Part shown: positions 1 through 64,000 of the stretch, piece by piece
How positions within the stretch are numbered: position 1 is the stretch's first letter
Layout of the letters: every line of letters starts with the position of its first letter
Assembly: GCA_026026165.1 (NCBI GenBank)
Contig: JAPEUD010000008.1
Location: 248,001 to 312,000 of the forward strand
DNA: 64,000 nucleotides
Direction: 5' to 3'
Source: Sarea resinae
Lineage: Eukaryota
Notes under the pieces: generated by a model
The model's database searches: none
What the model was told of the DNA's origin: nothing
Seen by the model: only the letters and a program-made list of their open reading frames with translations
Program-made: the position numbers and the translations under genes

Positions 1-1211
1 TGTCAGAGTCTAAGCCATCTGACGCCACATTGGCGACACTCGAAACGCCGCCTCGATGCGTTGCGGATTTCTGTCTCGTGCCTGTACGTGGTGTCTGAGT
101 TTCTATCTGGCTATTTACCGGATTGAGCCTTCTTTCTGTTCTTGTCATAATTTGCACATTTTGTATTTGGCCATCCGCCAATTTCCTAATTTAATTCGTT
201 TGTCTATCTCTTAGCACTTCCGAGCCTACCTCTTCTCCTTACGCTTGAGCGTGAAAATGAGCTGAAGCGATTCTGTCTACTTTCTCTGTCTCTGCAATGC
301 TCTTTCCCTCACGCTCTCTAGCCCAGAACGCAATATGAAGACACCCTGAAGCAAAAATTTCAGGTCCCCGGAATTAGCTAACGACAAGCCCTCAGATCGG
401 AACCCCGACGCCCTCAGTCTCAGCCCAAGTAGCAGAAGTGCAGCGTCTGATCCAGAAGAGCAGCCTCACCTACTCGATGCACTCGGCCGGGACGACTGTT
501 GGTCCGTGTCCCTTTTTTCTTTTTTTTTTGCAGCTTCCGACCATGACGTTTGTTTCCTGGTTTTTGTTTCACGGCCGATCTTGGCGGCAGCATTCTATCC
601 TTGATAATATCTCTTCTCCAGCCCCTCCGTCCCTTCTCTCCCTAGAATCCCTTCCCCCCTCCCCTCCTTGTTCCCAATCGAAAGCAATCCAAATGACCCA
701 ACAATGTTTAACAAACCCCGCGACGACACAGAAGGTTCCTGGGACGAAGTAATGAATCTAATCGGGCGCGCGCATACCCTCCTCCACTCGCAGGGTATCC
801 TGCGCATCCAGACGGACATCCGAGTAGGATCGCGGTAAGTCCCACCTTCTATTTGCTCTGCCTCTCAAACCATCCCGTTCTCCCTTCGGCTCTGTATACC
901 CTGCATTTGATTTATCTGTTCCTCCCTTTACTTCCCTTGACAAGAGATGGCGCGCACGCCACGGGCCGACTGCTCATCCCCTCCCTCGCTCCCTCCTTTC
1001 GCACCATGAAAGCCTCGTCTTATTCTTGAATGATGCCGTGTCTTACCACGCGAGCATGGGACCCTCACTCAGCTCACCGCCAAAACCCCCAATCGCCTTC
1101 CCAAATTACCGGCTCACCGACTGACATGCTCCTCCCAGAACGGACAAAGACCAGCATTTCCACGAGAAGGTGGAGAAGGTGAACATGCTCCTCGCACAAG
1201 ACAAGAAATGA
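1..1211 (+). CDS. ECM15: ECM15/UPF0045 (thiamine-binding protein family) homolog, 4 exons; the A of the ATG lies just before the window
   Basis: Exons <1-83, 396-501, 732-834 and 1139-1211, with GT..AG introns, splice to (M)SESKPSDATLATLETPPRCVADFCLVP-IGTPTPSVSAQVAEVQRLIQKSSLTYSMHSAGTTVEGSWDEVMNLIGRAHTLLHSQGILRIQTDIRVGSRTDKDQHFHEKVEKVNMLLAQDKK*. The motifs ADFCLVP, HSAGTTVEG.WD.VM and RIQTDIRVG.RTDK are typical of the family. Confidence 0.9.
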
Positions 1212-1941
1212 AGACGAAGACAAAGACGATGACGATGACGAAGACGAAGATGTCTTCTGTATGAAACCATTCGTATCTCTAGAAAAGAAAAAAAGGAAAA
1301 CAAGGTTCTGTGAGAAAACAAATACGAGTTTCTGTTTCTGTTTCCGTCTCCGTTTCCGTTTCTTTGCTTTCCAAGGGACTAGAATCATTTATTCGATATC
1401 TATATTTCGTATCAGAATTCTTGAAAGAGAAGAAGAAAAGGGGAATTGTAGATCGGTAGTATAAAGGAAGAATCTTGAGTCTAGATTCTGCTATGCTACT
1501 TTGTTTAAATGAGAGAGGTCTACTACTAGGTAGTCGCAGGTGTACAGAAGGAGAAGATGACCTACCTCTCCTTTACAATGAACGAAATTGAGTATGAATT
1601 ATACATAGAGGCCACTGGACTTGGCTCTCTCTCTGTATTATTTTCGGCTTCTTCCTTGCGCAGGACGAAACGCCTGCGTGGGGTAAGGTATGGATACCAC
1701 ATGACACGGTACGATGCGATGCGACACATTACACGACACTCCGAGCGCCCACCCCGAAATGTTTCCCCCTGTGCCTAGTCCGTGAAATCGTAGAAAAGGA
1801 AAAAGACAAAGAAAAGGCCTCGTTGAACAACAAACGAAGGAGTACACCAACGCCGCGGAGTAAAAAAAGAAAAAAGAATCGACAGCCGTGCCCCCTTTAC
1901 ACCCCTTGGATCTCGTGCCTCACGAGTAACTTCTTCTTCTA

Positions 1942-3062
1942 CTACTTCTTCTTCACGACGACACCCTCGGAGCGCCTCAGGGCCTCGAGCGTCTTCTCGC
2001 GCTCCTTGAGCACGCCGCGTTCCTTGTCGATCATGCCCTCGACCTTCTTCAGCGCCTCTTTCATGCGGTCGAGCTCCTGCCGCTCTGTCTTCCGACTGTA
2101 CGGGTTGCCGGGGCTCGGGGCGTCCGGGATCTCGGCCGTCTTGCGAGCGCCGGCGCCTGCTGCTCCTCCTGCTGCTGCTGCTGCTCCTCGGCCCGCAGCC
2201 CCCGACGAGCCGGCCTGCTTGGAGCCCTTGGCATTCTTGCCTCTAGCGCCGGGGCCGCCGCCGGCCGCGGGCCCCGTCGCGGTGATGGTGCCGTCGACGG
2301 CGTTGCCCGTCAGCACGTCGTAGAAGGCCTCGACCGGCTCGTTGAAGACGACCTCCTCGTAGTTCTGCGAGATGATGGGCGCGCGGTTCTCGCGGTCGGC
2401 CTCGGCTGTTGGCCCGTACGGGTGCAGCTTCAGCCCGTGCCAGAGCGTCTGCGGCTTCTCGTTGCTCTCCGGCACGAAGTGCAGTTTGATCTGGATCTCG
2501 AACTCGCCCCAGCCCGTCTCGGTCACGCTGAAGGGGGGCGTGTCGACGGCTGTGGTGGGGCCGGAGAAGAGACCCAGGCGTTAGATTATGATGGGGGTAG
2601 ACACTCTTGGGGGTGGGAGCGGCGGATATTACGTACTTCGCAAGGCATTCGCATACGTCTCGTGTAGTTTGAATTGCACTTTTCTCAGCCAGTACGATAT
2701 GTCTTCGTCGTTGACGCCTTTTACCCAGACGGTCCACTGGTGGGTGTGCTCGTCTGGGACGCCTGGCGGGCGTTTGTTCGGGTCGATGGGCCGCGCGATA
2801 CTGCCAAAGACTGTATTGTAGTACAAAGGTGAGCGATTGGAGTGGACGATGCTTGTACGGGCTCTGAGGAGGAGTGCCTTGAGGCCCCAAGGTGGGGGGA
2901 CGGGTCTTACCAAAGGGTCTATAGATCGATACACCCTGTACAGATGTAAAGTAGATGGCCGGTCAGCCTTGCGCATCCCCTCGATGTGGAAATTCAGGGC
3001 AACCGGGCTGTTTTGGAGCAATTCCTCACCTTGACCCGTTTCGTTCCCGCGGGCGCGGGCAT
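1942..3062 (-). CDS. YAF9: YEATS-domain protein (NuA4/SWR1 subunit), multi-exon
   Basis: [27 protein letters not shown]...[11 protein letters not shown]...[10 protein letters not shown]...[21 protein letters not shown]...[12 protein letters not shown], followed by a C-terminal coiled coil. Confidence 0.95.
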
Positions 3063-3568
3063 CGTGAAGAAAGTCCGGCTTCCACGGGCGCGCTCTCTCT
3101 CTCTCTGTGTGCACAATCGATGTATGTATGGGATTTGTCGTCTTTTTGGGCCCGGCGAGAGCGAGGACGTATGGAGAAAGTAGTTTCGTGGAGAAGAGTC
3201 GTTCGGTGTATGCTGTTTTCGACGTCTTTTCTGAGCGCTGCGCGCGACAGGGAACAGCGGAGCTTTGAATGCGAGATGTGATGTCGGTCGGAAGAAGCCG
3301 AGAGAGATCGCCGGTCGTTGACTGTGGTCTGTGCTTTCGTTGATGTCAACATCTGGCCGGCATGTTCGCATCGATCGTCCCGTGGAAGTATATACTGGAG
3401 CTCAAGATCGACTGATATCTGTCTCCCTTGATCCAATTCAACAGTTAGCTGACTTACCCTTTTCACATCCGCGTGCCGTTCAATATTCCGAGTATTCAGT
3501 CGCCAACAATTCACACCAAGAAGGGATAGACCTGCGACAACGACGACGACGACGGCGAAGAAAGACTT

Positions 3569-4772
3569 ATGGCTACTGCAGCAGCAAAGAAGCGCATTGT
3601 CGTGTGCGGAGGGAATGGCTTCTTAGGTGTGTTTCCTCGCCGCTCCAGACGCTCAATGGCTTTCATACATGGAACCACTATTGGACCAGCTTACTGATAA
3701 TCTTGTTCTCTTCTGTCTCTTAGGCACGAGAATATGCAAATCGGCCGTAGGTAGGGGCTGGGCCGTCACAGCGATCAGGTACGTTGCGCCGTGTCTGGGG
3801 TCCCCTGTTTCTACCCGTCGACTTGCCATGCTGTCAATCGCTTTACAAAACATCGATTGAAGTCTTGCTGACTTATTTCCCTTGCGGCTGTCTACAGCCG
3901 CTCTGGCGAGCCCACCTGGTCATCGGTAACCTCGTCCGCCGAAGCGCCCAAGTGGTCTAAAGATGTCGAATGGCGCGCCGCCGATATCCTCCAGCCGTCC
4001 ACATACGCTTCACTACTCGAAGACGCCGACGCCGTGGTGCACTCCATGGGGATTCTGCTCGAGGCAGACTACAAAGGGGTGTTGCAGGGGAAGGAGCCCG
4101 TATGGAAGGGGCTTCAGAGAGCGTTTAGTGCCACCAAGGCCGGCGGAAGTACGAACCCGTTAGATAGGAAAGCCGGGGAGGGCGTGGAGCCTGGCGAGAA
4201 GGATGGTCAGATTACGTATGAGTTGATGAACAGGGATTCAGGTGCGTGCACACATTCTTGCGTTCGGGTCAAAGGTGGTGGTTGTCTGGATTGCATGATT
4301 GCATCGCGAAACAGTGAAGATCAACCTGACAAGTTTGATTGTAATAGCTATCACGCTTGCAAGAGAAGCGTCATCCAAAAAGGTGCCGACGTTCCTTTAC
4401 ATCTCGGCTGCGGCCGGAGCCCCCATCCTCCCCGCACGATATATCACGACAAAGCGAGAGGCCGAATCAGCCATAGCAACCTCCTTTCCAGCCATGCGCA
4501 GTATCTTCATCCGACCTGGATTTCTGTTTGATTCATCGAGAGGCTTCACTATACCGATAGCTGCTGCGGGCTTCTTGGGTTCGGCTTTCAACTCGTTGAC
4601 GGGTGGGAGACTGACTGCTCTCATGGGCGCTGGGGGTACCAAGCCGCTGAAGGCAGACGTTGTTGGTGAAGCGGTGGTCGAGGCGCTTGGAGATGAGACT
4701 GTCAAGGGGCCAGTGGAGACGACTGAGATTGAACAGTTGGCGAATACTGCTTGGAGGCGAGGAATGCTATGA
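3569..4772 (+). CDS. COQ11: Atypical SDR / NAD-dependent epimerase-dehydratase, COQ11 (YLR290C)-like, 4 exons
   Basis: Rossmann motif IVVCGGNGFLG; also ADAVVHSMGILLEADYKG, TYELMNRDSAI, FLYISAA, RYITTKREAE and IFIRPGFLFD. Confidence 0.85.
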
Positions 4773-4902
4773 GCGTGATGCTGTTGAAATTTCTTCGGAT
4801 TACTAACGGCATGCACTACAAGTTTATGCGCTGGATGTTTGGACTGCTGGCATAAAAAGCTGAAGGATCAGCCGTCCTACTCGTTGAAACCTAGTTGTAA
4901 TA

Positions 4903-6016
4903 TCATATCGCTGTGCCACGCTCGAAGCTGTCCCGGATCTCGGCTGTGTACTATTCGATCGTAAGCATCAAATATGTCTCCAGTAATGCAAGAAGATCCG
5001 GCTTACCTTGTTGTAGAATCTCGACAATTTTCCGTTGAATTGCTGCGTGTTTGTTAGTGATGGCAATCAAAGTATAACGTGCTAAGTGACTGACCTTGTT
5101 CTTGTCGTTGATATACGTAACGTCGCCGTCATCGTCGCCCTTGCCCCTGTCCTTTCTCTTCTTCATTCGTACTTCCTCCGCCTTCCTTAGATCTGACACC
5201 AAACGATCTACGGCAGCTTTTTCCGGCTTGTTCTCGACAAAATCGGTGCTATCGGCGGTCGAATAAAACGTTCCATTTTGGTCGACAGCCACCAACTCTC
5301 CATCCTCGGTCTCAACAACCTCGAGACCACCACTCATCGCTGCCTTCTGTACTGCATCCAACTTCGATTTCTCGTACGCGTCCATGTCCGGTTTCAACCC
5401 TTTCATCTGTCGCTTGTAAACCTTGCGGGCGTCTTGTCGGTAGTCCTGGAATGCCACGTCTTCACGATGTCTCTCCTTCTTCTCCATACGGCGGTCCCAT
5501 TTCTCTGCCTCGTCCACGGTCCAGTCCCAGGCGCGCTTGCGTTCGAAGTCTTCTCCCGAGGCTTCCGTGTCGGCCTTGAGGAGATTCTGAGATGCTATTG
5601 CTTGTTTGCGGGATAGAGAGGAGAGGATGTTCGGGTCTGTGGCAAGTCGTTGGGATTCTAGAGCCGCTGCTTTGAGGTTTTGCTCTGCTGATTTTTTCTG
5701 CAAACGTGGATTAGTTTGGATACGAGAGCTGACAAGGCGAGTGGTAACTCACGGCTCGTGCTTGGAGGGCCTTGAATCTGTCTTGTCGCTCTCGTGCTTT
5801 GATGAGAGCTTCATTGACTGCAGTACTTCCAGAAGAGGTTCTGACATCCCGTTTTGGAGCCGCTGTACTGCTTTCCTCTTGCATATCCTCCTTCGTCGCA
5901 ATTGCTGGGGTTCCATTCCCAGCCTCGTTGTCCTCCTGAGCGACGAGTCCTTTCGAGCTTTCACCCTCAACAGCGTCAACAACGGTCGAAATCTTACGCT
6001 TCTTTGACGGAGGCAT
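4903..6016 (-). CDS. SYF2: Pre-mRNA splicing factor SYF2, multi-exon
   Basis: RERQDRFKALQAR, GEDFERKRAWDWTV and [37 protein letters not shown]. Confidence 0.93.
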
Positions 6017-6349
6017 GTGGAGAGTGATAAAATATCAGTTCGAAGTTCAGACGGTGTCCTTGATATGGATCTGTAGGTATGGTCCGAAAGGATCGATCAG
6101 TAGTGTCAGTAGCTGGAGAGTAGATGCGGCTTCTGCGTGATTGACGTGACGTCTGAGGGAAGGCCGATTATGTAATCCCAACGGAGGTACCTTCGTAGTT
6201 GTACCGCCTTTCTCTCTCTCGGTCCAAGGGTCTCTCGGACACCAAAAAGCTCAAGCTCAAGCTCAAGATAAAAAAAAGGCTCAAGATCAAAGCTCGACAA
6301 TCAAGCAGAGACCTACGACTTCATTGACACCCTGTCTCAGCTGGCCCCA

Positions 6350-7972
6350 ATGTTTCAGCAGGGTGCTCGACGGGCCAACAGACAGATATGCATCTTCTGT
6401 GAGCATCGGCATGCCGAATTGCGGCGGAGATCATTCACCACTACGGCTGCGAAGCTTAAGAAGGGCAGGCCTCCAGTCTGGTCCGCGAGTGGACAACAAC
6501 CGTGGAGGCCTCCACGAGCATACCCCACGGATGCCAATACCCCCGTTGAGCTCATCAGGCTTGCTCTCCTTGGTTCTTCCCCGGTGCCACAGCAGAATCG
6601 ACAGACCAAGTCATTAGGGGCCGAGGCACAAGTTCTCCCACCGGATGTCTCGCCAGACCAGGAATTTTTCGACCTCTTGCTGGAAGCGACAGCAAATCAG
6701 ACGTGGAATGGGAGTGCTTCGGGATCTGGTCTGCAACAGTCGAGTCGGAAGGCAGAAGAGCTATACGGGGATGCCGGCATTGAAGCCGCGACGGACAGAG
6801 GTTATCAGCAAAGGCTCGGTGAATTGGTTGGGGAGAAGGAGAAAAATCATGTCAATACCGTGACTGCGAAAACGAACGAAGCAGCTCAGAACGCAACCGT
6901 GGAATCGGCCTTGGAGCTGCTCAATACAACAAGGGATTTATACGAAATTCTTCGAGCCGTCGATGTCCTTGCTCGAACTCCTACAGGCTTGAAACTTCTC
7001 TCCCCGACCCCTGAGTCGAAAGCCGGTCCTCTAGGTAGGGTGATTCGCCGTCTATCGAGATCATACCCCGAACGTGAGATCCTGGCTGCCATTGCGAACT
7101 TGGCTCAGACACTCCAGTATCCACAGTGGATTTGTGTACTCGGCTTGAAATACGCTGCCTCAGCTGATTCTGTCACTGCCATGGGTAATTACCTCACCAA
7201 GCTCAAGGATCAAGGCTCAAATTTGTCCGAAGGGGACTTGGTTTTCATTTTGGATAAGATGGGCCGCCACCGCCGCAGCCCCAAGCACGTCCGAAAGTCA
7301 CATCCTGCCGTACGCTTCTGGCAAGACGATGAGACCCTTCGAATACTTACTGGAGCAGAGAACGGCAATAGTTCTCGTGCTAGTCTGAAGGAACATGTGC
7401 GCAGGGAGAAGAGCAATGTATGGTCCACCTATATCCTGGCATTGGGCAGATTTGAGGCCATCGAAGCACTGAAGGAGGAATGGGAAATCTACAAGGAAGA
7501 TCAGCCGGCGCCGCCTGAAGAGAAAATCCGAGAATCCGAAGCGGCCACTTCAGAAGCATTCGCCCGAGCCTTTATCCAGAATGATGACTTTCAGCGGGCC
7601 TGGGAAGTCGTGCAAACCACCAGTCTGACGGCGGAAGACCTGCCAAAAGGGGCATGGCTACGACTTCTAGGACATCTAGAGTATTGTGGCACGCTGCCGA
7701 AAGACATAGGTAGCATTATTCTCAGCAAGTACGAGGAATACCTCTCTCTCATTGAGAGGTCCCTCGGCGTCATATGGACGGGTGGAGAAGAGGGCCGTCA
7801 CTTGGTGAAAGATCGAGAAAATGAAAAACCGCTCGGAGCTTTCTTCGCGGATGGGAAGAACGTCGCTGAGATCGAGAGGCAGATCAAAGAGACGGAATTG
7901 TCTGACGTTGAGGAAGAGCAATGGGCCGAATTAGAAAACGAGTCTCTGAAACCTGAGAATCAGACATCATGA
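6350..7972 (+). CDS. Hypothetical 540-aa protein, probably mitochondrial and helical
   Basis: Long uninterrupted ORF with an Arg-rich, acid-poor N-terminus (MFQQGARRANRQICIFCEHRHAELRRRSFTT). No domain recognised. Confidence 0.75.
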   Translation: MFQQGARRANRQICIFCEHRHAELRRRSFTTTAAKLKKGRPPVWSASGQQPWRPPRAYPTDANTPVELIRLALLGSSPVPQQNRQTKSLGAEAQVLPPDVSPDQEFFDLLLEATANQTWNGSASGSGLQQSSRKAEELYGDAGIEAATDRGYQQRLGELVGEKEKNHVNTVTAKTNEAAQNATVESALELLNTTRDLYEILRAVDVLARTPTGLKLLSPTPESKAGPLGRVIRRLSRSYPEREILAAIANLAQTLQYPQWICVLGLKYAASADSVTAMGNYLTKLKDQGSNLSEGDLVFILDKMGRHRRSPKHVRKSHPAVRFWQDDETLRILTGAENGNSSRASLKEHVRREKSNVWSTYILALGRFEAIEALKEEWEIYKEDQPAPPEEKIRESEAATSEAFARAFIQNDDFQRAWEVVQTTSLTAEDLPKGAWLRLLGHLEYCGTLPKDIGSIILSKYEEYLSLIERSLGVIWTGGEEGRHLVKDRENEKPLGAFFADGKNVAEIERQIKETELSDVEEEQWAELENESLKPENQTS

Positions 7973-8698
7973 TTGGCGCACCTGCCTTTGCGCCTCAGGC
8001 TGAAACTACAATGCCTCTGAATATGGGTCACGAGACTATTGTCGTGATGGCCGCCGCCATTCTCTAGTCCGTCGATCAGCACGCAGTGTACAGCGTCCAG
8101 AGGCTCCTCTGGTAATATTCCCGCAGACCTGGGCGGCGGACTCACGGTCAGGCGTCTTCAGAGACTCTACGAACTCCACATTTAGACGACAAGCGCACGA
8201 GAGGACACACCGCATTCATCTAATCATGCAAGGCTTGAAGGCAGATCCTCTCCCATCTATCAACAAGCAACAGCCCTCGATAGCGACGGCCGAGACATTC
8301 AAGCCTGGATGAAGACGACGAAGCTCCGTTGTCCGATGCATCAGCTTCCGAATCTCTGTTACTTCTCAACAAGCCCCTCCTTGCTCTCCCTCTACCATGG
8401 TCTTTATCCGAGAAGCAAGACTTCAAGCCGTCTGTCCATCCATACACTAGCGAATCGATCAATTAGCCAGTGTTACTTTTATACTTCTACACTCCGCCTA
8501 CCTCCCTACCTACCTCCCTACCTACCTCCTTGCCTATCTCCATACCTACGATCTATCTATCCATCCACCTATTCCCCTAGCAAGCTACCTATCTTCTCTA
8601 TCCGAAATGGAAGCATGTATCTAACCCCTGTATTTATATCCGCCCAACCGCCTCGCTTCCTCTCTCCCCCTCTCTCTCTCCCCTCCCCTCTTTCTCTC

Positions 8699-8701
<3 letters not shown>

Positions 8702-8735
<34 letters not shown>
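8702..8735. repeat. (AC)n microsatellite
   Basis: Pure AC dinucleotide run. Confidence 0.95.
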
Positions 8736-8736
<1 letters not shown>

Positions 8737-9123
8737 ACCCCCTTTCATGTACATACATACAAGCCACCCACCCACACTAGCTCGCCCACATATCCTACGG
8801 GTTCAAAATAAAACAAAACAAAAAAACAAACCGGGAACCACATATTCAATAGATGTGGAGATGTGTATGCGTTGGTGTTTGAGGGGGATATCTCCTTGAC
8901 CTACTTTACTTGTGATTCGTATTCGGCGTCATGTTTTCTGGTTTGCGTTACTGGTTTATGGGTGGGTCTGTGGTTCGAGGACATTGGAACTGAGTGATTG
9001 GTTGTTTTGTTGGTCAATAGTCAGAAGAGCTGCATACACCACTCTATTGCTGAACTAACGTACGTAGCCCTTGGCTTGGCGTAGCTTTGCTGTGGTACCT
9101 TCTTGTATGCTCTAGCATGGTTT

Positions 9124-9246
9124 AGGACAGTATAGGACAGTAAAGGATAGGATAGGATAGGATAGGATAGATCAGGATAGATCAGGATGACACACCACAC
9201 CACAACACAACACAACACATAAACACGCACGCACGCACGCACACAC
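9124..9246. repeat. Compound microsatellite: (GGATA)n, (ACACA)n, (GCAC)n
   Basis: Directly visible tandem units. Confidence 0.9.
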
Positions 9247-9533
9247 GAAACAGTCATTAATCGGGTCCTCTCTTCTCTAAATAGACATAAGAGGTTTGGT
9301 TTATAGTGCAGACTAATGCTTGTTGTATGACATGTGTGATCTGTGAACGAACAGCGAGAAGAGCAAATGAGTGAGTGGAATGGGAGTGGGAGTTGGGGGC
9401 AGCGGGTGGAGGAAGAGAAACGTGGGCTTTAGCGGGTGCGAAGAGTACGGGATGGGGATGGTATAGTACAGTATTCAAGAAAGGAACCCTCCTTCTTTTT
9501 CTTCCTATCCTTCCTCGCCCTCTTTCTTTCCTC

Positions 9534-11940
9534 CTAATCGACTTCCTCACTACGATGTGAATCCTCATCGTCGACATCGAGATACTGGCATGTCCTCCGC
9601 TGTGCCAGTGTAAGAGCGGTATAATCGCCTCCGACGGCTCTAACGAGGATGGAGTCAATGCGGCGAGGGGTTGATCCGGTATGCTGCTGGTGTTGGAGGT
9701 CCGTTTGTGCAAGGATGGTGCTGACGGGCCTTCCGCTTGCTTGTCCGTTGGCATCACCATCACCATTACCGTCAGTGCCACCATCATGCTCCTCGCCCTC
9801 ACTGGTGGCAACAACGCCCGCCTCACGGTCGAAGCTGCGGACAGCGTTGATGACAAACACACGCTGGCGCGCGAGCATCAGACGCACGCGCATCATGTCG
9901 GTGATGTGGCGGCCGAGGTCGCGCATGTGGTTAGCCGGGTCCTGCAGCGTGAGGTAGACGTGGCGCCGAGCTTTGTAGTCTGATTCGCGGCCGAGGTCGC
10001 GCCGGGCTATTTTGGCAAAGTGGGCTTGGCCGTGGAGCACGGAGAGGGGGACGTTTGATGGAGGAGGAGGAGGAGGAGGAGGAGGAGAAGGAGAGAAGGG
10101 CTGGTTTTCGGTTTGGGTTTGTGGGGATTCGGCGTTGTTCGATGGCTGCTCTTCTGCTTCATGGTTCTTGTCTGTCGCTTCCTCGCTCGTGAATTTCTGC
10201 GCGGGAGTCGGTTTCTCGAAGAAATGCGGCGGTTCGATGCAGATTCCCACTCGGTACGTGCTGAACCTGGCGTAGAAGTCCAGGAAAAATAGGAATTGGC
10301 GCGCGACGTAGTTGTGCTCGGTGGGGTGGTGGGGTGAGAACTTCACGGCCGCAACGAGCATCATGAAGAGGGTGTAAGAGTCGAATTTGCCGTCCATCGT
10401 TGGCCCGACGAGGGCGCGCTTGGCAAAGAGCTGGTAGATTACGAAGTAGAGAGGGCGCAGGGCGGGGTATTCGACGAGGTAATTCTTGGTGTACTCGAGC
10501 GCTGCAAGGTCGTTGGGGCCGGCTGTGAAGATAATCCGCAGGTTCGTTGAGATGTGTAGGATGGTCAGATTAGGGACATCATATTTGATAGTTTCTTTTC
10601 GGGGAGATTTGAGCTGCCTGAACTCGCTGGAGCGATGGAGGACAGAAGCAATTTTGTGTATAGCGCGACGTCCTTCTTTGATCACTTGCGGACGTGTTTC
10701 ACTGGCGCCGCGGTCCCCAAATTGAGGCCCATCTTCTTTTAGGGAGTCGACGTAGAATTCAACGCCCGACGTAGAGAATGCTAGGCCTGTGGCGGAGGGA
10801 CCCCGCAGTTGCAAGGAGACATCGGGTACTGCGTCCGCCACCAGCTTCGTAATGCTGCGAATCAGTTTCTCACGAGCCTCCCCTTCTTTTTCCTGTACTG
10901 CTACAAAGGATTGGAAGACGAAGATTTCGTCCTGGAGACTGTGTGACGTTTAGTAAACGTGAAAGTTGCAGGCGTATGTCGTGGGAAACATACCGGGACA
11001 GCCCATCGACAACTCCCTTGGTCTCATCATTAATCCACGGAGTCTTTGTTGAAGAGACTTCCGAACCAGTAGGAGGAACTTCCATTGGCTGGGCAGTCTT
11101 CCTCTTCTGACGTTTCAAAGATTGTTGTTTTTTGGGGGACTGAGTAGACGTTGTTGTTGTATGATCCCCACTCTCTGTCACCTTATCATTTCTCCCCAGT
11201 TCCACGATTTCCCTTTTCCCCAATGGGTCTCGTCTCCAGACGATGAATTGCCCCTTCTTGTTGGAGCCATTGATCGCGTCGATGCTGGCCTGAACTGGTG
11301 CTGACGATGAAGCATCCCTGGTCTCCGCCAGCTTTTCATTGTCTAGCACGGGCGTTTCGGCAGTTGAATGGCCAACAATTCTCCGGATGTTGAGTTTTCT
11401 CCCTCCATGCATAGGTCCTTTAGGGTCGGAGGCTTCAGCTGGGTGATTCACTCCGGCAGCGCGGGCTGCGCTATGCGCTGGATTCTCGTCCCTCGTCTTC
11501 TGCACGTAAGCAAGGTTGGGCCTCTTAAACCACGCTTCATCTTCCCAGCTCCCATCCGTCGGGACCCTCCTAATAGGGACAGCTCGGTTCGCATACCGGT
11601 GCGCTTCAAGGGTAGCCTCGAGACTATGGGCGTGGATGGGGTGGAGTTTGTTGGGGTGTCGTGCACGGCGGGCCCATCGTATGCCGCCGGACCTGTCTAT
11701 CTGGTGCTGAAGCTTTGAGTATTTCGTCCTTGGGGCTGTTATCGGCTTGTCATGGTCACTCTTTTTCGTCGCATTGATCTCATCGAGTGCGTCTGGGCGG
11801 CTTGATAGCAACCTCTGCTGCGATTGAACGCCGCCGAGGCTCTGGAGTAGGACGCAGCGTAGCGCAGCTATGGGATTGTATGCATTTCTGGCCTCGCATG
11901 GCCGCAGCGGAGATGCTGACGCTGGCCGCAGAGGAATCAT
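9534..11940 (-). CDS. Trf4/Cid1-type non-canonical poly(A) polymerase-like protein (PAP-associated domain) with a degenerate catalytic motif; 2 exons
   Basis: An intron near 10940-10993 joins ORF 10870-11940 to ORF 9534-10841. Family motifs: RLQDEI..F, TGLA, YPALRPLY, FDSYTLFMMLVA, FLDFYARF and YLTLQDPAN..RDLGR. Confidence 0.8.
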
Positions 11941-12258
11941 CTAGGCCCGATATGAGTATCATGGGGTTCAGTCACCGCGATCTCGAGATCTCAAGAGCTC
12001 GATCGATGGTGGCTCGTCTCTCTCCCGTCTCTCTCCCATCTCTCTCCCGTCCGCTGTCAACTCGACTCAATCGGGCCTGGCGACAGCAGCCACGGGTCTC
12101 GCCAAGCATCGACCACGGACCTTCGACACCACTCACTTCCACTGCCCACGGCACGCTGCCCACTCTCTCTTCTCTCTTCTCTCAGCTCTCTCTCCTCTCC
12201 TTCTCTCTTTTCCACTCTCAATATTCAATTGAGATACGGCCTCATCCATCCGATCATT

Positions 12259-13810
12259 ATGGAAGGTCTTTATCAGAACCTCTTTGGCAAGCAGTCCGCT
12301 GCGTCGCCCGCTCCCTCGGCCGATGATGCAGGTATAATTACGATCCCGTTGACAGGCCACGTAGGGAATGAGGGATTGAATGCTAACCTCAATTACTACT
12401 CCCACAGACTTTGCCGATTTCGCCGGAGCCCCCGATCCATCCCCCGCCTCCATCTCGGCTTCGATCCCATCTGCGGCCGGAGGAGCTGCGTCCGCTGTCC
12501 CCACCGTCGAAGGTGCAGCAGCAGCAGGAGCGGCGGCGGTGCCTTACACAGCCTGGTATCGGGTATGGGAGCGCGCATCGCTGTCAGACTTTACCCAAGA
12601 GCTCTACATCCTGCCCTTCATCATCCTGATCGTGGTCGTGCACGCCTGGGGCACGCGGACCAACCGCCGCAAAGCTAAACGCTGGATCGCCGCCCACGCC
12701 CCCGTGCTCCAGAAGGAGTTCTCCGTCGTGGGATTTAGCAATCGCAAGGCCCCCTCTATCGACAGCGTGCAGTCCGAGGGTCTCCTCAAGGCGTTCAATA
12801 ACTCGGAGCTTCTGGCCACCGAGGAATTGATGAAGGAGCGCTCCATTCAGGAGTACAGCACGTACGCCACGGGGCGCGCCAACGTCGCCTTTGTCGATGT
12901 CGACCTCACCCTGCTGAAGCGCTACAACCCGCTCTCGCTCGCCATGGAATACGGGCTCAGCTTCGTCTTCGAGTCGCTGCCGACCCCGGTCGAGAAGATG
13001 GAAACAACGCTCTACGTGTTCGATGGGCGCGAGAAAGACCTGGTCCCCGTGCGCAAAAGCAGAGAGCAGCAAGAACCGGCCGAGCAGCAGCGCACGAAGA
13101 ACGCCCCGTCAACGTATGACAATTTTGTTTTCGCCATCGTCAACAAGGACATGATGAAGCAGCTCCGCGACGAGCGGTACGACGTCACCCTGACCAGCAC
13201 GCGCGACAACGCCAAGCTGCCTAACTGGGCGACGGTGATGAGCGAGAGCTCGGAAATCACGGACACGCTCCTTACGCCCGAACTGATCAAGGCCGTCGAG
13301 CTAGCCGGCGACGATCTGAACTACCTGATCATCACCGACCAACCCCTTGACAAACCCCAGAAGTAAGAACCACCTGACCCTCCTCCTCTTGCCGCTTATT
13401 CCCCATGCCCGTTCTAACAGACGTCTACCAGACTCAATGACGCAGCCCCTCGCAAACGGCTCCACTTGTCCCTGAACCTCCCCTCCAGCGCGGCGGACTC
13501 GTACACGACAACACTGCCACTCTTCTCGCTCTTCCTCCGACTACCGGACCAGCTGGTGGCACAAGCGCACTTCCGGCCGGAAGTCACGCGCAAGATCAAA
13601 AGCACGCGCGACGACGAGTCGCGCAAGCTGCGGCGGGCCGACGAGGACGAGAAGGCCGAGGAGCGCCGGCTCAAGCAGGAAAAGGAGAAGCGCGAGAAGC
13701 GCGAGAAATTGCTCAAGGGCCTCAGTGCGGACGAGCAGCGCAAGTTCCTCGAGAAGGAGCGCGAGAAGGAGACGAGGAAGAGCCAGAAGCGGATGACGAA
13801 GCGCGGATAG
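12259..13810 (+). CDS. DUF1682 / CCDC47 (PAT complex subunit, YNR021W-like) ER membrane protein, 3 exons
   Basis: DFADFAG, a TM segment ILPFIILIVVVHAWG followed by RTNRRKAKRW, YATGRANV, FVFAIVNK..M...R.ERYD, VMSESSEI, LIITDQP and the charged tail LSADEQRKFLEKERE. Confidence 0.9.
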
Positions 13811-15672
13811 GTGGATCGGCACATCTCGCCTCGCCCCTCGCCTCTCTTGCTGGACGTGTAAGAAAAGATTAGAGTCGTTTTTTCGATCTGGCTGTCTGTC
13901 AGAGCGTCGAGTTCGTTTGTACTTTATTGGTGACAGCATTTTGTTTTCCAAAAGGGATAGAAGATTTGCCGGGTGATGATGTGTCTGTCCGTCTGTCTGT
14001 CCATCTGTCTGTATATCCGCCCGTCTATCTATCCATCTACCCATCCACAGTCATTCTAGTACAGAAGACAAAGACAATCAGAGCCAACATTCCCTCTCCT
14101 CCCCACTCTCAGTCCGTGTAAAAGGAAAAGAGAAAAGAGAATAGACAAACAGGACAGAGAAAAGAGAAAACGGTCACGAACATCCCTAATATAAACCAAC
14201 TAGCTTCCACCCACAAACACCAACGGAACCAACAAGACAATGTATCCTGTAGGTCCCTCTGACCCTCTCTCCCCTCTGTTCCCTCTCTTACTATTTTTTA
14301 TCCCCGTTCCCTATTCCCTAACCTATATTCCCCTTTCTAATGTCTTATCTCCTATCTCTTATCCCCTATTCCTCATCCCTATCCCCTATCCCTATTCTTA
14401 CCCCTATTTCCTACTCCTCTTCTAACTCCTATCTCCAAAGTCTCCAATCCACCAGCCATCCCCGCTCCCCTCCCTTTCCCCCTGACCCCCCCGCCGGACC
14501 CACAGAAGGCAATGCTGGGATCTACACAGGCTGTACATCACCACAGAGAGACGCAAAGACCAAAGAAAACAAACAAAGCAGAACAAAACAAGGCAGAAGC
14601 AAACGAAGCAGAACATACCAAAACAAGCAAGTAAGGTATCAACGGCTAAATCCACACGTGGTATGGAAGATCTAATTAACAGAAGAGGGAATAGCTCAGT
14701 CCAGTCCAGCGCAGCCCCAGAGCGCAGCCCTTACTTCATTCGACCGACTGCCTCTCTCTCAGGGGTCGATGGAAGAGAGGGGAACAAAGCACAGAAAGGA
14801 TCATTGGTATTCATGTCATTCATTCATTGCGCTCATCTATCTGTTCGTGACTAGATAGGTAGGTTTGGTTCTACCATAGCGTACAAAGTGGGTACGGCCT
14901 CGGCGAAAGCACTGCATATACTGCATGCATGCTGCACACTGCGTATTCATACAGTGCATACTCGCGCAGCGCGGGGCCTCGGCCGAAAGTCAAAATGGGC
15001 AGTACGCATTCCATCGAAGTCTGTTCCCATCGATCACCTCACCCCCACCGCGCCCGAATCAACAAAAGAGAGAAAAGAGAGAGAGAAAGAGACTCGACTC
15101 GAGAGGAACAAGAACAAAAGCATACAAACGATCGATAACGATGCTAACATGCTCAAATGCTGGTTCGCTCGCTCCGTATTGCTGACAGACTGACTCGCTG
15201 GCTGGCTGACTTTCAAGACAAGACGAGCAAAGAAGCTAAGCAGAGGGAGTAAGAGGAAGTGAGCAAGCAAAACGCAACAAAACGATATGCCCGCTCGCTG
15301 AACGAATGAAAGGAAGAACAGATGATAATACACTTTTTTGTTACGGGCCCTCGGACGGGGCCCGTAGATAGGGGTTTATGACATGGATGATTCTCCGTCC
15401 ACCCATGCCCAACCCACCGACCAGCCCACCCAAAACCAGACCAGACCGACCCACGACCCAGGCTGCAGAATCAGCCAACCGACAACAGCAGATCATAAAC
15501 GAGAAAGACAATTGAGAAAAGGATATCGAAGAATGGCCGGTCGTTCCATGACGATAGTACACACTAAAGTCTCGCGGTCCCCTTGCGATGAGCTCGAGGC
15601 AGCGAATGAATGGCTGAGACAAAGGGGAAGTATATTTACAACGATGCTTGTTTTTGAACGGAAGTGAAGAGC

Positions 15673-17656
15673 CTACGTCCCGTAAGCAGGTGGTGGAGTA
15701 TCATCGCGCTCGTTGGCGGCGGCCCAAGAGCCCACTCCGCTTGCGGACGGCTCTTTAGCCTCGTAGACGCCGCGGGCAAACTCGCCAGCAACTTTCATCA
15801 TCCAAGCCTGCTCGAGGATACTACTCGACTGAGGATCCAGACTGGAGGCCGAAGAGGTGAATTGCTGCAGGTTGGGAGAGGAAAGAGGGGTGAAGTGAGG
15901 CTTCTCCTGAGGATAGCTACGGAGGTTGTGGAGGTCTTGTGCTGGTCTCAGCCGTCGCTTCTCGGTGGGGGCGCGCATTGTCGCTTCCGGATCAAGAGGA
16001 TCTTCATTCCCTTGGGGTTCCGGCCAGACTTGGGTGGCCTTCGAGTCGCCAGATGGTCCTGGTGGAACGATGTTGAGAGCTGGAGTCGCGGCGTCGAGAT
16101 TCAAGGATGCATCGCCGAAACGCACCCGGGTCGTTGGCGAGCGGGGAGGCGTGACGAGTTCTTCCTCTCGCTCTTCCACAGACGGCGGGGCCGGATATTC
16201 TGACGTTGTAGTTGAAGCGGATGCCGTTTCCGTGCTTCCCACACTCGCAGTGTCGGAATCGGTTGTCGATTTTGAACGTCGAAGGTTGACTACTCTGTGC
16301 TTCTTCTTTTTGCCGGCATGACTTCGAGCATGCCGTGCGGAGCCTAAGCTCAAGCCTGAAGCGGCCGAATGGAATCCGGTCAGGGACGGTCGAAGAGGCA
16401 CGGAACCGGTTTCAGATGCCTCGCTGAACGTGTAGGCGGTGGTTGAATTGCCAGTAGCGGAAAGTGTCCTGGTAAGGCCAGCTGGAATGGGGGAGCCAGC
16501 AGAGGCAGCACTCAAGCCGTCGCCACGTTCATTCGGGCCAGCCCAGGCTCGAAACACTGCGTCCCGAATCGAAGGCGTGAACAGAGATAAGGTCCGATGG
16601 GAATCCGTGAGAGTTGCAAGCCGTACCAGATTCTTCTGGGAGAACAACGAATGAGGCTCGGTGCCGGCGTCGAGCGACAAGGACGAGATCTCCGATGCAT
16701 TAAGGGCATGACCGAAAGAATCGACGGGATCTTGGGGTGGGCTGGCTAATGGATCTACTGGCTTCTCCTCCTTGACCGGATTCTCCTTGCTCCGAGCAAG
16801 CTCCTCATCTTCCTTTGCCCGATACTCTGGCACCCATAAACGGAGAGAAAGGCGGTGTATAATTGCCGGCAGTTCTTCGCTCAACAGAACGCGCAATTGC
16901 CCCTCGATTTCCCTTTGTAGATATTCGCGCACAAAGGGTATCGAGTCAAAGGTAGAGGACACTTTGAGAGACTCTAGAGGGCCGTTACGAAAGACGAGGG
17001 TAAGACCCTTCTGGCGAGAGAAGACGAGGATGACGAAGGCGGAGAGCCTGATGTCGGATAGCGTGATTTGGAGGGGAATCGTAAGACCAGAGCTTATGCG
17101 AACCACGTCAACGAAGCCCAACAAATTTTTATGGAGCAAAACTCACGCTGCAGCAAGCGGTTGAGGTGACGCGAACGACGATTTCGTAGATAGATAAGTA
17201 TTCAAAGGGTTGGCCTAGATGATAGAGATTTATTGTTAGTATTTGCTCCATTACTGAACAACCAACAAAGGCATCGGCAGGCAAGGCCAGAGGCCCAGTC
17301 TACTTGATGGCATCAAGGGCAGTCATCCAGTTGCCCGGCTACTTTGGGCGCTGTGCACGCTGCATCATCGAAAGCACGACTGAGCTCACCTGCACTTTCG
17401 TCTTCAGAGTCAAGAAAGCATCGCCCGAATAGGTCATCTTAAAGATGCCTCGAAATCTATCCTCGGCCAGATCCCCAATCTCCAATATCTCCAACTCTGG
17501 CGGCACCGAGCCCAGGTTCAGCTCGTTGACGAGGATGTCATCGACGATTATGGGCGGCTTGGGAGTTTTGTTCAGCGCGCCCGTGAGCAGCTCTCTGGCA
17601 CGGCAGTAAAAGTTTGAATCGGCCGTGAGAGGCGACCAGTTGAAGTTGAAGGCCAT
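15673..17656 (-). CDS. MDM34: ERMES subunit Mdm34 (SMP domain), multi-exon
   Basis: [61 protein letters not shown] and [25 protein letters not shown]. Confidence 0.96.
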
Positions 17657-18400
17657 GATGGGGATGATGGTGATTCAGCTCATCCGCTCAATGATGCTGA
17701 AGCGTGTCTATAAGATGGATGGCCGTCGGCCCGAAGGAAGACGGGACGGGACTCAGACGAGGAGAAGTGTCGCGTGCGATAGGTAGAGATTGCTCGCGTG
17801 GCGTGAGGCCGACGGTAGAGAGACGGCACGGTCAAGGTCAGCATGAAAGGATCACGTCGGACGCGATCGCTATCAAGCCACGCGCCGGGTAAGATTGTGG
17901 GTATGGGATATGGCGATATATTAATACAAGCAGGTCAGGGTGGACACTGACACGAAGAAAACTGATGATGTTGTAGCAACAGTAGAGCAGTGGTGACGAT
18001 GAAGAGACGATACTAATGGACGGGATGACTTGACATCAAGAGTACAGGAGCAGCTACTAACTGCCGCTGTGTATCGACGGGCATCGACTCCTGGCGACGG
18101 ATGAAAGACGGGCCAGCCGAAGGGGAGGAAGGCCAAGGCCGGGCATTAAAAATTATTAGCCGAGGCGGAATGACAGATACATTATGTACATTCCATCCTG
18201 TGTCATCACCATGCATTTCTCAAGTATCTGGCATACTCCGAGTACTTCAGTACTCTACTCCGTACTCGTAGCTTCGATCGCAGCGATAAGCAACAGAATC
18301 ATCCATCACATGAATGGACAGCTCCATTGATCTGCAGCAGTCATGCGATACCGTCACGGCCTCATTGATATAGGTACTACGCTGTAGTCTTTGCTGCAGG

Positions 18401-18540
18401 CTGTCGCAGCAAGCAGTAGCTCGCTCACTTGTTCTGCAGAGAGCCCGAGGACTGTCGCATTGCTACCGATGAGTCCCTACAGTGAGGCATCTCACGGGAG
18501 TACGATAAGGGAGAGGTACGCTGTTCTTTTTGGCCAGCAG
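18401..18540 (+). repeat. Direct repeat, copy 1 (partner at about 23462-23650)
   Basis: CTGTCGCAGCAAGCAGTAGCTCGCTCACTT is identical at 18401-18430 and 23462-23491. Shared CGATGAGT, AGGCATCTCAC, ATAAGG and TTTGGCCAG blocks follow in the same order. Confidence 0.85.
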
Positions 18541-19405
18541 AACCAAAGTGCTCTCTTACTGATGGACATTCGACGAGGGAGGGCAAGGACAATGGACAAT
18601 GGAGTGTATAGGTAGGATCATTTGAAAAGCAATCCAATATACCCCAAAAAGGTTGTGTCGAGCACTGCACCTTGCTGTCTACCTACCCCCCAATACACAT
18701 ATCAATTCCAACAACCGACCACGAGAAATCAAAAGAACCGCAATGACGCCCATCGAACAACAGAAGAACAGGACTACACCTAACGCGAATCAGACTTAAT
18801 TCTACAATCAGACGCCTAACCCGATCCATTCGCTGACTGTCCCAATGAATTCTCGAATCCTCGAATCTGCTGTCCCCCGGCCCCCTCGGGGACCTGGTGC
18901 GCGAAGCTGTCAAATCTCGATGAAGGATAGTCGCCCATCTCAGGCGGTCGAAAAGGTCGATGGAGTGACGGTGATTGAGAAAAAGACCCCCTTCCCTGAG
19001 GGTTCAGGTGTTGAAAAGACTAGAACGGACAAGTGAGTATGCATGAAAGCAGATAGATGGATAGAAGCTATAAATACTCACTCAGCCCACTCCTGTCGCT
19101 GTGCTTCTTACTTTCTTGCCATGTTCTCTTCTCGGACTACCAATTTTGTACGTTCACACGCTACGGCTATCTTCGAAGCTGCCTATCTCTCTTTTGACAA
19201 CACGAGAGGCGCTTTAAACACAGAGAAAAAGCCAACTTTTTCTTTTCCTTCTTTCCCTCAAATCCTATTTCCCCATCATCCAACGCCTTCTCATCCGGTC
19301 TGATAGACTCTCAAAGTTCACACTACAAATCGCCCACTCTTTCTCTCATTCCCTATCCTTCGCACCAAACCTCTGACCCCCGTCCCCGCCTCCAAAAAGA
19401 AAAAG

Positions 19406-20738
19406 ATGCCTCGCTGGCTAGCCAGCCTCCTCGACCGATGGCGAACCCGGCACGCGCAGCCTGTTATCGAGCGGTCAGAGCCGTACTCAAGTTGCGATGG
19501 CTACGACGAGTGGAACAGACAGGAGGGTAATCGTGAGAAGAACTACGACACCAATAGCTACGAGAGCCCACACAGCCAGTTGACTCTCTGCGACCATCAT
19601 AGTGGAACTAATCCTGATATCCAAAATCCCCTATTCTCGTCACCGCCGGAACCACTTTCGGCATGGTCACCACAACCAGCACCGCCACCATACTCCCGCC
19701 GCTGCCGACCGCTGCGCGCTCTGAACTACCAGCCTTCAATACGCAGAACCTCAGCATTCGAAACCCTGCCCCGACACATAGTCCAAAACATAGCCACGCG
19801 ATACCTCGATGACGAGAGCGCTGCCTTTCTCGCCCTAAGTAATCGCACATTCTACGCTCTACTGAAAACACAACACGTGCAAAACAGGTTCATGGTTCAA
19901 AGCCAAAGCCTCGACCGCAGCCGATGAACGAACATCGAGAAGAGGATGGCCTTCCTGACACAGCTGGCCAAAGACTCTCCACACGAGCTTCTAATCTGCC
20001 GCCCCTGCAAGAAGCTACATCGGCGACAGTACTGCGAGGGACCCAAGGCGCATCCACTGAGGGACCGATATGCCGAGTGCGTTTGGTCGGCAGGCGTCAT
20101 TAATTATTTTACTTGGGGCGCGACGTATTACGTCTTGAAGCAACCGCATCTCAAATTAGCGATCGATCGAGCCACCTTACGGGATGTCGCTCGAGAACTT
20201 CAACGCCGAGGAATATGCTCCCTGGCCGTCTTTGCACAATGGCTGTACTGCTCAGATAAGCGCCAAGGTGGTGGATAGCGAGTTCCTTCTCCGGACAAAA
20301 TTTGTTGTGGTGAATAAATCGCTTTGCCGCGATTCTACAAAGAATTTTGCTGGCCGCTCGGAAGCTTTTCTGGGCCGGGGAATCACCATCTGTCCATATC
20401 AATGCTTCTCACAATACGGAGGCTACGGCCAATCGACCTTATACCGTATATTAATATGCAGATCATGCCATCTAGACAATGACAGCCCTTGCCCACTTTG
20501 CGAGGGGCTCAAGCGATGTCGATACTGTCCCACAGAATTCGAATTCGAAATTGAAGATCTTGGCTGCAAGGGCACGCGTTTCATCCTGACGGCATGGATG
20601 AACTATGGCTCCGGCGCATCGCCAGACGAAGTGAATTGGACAAGCCATGTGCGTCGTGGAAATAGTAGTCGAGGAAGAGAAGTCATCTTTGAACACCTTC
20701 CTGGGAGAATAAAAGCTGCGTTTGAAAGTGGTGGATGA
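19406..20738 (+). pseudogene. Disrupted fungal F-box-like protein gene
   Basis: F-box-like FETLPRHIVQNIATRYLDDESAAFLALSNRTFY; in-frame TGA at 19925-19927; then FLTQLAKDSP..LICRPCKKLH; a frameshift near 20170-20185; then RCRYCPTEF...TAWMNYGSG.SP...W.SH. Confidence 0.7.
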
Positions 20739-21733
20739 TAGGAAATAATTCGATTCCTCCGCTGATCCTTCAAGCTCGTCTTATCCGGGGGCACTTAAGT
20801 CGGAGAATGGCGCGCTCTCATCGTTTAGAAGGAGCATGGCCGAACAAGATGCATGAGCTTCGGCAAGATCGCACGTCTACCCAGCCTCTCAAGATCCACT
20901 GCTCTAAACGCTTGCGCGCGCTACACAACCCTGTCTCTCAGGATTCACAGCCTCGAGCAGGCGCGCGTAGATGGCTTGAGGGTAGAGTAGGACGATATGC
21001 GTTTGGAGAGGTAGTCGCAAATACAAGTCTTTTACAGTGCACCCCACAACATAAAAGCTCCTCGGGTTTCAGTGTGAGGGCGGCATAGTGTGCCCTGTTA
21101 GAGAGAACAAACGGAAGCGGGGGAAAGAATCTCGGCGTTTCTGGCTTGCTCCTATCGTCACTGCCACTACGTAGAAGTGTGTGCCCGTTGTTGGTGCCTG
21201 CTACTTCAATGAGTAGGAGGCCCAAAAGACATATCTGAAGATCTTCTAAAAAATCTGGGGGCTTTATCGCCCCTTCCCCATCTTGGCAGCCTTGTCGCGC
21301 CTCCCATATTCTGGGGAGAATAAAAGAGAAACAACAGCAGCACCATCATCAGCACCACAAACAACAATAAAGCCATCATAACATCCCATCTCCCGCTTCA
21401 TCTTCATCATCATCTTCTTCTTTTCCTTTTCCTTTTCCTGTTCCTTTTCTTCCTTAGGAAAGGCCACCATTGCAAATTCTCTTTTTGCAGTCTCTGCCCT
21501 ACTTCCTCCGAGACACTGAACGCATCAGACGGAAATAGCATAACCTTCATTTTGCCCTCGATTCTCTTGGCATCAACGCTATGTACAACAAAGAAGACTT
21601 CTTGCAATTGGGCCCCTTGGAGCTCAATCCTATTTCCCAAATATTATCATCGGGAAAGCTTCGTCCTACCGCAATTCATCCCTCCCCTCTCATCTTCCCG
21701 CTTCCCTCTTCTTTCTCCTCCACGACCACGACA

Positions 21734-22633
21734 ATGGGAACCAACTGGCACCTCGTCGTGGAAGTAATCACGGTCCTCGGATCGATCTCTGGGGTATCAG
21801 CCCTGATCATGGTGTGCGAAGGCCGTTTCGGTCGCGGCCGTCTAAGGCGATTGGCTGGCTGGCAACGAGGACCAGCGGGCCGCGAAAATGAGGATATCGA
21901 GCTACGGGGCCTACCACCAACACCAACCACACTACAAGCGCTTACAGCAGCGCTTGAGGCACATACGAAAGCGCGCCTAGAGAGAACACGGAAGAGCTTG
22001 CCGTCCCAAACCTTGCCGCCCAAAAGCTTGCGAACTAAACGCCAGGAGCCGCAGCAGCTGCCGCAAAAGAATTTGTCGACGACGGTCCAGTCACCACTAA
22101 GACCTTCAAGGAGGCATCGGACAAGGTCATTAAGCTGCTGGAAACTATCGGCAAAGTTCGTTAAATGAAATATCCCTCCCCGAAGACCTACAGGCGAGTC
22201 TTCTGGGCCTCCGAATCATTAAGGTAGGGGGCATCGGCGATGAGCTCGCACTTCTACGCAGTGCTGGTGAATAGAGCTAGGGGACATACCATCGGCACCA
22301 CCTACACTAAAAGCGCATACGGCAGCGCTTGAGGCCAACACGAAAGCGCTTGAGGCGCATACAAGAGCACTTAAAGAGAGCACCGAAGAGCCTGCCGCAA
22401 AAGGAGATGACAACGATGACAACGATCTCGACGATCCCAAGGGTCCTGTAACCGCCAAGGCCTTTAAGGAAGCATCGGACAAAGTCGTTAGGCTGTTGGA
22501 GATCATCGGCAGAGTGTCATAAACTGAAACATTCCTCCCGGAAGACCAATAGGCAAGTCTTTCGGGCCTCCTACTCATTAGAGTAGGGGGCACCAGCGAT
22601 GAGCTCGCACTTCTGCGCAGTGCTGGTGACTAG
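21734..22633 (+). pseudogene. Disrupted single-TM protein gene with two tandem coding repeat units of about 120 aa
   Basis: N-terminal TM (LVVEVITVLGSISGVSALIMVC). Two homologous units (about 21896-22269 and 22271-22630) each encode IEL...AALEA(H/N)TKA...FKEASDKV..LLE.IG...LPED...VGG..DELALLRSAG, interrupted by frameshifts and stops. Confidence 0.7.
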
Positions 22634-23461
22634 TAGCCCTCACGGGTGAAGCTAAGACGGACTCACAGTCGGTAAGTCGAAGAAATTTGTGAAGATAAAC
22701 ATTCGAATCATGCATTTGTAATTGAGTGCAATCGTGGAATAGCTTAATTTCAAATCTGGGGTAACCGTTTCTTCAACAGCTTTTCACAGGCTGGGACGCT
22801 CCAAGAATACAGTAAGGGGTGCCTGGCAGGAGGTACTCTTTTAGCTGTGCGCTTCAAAAATCCGACAGAAACTCGCTGGGGCATAGTACGAGGGTGCTCT
22901 TATCTCGCGCAGGACATGCGAAAATCCCCAGACTGTGAGGAGTGCTGCGCTATATAGTAGGCAAATACCTCAGGCATAATTCGGACAAGCCGGGTCATAG
23001 TAGTCTTTTTGGATGGCGCACGCTGGAACGGGTTTGCCTATTTACTGTACCTTACACACACTGTATAAGAAATACGGCTCATCTATCTCTTCTCGAGCGG
23101 CGACCGCCCAGGTCCATAGTTCGTCCGCGCAGCGATGATGAATCCTGTGTCTCAGGTGGCACATCCTTTGATTGCACTTCGAGATCAAGAGGCAGATTAT
23201 TTCGTAGATATTGATGGTCTATGATAATAGTATCCACGGTCGTAACCTACCTCCAGCTACCCTCAAGTCTTACATAGTAGAAACCTTTCAAATGCATCTA
23301 GTCTGAATGGGCAGAAATCTGGCTGCTGCTATGTCAATGTGTTTTCAAAGTTACCATGTACACTTCATTTCATCGTAGGCAAGGTAAGATACCTCCCGTC
23401 CAGCTGTAAGAAACCCTTTTGCGGGGTGACATGGGACATGACGCGTGGACTAGTCGTGAGT

Positions 23462-23650
23462 CTGTCGCAGCAAGCAGTAGCTCGCTCACTTCATGTTGCG
23501 TGTGGGAAGCACTTGGGACGTTGAATTGATATCGATGAGTACTGCAAGGCATCTCACAGCAGAATTTACCATAAGGTAGTGACCAGGTAGCCACGTAGGG
23601 CCTCCAGTGATGGCCATGACTGGCAGGGTACCTACCTTACTCTTTGGCCA
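23462..23650 (+). repeat. Direct repeat, copy 2 (partner at about 18401-18540)
   Basis: Same 30-bp identical core and collinear downstream blocks as copy 1. Confidence 0.85.
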
Positions 23651-24629
23651 GGAGGAATGCATGTCAGCCAGCGTGGATCTTTCTCCTCTACTGAGGTGGT
23701 CCTCGAAATGTCGAGGCCTCAGTCGAATCCAGAGGATTCCACGTCAAAAGATTACCTTACGCCCAGGTAGTGAGGAGGAGTGACCAAGGTAAGGTCTGAT
23801 GGGAGATGATTGTTGGAGTCGTTGCACCAGTTGGATGTCTTTATATCTGCGTCCGAGGCCGCGTGTGCCTTTCGATCTCTCTCTCTGGGTCGCTCACGGT
23901 CAGGAATGCCATTGGTCGCGTGTGCACGTCAGCAACTCTGCGCCTCAGGGGGGAAGCCGAGAAGCGAGGAAGAGCACCACCAATAATAGCACACGTGAAT
24001 GAAAGGAAACGTCAGGAACTCGAGGATCCACCTCATCCGGAGAGCTTCACCCTTGGACCTCCTTACAGCCCTGACAACCCTTGGGGCCCTTGACACCCTT
24101 GGCACCCTTGATGCAAACAGAGGTCATCAGAATCATCAAACGTGATAGAACATCCAAGCAACAGCGAGCATGCCAGACAGCATCAAATGCCTTACGTACC
24201 TGGCACAGGAGAAGAATGGACCAACGTCCCTCCCTGACTGGACGCTCGAAGATGACTTACCATCAGCTCGTGTCTCGATCCTGCTCGAGCCTTAGTGAAA
24301 CCTCTCCACAGATCCATGGATCTCGCTCATGCGAAACCTCCCGTTGGTGGCGCAGCCTGCGCTTGTCAGGGTCCTTCCGTATGGTGGTGACCTTGTGTGC
24401 TACTGCTCGCACTATTGTTGATTCGAAGCCTCTCAGAGCGTCTGTCACAAGAGTGAAATATCTTCATTCTTTTAAAAGCCTACTTCCGTCTTGTTCACAT
24501 TCACTCGTCGAACGCTAGACCATTGTGCGGTATCTTTCATTCTTGTCGTATATTCGCGTTCTTCGAGATCGAGAAGAATTTCCCATTCATCCATAGCTGA
24601 GGCTATTTCTTCATTCTCATCCCGCAGCA

Positions 24630-25869
24630 ATGCCGTCCAAGGCCTTTTCCCTCTCACTCATTCTGTCCTTTCTTTGGACCACTGTTCTTGCAAGCACGGC
24701 CTGCAACAACTCCCCCGATCTCTGCAGCAGATCCTACTCGAATATCACCCACCTCGGGGCTCATGACAGCGCCTTTGTTCGAGATGCTTCAACGGCTGAT
24801 TTTATCGGCGGCGACCAGTGAGACCAAGAGCGCCGCTAGTCTACTATAACGCCGGCTTACCTTTATATCTAGATACTACAATGCCACAAGGGCGCTAAGT
24901 GCGGGAGTTCGTCTCCTGTCCGCACAGGTGCACAATTCCAGCGGTGAATGGCATCTTTGCCACACAAGCTGTGCCCTCCTCGACGTAGGGCCGCTACACA
25001 CCTGGCTGGCTGGCATCAAGACATGGATGGATGACAATCCTAACGATGGTAGGCCCCCTGCTTTGTGCCCTTGTCTTGTTGTACACCCCGATAACCTGTC
25101 TACAGTGGTTACTATTCTTCTGGTGAACTCAGACAGTGCCACGGCCAGTGACTTGAACGGCGAGTTCGTCAAAGCTAACATCTCCGACTATGGATACACA
25201 CCGCCATCAAGCAGCAAGGCCCTAGATACTTGGCCGACCCTGCAATCGCTGATCTCGAAGAATACTCGGCTGGTAACGTTCATCGCGTCCCTCGATCCCT
25301 CTAGCAACACCGTTGCTCCTTATTTGTTGGACGAGTTCACATTCGTGTGGGAGAATCCTTACGATGTGACCAGCCTCAACAACTTTTCTTGCGTGCCAGA
25401 CAGGCCTACATCTGTAAAGGGCAATACCGCCGCAGCTCTCTCGTCTGGCCGCCTGCCCTTGATGAATCACTTCCTCTACTCGAAGGAAATCTTGGGCATT
25501 GAAGTCCCAGACACCGGTAATCTCAGCACAACCAATGCTCCGTCGGGCGCCACGGGGAATTTAGGCGATACGGCAACCGGGTGCGCAGACACCTGGGGCC
25601 GGGCTCCGACGTTCATCCTCGTCGACTTCTTCAACGTGGGGCCTGCGATCGAGTCGGTCGACAAGCTGAACGGCATCACAGCGACGGGTCGGACGTCGGT
25701 GCCATCGACCAATGCCTCGCCGGACTCGGACTCGGCTGAGGCGTCGTCGTCCAGTTCCGCCTCGATCTCATCAGCGAGTAAGCTCTCATCCGCTAGTGTC
25801 GCGCCCCCGACTCTCTTCCCGTGTTTGGCCGCCTCGCTGCTCTTGATCTTCGTTTCGAGCATGAGGTGA
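24630..25869 (+). CDS. Secreted, probably GPI-anchored PLC-like phosphodiesterase (PI-PLC X-domain-like), 3 exons
   Basis: Signal peptide, [70 protein letters not shown] and [12 protein letters not shown], then a Ser-rich spacer and hydrophobic C-terminus. Confidence 0.92.
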
Positions 25870-27488
25870 AGCATTCCGCTAAGCATCAGGGGCGATTAGG
25901 CAAAACCGGAGAGGCGTCTTGGTGGAATAACTTCTTAGACTCGTTCTCGTCCCATAATAGTTGAACGTAGTTGAACGAGCGAGGGTTTTTTGGGGGGTAG
26001 CGGAGTTCTTGGCTTGTAGTGGCAACCTTTCAAAATTCAGGCTGTGCACCACACGGAGAAAGGAGTCGGCAAACAAAACAAATCCTAGGGTAGAGCAATG
26101 ACCACCCCACTTGGACCTCAAGATACATCCCATAGCAGAGAGATGCGTAGAGTGAATCCCTCTGCCTCTGCGCGGCATACTACGTAGTTACAGACAGTCG
26201 CGTCCAGCTCCAATCTCAGACTCATTCATCAGGCTTGATCCCTGAACGAGAGTCCCGAGCAATCAGTGAATGAATGAATGAATGAACAAACGCATGAATT
26301 GCTACTGAGGCCCAACACACCGATGTCGGAAGCCCGCCAGGCCGCCAGCCAGCCAGCCAGGCAATATCCACGCGGCCACGAACAACATCTCCCATCTCCC
26401 ATCCCCCAAGGTGTGCGATGGATCCCCAAATCCCGAAATGAACACACAGGGGCCTGCAAACAGGAGAAAAACCAAAACATACCTAATGCCAAGCTACGCC
26501 CTAACCCCCCCGACGAGTGCCCGTCCCGAGCACAGCAGGAATCAGTCAGTCATACATACATATATACATCTCAGGGCCCAAGCCAGTAATGTAAAAGTTC
26601 TCAAAGTGAAAAGTCTCAAAGTCCAAAGTCCACAAAGTTCTAAAAAAAAAAAAAGAAAACCGCTCCGTATTCCACAAACTACCTCCATCTTGTCCCTCGT
26701 TCTTTCTTGCTGCCTTTTCCCAACCACGCTCCTGGATCCCTAGATCCTTGATATTGTTATTGATATTGCGATAGACGGCCACGAAAGCACATCAGGTCTA
26801 CTCTAGCTAGCTATGTCATGTTATGTTATTTTCTGTTATGCGCCAAGGGCTGGGCCGGGTTGACTTTTGGATTGGATTGGCTAGGACGGTAGAAGGGTGT
26901 TACTACGAAGTAGGAGTAGGACGGTAAGAGGCTACCGTGGCGGCGGGGCCGCCGGTCTGGCTGTCTCTTGTTTTGTTTTGTTAATGTTATTGGTGGCCAT
27001 TATTGGTGGTCGATGCTCGGACGAGCACCCACCCCATAGGTAGGCCGGGTGCTGGGTGCTGGGGTCCGAGGTCCACCCACCGCCTTGTAATCTTGGGATC
27101 AGATTATGCGGGTACGGACTAGGGGCGCAGGGAGCAGGGGGCAGGGAGGGTGCCAAGGGAAAGAGCTGGAGGTCCAGTGTGTACGGAATACGGAGTAGTG
27201 CACCTCGGGCTACATACTCTACTACTGTATCGTAGTAGACCTAGAGTACGGAGTCGGTACTTTACATTGATGTTGGTACCTACTGGAAGCATCTACGATG
27301 GTCGTGCCCTCGGTGCATCCATCCATCCATCGCTTGCGACGCCGTCGTGCGCCGAAGTGCGATACCTTAGTAGGTACCTAAGGTATCGTAATGCCTTTTT
27401 TGCCGAAAGGCGAACGAGCGAGAGCGAACGAGCGAACGAGTCAGTCGGGTCGAGTGGCGCTGGGACAGTAGTCGCGAATTAGCAGATC

Positions 27489-27505
27489 GGGGGGGGGGGG
27501 GGGGG
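27489..27505. repeat. G17 homopolymer
   Basis: 17 consecutive G in the intergenic region. Confidence 0.9.
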
Positions 27506-29082
27506 AGAAGATGGCAGGGACGACGATCCCCGGTGCGATGGGTGGATGGATCGGGGTGGATTGGATGGATGGGATGGATGGGATCAATGGGATCAATGGC
27601 ATGGAATTGAGTGGATGTACTTACCTCACTCGGGTGGGTAGAGAGCGATCATCTGATGTGAAGGAGGAGAAAAGAAAAGAAGCGAAGCTCGTAGGCGCAG
27701 GCAGGCAGGCAGGCAGGCAGGCAGGGACTCGATGACCGAGAGAAGGAAAGGATTGAGTACGAGTAGTAGCAGGTTAGGTCAGGACTGTTGACCAAGGTAA
27801 GGTACCAATGGAAAGGGTATAAGATACTTAGTAAGGGAGTACCTCTTGCGGTGGTGGACCTCCAGCTTGGTTCGATCAGATAATCGATGACGGAGTGGAG
27901 AGGGTGAGGGCTCAAGAGAGAGAGAGAGATACTTGGGAGGCATGTCTCTCTCTCTGTGTCTTCTGTCTTCTTGACACCTTACTAATGTTCCACCGGTTAC
28001 TACATAGTACTCGTCCATGATGGCAGCCCAGGGCAGCCAGGAGACGAAGAACGTCAGGATGAAACCGATGGGGACGCGTGCAGGAGATGGCGACTCGTTG
28101 GGGCATTTCCAATCACTCACCGGTGATCACTCATGGAGTGGTCATCCATGCAGACGGGACTGCTACGGAGTAGTAGTCCATGCGGTGAAAGGGGTACTTG
28201 GCCGCGGAGTACCCCGCTCTTTCCATCGGGGTCGATCGTAGGGTACTATCACCTACGGAGTAGATGAAATAATCAGATCGGTCTGTCTGTCTGTCTGGCG
28301 GTGCTTGTCGTGGTGTCCATGAAGTGTCTACTATGAGTATTCGACTCGACTCGACTGTCAAGGTGAATCGATCAATTCCAGTAAAAGGAAAGAAGAAGTA
28401 AAAGGAAACAGCGTCTTCCTTCCTTCCCTCGCCGTCTTCACTGCATCCCTCACTCGATCGTTCATACACGCACTGGTCGTGGCCCGTCCTGCTACGTAGT
28501 AGTCGCCCAACCGAACCGTCGCCGTCTTCACTTGCCCTTTCGCCTTCCCACCGCCGTCCGGACAGAGCCAGGATAGCACCACTTTCCTCTCGGTCCATCC
28601 GAACCTCCGAACAATATCCCTTCTCCCTTCCAGCTTGCCACTTGGATCGACCCTGGCGAGACATCATCGTTCTGGCTGCCCGTCTCGATATTATTCTTAC
28701 TTCTACCACGGCCTCCCTCTTTCTCTTCTGCCGTCTTCTCGATGATCCATTGAGTTGCCACCTTTCATCGTGTCTTTCCTCAAGAATACCTGCCCTCTTT
28801 TTCTTTGTCGGCTGTCGCTTGGTGGCGTCCTTTTCAGGAACGTCGCTGCTCGTCCTCCGGGCCATCTGATAAAGATCATCCCGCCTCATCAGATTACCAC
28901 GAGAGGTATGTGCCCCCCCACATCCAAACCCATCTTCACCGGTCGCATGGCCAATTTCCCAATTGGCAATTGACCGATGCTCCTCTGTGAGCCTTGGTTT
29001 GCGATCAATTGCGGACTGACATGCTCCTCCAGTCAAATCCACTTCCTTCCGACCGCCTCCATTCGCCACTTCACCCGCCACC

Positions 29083-31109
29083 ATGACTCTACGACGAGGG
29101 AGCATGCATCATCACATCCCCTCAGCCCCGACCTCCCATCCAGAAGACCCCATCCCCGAAGAACCAGCGTCCTTGCCTCAGTACAAGATCTCGCCCGCTG
29201 TCTCAGACCAGTCGCCACGTTCATCCGATCAGTCTCTAGCCTACTCCGACTCCGGCACAGACTCCGAAGCTCCCTCAACCCCTCGCACCGAGCCACAAGT
29301 GGACGAGGTGCTTGACGATCTCAGTCATGAAAAGACTGCAGCCGTCGACTTCACACCGCAGCACGATCGCAAACGTCGTGCTTCTACGAAACTCATCTCT
29401 CAGAACTCCGACGATGTTCGGAGACTGCTTGGGGAAAAGGAGGGGGCCGGAACAAAGCTCCTCGAGAAGGTCTGCTGTGGAGGGGGATGCTGCTTCCTGC
29501 AGGCCCCTCTGGAGGATTTGAAGCTCTCTTCCGCCGTACCCGTGCTTCTTCCGGACAACGATGCCTTTCGCAGTCTCAATCTCAAGCTTGGCCCTCTGAG
29601 TCTTGACAGTGAACTCTCGCTCACGGTCGATGTACCTCCGCAAACCGTCTCTTTCCATGCGTTGCCCTCCGACGAGAAACCCCACGAGTCGACCGTGTAT
29701 ACCCACCCACCGAAATTCCTTTCACCGCATCCGCCGTATGACGTCTACTCGGCACGCATCCACAAGACGCGCGAATTGACTCGCCCAGGAGCGGAGAAGC
29801 GAACGTATCATTTCGATCTTGATGTTACCGACTACCCTCAGGAGAGTGGCAACGTCGATTTCCGCGTCGGCGGTGCAGTCGGGGTTTGCGCACCAAACAA
29901 GACCGAAGCCGTGGATGAGATCTTCGACCTTCTGGCGGTGCCTCGCTTCGTCCGCGACAAGCAGGTGCTGATGAAGACGACGGGTGGGCGTTGGCCGACC
30001 ATCTGGGGAGATGAGAAGTCCAGAGAGCTTGTGACAACCCGACGAGAACTTCTGACGTGGTGCTCGGACATTCAAAGCTACCCGCCGACGAAGCCTCTCC
30101 TTCGCTTGATGGCCGACTACGCAGAGGAACCGAGTGAGAAGAAGATCCTCGAGTACTTGTCTTCGGCCCAGGGACAAGCTTCCTTCTGCGAGTAAGTACA
30201 TCGATTGCCACAAAAAGAACCCACTTCTAACTGAAACAGTCTCCGGACAGGACCCCATATCTCACTTGGGCAACTTCTCAACGCCTTCCCTTCCTCAAAG
30301 CCGCCATTGCCGCACCTTTTGTCCTGCCTGCAGACCCTCATGCCTCGCTTCTACTCCCTATCCAATGACCCGCACGTCTCTTCCTCTCGTAAAGATCTCG
30401 TCAACCGGCGCCTCATCGAGATTGCAGTGACGGTCCATGAAAGCCCCGACTGGCGAGGCGGCCAACGCACCGGCGTCGGCTCCGGCTTCTTCGAACGCTC
30501 CTCTCGCAAAGTGCTGGATGCCGAGAAAGAGGGTACTCCCCAGAGTGAATCCGACGTCCGCGTCCCCATCTTCCGCGGACTCATGTCCAATCCTCTGGCT
30601 CGCGAATTCGTCACCGACGGCCCCATGCTTCTCATCGGCGCTGGCGTCGGTATCGCCCCATTCCGCGGCTTCGTCCAACGCCGTCTCCAGAGCGCCAATT
30701 GCGCCAACAAGGTCTGGGTTCTTCAGGGCGTGCGTGACTCCCTCCTCGACGAGCTCTATAGCGGCGAGTGGGGCCTGCATGAAAGCGAGGTTAAGAAGGT
30801 CGTGCAGAGTCGACGCGGTGAGGGAAAATATGTCCAGGAGGAGGTTCGGCTCCAGGCTGATCTCGTGTGGTTCATCATCAATGCGCTCGATGGCCGTATC
30901 TTTGTGTGTGGAAGTAGCAAGGGCATGGGCGAGGGTGTGGAAGAAGCGCTTGTTGATGTGGTCATGGACAAGGCTCGCTTGAATCGCGAGGAGGCTGTCG
31001 ACTTTTGGGAGAGGAAGAAGGAGGCCGGCCAGTATATTGCTGTGAGTTTTTTCTCGTCTCCTTCATGTCTCTGAAGCGGTCCGCTGACTTGTTTTAGGAA
31101 ACGTGGTGA
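29083..31109 (+). CDS. FAD/NADPH-binding oxidoreductase of the cytochrome P450 reductase / methionine synthase reductase family, without a flavodoxin domain; 3 coding exons
   Basis: RTYHFDLD, GVCAPN, LMPRFYSLSN, MLLIGAGVGIAPFRGFVQRR, KYVQEE and IFVCGSSKGM, ending YIA-ETW*. ATG context is CGCCACCATG. Confidence 0.9.
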
Positions 31110-31856
31110 TTGCAATATCTCCTTACACTGTTCGATATGGGAGGAATGAATTGTTTTCAATGGATTGCAGGTTTGCATGGGAAGAGCGGGCTGGCTAGGT
31201 AGAAAAAAAAAACGCCGAAAGAGCGGGAATGGCCTCGGACATTCCACAATATGCCGTCACGTCGACGCGGCACAAAACGAAACGAATCTTCTTTTCTCGC
31301 GCGCCGCCTCTGGCTTGATCGTCAAATTGAATATCATCGGATCACGGCCCTCTGTTTCCATTTGGCGCTTTAGATAGCATAGATGTTTGCCCCACAGCGC
31401 CCACACAGGGCTTTCACCTAGGTAGCTGGCTCTTCGCAGAGCCCTACGGGGATCTTCATGGCGATGGCGAAGGCGATGGCGTACCTGTTATCTCTCAAAT
31501 GCGTTTTTCCTATTGCGGTTCAGGGAAATTGGAGGTGGAGGTTTGTCATGATATGCAAACAAGACGAAATCAATATAAGTCAATAAAGATGAAGCTGCCT
31601 TATGTTTAGAGAGGAGAGGGGCGATCTTACATTGTGGTTGTGACTCGTGAACCGATTTGTGTACTCCGTACATTTATGTCATTGTAGATCCCTCCCACCC
31701 CGCTACCGTTGTCTTCTCATCTTCAAGGAATATTACTCACACAGAATAACAACTGCATTCGTTAGAGTTGATTTCTTCGATACAGCTCATCACAGTCTCT
31801 TCTCTGCACGTTTATCAGAAGCACCACATACCTACCACCAAACTCACAGCGGCTCT

Positions 31857-33797
31857 ATGCCGAAGAAGCACCGCAGCCTGCAGTTCAGCAAGCCCGCCAG
31901 TCCAATCCACCCCTCACTGTCCCCCACGTCCTCCTCATCCTCTTCGAGAGCTGTCGCCAAGCAGGCGCCCCAGTCGGTCAACGAGCTCCTCGTCCATCTT
32001 CGGCGCAACCAGGGTTCTTTTTCTGAAGACAAAGCTCGCGAACTCGCCGCCGTCGCCACCTCTCGCACCGTCCACCCTTCTCTAAAAGAGATCCTCGACG
32101 TCGTCGACACCCCACCACCGAGGCCGCGCCCTGGCTTGCGCGCCACTGGTGCACCTGGCAGAGCGATGAGGAGACCGCCGGGGCCGCCTCCGCCGAGGAG
32201 CTGGCTGACCAGTATGCATGCGCCGCGGGAGCTGCGGGAAGAAGAGAGAGAGCGGCAGATGAGACTACAGACGGCCATGCCACATTCGCTGGGCAGACTG
32301 CCGGATGCCCGAGTGCCAGCGAAGAGGAGTCTACTGCATCAAGCGATGAAGGCGCTGGCGCGCGACTGGGAATGGCATATGCACTACGATCAGCATTATC
32401 TAGCGACATTACCTGTGGACCTCAAAGCGACGCTGCTGAGCTATATCACCGTCTTTGGACCGGATATTGGTGTCGGCATCGAGGGATTGCGAACGCTTTT
32501 CCTCACGCAGGACGAGCTGCCGGGGGCTACGGGGAGCGAGGAGCTGACGCATCTCGATCTGTCCGTGGCGATAGGCCGGTCTATCACTTTCAAGCAACTA
32601 GACGCATACTTGTCGTTGTCCCCCTCTCTCGCCACATCCACAGCAACTCTCACGCTCGACTCTGCCACCTCGTGGGAGACAGAAGCCGACTTGTTCAGCA
32701 CCAAGACCGCCCTGCCGGCCTCCCTCCCGACCCCCCGCTTCCCATCCCTCACGCACCTCTCGCTCTCGCACCCGCCCCCTACCATCTCGTGGCCCCGCCT
32801 CCTCGCCTTCATGCCACACCTAGCAACTCTGACGCACCTCTCGCTGGCGCACTGGCCCGCGCCGTCCCTGACGCCCAACGCCCGAACCACAACGGTATCA
32901 TCGAAATACTCGCCCTCGTCCCTGTCGTACTCGGGCACGGGCTTCTACGCCGCCCTGGACGGCGACTGGCGCGAGGCGGCCGGCATCCTGCGCCGGCTGA
33001 GCCGAGCGACGTACTGTCTGCGCTGGCTGGACCTGGACGGCTGCCAGGCGTGGTGGGGCGCGCTCGGGTTCGGGCTCGAGGACGACGAGGGGCCCGAGTG
33101 GAATGGCGGATGGCGACGCGTGGAGTTTGTGGGCCTGAGTCAGGGCTGGGTTCCCGCGGGCGTCAGGGAGGGCGTGGAAGATTTGCGCCGAGGCCGTGGA
33201 CGGCCGTCTCCTCCTGGGGTCCCGCAACATGATCCCTTGAGGTCACAGGCACATGCACAGCCGCAGCCCGAAGCACAGGGCCCGTACACGCCCCCTCCTA
33301 GCCGCCACCAGAACTACAACCAGAGCAACACTCGCACTTTCCTCTCCCTCTCCTCACCTTCTCCCGCCTCTTCCGCCTCTTCAGCACACCCACCGCCATC
33401 ACCCTCCTCGCAACAACAGCCCACAAAAACCCAACTCACAACCTTCCTCACGCACGAGCGCACCGCCGCGGCCATCGAGACCGCCATCCGCACCGCTCGC
33501 GCGCGCGCCAAACCGAGAGGCCTGCTCGTGCGGTGCGGTCGGACTTGGGATGATGACGATACCGGTGTTGCTGGGGGGGATGCAGATCGTGGTAATTTTG
33601 GTAATATTGGTGGTGGTTATAGTTTTGGTAGTGGTTGTAGTGGTGGTAAGGGGAAAGCCGGGTCTCAGTCGCAGTCACAGTCTCGATGGGAAAAGGGGAA
33701 GGGCAAGGGCCAGGAGAAGGGATGGGGGTGGGGTGGCGGGTGCGATATGCAGGCTTTGGAGACGGTGGTCAAGGGCATGCTGGAGGGCGTGCTGTGA
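31857..33797 (+). CDS. Conserved fungal hypothetical protein with LRR-like segments (a family often loosely labelled tafazzin)
   Basis: Single long ORF, likely starting at MPKKHRSLQFSKP. Motifs: SVNELL..LR, RRPPGPPPPRSW, YDQHYLATLP, LTHLDLS / LTHLSLSH / LTHLSLAHWP and LRRLSRATYCLRWLDLDGC. Confidence 0.75.
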   Translation: MPKKHRSLQFSKPASPIHPSLSPTSSSSSSRAVAKQAPQSVNELLVHLRRNQGSFSEDKARELAAVATSRTVHPSLKEILDVVDTPPPRPRPGLRATGAPGRAMRRPPGPPPPRSWLTSMHAPRELREEERERQMRLQTAMPHSLGRLPDARVPAKRSLLHQAMKALARDWEWHMHYDQHYLATLPVDLKATLLSYITVFGPDIGVGIEGLRTLFLTQDELPGATGSEELTHLDLSVAIGRSITFKQLDAYLSLSPSLATSTATLTLDSATSWETEADLFSTKTALPASLPTPRFPSLTHLSLSHPPPTISWPRLLAFMPHLATLTHLSLAHWPAPSLTPNARTTTVSSKYSPSSLSYSGTGFYAALDGDWREAAGILRRLSRATYCLRWLDLDGCQAWWGALGFGLEDDEGPEWNGGWRRVEFVGLSQGWVPAGVREGVEDLRRGRGRPSPPGVPQHDPLRSQAHAQPQPEAQGPYTPPPSRHQNYNQSNTRTFLSLSSPSPASSASSAHPPPSPSSQQQPTKTQLTTFLTHERTAAAIETAIRTARARAKPRGLLVRCGRTWDDDDTGVAGGDADRGNFGNIGGGYSFGSGCSGGKGKAGSQSQSQSRWEKGKGKGQEKGWGWGGGCDMQALETVVKGMLEGVL

Positions 33798-33892
33798 ATG
33801 TGTGTGAGAGTGAGTGTGAGTGAGAGTGAGCTCGTGAGTGTGAGTCTGTGAGTGTGAGTTTGTGAGTTTGTGAGTATGAGTGTGCCGGATCG

Positions 33893-33929
<37 letters not shown>

Positions 33930-34700
33930 AACTTTCTTTCTTTCAACTTTCTTTTGGTCTTTCTTTCTTTCTTTCTTTCTTTCCTTCAGGGTCAGGAGTT
34001 CAAATCAGAGTCAGGCGTCCAGAGTCAAGAGTCAACAGTAGAATAGTCGCTGAGAATGGCCATGGAACAAGGAACATGGACAGAGGCTGGAGTCTTCTTC
34101 TTTCTTCTTCTTCTTTCTTCTTCCTCTTCTTTCTTCTTCTTCTTCTTTCTTCTTCTTTCTTCTTCTTTCTTCTTCTCCTTCTTGGTCTTGTTCTTCCTTC
34201 TTGTTCTTGGGTGCATAGTGGCGCATGATCCGGCGTACATGGATACCTAGATAAGACGCATAGGTGCATAGACGCATAGACGCATAGACGCACAGGCGCA
34301 CAGGCGCATAGATGCACAGATAGGTGCATACATAGGTGCATACATACTACATCTTTGGGTTTGACTGAGTCGAGCGGGTCGAGTGGGTCGAGATTGGGTC
34401 CGAGGGATCTTCGTGTAGAGTGGGTCGAGAGCCCGAGGGACAGAGCGACACAATAGGGGAGACTTTGTCTCTGTCTTTGTCCTATTTACTCCCTTATCCC
34501 CGCTCCCTTGTCCCCTGCTCCGCCAGCAAACCTCAATAGGATATATAGGATGGTGGGTGGGCGGGATGGGGAGGGGAAATGGCACTGCAGACTTGGACGT
34601 CTGGGATCTGGGATCTGCGATCTGCGATCTGGTTTTAGAGCATAGGTGCATAGGTGCATAGGTGCATAGGTGCATAGGGACATGGAAAATGGGGCATGGG
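33797..34700. repeat. Compound simple-sequence region: GTGA/GTGT repeats, (CT)n at about 33896-33926, CTT/CTTT tracts at about 34093-34200, GCATAG(GT) repeats at about 34258-34340 and 34640-34677
   Basis: Directly visible tandem repeats between two convergent genes. Confidence 0.9.
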
Positions 34701-34932
34701 ACATCGGGATATCAAGATATCAGGGAATAGGGTGTTCTATGCCGAGCATGACATTCTCTCTTTCACTCTCTCTCTCTCTTTGCTGCGCCACTCTCTCATA
34801 TCGTCGAAGAGAAAAATAGGCTCATTGGACGTATCATGATGACTGCTGCCACCACCTCGTTCAGGACCCCATACACTTGTTGACTTTCCACCACGGCAAC
34901 ATCAACAATCCCATCACATCACATCACACACA

Positions 34933-36966
34933 TCACCTCTTCCCACCCTTGGCACTAAACGTCTTCAGCGGATCCGCCTTGCGCCCGCCGCCTCTCTTCC
35001 CCTTGGCCCGGTTCGCCATCCGCGCCCGGCGAATCCGATTCCCCGTGTCCTTTCTCAGCCCCACAAACGGGGCCGCCTTGTCGGGGCCACCTCCAAACGA
35101 CGACGAGGCATTGGCCGCACCACCCGTCGGAAGCAGGTACTCGGGCACGTGCCGGAGATGGGCCTGGACGCGCGCGGGCCGCAGCAGGTCGGCATCGTGG
35201 CGCAGCTCGCGCAGCTGGTCCGGGTTCTCCTCAAAGTGGCGGCGCAGCTTGTCCGAGGCGAGGAGCTCGTTGCGGAGCTCGCGCGAGCGGGCCTCGCGCA
35301 CCGCCACGCGCGTCACGGCCCGCAGCGCGTCCGTCATCCGGTACCGGAACGGCTCGAGCTGCTTCTTGTCAAAGTGGTAGGGCTGCACGGCCTTGCCGCG
35401 CTTGCGCTGGTGTTTCTCGATCTTGGCCAGCACGGCCTCGTCCGTGGCCGTCGACGGGATCGAGGTCGGCGGGTGTTTGTGGTGCAGGTGCGCCGGGACC
35501 ACAAACGAGAGCGCCATGCCCGTTTTGCCCGCCCGCGCCGTGCGGCCGATGCGATGCGTGTACGAGCGCGACGACGTCGGCAGATCAAAATTCAGCACGC
35601 AGGCGACGTTGCGGAAGTCGATGCCGCGCGACACGCCGTATTCTTTGTTGTTTTTGCCCGGTTTGGCTTGCTTGCGTTTTTTCCGCGACGGCTCCTCCGA
35701 CGCTTGCTTCTTAGGTGTGTCTACTGCCTCGATATCCTTGCCTTTGTCCTCGGCTGCTTCACTCACAGTAGGAACGTCCTCGTCATCTTCTTCTCCGAGG
35801 ACTTCGTGTTCGTCCGTGGCGATGATAATGTCGTAGACGTTCTTGTTGAACTCCTCGACCACGTGGATCCGAGAGTTGACCGGCAATTCCGAGTTCAAAA
35901 CGCAGCTTCGGATCCCGAATTGCTCGAGGAACAGCTTCAGGCGGTAGCATCGATCGATATCTCCAACAAATATAATGCATTTGCCTTTGACCAGCTTGAG
36001 CTTGAAGATCACGTAAGCGAGTAGGAATTTCTCATCCTCAGCACATCTGCAAACCCACGTCAGCTTTGATAGATCTGGTATAATCACCTCTCGCAACGCC
36101 CACTTACTTGACCATAAATTGGCTGACCCCTTCACCCTCCTCCTCCCCTTCCTCTAGCCTTAGTATGACAGGGTTCTTGCAGAATAGGCCTTTCAGAGTG
36201 TCGATTTCGGTCGTCAATGTTGCACTCATGAGGAAAGATTGAGTGCTCTTCGGGAGCGACCGAGATATGGCCTGCAGATCCTCATCATAGCCGTACGACA
36301 GAACAAGATCTGCCTCATCGATAACGAGATGTGCGAGTTGTTCAAGAGACAGCGCTGACGTGCTCAGGTTGAGAGCGACACGGGCCGGCGTAGCCACGAC
36401 AACGTCTGGGAGATCGGCCAGTATAGATCGTTGAACGGCGTCGGAAACCTTTTGTGTCAGGTTCACCGCTCGTATATCTTTGGTGCAGAACGCCCCAAGA
36501 GCAGCAAACACTTTGGAGACCTGATCCGCAAGTTCTCTGGTAGGGACGAGAATGAGAGCGGATGTGCATCGGACAGGTGATGGAGCCTGAATCTCTCTCT
36601 TAGCAAATTTGGCTTTCTATCCGTCTGTTGCGCACATACCGTCTTCCTCTTCAAGATAGACTGGAGGATAGGCAGAACATAGGCGGCGGTCTTTCCAGAT
36701 CCGGTCTTGGCACGAGCTGTAGACTGGTGAGCCTAGTACTTTGATAACCCAAGAAAAGAGTTTTGTCTACCAAGAATGTCTTTTCCCTCAAGGGCAAGGG
36801 GAATCGCTTTTGCCTGGACGGGGGTGGGTTTTGAGAACTTTTCCTTGACCAGACCTTGGAGAATGCGCGGATCGAGTCCAAGGCGGTCAAAAGACACCTC
36901 TTCGCTCGAATCCTTTGCTTCAGTCACTTCTTTGGGAACATCGTTTTGGTCGAGCTTGCGCTTCAT
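34933..36966 (-). CDS. DBP9: DEAD-box ATP-dependent RNA helicase Dbp9 (DDX56), multi-exon
   Basis: [88 protein letters not shown] and HFEENP. Confidence 0.97.
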
Positions 36967-37409
36967 CGTGTATGCGTCTGATCCACAGATGCTGGACGCC
37001 GAAAAGGGTTGAAATGGTAGTGAAAGTGGGTTGATCAGGTTCGGCTGGTTGGTCGCACGAAAAGTTTGGAGATAATTATCGTGAAAACAGAAATACAGAG
37101 CTACCTAGTACTTTCGACTTCGGCAAATTCCATACTGGTACGGGGCCGGAGGCCGAGGCCGAGCCAACATATACATACATAAGGTACCTTACCTATATGA
37201 ATGAAGCGGAGTTGGGCTATCCCTCCAAACACAACAGACCCCAATTGCTGGACTACACCAATCCCAGCTCAACCAATCTTCCAAAACTGGTATAAAAAGG
37301 TCTCTGGTATCCGCCATGTCCCAAGACTTGTCCCCCAGAAGATTGTCGTCCTGATAGCTGGGAGCCATCCCTTGTTCATGACCCTATCCCAGCGCAATGC
37401 TGAAACGGC

Positions 37410-38934
37410 TCAATAGTGGCTATCGCGCCAATACATCTCGAGCTTGGGCATCGACTGTCGGCAAACCTTGCCCACATTCATGACTTTGACGTCGTGCTCC
37501 ACAGTGTAGACCTTGTCAAAATTCACCCTGGATGCGTGATCGAGCCCGCCCGAAGAACCACCAGTCCTCTCAACTTTCAAAGGCTCCTTGGTCATCCCGT
37601 TCTCATTTTCTAGCGGCGTAGGCTCTGTGCCATCCATGTATATGATGGCATGTGTCTCAGGCCTCAACCCAGGTTTCAATGTCCCCCTTCCGCCGTATGT
37701 GGAAATAGGGCTATGCAGAAATTAGCCATCTCCCGGGCCCTTACCTCGCACACTTACATGCACCAACAACAACCCTTTTTCTGACTGACGACCACCATCC
37801 GCCGAGTCGAAGAATATATTGGTTCTCCATATCTCCCGATGGAAATCTCCGTTTTGCTATAGTCTGTAGCATTCGATCCTGCGTTCGATCCTGCGTTCTC
37901 ATGAAAAAGCATCTTGAAAACCTGGCCTCGATTTGTTAGCAGCGAAGATGCTCTTGTGGATGGCTTTGACTGACTCGACCAACAGAAAACCATTTACTCG
38001 CGTCTGATCGTACTTTGTACTCTGTCATGAATCAGTTCCTGGTCTCAAATTTCAATCTGGTACGGATTCACCGCTACTTAAAGGCCCTTCTTTTCCTCGA
38101 GTTCGAGCTCCAGAGATGTGAGGAGCGAACTGAAGGCCTTAATCAAAGTTAGCCGACCAAGGAGACAAACTTGGACTATCTGATCCTTTGGGGAAATTTC
38201 CTTACGACTGTCCATCGCCATTGGCGTGTTGCCTTGAGACGGTAATGGCTGGCTGATCAGATTGTTAGTCGGGGCCAGTCCTGGGTTAGGCCTCGATTGC
38301 GAAGGGCTCGGAGTGCTCAGTGCATTGACTTGGGGTTGCCCCATTTGAGAGTACGACTGGCTGTTCAAATTGGAAGCGGGAGGCCGTCTCGGTTCCAGCC
38401 ACCTTTGTGACTGATGGAGGGTGTCTGGAGCACGGCCCAGTGGCCTTGGATGATTGTATGAGGAGTACTGGGGTGGCAATGACTGTCCGCTCAAAGTGTA
38501 GTTTGGACGCTGCGAGGGAGGAAATTCTGCCTGTGAGTTGTGCACCAGGTATGATGGCCTGCCTTGGGCTTGCAATGACGGGCTGTTCAGTCTGGACATC
38601 GTCAGCTGTCCAGCGCTGCTTCTTGGCTGGGACAAATCCCATGGTCTCTCAGATGGCTGAAGCGAAATCAAAGAGCTGTGAGAGAGTTAGTGCGTCTTCT
38701 CCTTTCCAAGAAGATTGCTCTCGACCTCTGAGTTAAGGGGGCGGGTGGAATAGGCTGGATAAATCCTCTGCCGTTTTGAGTAGACCAAGCGGGCTGTCTA
38801 CCTAGACAATTCAGTTTAGATCAGTGCTTGATTGACATGCTTACGGACGACATATATCACATACCTCGAGCATCACCATCCTCATAGTAATCAACATTCG
38901 CTGCTTGACGCGGCGTTCTGTTGAGGTCGCCCAT
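37410..38934 (-). CDS. DUF6590-like protein (low-complexity N-terminus, C-terminal PemK/MazF-like domain), 7 exons
   Basis: Splices without stops from ATG 38934 (MGDLNRTPRQ...) to EYKVRSDASKWFSVGR-VFKMLFHENAG...YSSTRRMVVVSQKKGCCWC-IPISTYGGRGTLKPGLRPETHAIIY...LDHASRVNFDKVYTVEHDVKVMNVGKV. Confidence 0.8.
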
Positions 38935-40355
38935 TATGCTCCCCTTCTGCGGACTCCTGATGCTCTGATACGGAGAATGACGGTGCCATTCTGGCCACTC
39001 AAATAGAGATAGAGCAATCGATTCTGCGGCTCTGCGTCGACTTATGGCTTGTTATGAGTATCCCAAGATGGTGTGCGGGTTATCCGGCGGTGTGCGGGTT
39101 GTCTTCGCCATGTTCGTGCACCGAGGTTCGTCTTGTGCTGGCCATAGGTAAAGCGAAATCCACGTTGCACGCACACGAACCACCACGCGGATGATGGATG
39201 CCAGGAAAGGTGTCGATGAAGATGCATGCCCTGGCTATCACGTTTGCCGTGTATGTAGACGGGACGACCCCGGCGTATCCTTCAGTATCCCTCCCTCTCA
39301 TCCGCGTTCCCTCCCTCCCATCCCGGTCGATGACCCGCCGCGGCTTTGAAACCGAAAAGCGGCATGACGACCTCCACTGCTAGCACTGCTCGCAGTGCAT
39401 GGCGAGAAGGTCTGGGGTGAGATGGTTAGATCGATGCCCCCTCTCTCCCGCTCTCCATCTGCTGCCGCATTGGCTATCATCACGACGATCATGGTACAGA
39501 AGTATGCAATTGACACCTTGTCTCTCTTGCCTACTTTGCCTGCCTACCTTACCTACCCCTTCCAGCCTATCAAAGGCTTTCCGGCTTCCAATGACGGGCA
39601 GCTCGACGTATGATGAGGACGTCTTTAACGAGACCTCACCACCCCCCCTTCACCCCCTTTTGTTGCCGTCATAAAGGTCTGCCGTCCTCACCAATCGTAA
39701 GAGGGCCCATGATTTGGGCTTGATGTGCGACGTCTAACATCATCTACCTGTATCCTATGTATGCTTGTTGGGCACACTCAAGCGTTCCGTTCCTCCGGCA
39801 TTTGCCAGACCCGGAAAGACTCCTGATTCCCGGTGTTCCTCAAAGGATCAAGTGCAAGCAAAAGCAGTTCCTCACCTGTGACTGAACAGCAGGAGCTCGA
39901 CGCACTCGAACGAGAGTACCTCGCTCATTAGGAAGAAAGGCGTATACTCCATGCTCTCGAGTCGAAGGTCGGCTGACGACATACAGCCCGCAGCTGCTTT
40001 GGTGATGCATGCTTGATTGCGTGCCACAACCTTGACAAGATCTTGAGCCTCTAAAGCCTTTATGCAAAGTATCTTCAGCATTCAATGCAGCAAGGGCACT
40101 TATACTGATCTTGTTACATCGTGCCTCTACTCCCGTAGTAGAGGAGTCTTCTAGTCTTTCTTCCACCCGCCATGACACATTCCCTGCGGTGACTGATTTT
40201 CTTGATGCCCAATCGCATCATCCTGGCTGTCACCCTAGGCCAGATGATCGAGCAGAGCTTGGCTATACCGATCATCGCACGGAAGCGCAATCGTATACAG
40301 CGGCTCTGCCGTGTTACTCCGCAAGGAGGGATAGGGTTGTCTCCCACACATTCTC

Positions 40356-41471
40356 ATGGACCTACCGCTGGGGAGCGACGCCCCAAAAAACATTAGGCTC
40401 GAAAAGTTTGAGATGCTAAGGGATCGCCTAAGGGGTAGGCGCATGGATGCGATAGGAACACGTCTGAAGGCCCATGAGATGCGGAATGCCCTTCGACGGA
40501 AGAGGGAAATTGCCAGCGATGCTGACGCAAAACTCATGAAGGCCCTCAATTCTCATTTTGCCACAAAGCTTCCCGACGATAGTTCTGCACTTTACACTCT
40601 GTTTGAGGACTGTCGCCAGGCCCGAGAAAGCTACAACCCCCTTGAAATCGAATACAATCAGCTTGAAGACAGACTAGATTTAGAAGAGTATGACGTCGTG
40701 CAGGAAGAGAATCGCTTTTACGATAAATACGGCGGCATATATAGCAATGGCTCTTCCAATTTTGCGGACCACGAGGATTATGGTGGCTCTATTGTGTCAG
40801 AAAGCACTGCCAGCACAGAGCCAGCGCTGGATTACCCTCCTATACTTATCCAGTACCTTTCACGACTAGGCGATGCAGATATGATTAAAGAACGTCTTGA
40901 TGATTTACTTCACGAACAGGCAGAATGCCTGGAGGTAGAGAGTGTTCGAAGACGCTTCGGTGCCTCACCCTCTTCAGCCAACAAGCAGTTCCTTCAAGAA
41001 TTCAATGAAATGCACACGAAGGTGCTAGCTGAAATGGAAGCTGTGAGGAGTGACGTTCGCCAATTAGAACAGGAGGCTCTGAAACAGGGCGTCCTTACTG
41101 TGACGGAGCATTTTCATGATGAATCAGACTCTGAGCAGCTTACGCTTGAGAGCACAGCTTCTGGGACGCGGATGGATCCTCTGTTGCTTGCCGAAGACGA
41201 GAAAGGGGTCTTTGACACGCTCATCGAGCATGATACGAATGATCCGATCAGTACGCGAAAGCGGATCAATCTCTGGTTATTGCATGTGATGCGTTCCTCA
41301 CAGCTCGAGATCGACCGGTATCGGGCTAATAAGCACCTGGGGGACACTTCTCTGGACGATGAGACTTGGACACGTATGGTACTGGAGACCTGGTCAGAGG
41401 ATGACGATGCCATGGCATCCGTGTCCTCCATTAGCTCTTCAGGGGGCCCTACCTCGACTCATTCTAGCTGA
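40356..41471 (+). CDS. Hypothetical acidic coiled-coil protein; 5' end uncertain
   Basis: 371-aa ORF with heptad-like segments (LEIEYNQLEDRLDLEEY; YLSRLGDADMIKERLDDL) and RINLWLLH. The upstream ORF 40111-40419, in another frame, may be a frameshifted or spliced N-terminus. Confidence 0.7.
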   Translation: MDLPLGSDAPKNIRLEKFEMLRDRLRGRRMDAIGTRLKAHEMRNALRRKREIASDADAKLMKALNSHFATKLPDDSSALYTLFEDCRQARESYNPLEIEYNQLEDRLDLEEYDVVQEENRFYDKYGGIYSNGSSNFADHEDYGGSIVSESTASTEPALDYPPILIQYLSRLGDADMIKERLDDLLHEQAECLEVESVRRRFGASPSSANKQFLQEFNEMHTKVLAEMEAVRSDVRQLEQEALKQGVLTVTEHFHDESDSEQLTLESTASGTRMDPLLLAEDEKGVFDTLIEHDTNDPISTRKRINLWLLHVMRSSQLEIDRYRANKHLGDTSLDDETWTRMVLETWSEDDDAMASVSSISSSGGPTSTHSS

Positions 41472-42929
41472 GACCGGCAACCTTGACCAAACTGGCCTGT
41501 AATGTCATTCGGTCCACTATTTGTTCAGGTCTGCCTCCTCTCATCGCCTCCTCTCATCAGCACCAACTACAAGACTCCGCTGTTCCTGGACGTTTGGCTT
41601 TGGATTTTGTCGACGTTATTCGTTCAGTTGTGATTGCCCCTTTCTCCTTTTCCGTCATTTTGGATTAGGGACGATTATTTAATCTAAATGCGAAAAAGGT
41701 TGGAGCTTATCACTATAGACATGTGCCAAGGTAAAGTGTAGAGTCTAGGTGTGGATAAGGCTAAATCTCTCTCAAAAAATCAAAATCAGTCCTATTTCTA
41801 CAATCCGTCACACGTGGAGTACACTGGACCTCTGCCGCCATCAAATACGGCCCAGTAGCTGTTCAGTAAGCATCTCCCCGCTCAACCGTATTTGTCAAAT
41901 ACAAGAGAGAACAGGGCAGCAACACGGGACTCAGAAAGAGTCTCCAACACCGGCAACGGGAGAGGTAAAGCAGCGAGACAAGCACCCTGGATCCCTGTCA
42001 GCGCCGTCACCTTCCTTGCACATGCACTACTCCGTATGTCTTCGGTCATTTGCCGATTCATTACGCGTGGATGTCATCTGCGCAGACGGCAAGGCCATCC
42101 TCGTCTTTATTGTGCCGTTACCCTGCAGCAGAGGACGGGATCGATCCAGAGCAGTTACATCCCTGTGCCGTATCTGGAGACTTTGAAGCTCCCAATATTC
42201 TCCCTCTCTCCGCCCGTATAGCTAGTAAAAAGACGCGGCGGGAATCGGTACTCAACCATCGGTGCAGTGGGTAAGGTATCTCGCTCTTATGACGCGTCGT
42301 GGCATCCCCACTGTAATTGGACTTTGTACTGTGCGTCTTGCCAGCCACGAGCCATGGTGTATAAAACGGAAATCCACAACAATGAATTCGCTACATGAGG
42401 GTAGCGGTCAGGTGGCATGTTGAACCCATTCATCTCGGCTCTCGTCACTTTGTGATACATCGATTTGTACCTTGCCGGCGGTTATCATAAGGTACCTTAG
42501 GCTTTGGAGGCCAGAATGTTTACTTCAGTACAGCCGCGGTCTTCGGCTACGCATAGGACTGAGCTGCGGCGGATTGACTCTCGACGTCGGCACTAAAGAA
42601 TGCCCTTGCCTTGAGAGTCAGCTCATCGACAAAGGTTTCTAACGAATTGGATACATCTTGGAAACATCTCGATCACTAAAACGACAGGCTCGATTTGTTT
42701 GGACAGATGAAAGGTTTGCGCCGCATGTCGACATCATGCATAGATGAACCAAGAGAAGACGGCAGTTTGCCCCATCATTGACCGCTTTTCACATCCATCG
42801 CACGAATTCTCGACATCAACGGTTTGCCCGGCTGCTGGCGATGTAGAAGGTAGGCCTTGCTTTCACCTAAGTAAAGAGTGGAAACCTCACCTCCAGCCGC
42901 CTGCATCATCCCCCGCCTCGACAAAAGTC

Positions 42930-43407
42930 GCCAAGTGCAACTGCTTCATCTGCACCAAGAATGGCTAGTTCCACGTCTATCTGCGCAGGGCTGGCGTGGT
43001 ATTCGTATCTGGCGAGAACGAGTTCGCAGTATCGCTTTGGGGGTGGACTTGTCTGCCCAACCTGCGGCTCTTCTGTCCGAGTCGACTCTGGCGAATCACC
43101 ATCAGAGAGGGAGAGCGAACTTCCGGCTAGCCATCAATGTATGTCAATATCCTGCTTTCCAATGTTGAATGTTTGGTATTCTTTTCGCTTCTGTCGATTT
43201 TACCGAGTCCCTGACGTCATCCCTTGATATGTCGTATAAGAGCTGATCTCTGTGCACAGAGCAAGATCAATGTGGCAGCGACTCTTGGAACTCTTCGTCC
43301 AAGATCCCCAAATCCTCCGGCCCATTCCATCCAGATTTCGCCCATTTCATGCAAGTCGCCGAATTCGACCGACGAGATAGACCTAGAGATCAAGGCCTTT
43401 TGATGGG
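42930..43407 (+). pseudogene. GFA / CENP-V (Mss4-like, Zn-binding) family pseudogene
   Basis: Collinear family motifs are spread over three frames: KCNCFICTKNG*(TAG 42966-42968)FHVY...FVSGEN; QYRFG...CPTCGSSV; LAIN followed by a GTATGT donor; and DEIDL..K.F/DG. Confidence 0.7.
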
Positions 43408-44704
43408 TACTTTAGTGCACCCGCGCGTTCCCAGCCATGGGGTAGGTAGCGGACCGAGCCGTGGCGGCGGACCGAGGGGCCGTCTGGTATCTCGCCTTCG
43501 GTAGCTAACCGAGTCGAGGTGACGGTCAGGGCAGGGAACGAATGTCCAATGCACTCAGGTGTCCAGGTTTCCCCAGTCATCTGATGCCAACAGTGAGTGC
43601 ATTCTCATCATTGCCATGTTATTTTGAGGCTCTACAAAGGCAGCAAATATCCGAGCAGGCCTTGAGTAGTCTAGCCAAATTGGGAGAAGCAGTCATCTCC
43701 AGGGCTGCACTGGGGATTGTACTAGAGTAAGGTAGGTCGGGAAAGTAGATGGTAAGGTAGTAAGGTAAGGTAGGTAGGGTAATGTAGTAGTATGCCACCT
43801 TAACTGGGTGAGGTGTGTCGAGCCAATTACATCTCTTCGACACATACTCCAATGAGATATTCATTGCTTCATAGCACAGTACCTTTTCAGACCTCTCTCG
43901 GGGTCGACAAAAGCGACCCTGGTCTCGAAAACCTCGGTCATCATTGCCCGTCTCTTCCTATCAACGGCAGGAAGAAGAGACGCGTTCACTTCGCTGTCAA
44001 GGCCTCCTCAAGGCCTTCTCAAGATGGCTGTGCTTATGTATTACCTCCTTGTGCTGTAGTCATAGGTATGGATGGACGATCTCCACTCAAATGGGCTTAG
44101 CGTCCAATGCGCATTGGAAGCCCTGACCGTCTGGCTTTCACGACGTCTGACAAGCAATAACGGACGAACAACTGGAATGGATAGAGTGGTCCGGAGAGCC
44201 TCTTCCCATATCCAAGATGCCGATAAAGCGCCATGAGAATAGAATTCTCGAAAAGGCTGCAGTTATATACGGAAAGCAGGAGACTGGCTCTTCGCGATTC
44301 AGTCAGTCAGCCTGAAGCGATCTCACCGCTGAAGAAACTTCCTTTCGGAACACCTGGAAGCATCACGGACATAATCGAAAGCCGGTGGAAGAATTGAACG
44401 AGGTCACCTCAACTGGACTGTCCTGATAGCGGGTCATGATCCTGGCTATATGGACTAGGTACAGCAAAGAAGTCCGCGATGATACCTTGGGAATACCTTC
44501 GGAGACCGTCATCGTTTCGCAGGGAAATATGAGTCGGACTTAATAAGCTTGCAACTGATATAAGTGTCTTAACTTTGGTTGACCTAGTCCGTCCTTTGCT
44601 AATCAAAACATTCCCCAACGACCGAGACATCAGACCGGAAAGCGAAAATCAATATCAAAAATGCCTTTTTCATAGACTCGCGTATCGCTGGACCTCTCCT
44701 AAGA

Positions 44705-45755
44705 TCATGGTGAGCTGGTGAAGCTTCCTTGCTCTTCGACCCAGCCTAGAAAGGCACGTTCGCTCGGACCTGGAGGAAGATTAGTGGTGACACAGCTCAG
44801 CCCCTGAGGTTACTTACTGGGTGTGGTGATTGATGCAGAGGGATGGATGTGAATTACACGGCTATCAACAGTCTGGACACTCATGGCGCCTTGAGGTGTT
44901 ACAGTCGCATATATCCCATCTACTTCCAACCTTCTCAAACAAACCCGAACTCGATACCAGCCTGCCTCTCTGATCATCAAATCTGGGAAGGTTATATAGC
45001 CAATATCACTATGTTGCTGAATAGGTTCCGGAGAGGTTGCTTCTCCGTTCACCAGAGGTGCTGCGTGATCATCGTGGCTCGAGAGTGGGTGAACAGACTG
45101 GTGGATGTTGCCCACGAGCAGATCTCCTCTGGGAGGGGCTAGTGTTTCGTCGCCATTCTGGTTCGTCAGATACGCCGTCGCCAGCAAGCGGCCAAGCTCA
45201 AGTGGGGTATCTTCACGATCATCTCTGACTGCACGACTCCTTTGACGGAGGGTGATGGGAGGATGAAGTGCAGTATTTGGTCGAGCTTCTGCCGGTGGCT
45301 GAATGACGATGTCTATTTCATACAGGGGTTCGTTGTCTGCTGATATATTGTCTATGCCTCGAGGAGACATGTTGTCCTCGTGTTGGTCTTCCTGGACGGG
45401 GAAAGTGGTGTGCCGAGACTCGAAAATCTCACGTTCTCTGCTGTTTTCTCGCGCGTTCCTTGCTGCTCTTGTCTGCCTACGCAGCCGATCTCGAGCCTCT
45501 TCTGCCGCACTGCTCCTTGCTCTCCACCTCACAGGATCCTGTGCTAAATCAGGTGCGCTGGAGTCCGTGTCTCTTTCGATCGGGTCCCCTCCTATTCTTC
45601 GAAACGAAAGTTCTGCAAGGCGGGCAGAGCGCCTTGTAGAGAGTCCTGAAAATCTGATGAAGCGTCAATGAAGAATCCCTGAGAGGAGTACTTTGAGATT
45701 ACCGGGGGCTCCTGCTTCGACGTAAATGGTTTTGCCGGTCTCGACCAAGAGGCAT
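44705..45755 (-). CDS. Divergent velvet-domain protein, 3 exons
   Basis: Splices as MPLGRDRQNHLRRSRSPR-FSGLSTRRSARL...YEIDIVIQPPAEARPNTALHPPI...LLVG...GYITFPDLMIREAGWYRVRVCL...VDSRVIHIH...TP-SPSERAFLGWVEEQG. This matches the velvet consensus Y.L.V.QQP..AR, PPP, F.FPDLSVR.EG.YRL and S..F..QG. Confidence 0.8.
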
Positions 45756-47140
45756 CTGGTGCGCAACTTACCGCCTGCGATTGCTGTTAGAAATCACAGT
45801 ATATTGCACATCCTCGATATTCCGAAACCTTATGCAAGGCACTGAACGGGAAGCTGCATTTGCATAGCAAAAGTACAAGGGGTTTGTTTGCTCTAATTCC
45901 TTCGCCAGCCACGGAATCCGTCAAATGCTGCCATTTTTGAGCGCGAAGTTAAAAAACGAGTGGATGCCATGGCGTGCCCAGAATAGCTCGGCAGCCCGCT
46001 TGACAGACACATGGCCCTCCAAAATGCAGGGTCGCGTTCGCAATTTGGAGTAGCTGTCTCTCAAGCGAGTGACGTGGGGTCGATTTGGATTAACCTTCCG
46101 CAACGACGATCCCACTTGTTCCAGGTTCACTTGTTCCAGAACCTCGATCTGGCATTTGATACAAATCACAGTATGAATGTCGTGATAGACGCTCTTGCTG
46201 CTGGGCATCCCCGAGGGACTCTGCCGTATGGGTCGATCGAATGCTTGCGGAGCTTCCAAAAACGGGTATAGTGGATCCTCGCGGATGTAACGCATGCCTT
46301 GGCTTCCGACGCCTTATCGCATCTGGCAGATTATCGGCTCGCACCCAGAGCCGGCAGCCAAAACACGATAGAAGGACAATCGCAGTTGAACAAGATATCA
46401 GATAATCAAATGTGCGCAATGCAGCAGCGCCGCTATAAACTCCAGAAGCGATATATGAAGCACCCTTAGGTCTCGTGGGACCGAAAGCAAGGTTCGGAGT
46501 GGGGATAATTGAAAGAAGCAAGAAACATTATGGAGAACCCACCTCTATTTCTATGTCCAGCTACTCTTGTCTTCGGTGGGAACCCTGCCTCTCGGCAAGC
46601 TTTATTTGTGTTCACTGAATTCGCCCCTCTCTCGGTTGATATAGAGGCTGCCTTTCGAATGCCTCTGTTGGTGCTTAGTTGCGATTCTCCTGGCAAAATG
46701 GTCAGCCATGCCAAAGGATACATCTAATTCTCAGAGTATCTTTCGGGCGACGTGAACCTGACAGATATTCCTGTGCGCACTTCTCCTGGTATGTGCTCGA
46801 GACTTTGCCCGAACCAATATGGCGGGGCAAACGATGGTCTCAGCGTTCGATTGCGGCGACGGGACGATCGCAGAAGATATTAGCCGTTCAGGGAAGGTCA
46901 GATGGCACCAGAGTCTTGATGCCAACGTACAGAAACTCCGACAGAGTCTGCTCTGCTGAAGATGAATTCGACTGGAAGGGTTCTTTGAACATTGAGCCCC
47001 AGCCTCAGACCATCGATTACTTATTTATACAGGCTGCTATGTAGGTAAAATCTCTATAACAAGATCCATCTGTTCGCCTGATACGAGGCGCTGTCAGAGC
47101 CCTTGTGACGGCCGTAGATCCTTCACCGCCCAGCAATCTT

Positions 47141-47186
47141 AAGGAGCCGCCCTTGGCTTTGTCAAGAAGCCGCCCTTGGCTTTGAC
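47141..47186 (+). repeat. Two tandem 23-bp units
   Basis: AAGGAGCCGCCCTTGGCTTTGTC / AAGAAGCCGCCCTTGGCTTTGAC (21/23 identical). Confidence 0.9.
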
Positions 47187-49159
47187 ATCCTCATCGCAGA
47201 TCGTTACGTGCGGGATCGTCTCTTCGATTTGAGAGACTTGCCATGATATTACTCCTTATAGTACTTCTCATGCCTAGAAGGACCAATATCAGCCCTTGGG
47301 CGTGAACGGGCGCCTCTCTACCAATCAAGTCGGGCGCGGCTGCAGCTAAGCGAGACGGCTTCTACAAGCCCTCTGAGGCCTCGATCCCGCGGACATGGTT
47401 AAACATTTTCAAGGCGTCTCCGGTAGATCCAGCCCGGCTCCTGGTCTTGCAAGAATCTGTCATGCATACCTCGGGTCCAAAGCATGGCAAGCGTGGCGTT
47501 GCCACGCTTCAGACTATTCCAGGGCTATTTCATGGCAGCAAACTCTCTTGCACGCCACGAATGCGCGGCTGGGCCCGGCCATCTCTAATTCTATCCAGGG
47601 GTGAATTTAAGGTTCAGAAGAGTTGAACCAAGGTCCCCACAAAGGCTTCTCCGCCTCATCGGAAACATAGCGCCGAACGTGCCCTAAAGCCCTTTCATGC
47701 CTTTGAAGCTACCGATTCGTCCTTGTTCTCCACGGCTGATGTTCGAAGCTCGTCAGGACGGGTTCGCCCGTGTAACATTCTCCTCTTTGTATTTCCGGGC
47801 CCATCTCACATTGTTGCAGGTATGCATAACATCCTGGATAGAATGGATATGACATGCAAGACGTCGCATGAGTCAACAACTAGGCAGATTGTCTGCCATC
47901 TATCTCCTATGCAATGCGCGTATCACAGACTTGAGATCTTGTCTTATCTCCTCAGAGGCGTTTTTACTCTTCCAGGTCATTGTTTCCTGCTCGGCGTGAA
48001 GAACGCTTTCAGACGTCCTCGCAGATTTGTTTAATGACTAGTACCCTCACGAATCTGCGACCATGACACTTGTTCTGAGGGCCCTATTACGAGGCGTTGA
48101 TTACCATCATATTACTACTATGCAATGGAGTGTTCTTTCGACTCAACTTCGATACCTTTCTCCACGGATCAGGTTCATACCTAAGGTAGATTGTGGCTTT
48201 CGAGTGGTTTTACCTTCCGACTTTAGCTCCTTGTTTTCGTACATCTTCATTGCCATACCTGAGCTCTGACGATTATCTAGAGGCTAATCACGGCACCAAA
48301 GATGGATCCCCGGCAGATGAAGATGTGAAAGTTGATCGAATTACCTTGAGTAGCATGTTAAAGGCGTACTGCCTTGATTATGGCGGTCTCTTCTTGCTTA
48401 CATGACGGCAAGCGCTTGAACTACTGTGGCAGATTTATGCGTCTACTTAGTCCAAGCATCATTCCTATTTGGCCTCAAGGTACTGAGACAGCCCTATCTC
48501 TCAGAAATCCCTTCGCGGATAATTTCTCTGGTTTCATTAAGCCTCTTGCTTTGTTCAAATAAGGTAAGCAGCAGACACCACTGTCAGGGAATTGTAAATA
48601 CACATGACATGTCGCTTGGTATGGTAATTTGAATGGAAATTCCCACCAGGAAGATTCACCGGGGAGGGAAGCAATCAACACCCCCTAACACAGTACTACT
48701 CTAAAATGCCTTCACTGCTCATGATTATGGTCATGAAACCCGCCTTTACTCAAGTGTCATTCTAAGCTCTCCTGCTGGGATCGCAACTACTTACCTCATG
48801 CAAAGAAGTACCGCTTGCGGATTCAAATGCGGTGCTCCTTTCCAGAGTCTGTTTACGGTTGAGGAGGGCACGACTGACCCGAGCCCCTTCCCCTTTTCAT
48901 TCGCAACACATCAACAAACGGCACCACCATACACCATGAGCGCAGTTCTTCGTCCAGATCATCGTCGCCGAGTTGCGTTGTCTTCTCTCTCCACTTGCAT
49001 CTCCCTTCTTCATTTCTCGTTTTGTTCGCATCGACGCTTTTCGCACTTGAGCAAGTCAACCTGTGCGGAATTCATCCTCTCAATCGTCGATATCATCAAG
49101 ACCCCTTTTCGAGCGTGTGTTTTCGACATCTTCAGCTTCCTGGAGCTGGTTGGGTGTTT

Positions 49160-49339
49160 ATGGACGAAGTCGCAGAACGCGATATCACCAGCACTCCCGC
49201 AATTCTTGGCAGCTTGCTTTTCGCTGTTGTGTCCCTTATTGGATTCGTCTCGACTTGTCTTCTCTATACTAGAAGAAGGGTACTGGACGAGCAGCGCGAG
49301 GAATCTGGGATCGAGCTTCAAGTCCGAAATCGTCAATAA
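49160..49339 (+). CDS. Putative 59-aa single-pass membrane microprotein or uORF (copy 1)
   Basis: MDEVAERDITSTPAILGSLLFAVVSLIGFVSTCLLYTRRRVLDEQREESGIELQVRNRQ*: acidic N-terminus, TM helix, RRR and IEL motif. Confidence 0.5.
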   Translation: MDEVAERDITSTPAILGSLLFAVVSLIGFVSTCLLYTRRRVLDEQREESGIELQVRNRQ

Positions 49340-49640
49340 ACAAAGACTCCACGAGCGTGACGGTATCCAATCCAGTTACGACAAACAAAAACAACGTCGT
49401 CATCATACCTCCTCCATTAACCACCTACGTCCTCCCTCGTCATTTCTCGATTTCATTCGGATCGACGGGCTCCGCTCTTGAGAACTTCTAGCTGTGCGAA
49501 AAGCATTTTCTCCATTGTTGATTCCCCCAAGACCCTCTTCCCAAACCCGTTTCGTGACGGTAACCAATCCTGTTGCGACAACCAACAGCAATACCACACC
49601 TGCTCCTCCATCTACCACCTTTACTTTCTGATCCGTATTC

Positions 49641-49793
49641 ATGGATAATAACGAGATTGGCTTCATTGCTGGAACGACCGTTAGCATTTCCATTATCATC
49701 GCTGTATCAGTTTGGATTTGCCGCAGAGGTGCACGCCGTTTGGCCGACGCGCAGACCAACGGTCAACCGATCGAACTAGCAAGACGCTGGTAA
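49641..49793 (+). CDS. Putative 50-aa single-pass membrane microprotein or uORF (copy 2), absent from the ORF track
   Basis: MDNNEIGFIAGTTVSISIIIAVSVWICRRGARRLADAQTNGQPIELARRW*: same architecture as copy 1, and both starts read V-F-M-D in frame. Confidence 0.5.
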   Translation: MDNNEIGFIAGTTVSISIIIAVSVWICRRGARRLADAQTNGQPIELARRW

Positions 49794-49848
49794 AGATCTT
49801 CTTCTTCACGAACATTTTCGAAGGGTCAAAAACGGTAGGGGTTTCAGA

Positions 49849-52800
49849 ATGGCGCCTTTACCAGTGGTGCATACGGCTGGATTTGTCCAAGATGCGAACC
49901 AGAAGCCTATGGACGAGTTGCAGCGCGCCCACCTTGCGCATTTTTACTTCAATTTTGCGATGATATCCCTCGCCGTCATTCTCGGCCCTTTTGTTCTTTA
50001 CTACATGTGGTGCTGCCTCAGGAATTGGGGCCGATGGCGCATTCGGAAGATGGTGCCCGCCGAGAACGGGCTTCCGTACTATCGACAATCATATGTCCAG
50101 ACCTGGCGTGGCTGGATACTACAAGATGCCAGAAACGCTGACGGCGGTAATGACAGACCGAAGTCTTGGATAAAACGGTGGATGGATAGGACCACAAGTG
50201 CGGATTTCAGTCGCATTTTCTGGAATCCGGCCGTCTCACAAGAGTTCGGTCTCCGAGAGCCCGCTCGGGTAGGCTCACGATGGCCATCCTGGGCGTGGAT
50301 TCAGAGGAAGAAGGTGACGGATCTGGAGAGGGGCGAGCGAGATTGCCAGAAGGCTGTCTCAATTGGCTCTTCGGCTGGCTCTGTAATCGTTCGTTCCTCG
50401 GGATTTAATGATGGTCGTCTTAATGGAGGCGACGGCAAGACGGGCCATGGCATGATACGCCGTCGTCAGTTCAAAAAGGAAAGCAAAATCCCCGTACCGG
50501 TGCAACGCCATCGCTCGGCTTCCGAAAATGATGTCCCTGAGCCTGTCAAGGAGAAGGTTCAGAATAACCGATCCACAAGCTCGCTCCCGACTAGGCCAAA
50601 GCCTCGCCCATCTTGTTTATCAGTCATGAGGTTGGCTGATAATCCGGACAAAATTGTCACGCCCGAGAAACGGCCTCGGAAAGCCATTCTGTCATCCACT
50701 GCCACTCGTCGCGAGACATCTAGCATTACGGCTTCTTTTCTGTCGGCGAAGGAATCACTCGACAGCTCTAGTACTACGAGTCTTGAGCAGCAAACGCCAA
50801 AGCAGGGTGCATCTTCTGCACAAGACGTCGAAAAGTTGACTCCTACAGACACTATCTCAGTTGAGATGACTTCCTCAGCCAGCCATGCTGAGAAGGAAGT
50901 TCCTATCGAGTCGCTCACGGAGGAGCAAATTATCAACAGGAAAGCTGATATTCTCTTGCAAGCCGTTCTCGATGTCCCAGAGTCTCCAGAGAAGATGAAT
51001 CAGAGTGAACCAGTCTATGGACACTGGTACCTTCCATCCCAAGGTGCAGCAGCACCAGTCATTGCTCCAGCGAACTCCGAAGTATCTTTCGAACAAGTTG
51101 GATCTGAGAGCTCTTCCGGGTCAGGAAACGAGCAACCAGTCGGTACTATTCGTCGGCAGCCGTTCAGAGACGCACCTGTTTCGGAGACCGACTCGGGATT
51201 TGGCAACAGTCTAACTCGCCGTCTCGAGATCTGGGAGTCACCAATGCTCTTGGATCCATTCAACCCTAGTCCGCGTGACTCTAGTGGTATAGCTGGTCGC
51301 TCTGCCAGTCCGGCCATGGGGTGGAGACAATTAAATGAGATTCCTATCCCGAATCAGCTGTCACTGTTTGAAGAGCCGTCCAACGAGCCTGAGATGTCAG
51401 AGAACGCCAGAGGCAAGCAGCCAGTTCGAGGTACTATCGCGGAAGCTTCTCGCATCGATTCTATTCGTGACAGAATCGATGAAGTAGTTGCCAAAAGCCC
51501 CATTAACGCTCCCTGGTTCCGCAATGAGCATCCCACTCCTTTGGACAAGATGCATGGGTATGCGGCACAGAATGAGTGTCTTGGGGTGCCTCAACGCAAG
51601 GAGAGGTGGTTTACGCCCCATCGTGAAGGCCGTACTCCATCAGTGTCTTCAAAGAGCAACTCAGGCCCCGCCTCCCGCGCGGTCTCATCTCCTATCGATG
51701 TCGACTTCCAGTTCCTGCGAGAGTCACCACCTCCGAGTTTCGCTTCCTCATCTTCTCCCTATTATGGCAGGACAGCAGGCATTGGTCTACTAAAGCCATT
51801 CAGTGAGCACGGTTCACCTAATGCGAAAAGTCTCGGCACTAAAGCCCTGACGATCTCAGAGACTGTTTTCCTGAAAGGGCTGAATCGCAAGTTGGATTGG
51901 CTTGAGTACGAGCTATCTCCTGGCTTCCGAGGACCGGATGAGAATCCAGCTGATAGTTATATGGCCAAGGCCGGTCTAACCTTGAACCCCGTCTCACGGG
52001 TCACGGAGGCCACCAAACGTGAATTGACGCGGTCGTCTGCTGGGTCCAAGTCTTCCGAGCACTCCACTCCACCGCCTAACAGGCACATCCGCAAGAAGAT
52101 CCCCACGCCTCGTATCGATTCTTGGCGTATCGCAAGCAATAAAGCCCGGCGCGTGTCGCTGAAGGAAGCATTCCTAGAGCCGATCACACAATTTGGTAGC
52201 GACGAACTCGAGCCTCGTGAAGGCGAGCTCGACACGGCTGCGTGGGTGCTCCGGAGACCGCCCCAGGGCATCCCGACGCCATCTGCACATGAAAGATCTC
52301 CATTTGTCTCGGGTGGTTTCAGACGCGCAGTCCTCGATGACGACAAACCCTCCAAGAAGACTCACCGGCGCACGCGGAAGCTCAAGCACCGAATGGCGCA
52401 AAGCACGGCCAAGGCTCGCACTGCCAGTGCTGAGGCCTTTCGTGCCTTCCGCGGCAAGGGCATCGTCAGGCGTCGCGGCACGCGCGTCAGCATGCGTCAG
52501 TCTCTGCGTACCAGTCGCTCGGCACGATCTTCGCGCTCGCAACTCTCTTTGTCGCACGAGCAGCCGCAGCAGACGGACGGGGCCGCTGATAACGACTCTC
52601 AGAGCTTCGTGGATCCCGAGTTCGAGGTCGAGAGCCGCAGCGCCATCTCCCGCGACATCAATGCTTTGGCCCATCTTCTTCTCGAACGCCCGGCCGCTGA
52701 CCCCGTCATGAACCTTTCTGCGCCTCTTTCTGCTGAGCAGATTTCTTCCAGTGAGCAGGCTTCTGGCATGCAGAACACAACGGCTGCCCAGGAAATCTCC

Positions 52801-53073
52801 TCGTCTAGGGAAAGAGCTATATCTGGCTTCCTCGGTCCATATGCCGTCACTGTCGGCCCCGGGGGGTCTGGACCTCAGCTCGAGGCTCAGCCCGAAGACC
52901 AGAACGACGCCGGGCTAGTATCTGGCTTCTTGGGCCCGTACGCCGTCACTGTCCGACGCGGTGGGAGTGGACCACAGCTCGAAGCGCCTCAGCCCGTGGA
53001 TCTCGATGGGGCCGAGGCTGTGTCTGGCTTCTTGGGCCCGTATAGCGTCACTGTCAGACCGGGCAGGTCGTGA
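49849..53073 (+). CDS. Hypothetical 1074-aa protein with an N-terminal TM helix, a long disordered region and three C-terminal repeats
   Basis: Single ORF; TM FAMISLAVILGPFVLYYMWCC; DLERG motif; ordered-looking blocks LNRKLDWLEYELSPGFRG and DTAAWVLRRPPQG; SGFLGPYAVTV..GGSGPQLE repeats start at 52822, 52921 and 53023. Confidence 0.85.
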   Translation: MAPLPVVHTAGFVQDANQKPMDELQRAHLAHFYFNFAMISLAVILGPFVLYYMWCCLRNWGRWRIRKMVPAENGLPYYRQSYVQTWRGWILQDARNADGGNDRPKSWIKRWMDRTTSADFSRIFWNPAVSQEFGLREPARVGSRWPSWAWIQRKKVTDLERGERDCQKAVSIGSSAGSVIVRSSGFNDGRLNGGDGKTGHGMIRRRQFKKESKIPVPVQRHRSASENDVPEPVKEKVQNNRSTSSLPTRPKPRPSCLSVMRLADNPDKIVTPEKRPRKAILSSTATRRETSSITASFLSAKESLDSSSTTSLEQQTPKQGASSAQDVEKLTPTDTISVEMTSSASHAEKEVPIESLTEEQIINRKADILLQAVLDVPESPEKMNQSEPVYGHWYLPSQGAAAPVIAPANSEVSFEQVGSESSSGSGNEQPVGTIRRQPFRDAPVSETDSGFGNSLTRRLEIWESPMLLDPFNPSPRDSSGIAGRSASPAMGWRQLNEIPIPNQLSLFEEPSNEPEMSENARGKQPVRGTIAEASRIDSIRDRIDEVVAKSPINAPWFRNEHPTPLDKMHGYAAQNECLGVPQRKERWFTPHREGRTPSVSSKSNSGPASRAVSSPIDVDFQFLRESPPPSFASSSSPYYGRTAGIGLLKPFSEHGSPNAKSLGTKALTISETVFLKGLNRKLDWLEYELSPGFRGPDENPADSYMAKAGLTLNPVSRVTEATKRELTRSSAGSKSSEHSTPPPNRHIRKKIPTPRIDSWRIASNKARRVSLKEAFLEPITQFGSDELEPREGELDTAAWVLRRPPQGIPTPSAHERSPFVSGGFRRAVLDDDKPSKKTHRRTRKLKHRMAQSTAKARTASAEAFRAFRGKGIVRRRGTRVSMRQSLRTSRSARSSRSQLSLSHEQPQQTDGAADNDSQSFVDPEFEVESRSAISRDINALAHLLLERPAADPVMNLSAPLSAEQISSSEQASGMQNTTAAQEISSSRERAISGFLGPYAVTVGPGGSGPQLEAQPEDQNDAGLVSGFLGPYAVTVRRGGSGPQLEAPQPVDLDGAEAVSGFLGPYSVTVRPGRS

Positions 53074-54316
53074 CCGCAGCTTGAGGACCAGAAGAATGAG
53101 CTTGAGGTCGAGCTGGACGGTGACGATGAGGAGTGGGAGGATATCGAGTTGGATTCTTGATAACGAAGATGATGACGATGATGATGTGGCTGAGAGCTCG
53201 GAAAGCGGCGACGGGCTAGATCCAACCGTTTCACTTGGCTGAACGATTGATTGATTGATTGAGCGGTCGATTCAGTGAGTAGTCATCCGGATTATCGCTG
53301 GGTTGATAGGATTGCTATGGATGGGCTATGTCACGCATACGGACATACATACACGTGCCACTCTTTTCATCTCATCTTCTTTTTTTTGGGGAGCTTCGAG
53401 CTCTTTGTTTTCTTTCGGACCGGCGTGTCCTGGGCTTGTTTTTTTGCTCGATCGATCAATTGCTTGCTGAATCGATGGATGGATTGTTTCAATTGGTCGA
53501 TGGCATCTATATACCCCCCTATTCCTCCTTGTCATTCGTTTGTTTGTGCTGTTCTACTTGGATCGCAAAGGCCATGAGCGAGCGTGTCATCACGATTCTC
53601 ATGTCCCGTCTTCATGGGTCTTGATTGACCAAGGTAGATAGATGATGAGACAGAAATGAAAAAAAGAAACTTGAAAGTGACAAGAAACGAGAAGATACGA
53701 GAAGAGATGGTCGAAGTCGTGATGGATTAATGGATTGATTGATTGATTGATTGATGGATGGATTGAATGAAGCACCTGAGCTGATGATTTGATAGATATT
53801 GATTGCCTTGTGATACCCATACTCATACCATACCCATACCATACGATAATGACAATGCACTCCAGGTGCCAGTTTGGTAGTTGCCAGTTGCCAGTTGCCA
53901 GCCAGCCAGTACTTCATACAGTACAGTATACGCGCCATGCATTCTACTACGAGCACGATAGCGTCCCTCTTCGTAGCGTACGGTAGCGCCTCTCTCTCCC
54001 TCTCTCTCTCTCTTTCTCTCTCTTCCATCTAAGCCGTATTCCGATTCATATTCCTATTCATCATTGGAGGAATGAGAAGAACAATGGGAACGAGAAGTTG
54101 GAATGAAGCAGTAATAGAAGAAGATATCGAAAGAAAAGAGAAAAGAAAACAACGAGAAGAAGGGAATAGAAAGAAAAGAGCGCTCTCGTCACTCGAGCGG
54201 GCATCTTTCGTCCAGTCCCCTGCTGAGTTGACTTGGGGACCTTGCAACCACATCACGCATTAGGTTTTTCCCGCTCTATGGCTCTTTTCTGTCGTTGGAT
54301 GTCTGGAGCTGAGGCT

Positions 54317-54382
54317 GGACCTGAACTTGGACTTCCACCTGAACCTGAACCGGGACCTGGACTTGGACCTGGACTTGGACCG
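54317..54382. repeat. Degenerate hexamer array (GGACCT/GAACCT/GGACTT)
   Basis: About 11 related 6-mers downstream of RTT103. Confidence 0.8.
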
Positions 54383-54564
54383 AGGGGGAACCGGGGGAAG
54401 GCGGATGGGGAAAAATAGTTCAATAAGTAGCTAGTTCCATAGTAACAGTGATAAGAACGGAAACAGAAAATCGAGACACAGAGAAACAAGGAGAATGGCG
54501 GGCACATCGAGAAAAAAGAAAACGACAACGGAGACAAGATTCTTTCATTCATTCATTTTCCCCA

Positions 54565-56152
54565 CTACCCCCTCCTCAGCATCTCGGCCACATCGGCATC
54601 GAGCCCGTCCATGGCGTCTCCACCGCCGAGACGGCTGGAGATGTCGTCTTCACCTTGATCCATCAGTTTGCGTTTTTTGGCACTCGCACTACTGGTACCA
54701 GGGCTGACGGCGCCGCCATTGACCGGGCTCCCGGAAGAGGGACCGCGCAGATATGATGGTAGTGAGAGGCTGGAGAGAAGATCTGATGCGACGGGGGTCG
54801 GAGCGTTAGCCGGAACGAGAGGCGGTGGCACAGCGGGCGCGGGCTCGGTATGGTCGGGAGCGTGCTCGTGGATGATGTCTGCGCCGGTAGAGGTAGAGAT
54901 GGGAAAGGCCGAGGGCGGCGGGGAGCCGGTGGGCGTCAGAGACTCGACGGGCGGAGGCGTGAGTTCCTCGACGTAGGGACGCTCGGGCTCGGCGGACTGC
55001 TGCCCATCGAGGGTGTCGGCGCCGGCTTCGAGGGGACTGCCGTTGCCTTGGTGGAGAGCGGGCGAGTTTTCGGCCGACGAAAGGCCCCGCATGATGCCGT
55101 CTTCGACTTCGCGCTTTTTGGCCTCGATGCTGGTTTTGCGCGACGAGAGCTCGAGGTGGGCGGACTCGTCGGCGGCGAGCGCCGTGCGGTTGGAGTTGAG
55201 GAGTTTTTCCAGCCCTGAGATGAGTGCTCGTCGCGCTTTGATGCTCTCTGCCACGGCTCCTTCGGCATTGGCTAGCGATCTGAGGAGGGCGCTCAGACGA
55301 GCGGCGTGGACTGGGGGCGGGGGTACTTCGCTGGAAGGATCCGTGAGTCGGTCGTATTCGGTGTTTGCGCTCGCCAGAGTCGTCTTTGCTGGGACCGAGG
55401 CTTTGGAGACAGACGTCTGAAGCGGGACGAGGGGTTGGATTTCTGGCGGCGCCGACGGGCCCGAGGAGTTTGCGAAGAGCGATCCCCCAAGAAGAGGTTT
55501 CTTGCCTGCCGAGCGGTTCTTATCCAAGCCTGAGAGAAGATTAGTCGGCGTCTGGGTGAGAGCGCGTGAGTCAAGCTCACCGTCAATGCGAGCCTCGATT
55601 GCTTCCTGGATGGGCAGTTCGAATATCTGACGCTGCCGCCAGACTTCAACGACACGACGAAGCTTCTGCTGGACTTCATTTGTCGATCCCTTGTATGCGG
55701 TAGCAGTGGCTTCCGCGATGATCTTGGACGGATTAGCTTTCGACGTCGCGCAGGCCAAGAGGTCAAGAAAATATATCGACTCACGGGAGAGAATGCAATA
55801 AGGAAGTCCTCTTTGCGCCGAGCTTTGGATTGTTGAACGACCTCTGTGGGAAAGGCATTAGTGGGGAAGATACCGAAGCAGGCTCAGTAGAGATATTACC
55901 ATTGGCAAGATATACCAGATTGAGCCTCTTGTTGGCACCGGAATCCTTCAGTCTCTGAAGCCAGAGCTGTCCTGTGCGTTCGGCATGTCTCCTGCAGAAG
56001 AAGGGCGTCCTTTAGCAGACGATTCGCCGGGATCGAGATGTGCATTTTTCGTACCTGTGGAACATGACCCATTGCGCGACGGTCACGATGCTCTCTTGCG
56101 TCTCGTTCAGCGCCGACAGCTTGGCCTTGACGGCTTCATCGGTGTAGGCCAT
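54565..56152 (-). CDS. RTT103: RNA Pol II CTD-interacting (CID) transcription termination factor Rtt103/RPRD, multi-exon
   Basis: MAYTDEAVKAKLSALNETQESIVTVAQWVMFHR-RHAERT..LW...KRLNLVYLAN-EVVQQSK...KLRRVVEVWRQRQIF. Confidence 0.92.
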
Positions 56153-56616
56153 CGTATTCTTCTCTCTGGCCGCAGCTATGATACCGTGTTCTCGTGAATG
56201 CCTGGATTTGGCGTTGTGGAGAGGAACGAGGGCGACAGTCCGACGATGGAGGATTGGAAGGTGGAATTGGAGCTTCACTGGCGGATCAGAGTGATGTGCC
56301 GGAACATGCCGCATGCTTGGAGCTGGGAAAGTCATTCATGTACCGAGATCACAAGTAGACGGTACGAGGAATAGCACAGACAACTCTTAGCAAGTCGCGG
56401 TTCAAGGAACTTGCAATGACCGTCACCTCCGTAGCTAGAAACACCTCCGATGGGACTGAACTCCTGGATCATTAACATTGAATCCAACGCTGAATCCGAT
56501 AATCATAACGCACAACTCTCACCACTCCCACTATTCTCACCAATTCGAAAACCTTCCTCTCCTCTTCTCTCCCATCTCTCTCCCCTCTCTTCACCCTCAC
56601 AGATCGCAGAGCCAAG

Positions 56617-57706
56617 ATGGCCGACCGATTCCCATCGATAGAGGAATTCTCAGCCGGTACGTGTCTCATCCATCAATCGCAGCCGTCTTCAATCGAGCTC
56701 GACTGTCCCAATCAGCTCAACTGACCAACCCTCTCCCTCGTGCAACAGGCCAGACGGAAACCAAGGCCGATGCAGACCTCAACCTCGACCCCACGACCGC
56801 CAGCGGCGCCGACTTCCTAGACCGCGAAAAGGCCGCGCTGGGCGACGACGCCGATCTGTTTGCGTCGGGCAACGACGACTTCAAGGGCACGGCCACGGTC
56901 GAGGACGGCGACGATGACCTACTAGGTGGTGGAGCAGATATCGGGGGCGGGGCGGCGGCGGACGGAGAGATGACGGACTTTGAGAGCTCGTTCCCGGCCA
57001 TTGATACCACCAATGAGGTCGGTCCCTCTTGTCTTTTCTGTCGTCAATCGCTCGGGTCGGGCATACTTTACGGGATGATATGAGGATCTTGGCATGAGCT
57101 CTAGAATAGCTGACATGGAGTTTCTTGTCTCAGAACGTCGCTCCCGGCGGCACAATCACAGGATCCAACCAACCCTTTCTCCCAGGCCAGCCTCACTCCT
57201 CTTTCTTCGCCTCGGTAGAAGACGAAGAAGAGCCCGAAGTAATCAAGTAAGCATGCACAGCCCTCCCTCGTCTCCCCTCTCACCCTTCGTGACCCTCACA
57301 ACCAAAGCTTCACCATCACAGCCATCTAACGCTCCCCTCCCCCTTCCCCTGCAGACAATGGCGCGAGAACCGAGACGCAGCCCTAGCCCAGCGAGCCGAG
57401 CTCTCCGCCTCGCGCAAGGCCGAGACGACGGCCGCCGCGCACGCCGCCATCGACGACTTCTACGAGAACTACAACACGAAGAAGGAGAAGACGATCGCGC
57501 AGACGCGCAAGGAGGCGGACGAGTTCCTCGCCAGCCGCGAGGACACGGCCGCCGGCGGCACCAGCTGGGAGCGCATCGCCAAGCTGGTCGATCTCAGCGG
57601 CAAGGGCGCCCGCGGCGGCGCGCACGGCACCGGCAAAGAGCGCTTCCGCGAGCTGTTGGTCAGTCTGCGCAAGGATGAGAAGGCGCCGGGTGCGTCGGGC
57701 TATTGA
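56617..57706 (+). CDS. CLC1: Clathrin light chain, 4 exons
   Basis: MADRFPSIEEF, DFLDREKAALGDDA, FESSFPAI, EEEPEVI.QWRE, AIDDFYENYN, GTSWERIAKLVDL, RFRELLVSLRKDEKAPGASGY*. Confidence 0.96.
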
Positions 57707-57966
57707 GCGTGGCGTGGCGTGGCGTGGCCATCCGTCTTCTGTTCCTATAGCTGGGGAAATAAGGGGAGGGTGTTAATTGAGGAAGGGGAAAAGACACCGA
57801 GGTCAAGTCAATAGTAGCAATAGTAGCAGTGATGGTGGTGGACGGGCAGTCAGGCGGGTTTAGTAGGCGGGCTAGGGTGGTGGTGCGGGATGTGGGCGTC
57901 CTTTTCTTTTTCTCCCGTCGTGTGGATGATGATCTCTATCTACATCATGCTTGCTTCGCCTTTCCT

Positions 57967-57997
57967 ACCAACCAACCAACCAACCAACCAACCAACC
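57967..57997. repeat. (ACCA)n microsatellite
   Basis: Tandem ACCA run between CLC1 and ArgRS. Confidence 0.9.
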
Positions 57998-58616
57998 TTT
58001 TCCAGTTCCAGTCTCAGTCTCAACTTTTTCTTCCCTCTTTCCAGACTGCTTGCTTTGCGTGTACGGTGTGATCTCATAAAGGGGGGGGCCCTTCCTACCT
58101 TTCCTCTACTACATCCTACTACCCAGCGACTCGCAAGAAGGAGAGAGAGAGAGAAAGGAAAAAAAGAGTCTTCTCCTGATAAGTTGTATCAAATACTAAA
58201 AAAGAAATACTCCGTCTCACATACTTCTCCCGCCAATGTCCACATCTGAACGTTTGAAAACGGGAATGGATTCCCGCCGCAAGAGCGTGGGCAGTAGAGT
58301 CTAAATAGATTGCACATCCATGGGACATGGGACATAGGACCCAGAGTGGCCAGGAAAGATTGACCCACACCGTACAAACCCTCACCTTCCCCCCCCCCCT
58401 TTTTGGAAAAGGTAGATATTTTCCTCGTCTTAGAACTTTTGTTTTTCTCTTCTCAAAACGCTAGGACTAAGCCCAGACACTCATACAAGACTGGAACAAC
58501 CAAGCGGCCCGCCTGGTCCCTTGTCCCTCGTCACCTTTGCAGCCGCCCAAAAAACCCCGTCGATTTCACACCCCCAATCCCTCCCTAGCGCACACACAAC
58601 ACCACACGGGCCTCAC

Positions 58617-64000: not shown

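What the first reader, a model, noticed from the sequence alone, without database searches (positions are those of the whole stretch)
37410..38010. Intact intron-containing fungal gene whose DUF6590-like domain aligns with PemK/MazF endoribonucleases
Seen: a 7-exon gene without stops ending in WFSVGRVFKMLFHENAG...STRRMVVVSQKKGCCWCIPISTYG...RPETHAII...GLDHASRVNFDKVYTVE...VGKVCRQSMPKL. Established: MazF/PemK/NdoA toxins follow the pattern GDVY.(A/V)D..P..G...RP.(L/V)V.........(P/A)IT.....PTH..I...G...DS....EQIRT.D......G.L....M, with a catalytic Arg (RP) and Thr (IT). Inference: every element has a collinear counterpart here, including a candidate Arg (TRR) and Ser/Thr (PIST). The protein may therefore be a eukaryotic MazF-fold RNase or RNA-binding protein behind a Q/P/S-rich disordered N-terminus. 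It sits at the edge of an accessory island, which would fit a toxin, antiviral or incompatibility effector.
Basis: partly seen in the sequence, partly recalled or inferred. Interest (0 to 1): 0.72.

Follow-up and report, generated by a model that had tools for sequence, protein, structure and literature searches.

The report
Fungal MazF-fold gene with head-to-head partner
A large, unstudied family of fungal proteins has the shape of the bacterial RNA-cutting toxin MazF and often sits back-to-back with the same unknown partner gene, which suggests that fungi may carry a toxin-and-regulator module of their own.

Summary
The gene is real: a 397-aa model without internal stops, four of six introns spliced in an RNA contig, and a C-terminal DUF6590 domain. 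The MazF reading holds for the fold. An AlphaFold model of a 53%-identical homolog ranks 11 MazF/PemK/Kid/CcdB chains first (Z 9.1-11.1; first unrelated row 6.3), and a homodimer is predicted across the strand MazF uses (0.75 vs best control 0.35).

Catalysis is only partly supported. The Arg29 position is Arg in 164 of 192 domains, but the Thr52 position is Ser/Thr in only 61 of 192; the next residue is Thr/Ser in 185. CcdB, which is not a nuclease, scores equally and keeps an Arg there.

New here: the divergent neighbour (40356-41471, coiled-coil, no Pfam family) has homologs head-to-head with DUF6590 in 12 of 20 non-redundant fungal loci, and the pair is sometimes duplicated as a unit. 'Accessory island' is not supported. 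The scan earlier noted a different DUF6590 head-to-head pair on other DNA (e1-7578998). RNase activity is about 50% likely; a toxin-antidote pair about 25%.

The parts
38865..38934 (-). Predicted exon 1 (ATG at 38934)
   Evidence: not covered by RNA; an alternative 5' structure is also open
38726..38801 (-). Predicted exon 2 (weak GTCGAG donor after it)
   Evidence: not covered by RNA
38206..38675 (-). Exon 3, Q/P/S-rich low-complexity region
   Evidence: partly covered by RNA contigs; intron 38205-38138 spliced
38072..38137 (-). Exon 4, linker into the domain
   Evidence: both flanking introns spliced in an RNA contig
37975..38021 (-). Exon 5, start of DUF6590 (WFSVGR, just before strand beta1)
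37758..37921 (-). Exon 6: beta1, long beta1-beta2 loop, beta2 with R283 (37804-37802, MazF Arg29 position) and R284, beta3
   Evidence: Pfam DUF6590 E 8e-12; register; conservation
37410..37710 (-). Exon 7: P299-I-S301-T302-Y303 (37709-37695), K310, H318, S358-R359, dimer strand 363-367, final helix, stop
   Evidence: Pfam DUF6590 E 1e-30
38935..40355 (.). 1,421-nt region between the two predicted start codons; presumed shared divergent promoter (inferred)
   Evidence: coordinates; promoter function not tested
40356..41471 (+). Head-to-head partner gene: 371 aa, intronless as predicted, two coiled-coil hairpins plus a C-terminal helical part, acidic, no Pfam family
   Evidence: identical 371-aa protein on record; fold; pairing; 3' end present in the RNA library
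34933..36968 (-). Flanking DEAD-box helicase (DBP9-like; name recalled), a synteny anchor and not part of the module
   Evidence: Pfam DEAD and Helicase_C; next to DUF6590 in L085-87/89, L090, L141/142

Best explanation
The gene encodes a fungal member of the MazF/PemK/CcdB fold behind a disordered N-terminus, and it works as a homodimer. Most likely it is a metal-independent single-stranded-RNA endoribonuclease (mRNA, tRNA or viral RNA). In that reading R283 takes the role of MazF Arg29, the scissile phosphate is held by T302 (with S301 in this copy), and a pocket rebuilt from R284, Y303, K310, H318 and R359 reads the bases. It is one half of a two-gene module: the divergently transcribed acidic coiled-coil protein is inherited and duplicated with it and most likely regulates it (inhibitor, or activator and scaffold). 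Shown computationally: gene, splicing of 4 introns, fold, register, conservation, predicted dimer, gene pairing. Inferred: RNA binding, cleavage, toxicity and any physical contact with the partner.
For: Fold: the top 11 of 48,161 chains are MazF/PemK/Kid/CcdB, best S. aureus PemK 7ewi (Z 11.1, rmsd 2.6 A, 100 aligned, 11% identity); first unrelated row Z 6.3. All 30 Foldseek rows shown are MazF/PemK-type toxins or the type III toxin CptN. Dimer: ipSAE 0.75 vs best of 3 controls 0.35, runs share at least 68% of contacts, pLDDT at least 81; the mark was reached by 21 of 30 solved homodimers and 0 of 23 monomers (17 of 29 and 0 of 30 in eukaryotes); the two-fold axis is at strand 385-389 of the homolog, which maps to MazF 76-80, and MazF dimerises by pairing strand S6 (PMC4041440, passages). 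28 of 164 homologs carry two full domains. Polar residues are conserved like an active site at 34% median pairwise identity: R283 164, R284 173, T/S302 185, Y303 180, K310 155, H318 171, S358 174, R359 173 of 192. In S. aureus PemK, Arg25, Thr48 and Thr49 all bind the phosphate, and T49A lowers activity without lowering RNA binding (PMC8887465, passages). Pairing: 12 of 20 loci, always divergent; identities of the two proteins correlate over 19 pairs (Mantel r 0.50, p 2e-4); one Rachicladosporium gene fuses a partner hairpin to two DUF6590 domains.
Against: The canonical Thr52 position is Asn in 70, Thr 31, Ser 30, His 20 of 192, whereas it is Thr/Ser in 18 of 18 PemK proteins, and the invariant Pro30 is replaced by Arg. 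CcdB, a gyrase poison with the same fold (PMC4041440), scores Z 9.4-9.7, within about 1.5 of the best MazF, and has Arg at the Arg29 position and Ser at the Thr53 position. Sequence support is weak: profile-profile probability 24-31%, E 5e-4 to 8e-4; no PDB hit by HMM; PemK_toxin hits 2 of 97 members, best E 0.017. Fold and dimer were computed on a stand-in (P0002), not the window's protein, and the dimer may pass from likeness to solved MazF dimers. 8 of 20 loci show no partner, including the helicase-syntenic L085 group. The fusion is a single gene model and may be an annotation artefact.
Confidence: 0.45

Rival explanations
1. Same fold and dimer, but no nuclease: the domain is a reused RNA/ssDNA-binding or protein-binding module (as CcdB is for gyrase), acting as an adaptor or sensor domain in many fungal architectures.
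For: The Thr52 position is not conserved (61 of 192 Ser/Thr). CcdB matches about equally well. The domain is joined to CDC37_M-like bundles (12), ankyrins (2) and a kinase (1) among 62 long homologs scanned. Some tandem copies have lost one of the two arginines.
Against: An Arg, Thr, Tyr, Lys, His, Ser-Arg set is conserved at 78-92% after sequence weighting, and by the profile register it falls at positions that line MazF's nucleic-acid groove (groove positions partly recalled).
Confidence: 0.3
2. An enzyme with a changed chemistry or substrate (a nucleotide phosphodiesterase, a DNA nickase, or processing of a nucleotide signal) built on the MazF scaffold with a new active site around R284, Y303, H318 and R359.
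For: The most conserved polar residues (Y303, R359, S358, H318, R284) include several with no conserved counterpart in the 18-sequence PemK set. The domain has about 60 extra residues in two insertions relative to MazF. Kid was reported to use other catalytic residues on the same fold (PMC8887465 discussion passage).
Against: No structural neighbour with another chemistry ranks near the MazF group, and Arg is kept at the Arg29 position.
Confidence: 0.12
3. The two genes are linked only by ancient microsynteny or a shared bidirectional promoter; the proteins do not act on each other.
For: 8 of 20 loci lack the partner. Correlated identities are expected from co-inheritance alone. The pair also shares the helicase flank between the window and L142.
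Against: Among 16 paired loci plus the window, flanking genes are not shared except between the window and L142, within the close L099/L101/L111/L112 group, and one L096-L147 ORF. The pair is duplicated as a unit with 41-51% (DUF6590) and 17-34% (partner) identity between copies in L095, L106 and L130. Both genes returned a single match in a 25.5-Mb genome and are neighbours.
Confidence: 0.2

Closest known systems
MazF/PemK/Kid endoribonucleases (PF02452), e.g. S. aureus PemK 7ewi, B. subtilis MazF 4mdx, E. coli MazF
   Same: SH3-like barrel plus C-terminal helix over about 100 aligned residues; predicted dimer through the equivalent strand; Arg at the Arg29 position and a hydroxyl residue at Thr52/Thr53.
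   Different: Eukaryotic and intron-containing; 5-17% identity; about 170 aa with two insertions; Pro30 replaced by Arg; Thr52 position variable; a long disordered or fused N-terminus; no operon with an AbrB/RHH antitoxin, the neighbour being a divergent 371-aa coiled-coil gene.
CcdB gyrase poison
   Same: Same fold and quaternary structure (Z 9.4-9.7; PMC4041440 passages); Arg at the Arg29 position.
   Different: CcdB has Ala-Ser at the Thr52/Thr53 positions and binds a protein target. DUF6590 keeps a Thr and a larger set of conserved basic and polar residues. The sequence match to CcdB is nil (probability 0.4%).
Type III toxins CptN, AbiQ, ToxN
   Same: MazF-related RNase fold with insertions and similar length (CptN Z 7.9).
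   Different: Lower scores (AbiQ and ToxN Z 5.1-5.4). Their RNA-antitoxin repeat arrays have no counterpart next to this gene.
Pfam DUF6590 (PF20233)
   Same: The protein is a member.
   Different: The family has no function in Pfam's description, and no paper in the searched library names it.
Fungal poison-antidote and head-to-head nonself-recognition gene pairs (spore killers, het loci; recalled, not from a call)
   Same: Linked two-gene architecture, duplication as a unit, fast-diverging partner, domain shuffling with ankyrin and kinase domains.
   Different: No sequence or fold link to those systems was found; toxicity, allelic polymorphism and drive were not tested.

Membership tests
DUF6590 (PF20233) | Match to the Pfam model above its 27-bit cut-off | tested here: met
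   107 and 46 bits for exons 7 and 6, covering positions 9-151 of 152
MazF/PemK/CcdB fold superfamily | SH3-like barrel with C-terminal helix | tested here: met
   Z 11.1, rmsd 2.6 A, 100 aligned to 7ewi; top 11 rows all of this group; done on homolog P0002
MazF/PemK/CcdB fold superfamily | Homodimer through antiparallel pairing of strand S6 | tested here: met
   Prediction only: 0.75 vs best control 0.35, axis at 385-389 of P0002; may pass by likeness to solved dimers
PemK_toxin (PF02452) | Sequence match above the Pfam cut-off | tested here: not met
   No hit for exons 6 and 7 at E up to 1; 2 of 97 homologs hit weakly, best E 0.017
MazF/PemK endoribonucleases | Catalytic Arg (E. coli Arg29, B. 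subtilis Arg25) | tested here: met
   R283 by profile register (low probability); Arg in 164 of 192; not checked on coordinates
MazF/PemK endoribonucleases | Catalytic Thr (Thr52/Thr48) | tested here: inconclusive
   Ser301 in this protein; Ser/Thr in 61 of 192 at that column, 185 of 192 one residue later, 191 of 192 at one or the other; 18 of 18 in PemK
MazF/PemK endoribonucleases | R-P motif (invariant Pro30) | tested here: not met
   Pro in 18 of 18 PemK; Arg in 173 of 192 DUF6590
MazF/PemK endoribonucleases | Sequence-specific ssRNA cleavage | not testable with these tools
   needs a biochemical assay
Type II toxin-antitoxin module | Adjacent, co-inherited partner gene | tested here: met
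   divergent partner in 12 of 20 informative loci and in the window; not an operon
Type II toxin-antitoxin module | Partner resembles a known antitoxin (AbrB/RHH with a disordered tail) | tested here: inconclusive
   no shared Pfam family in 23 members; only unspecific coiled-coil matches; acidic, 73 D+E vs 44 K+R
Type II toxin-antitoxin module | Partner binds and neutralises a toxic protein | not tested
   the single complex job went to the homodimer; toxicity needs experiment

The most novel reading that the evidence does not exclude
DUF6590 is the eukaryotic branch of MazF: an active RNA-cleaving toxin that filamentous fungi keep in a chromosomal two-gene module with a dedicated coiled-coil antidote or trigger, duplicated and shuffled across thousands of variants for cell-death, nonself-recognition or antiviral defence.
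Probability: 0.25. Interest if true: 0.92.

Novelty: new variant of a known kind. Interest (0 to 1): 0.72.

Why it matters
[quoted passage not shown] A spliced, old fungal family of 3,773 clusters at 50% identity with this fold, a predicted MazF-type dimer and a recurrent dedicated partner gives a large DUF a testable function. It would add a nuclease effector to fungal cell-death and defence biology, and possibly many new sequence-specific RNases as tools. Even without cleavage, the fold assignment and the unnamed partner family are new leads with a direct yeast test.

Tried and rejected
Accessory island or mobile element: no RIP-like dinucleotide shift and GC of 50-52% as elsewhere; no long repeats in 36.9-50 kb; 0 of 26 ORFs passed a Pfam cut-off. 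GC3 of both genes (0.54, 0.52) is lower than several housekeeping neighbours (0.66-0.79) but equal to others (0.47-0.58), so it is no evidence either way. Sequence-only links to MazF: HMM searches of the PDB gave 0 and 1 irrelevant hit; global profile alignment failed. Atlas feature scores for PemK clusters (0.84) are leads only. Viral relatives: 1 of 51 candidate stretches, a 19-residue match without a Pfam hit; rejected. Partner identity: the word-based protein search found only itself among 5,270 candidates; Pfam gave no shared family; the fold search gave only generic coiled coils, spanning residues 5-134, so its C-terminal part is untested. Intron 38170-38130 was rejected in favour of 38205-38138, which RNA shows. 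No homology was found for the N-terminus or the intergenic region in the 80 loci. Literature searches found nothing relevant: DUF6590 (0 papers), PF20233 (1 unrelated), MazF+fungal+eukaryotic+PemK (6), MazF-like+fungi+fold (1), PemK+Foldseek+eukaryot (2), MazF+HGT+Pezizomycotina (1; passages read, unrelated), head-to-head pair terms (0); apart from PMC11848437 these were judged from listings and abstract starts. Subscription papers, supplements and Pfam clan, ECOD or TED classifications could not be seen and may already hold the fold assignment. Scan look-ups by place, sequence and MazF words found nothing.

Full report
Verdict. Nuclease activity remains a roughly even bet. The main addition is a conserved head-to-head partner gene.

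1. The gene. Joining seven minus-strand exons between 38934 and 37410 gives 397 aa with no internal stop. One public RNA run holds the stretch. Its contigs skip introns of 47, 53, 50 and 68 nt at the predicted places, which confirms introns 3-6. Introns 1-2 are uncovered; intron 2 has a weak donor and an alternative 5' structure is open, so the N-terminus is provisional. Exons 6 and 7 match DUF6590 (E 8e-12 and 1e-30). The N-terminal 211 aa are 41% Q+P+S. One copy was found in the genome, a lower bound.

2. The family. A 17-sequence profile finds 3,773 clusters at E up to 0.001, of which I saw the best 150. Atlas clusters of the family are eukaryotic, mostly Ascomycota. From 169 collected proteins I kept 192 near-complete domains in 164 proteins; 28 proteins carry two. 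The domain is C-terminal in 115 of 133 single-domain proteins. Among 62 long homologs, 12 add a CDC37_M-like bundle, 2 ankyrin repeats and 1 a kinase. Most genomic copies listed are split by an intron at the same place, just before the P-I-x-T-Y motif, which points to an old fungal family.

3. Fold. The spliced window protein was not folded; I used its closest homolog P0002 (53% identity over 179 aa) with a 97-sequence alignment. The domain core has pLDDT above 90. Against 48,161 chains the first 11 rows are all MazF, PemK, Kid or CcdB (Z 9.1-11.1; best 7ewi, rmsd 2.6 A over 100 residues, 11% identity), then CptN at 7.9, then unrelated Tudor/SH3 domains at 6.3 or less. Foldseek agrees, though no E-value reaches 0.001 (best 1.2e-3). 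Sequence alone barely shows the link: probability 24-31%, E 5e-4 to 8e-4, against E 0.33 for a reversed control.

4. Dimer. Two copies of P0002 238-420 score 0.75 against a best control of 0.35; the runs share at least 68% of contacts and pLDDT is at least 81 (folded without my alignment). The mark was reached by 21 of 30 solved homodimers and 0 of 23 monomers; in eukaryotes by 17 of 29 and 0 of 30. The axis lies at residues 385-389, which map to window 363-367 and E. coli MazF 76-80. S. aureus MazF dimerises by pairing strand S6 (PMC4041440, passages). The pass may reflect likeness to solved dimers.

5. Active site. Arg25 and Thr48 of B. subtilis MazF, and their counterparts, are needed for cleavage (PMC10893535, passages). 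In S. aureus PemK, Arg25, Thr48 and Thr49 all bind the phosphate (PMC8887465, passages). For: of 192 domains, R283 164, R284 173, T/S302 185, Y303 180, K310 155, H318 171, S358 174, R359 173; 191 have Ser/Thr at 301 or 302. Against: column 301 is Asn 70, Thr 31, Ser 30, His 20, while 18 of 18 PemK proteins have Thr/Ser there and 18 of 18 have Pro30 (6 of 23 extracted PemK ORFs were dropped as partial, redundant or wrong-frame before this count). CcdB shares the fold (Z 9.4-9.7) and an Arg at position 29, yet poisons gyrase. I had no coordinates, so the pocket geometry is inferred.

6. The partner. A scan of metagenome contigs returned 79 loci (the best 80 of 137 confirmed matches), 55 groups after merging at 90% identity. 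The window ORF 40335-41471, divergent from the DUF6590 gene, hits 16 of the 79 directly at E up to 1e-8. With a profile iterated on the same loci (so its E-values are optimistic), a partner lies divergently within 5 kb upstream in 12 of 20 groups with at least 4 kb of upstream DNA (10 of 18 at 5 kb; 9 of 17 at 6 kb). Three more groups with shorter flanks also show it, and no nearest upstream partner is on the same strand. The pair occurs twice in L095, L106/L113 and L128/L130, with diverged copies. Flanking genes are mostly unshared, and identities of the two proteins correlate over 19 pairs (r 0.50, p 2e-4), as co-inheritance alone could give. One gene model (P0125/P0071) fuses a partner hairpin to two DUF6590 domains. 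The partner is 371 aa, on record as a predicted protein, single in the genome search, without a Pfam family, modelled as two coiled-coil hairpins plus a helical C-terminal part, and acidic. Against an obligatory antidote: 8 of 20 groups show no partner. The loci were chosen through DUF6590, so partner genes standing alone could not be seen. Binding between the two proteins was not tested.

7. Context. The gene lies beside a DEAD-box helicase here and in three other locus groups; in L142 the partner, DUF6590 and helicase keep the same order at 52% helicase identity. With no RIP or repeat signal, the 'accessory island' idea is not supported.

8. Mechanism and odds (my estimates). Fold 0.97; dimer 0.85; nucleic-acid binding 0.65; RNA cleavage 0.5; functional link to the partner 0.75; partner as a direct antidote 0.25-0.3. 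The best reading is a dimeric ssRNA endonuclease regulated by its divergent partner (0.45). Rivals are a non-catalytic adaptor, a changed chemistry, and mere gene linkage.

9. Novelty. It is a member of DUF6590, belongs to the MazF/CcdB fold superfamily, and is not a member of PF02452 by sequence. No paper in the searched library names the family or a fungal MazF fold; structural classification databases and subscription papers were out of reach. An earlier scan note (e1-7578998; unchecked) describes a DUF6590-retropepsin gene head-to-head with a DUF6594 gene in another genome, a different partner. I rate this a new variant of a known kind, interest 0.72.

Noticed in passing
P0024, P0025, P0030-P0032, P0035, P0036, P0043, P0050, P0060: In many tandem-domain homologs one copy keeps both arginines (R-R) while the other has lost one (for example A-R-F or R-Y-F), as expected of single-chain pseudo-dimers with unequal halves.
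   Followed up: partly
L095:5726-7645 and 12 of 62 long homologs: A subfamily carries a CDC37_M-like (Hsp90-binding) helical bundle N-terminal to DUF6590; in L095 both tandem copies have it and both have the partner gene.
   Followed up: no
L110 vs L111/L112: Copies with nearly the same active-site motifs differ in context: L111 has the partner upstream, L110 has an ICMT-family gene and no partner. This could be presence/absence variation of the pair.
   Followed up: no
window 44810-45664 (-): A velvet-like ORF (Pfam Velvet E 5.5e-4, below cut-off) lies 3 kb beyond the partner.
   Followed up: no
window 49780-53073 (+): A 1,097-aa ORF with no Pfam hit, one hydrophobic segment near the N-terminus and three C-terminal repeats of a GFLGPY-V-V motif.
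   Followed up: no
window 37101-37410: The RNA contig runs about 300 nt past the stop codon to within about 130 nt of the helicase start on the same strand, and differs at 8 letters and 1 deletion over 37101-37710, so it comes from another strain.
   Followed up: no
Atlas clusters: Unnamed clusters near DUF6590: a Basidiomycota cluster (feature score 0.88), a Planctomycetota-rich bacterial cluster (0.86) and a 258-aa phage cluster (TM 0.58-0.59). They are possible bridges to the bacterial family; leads only.
   Followed up: no
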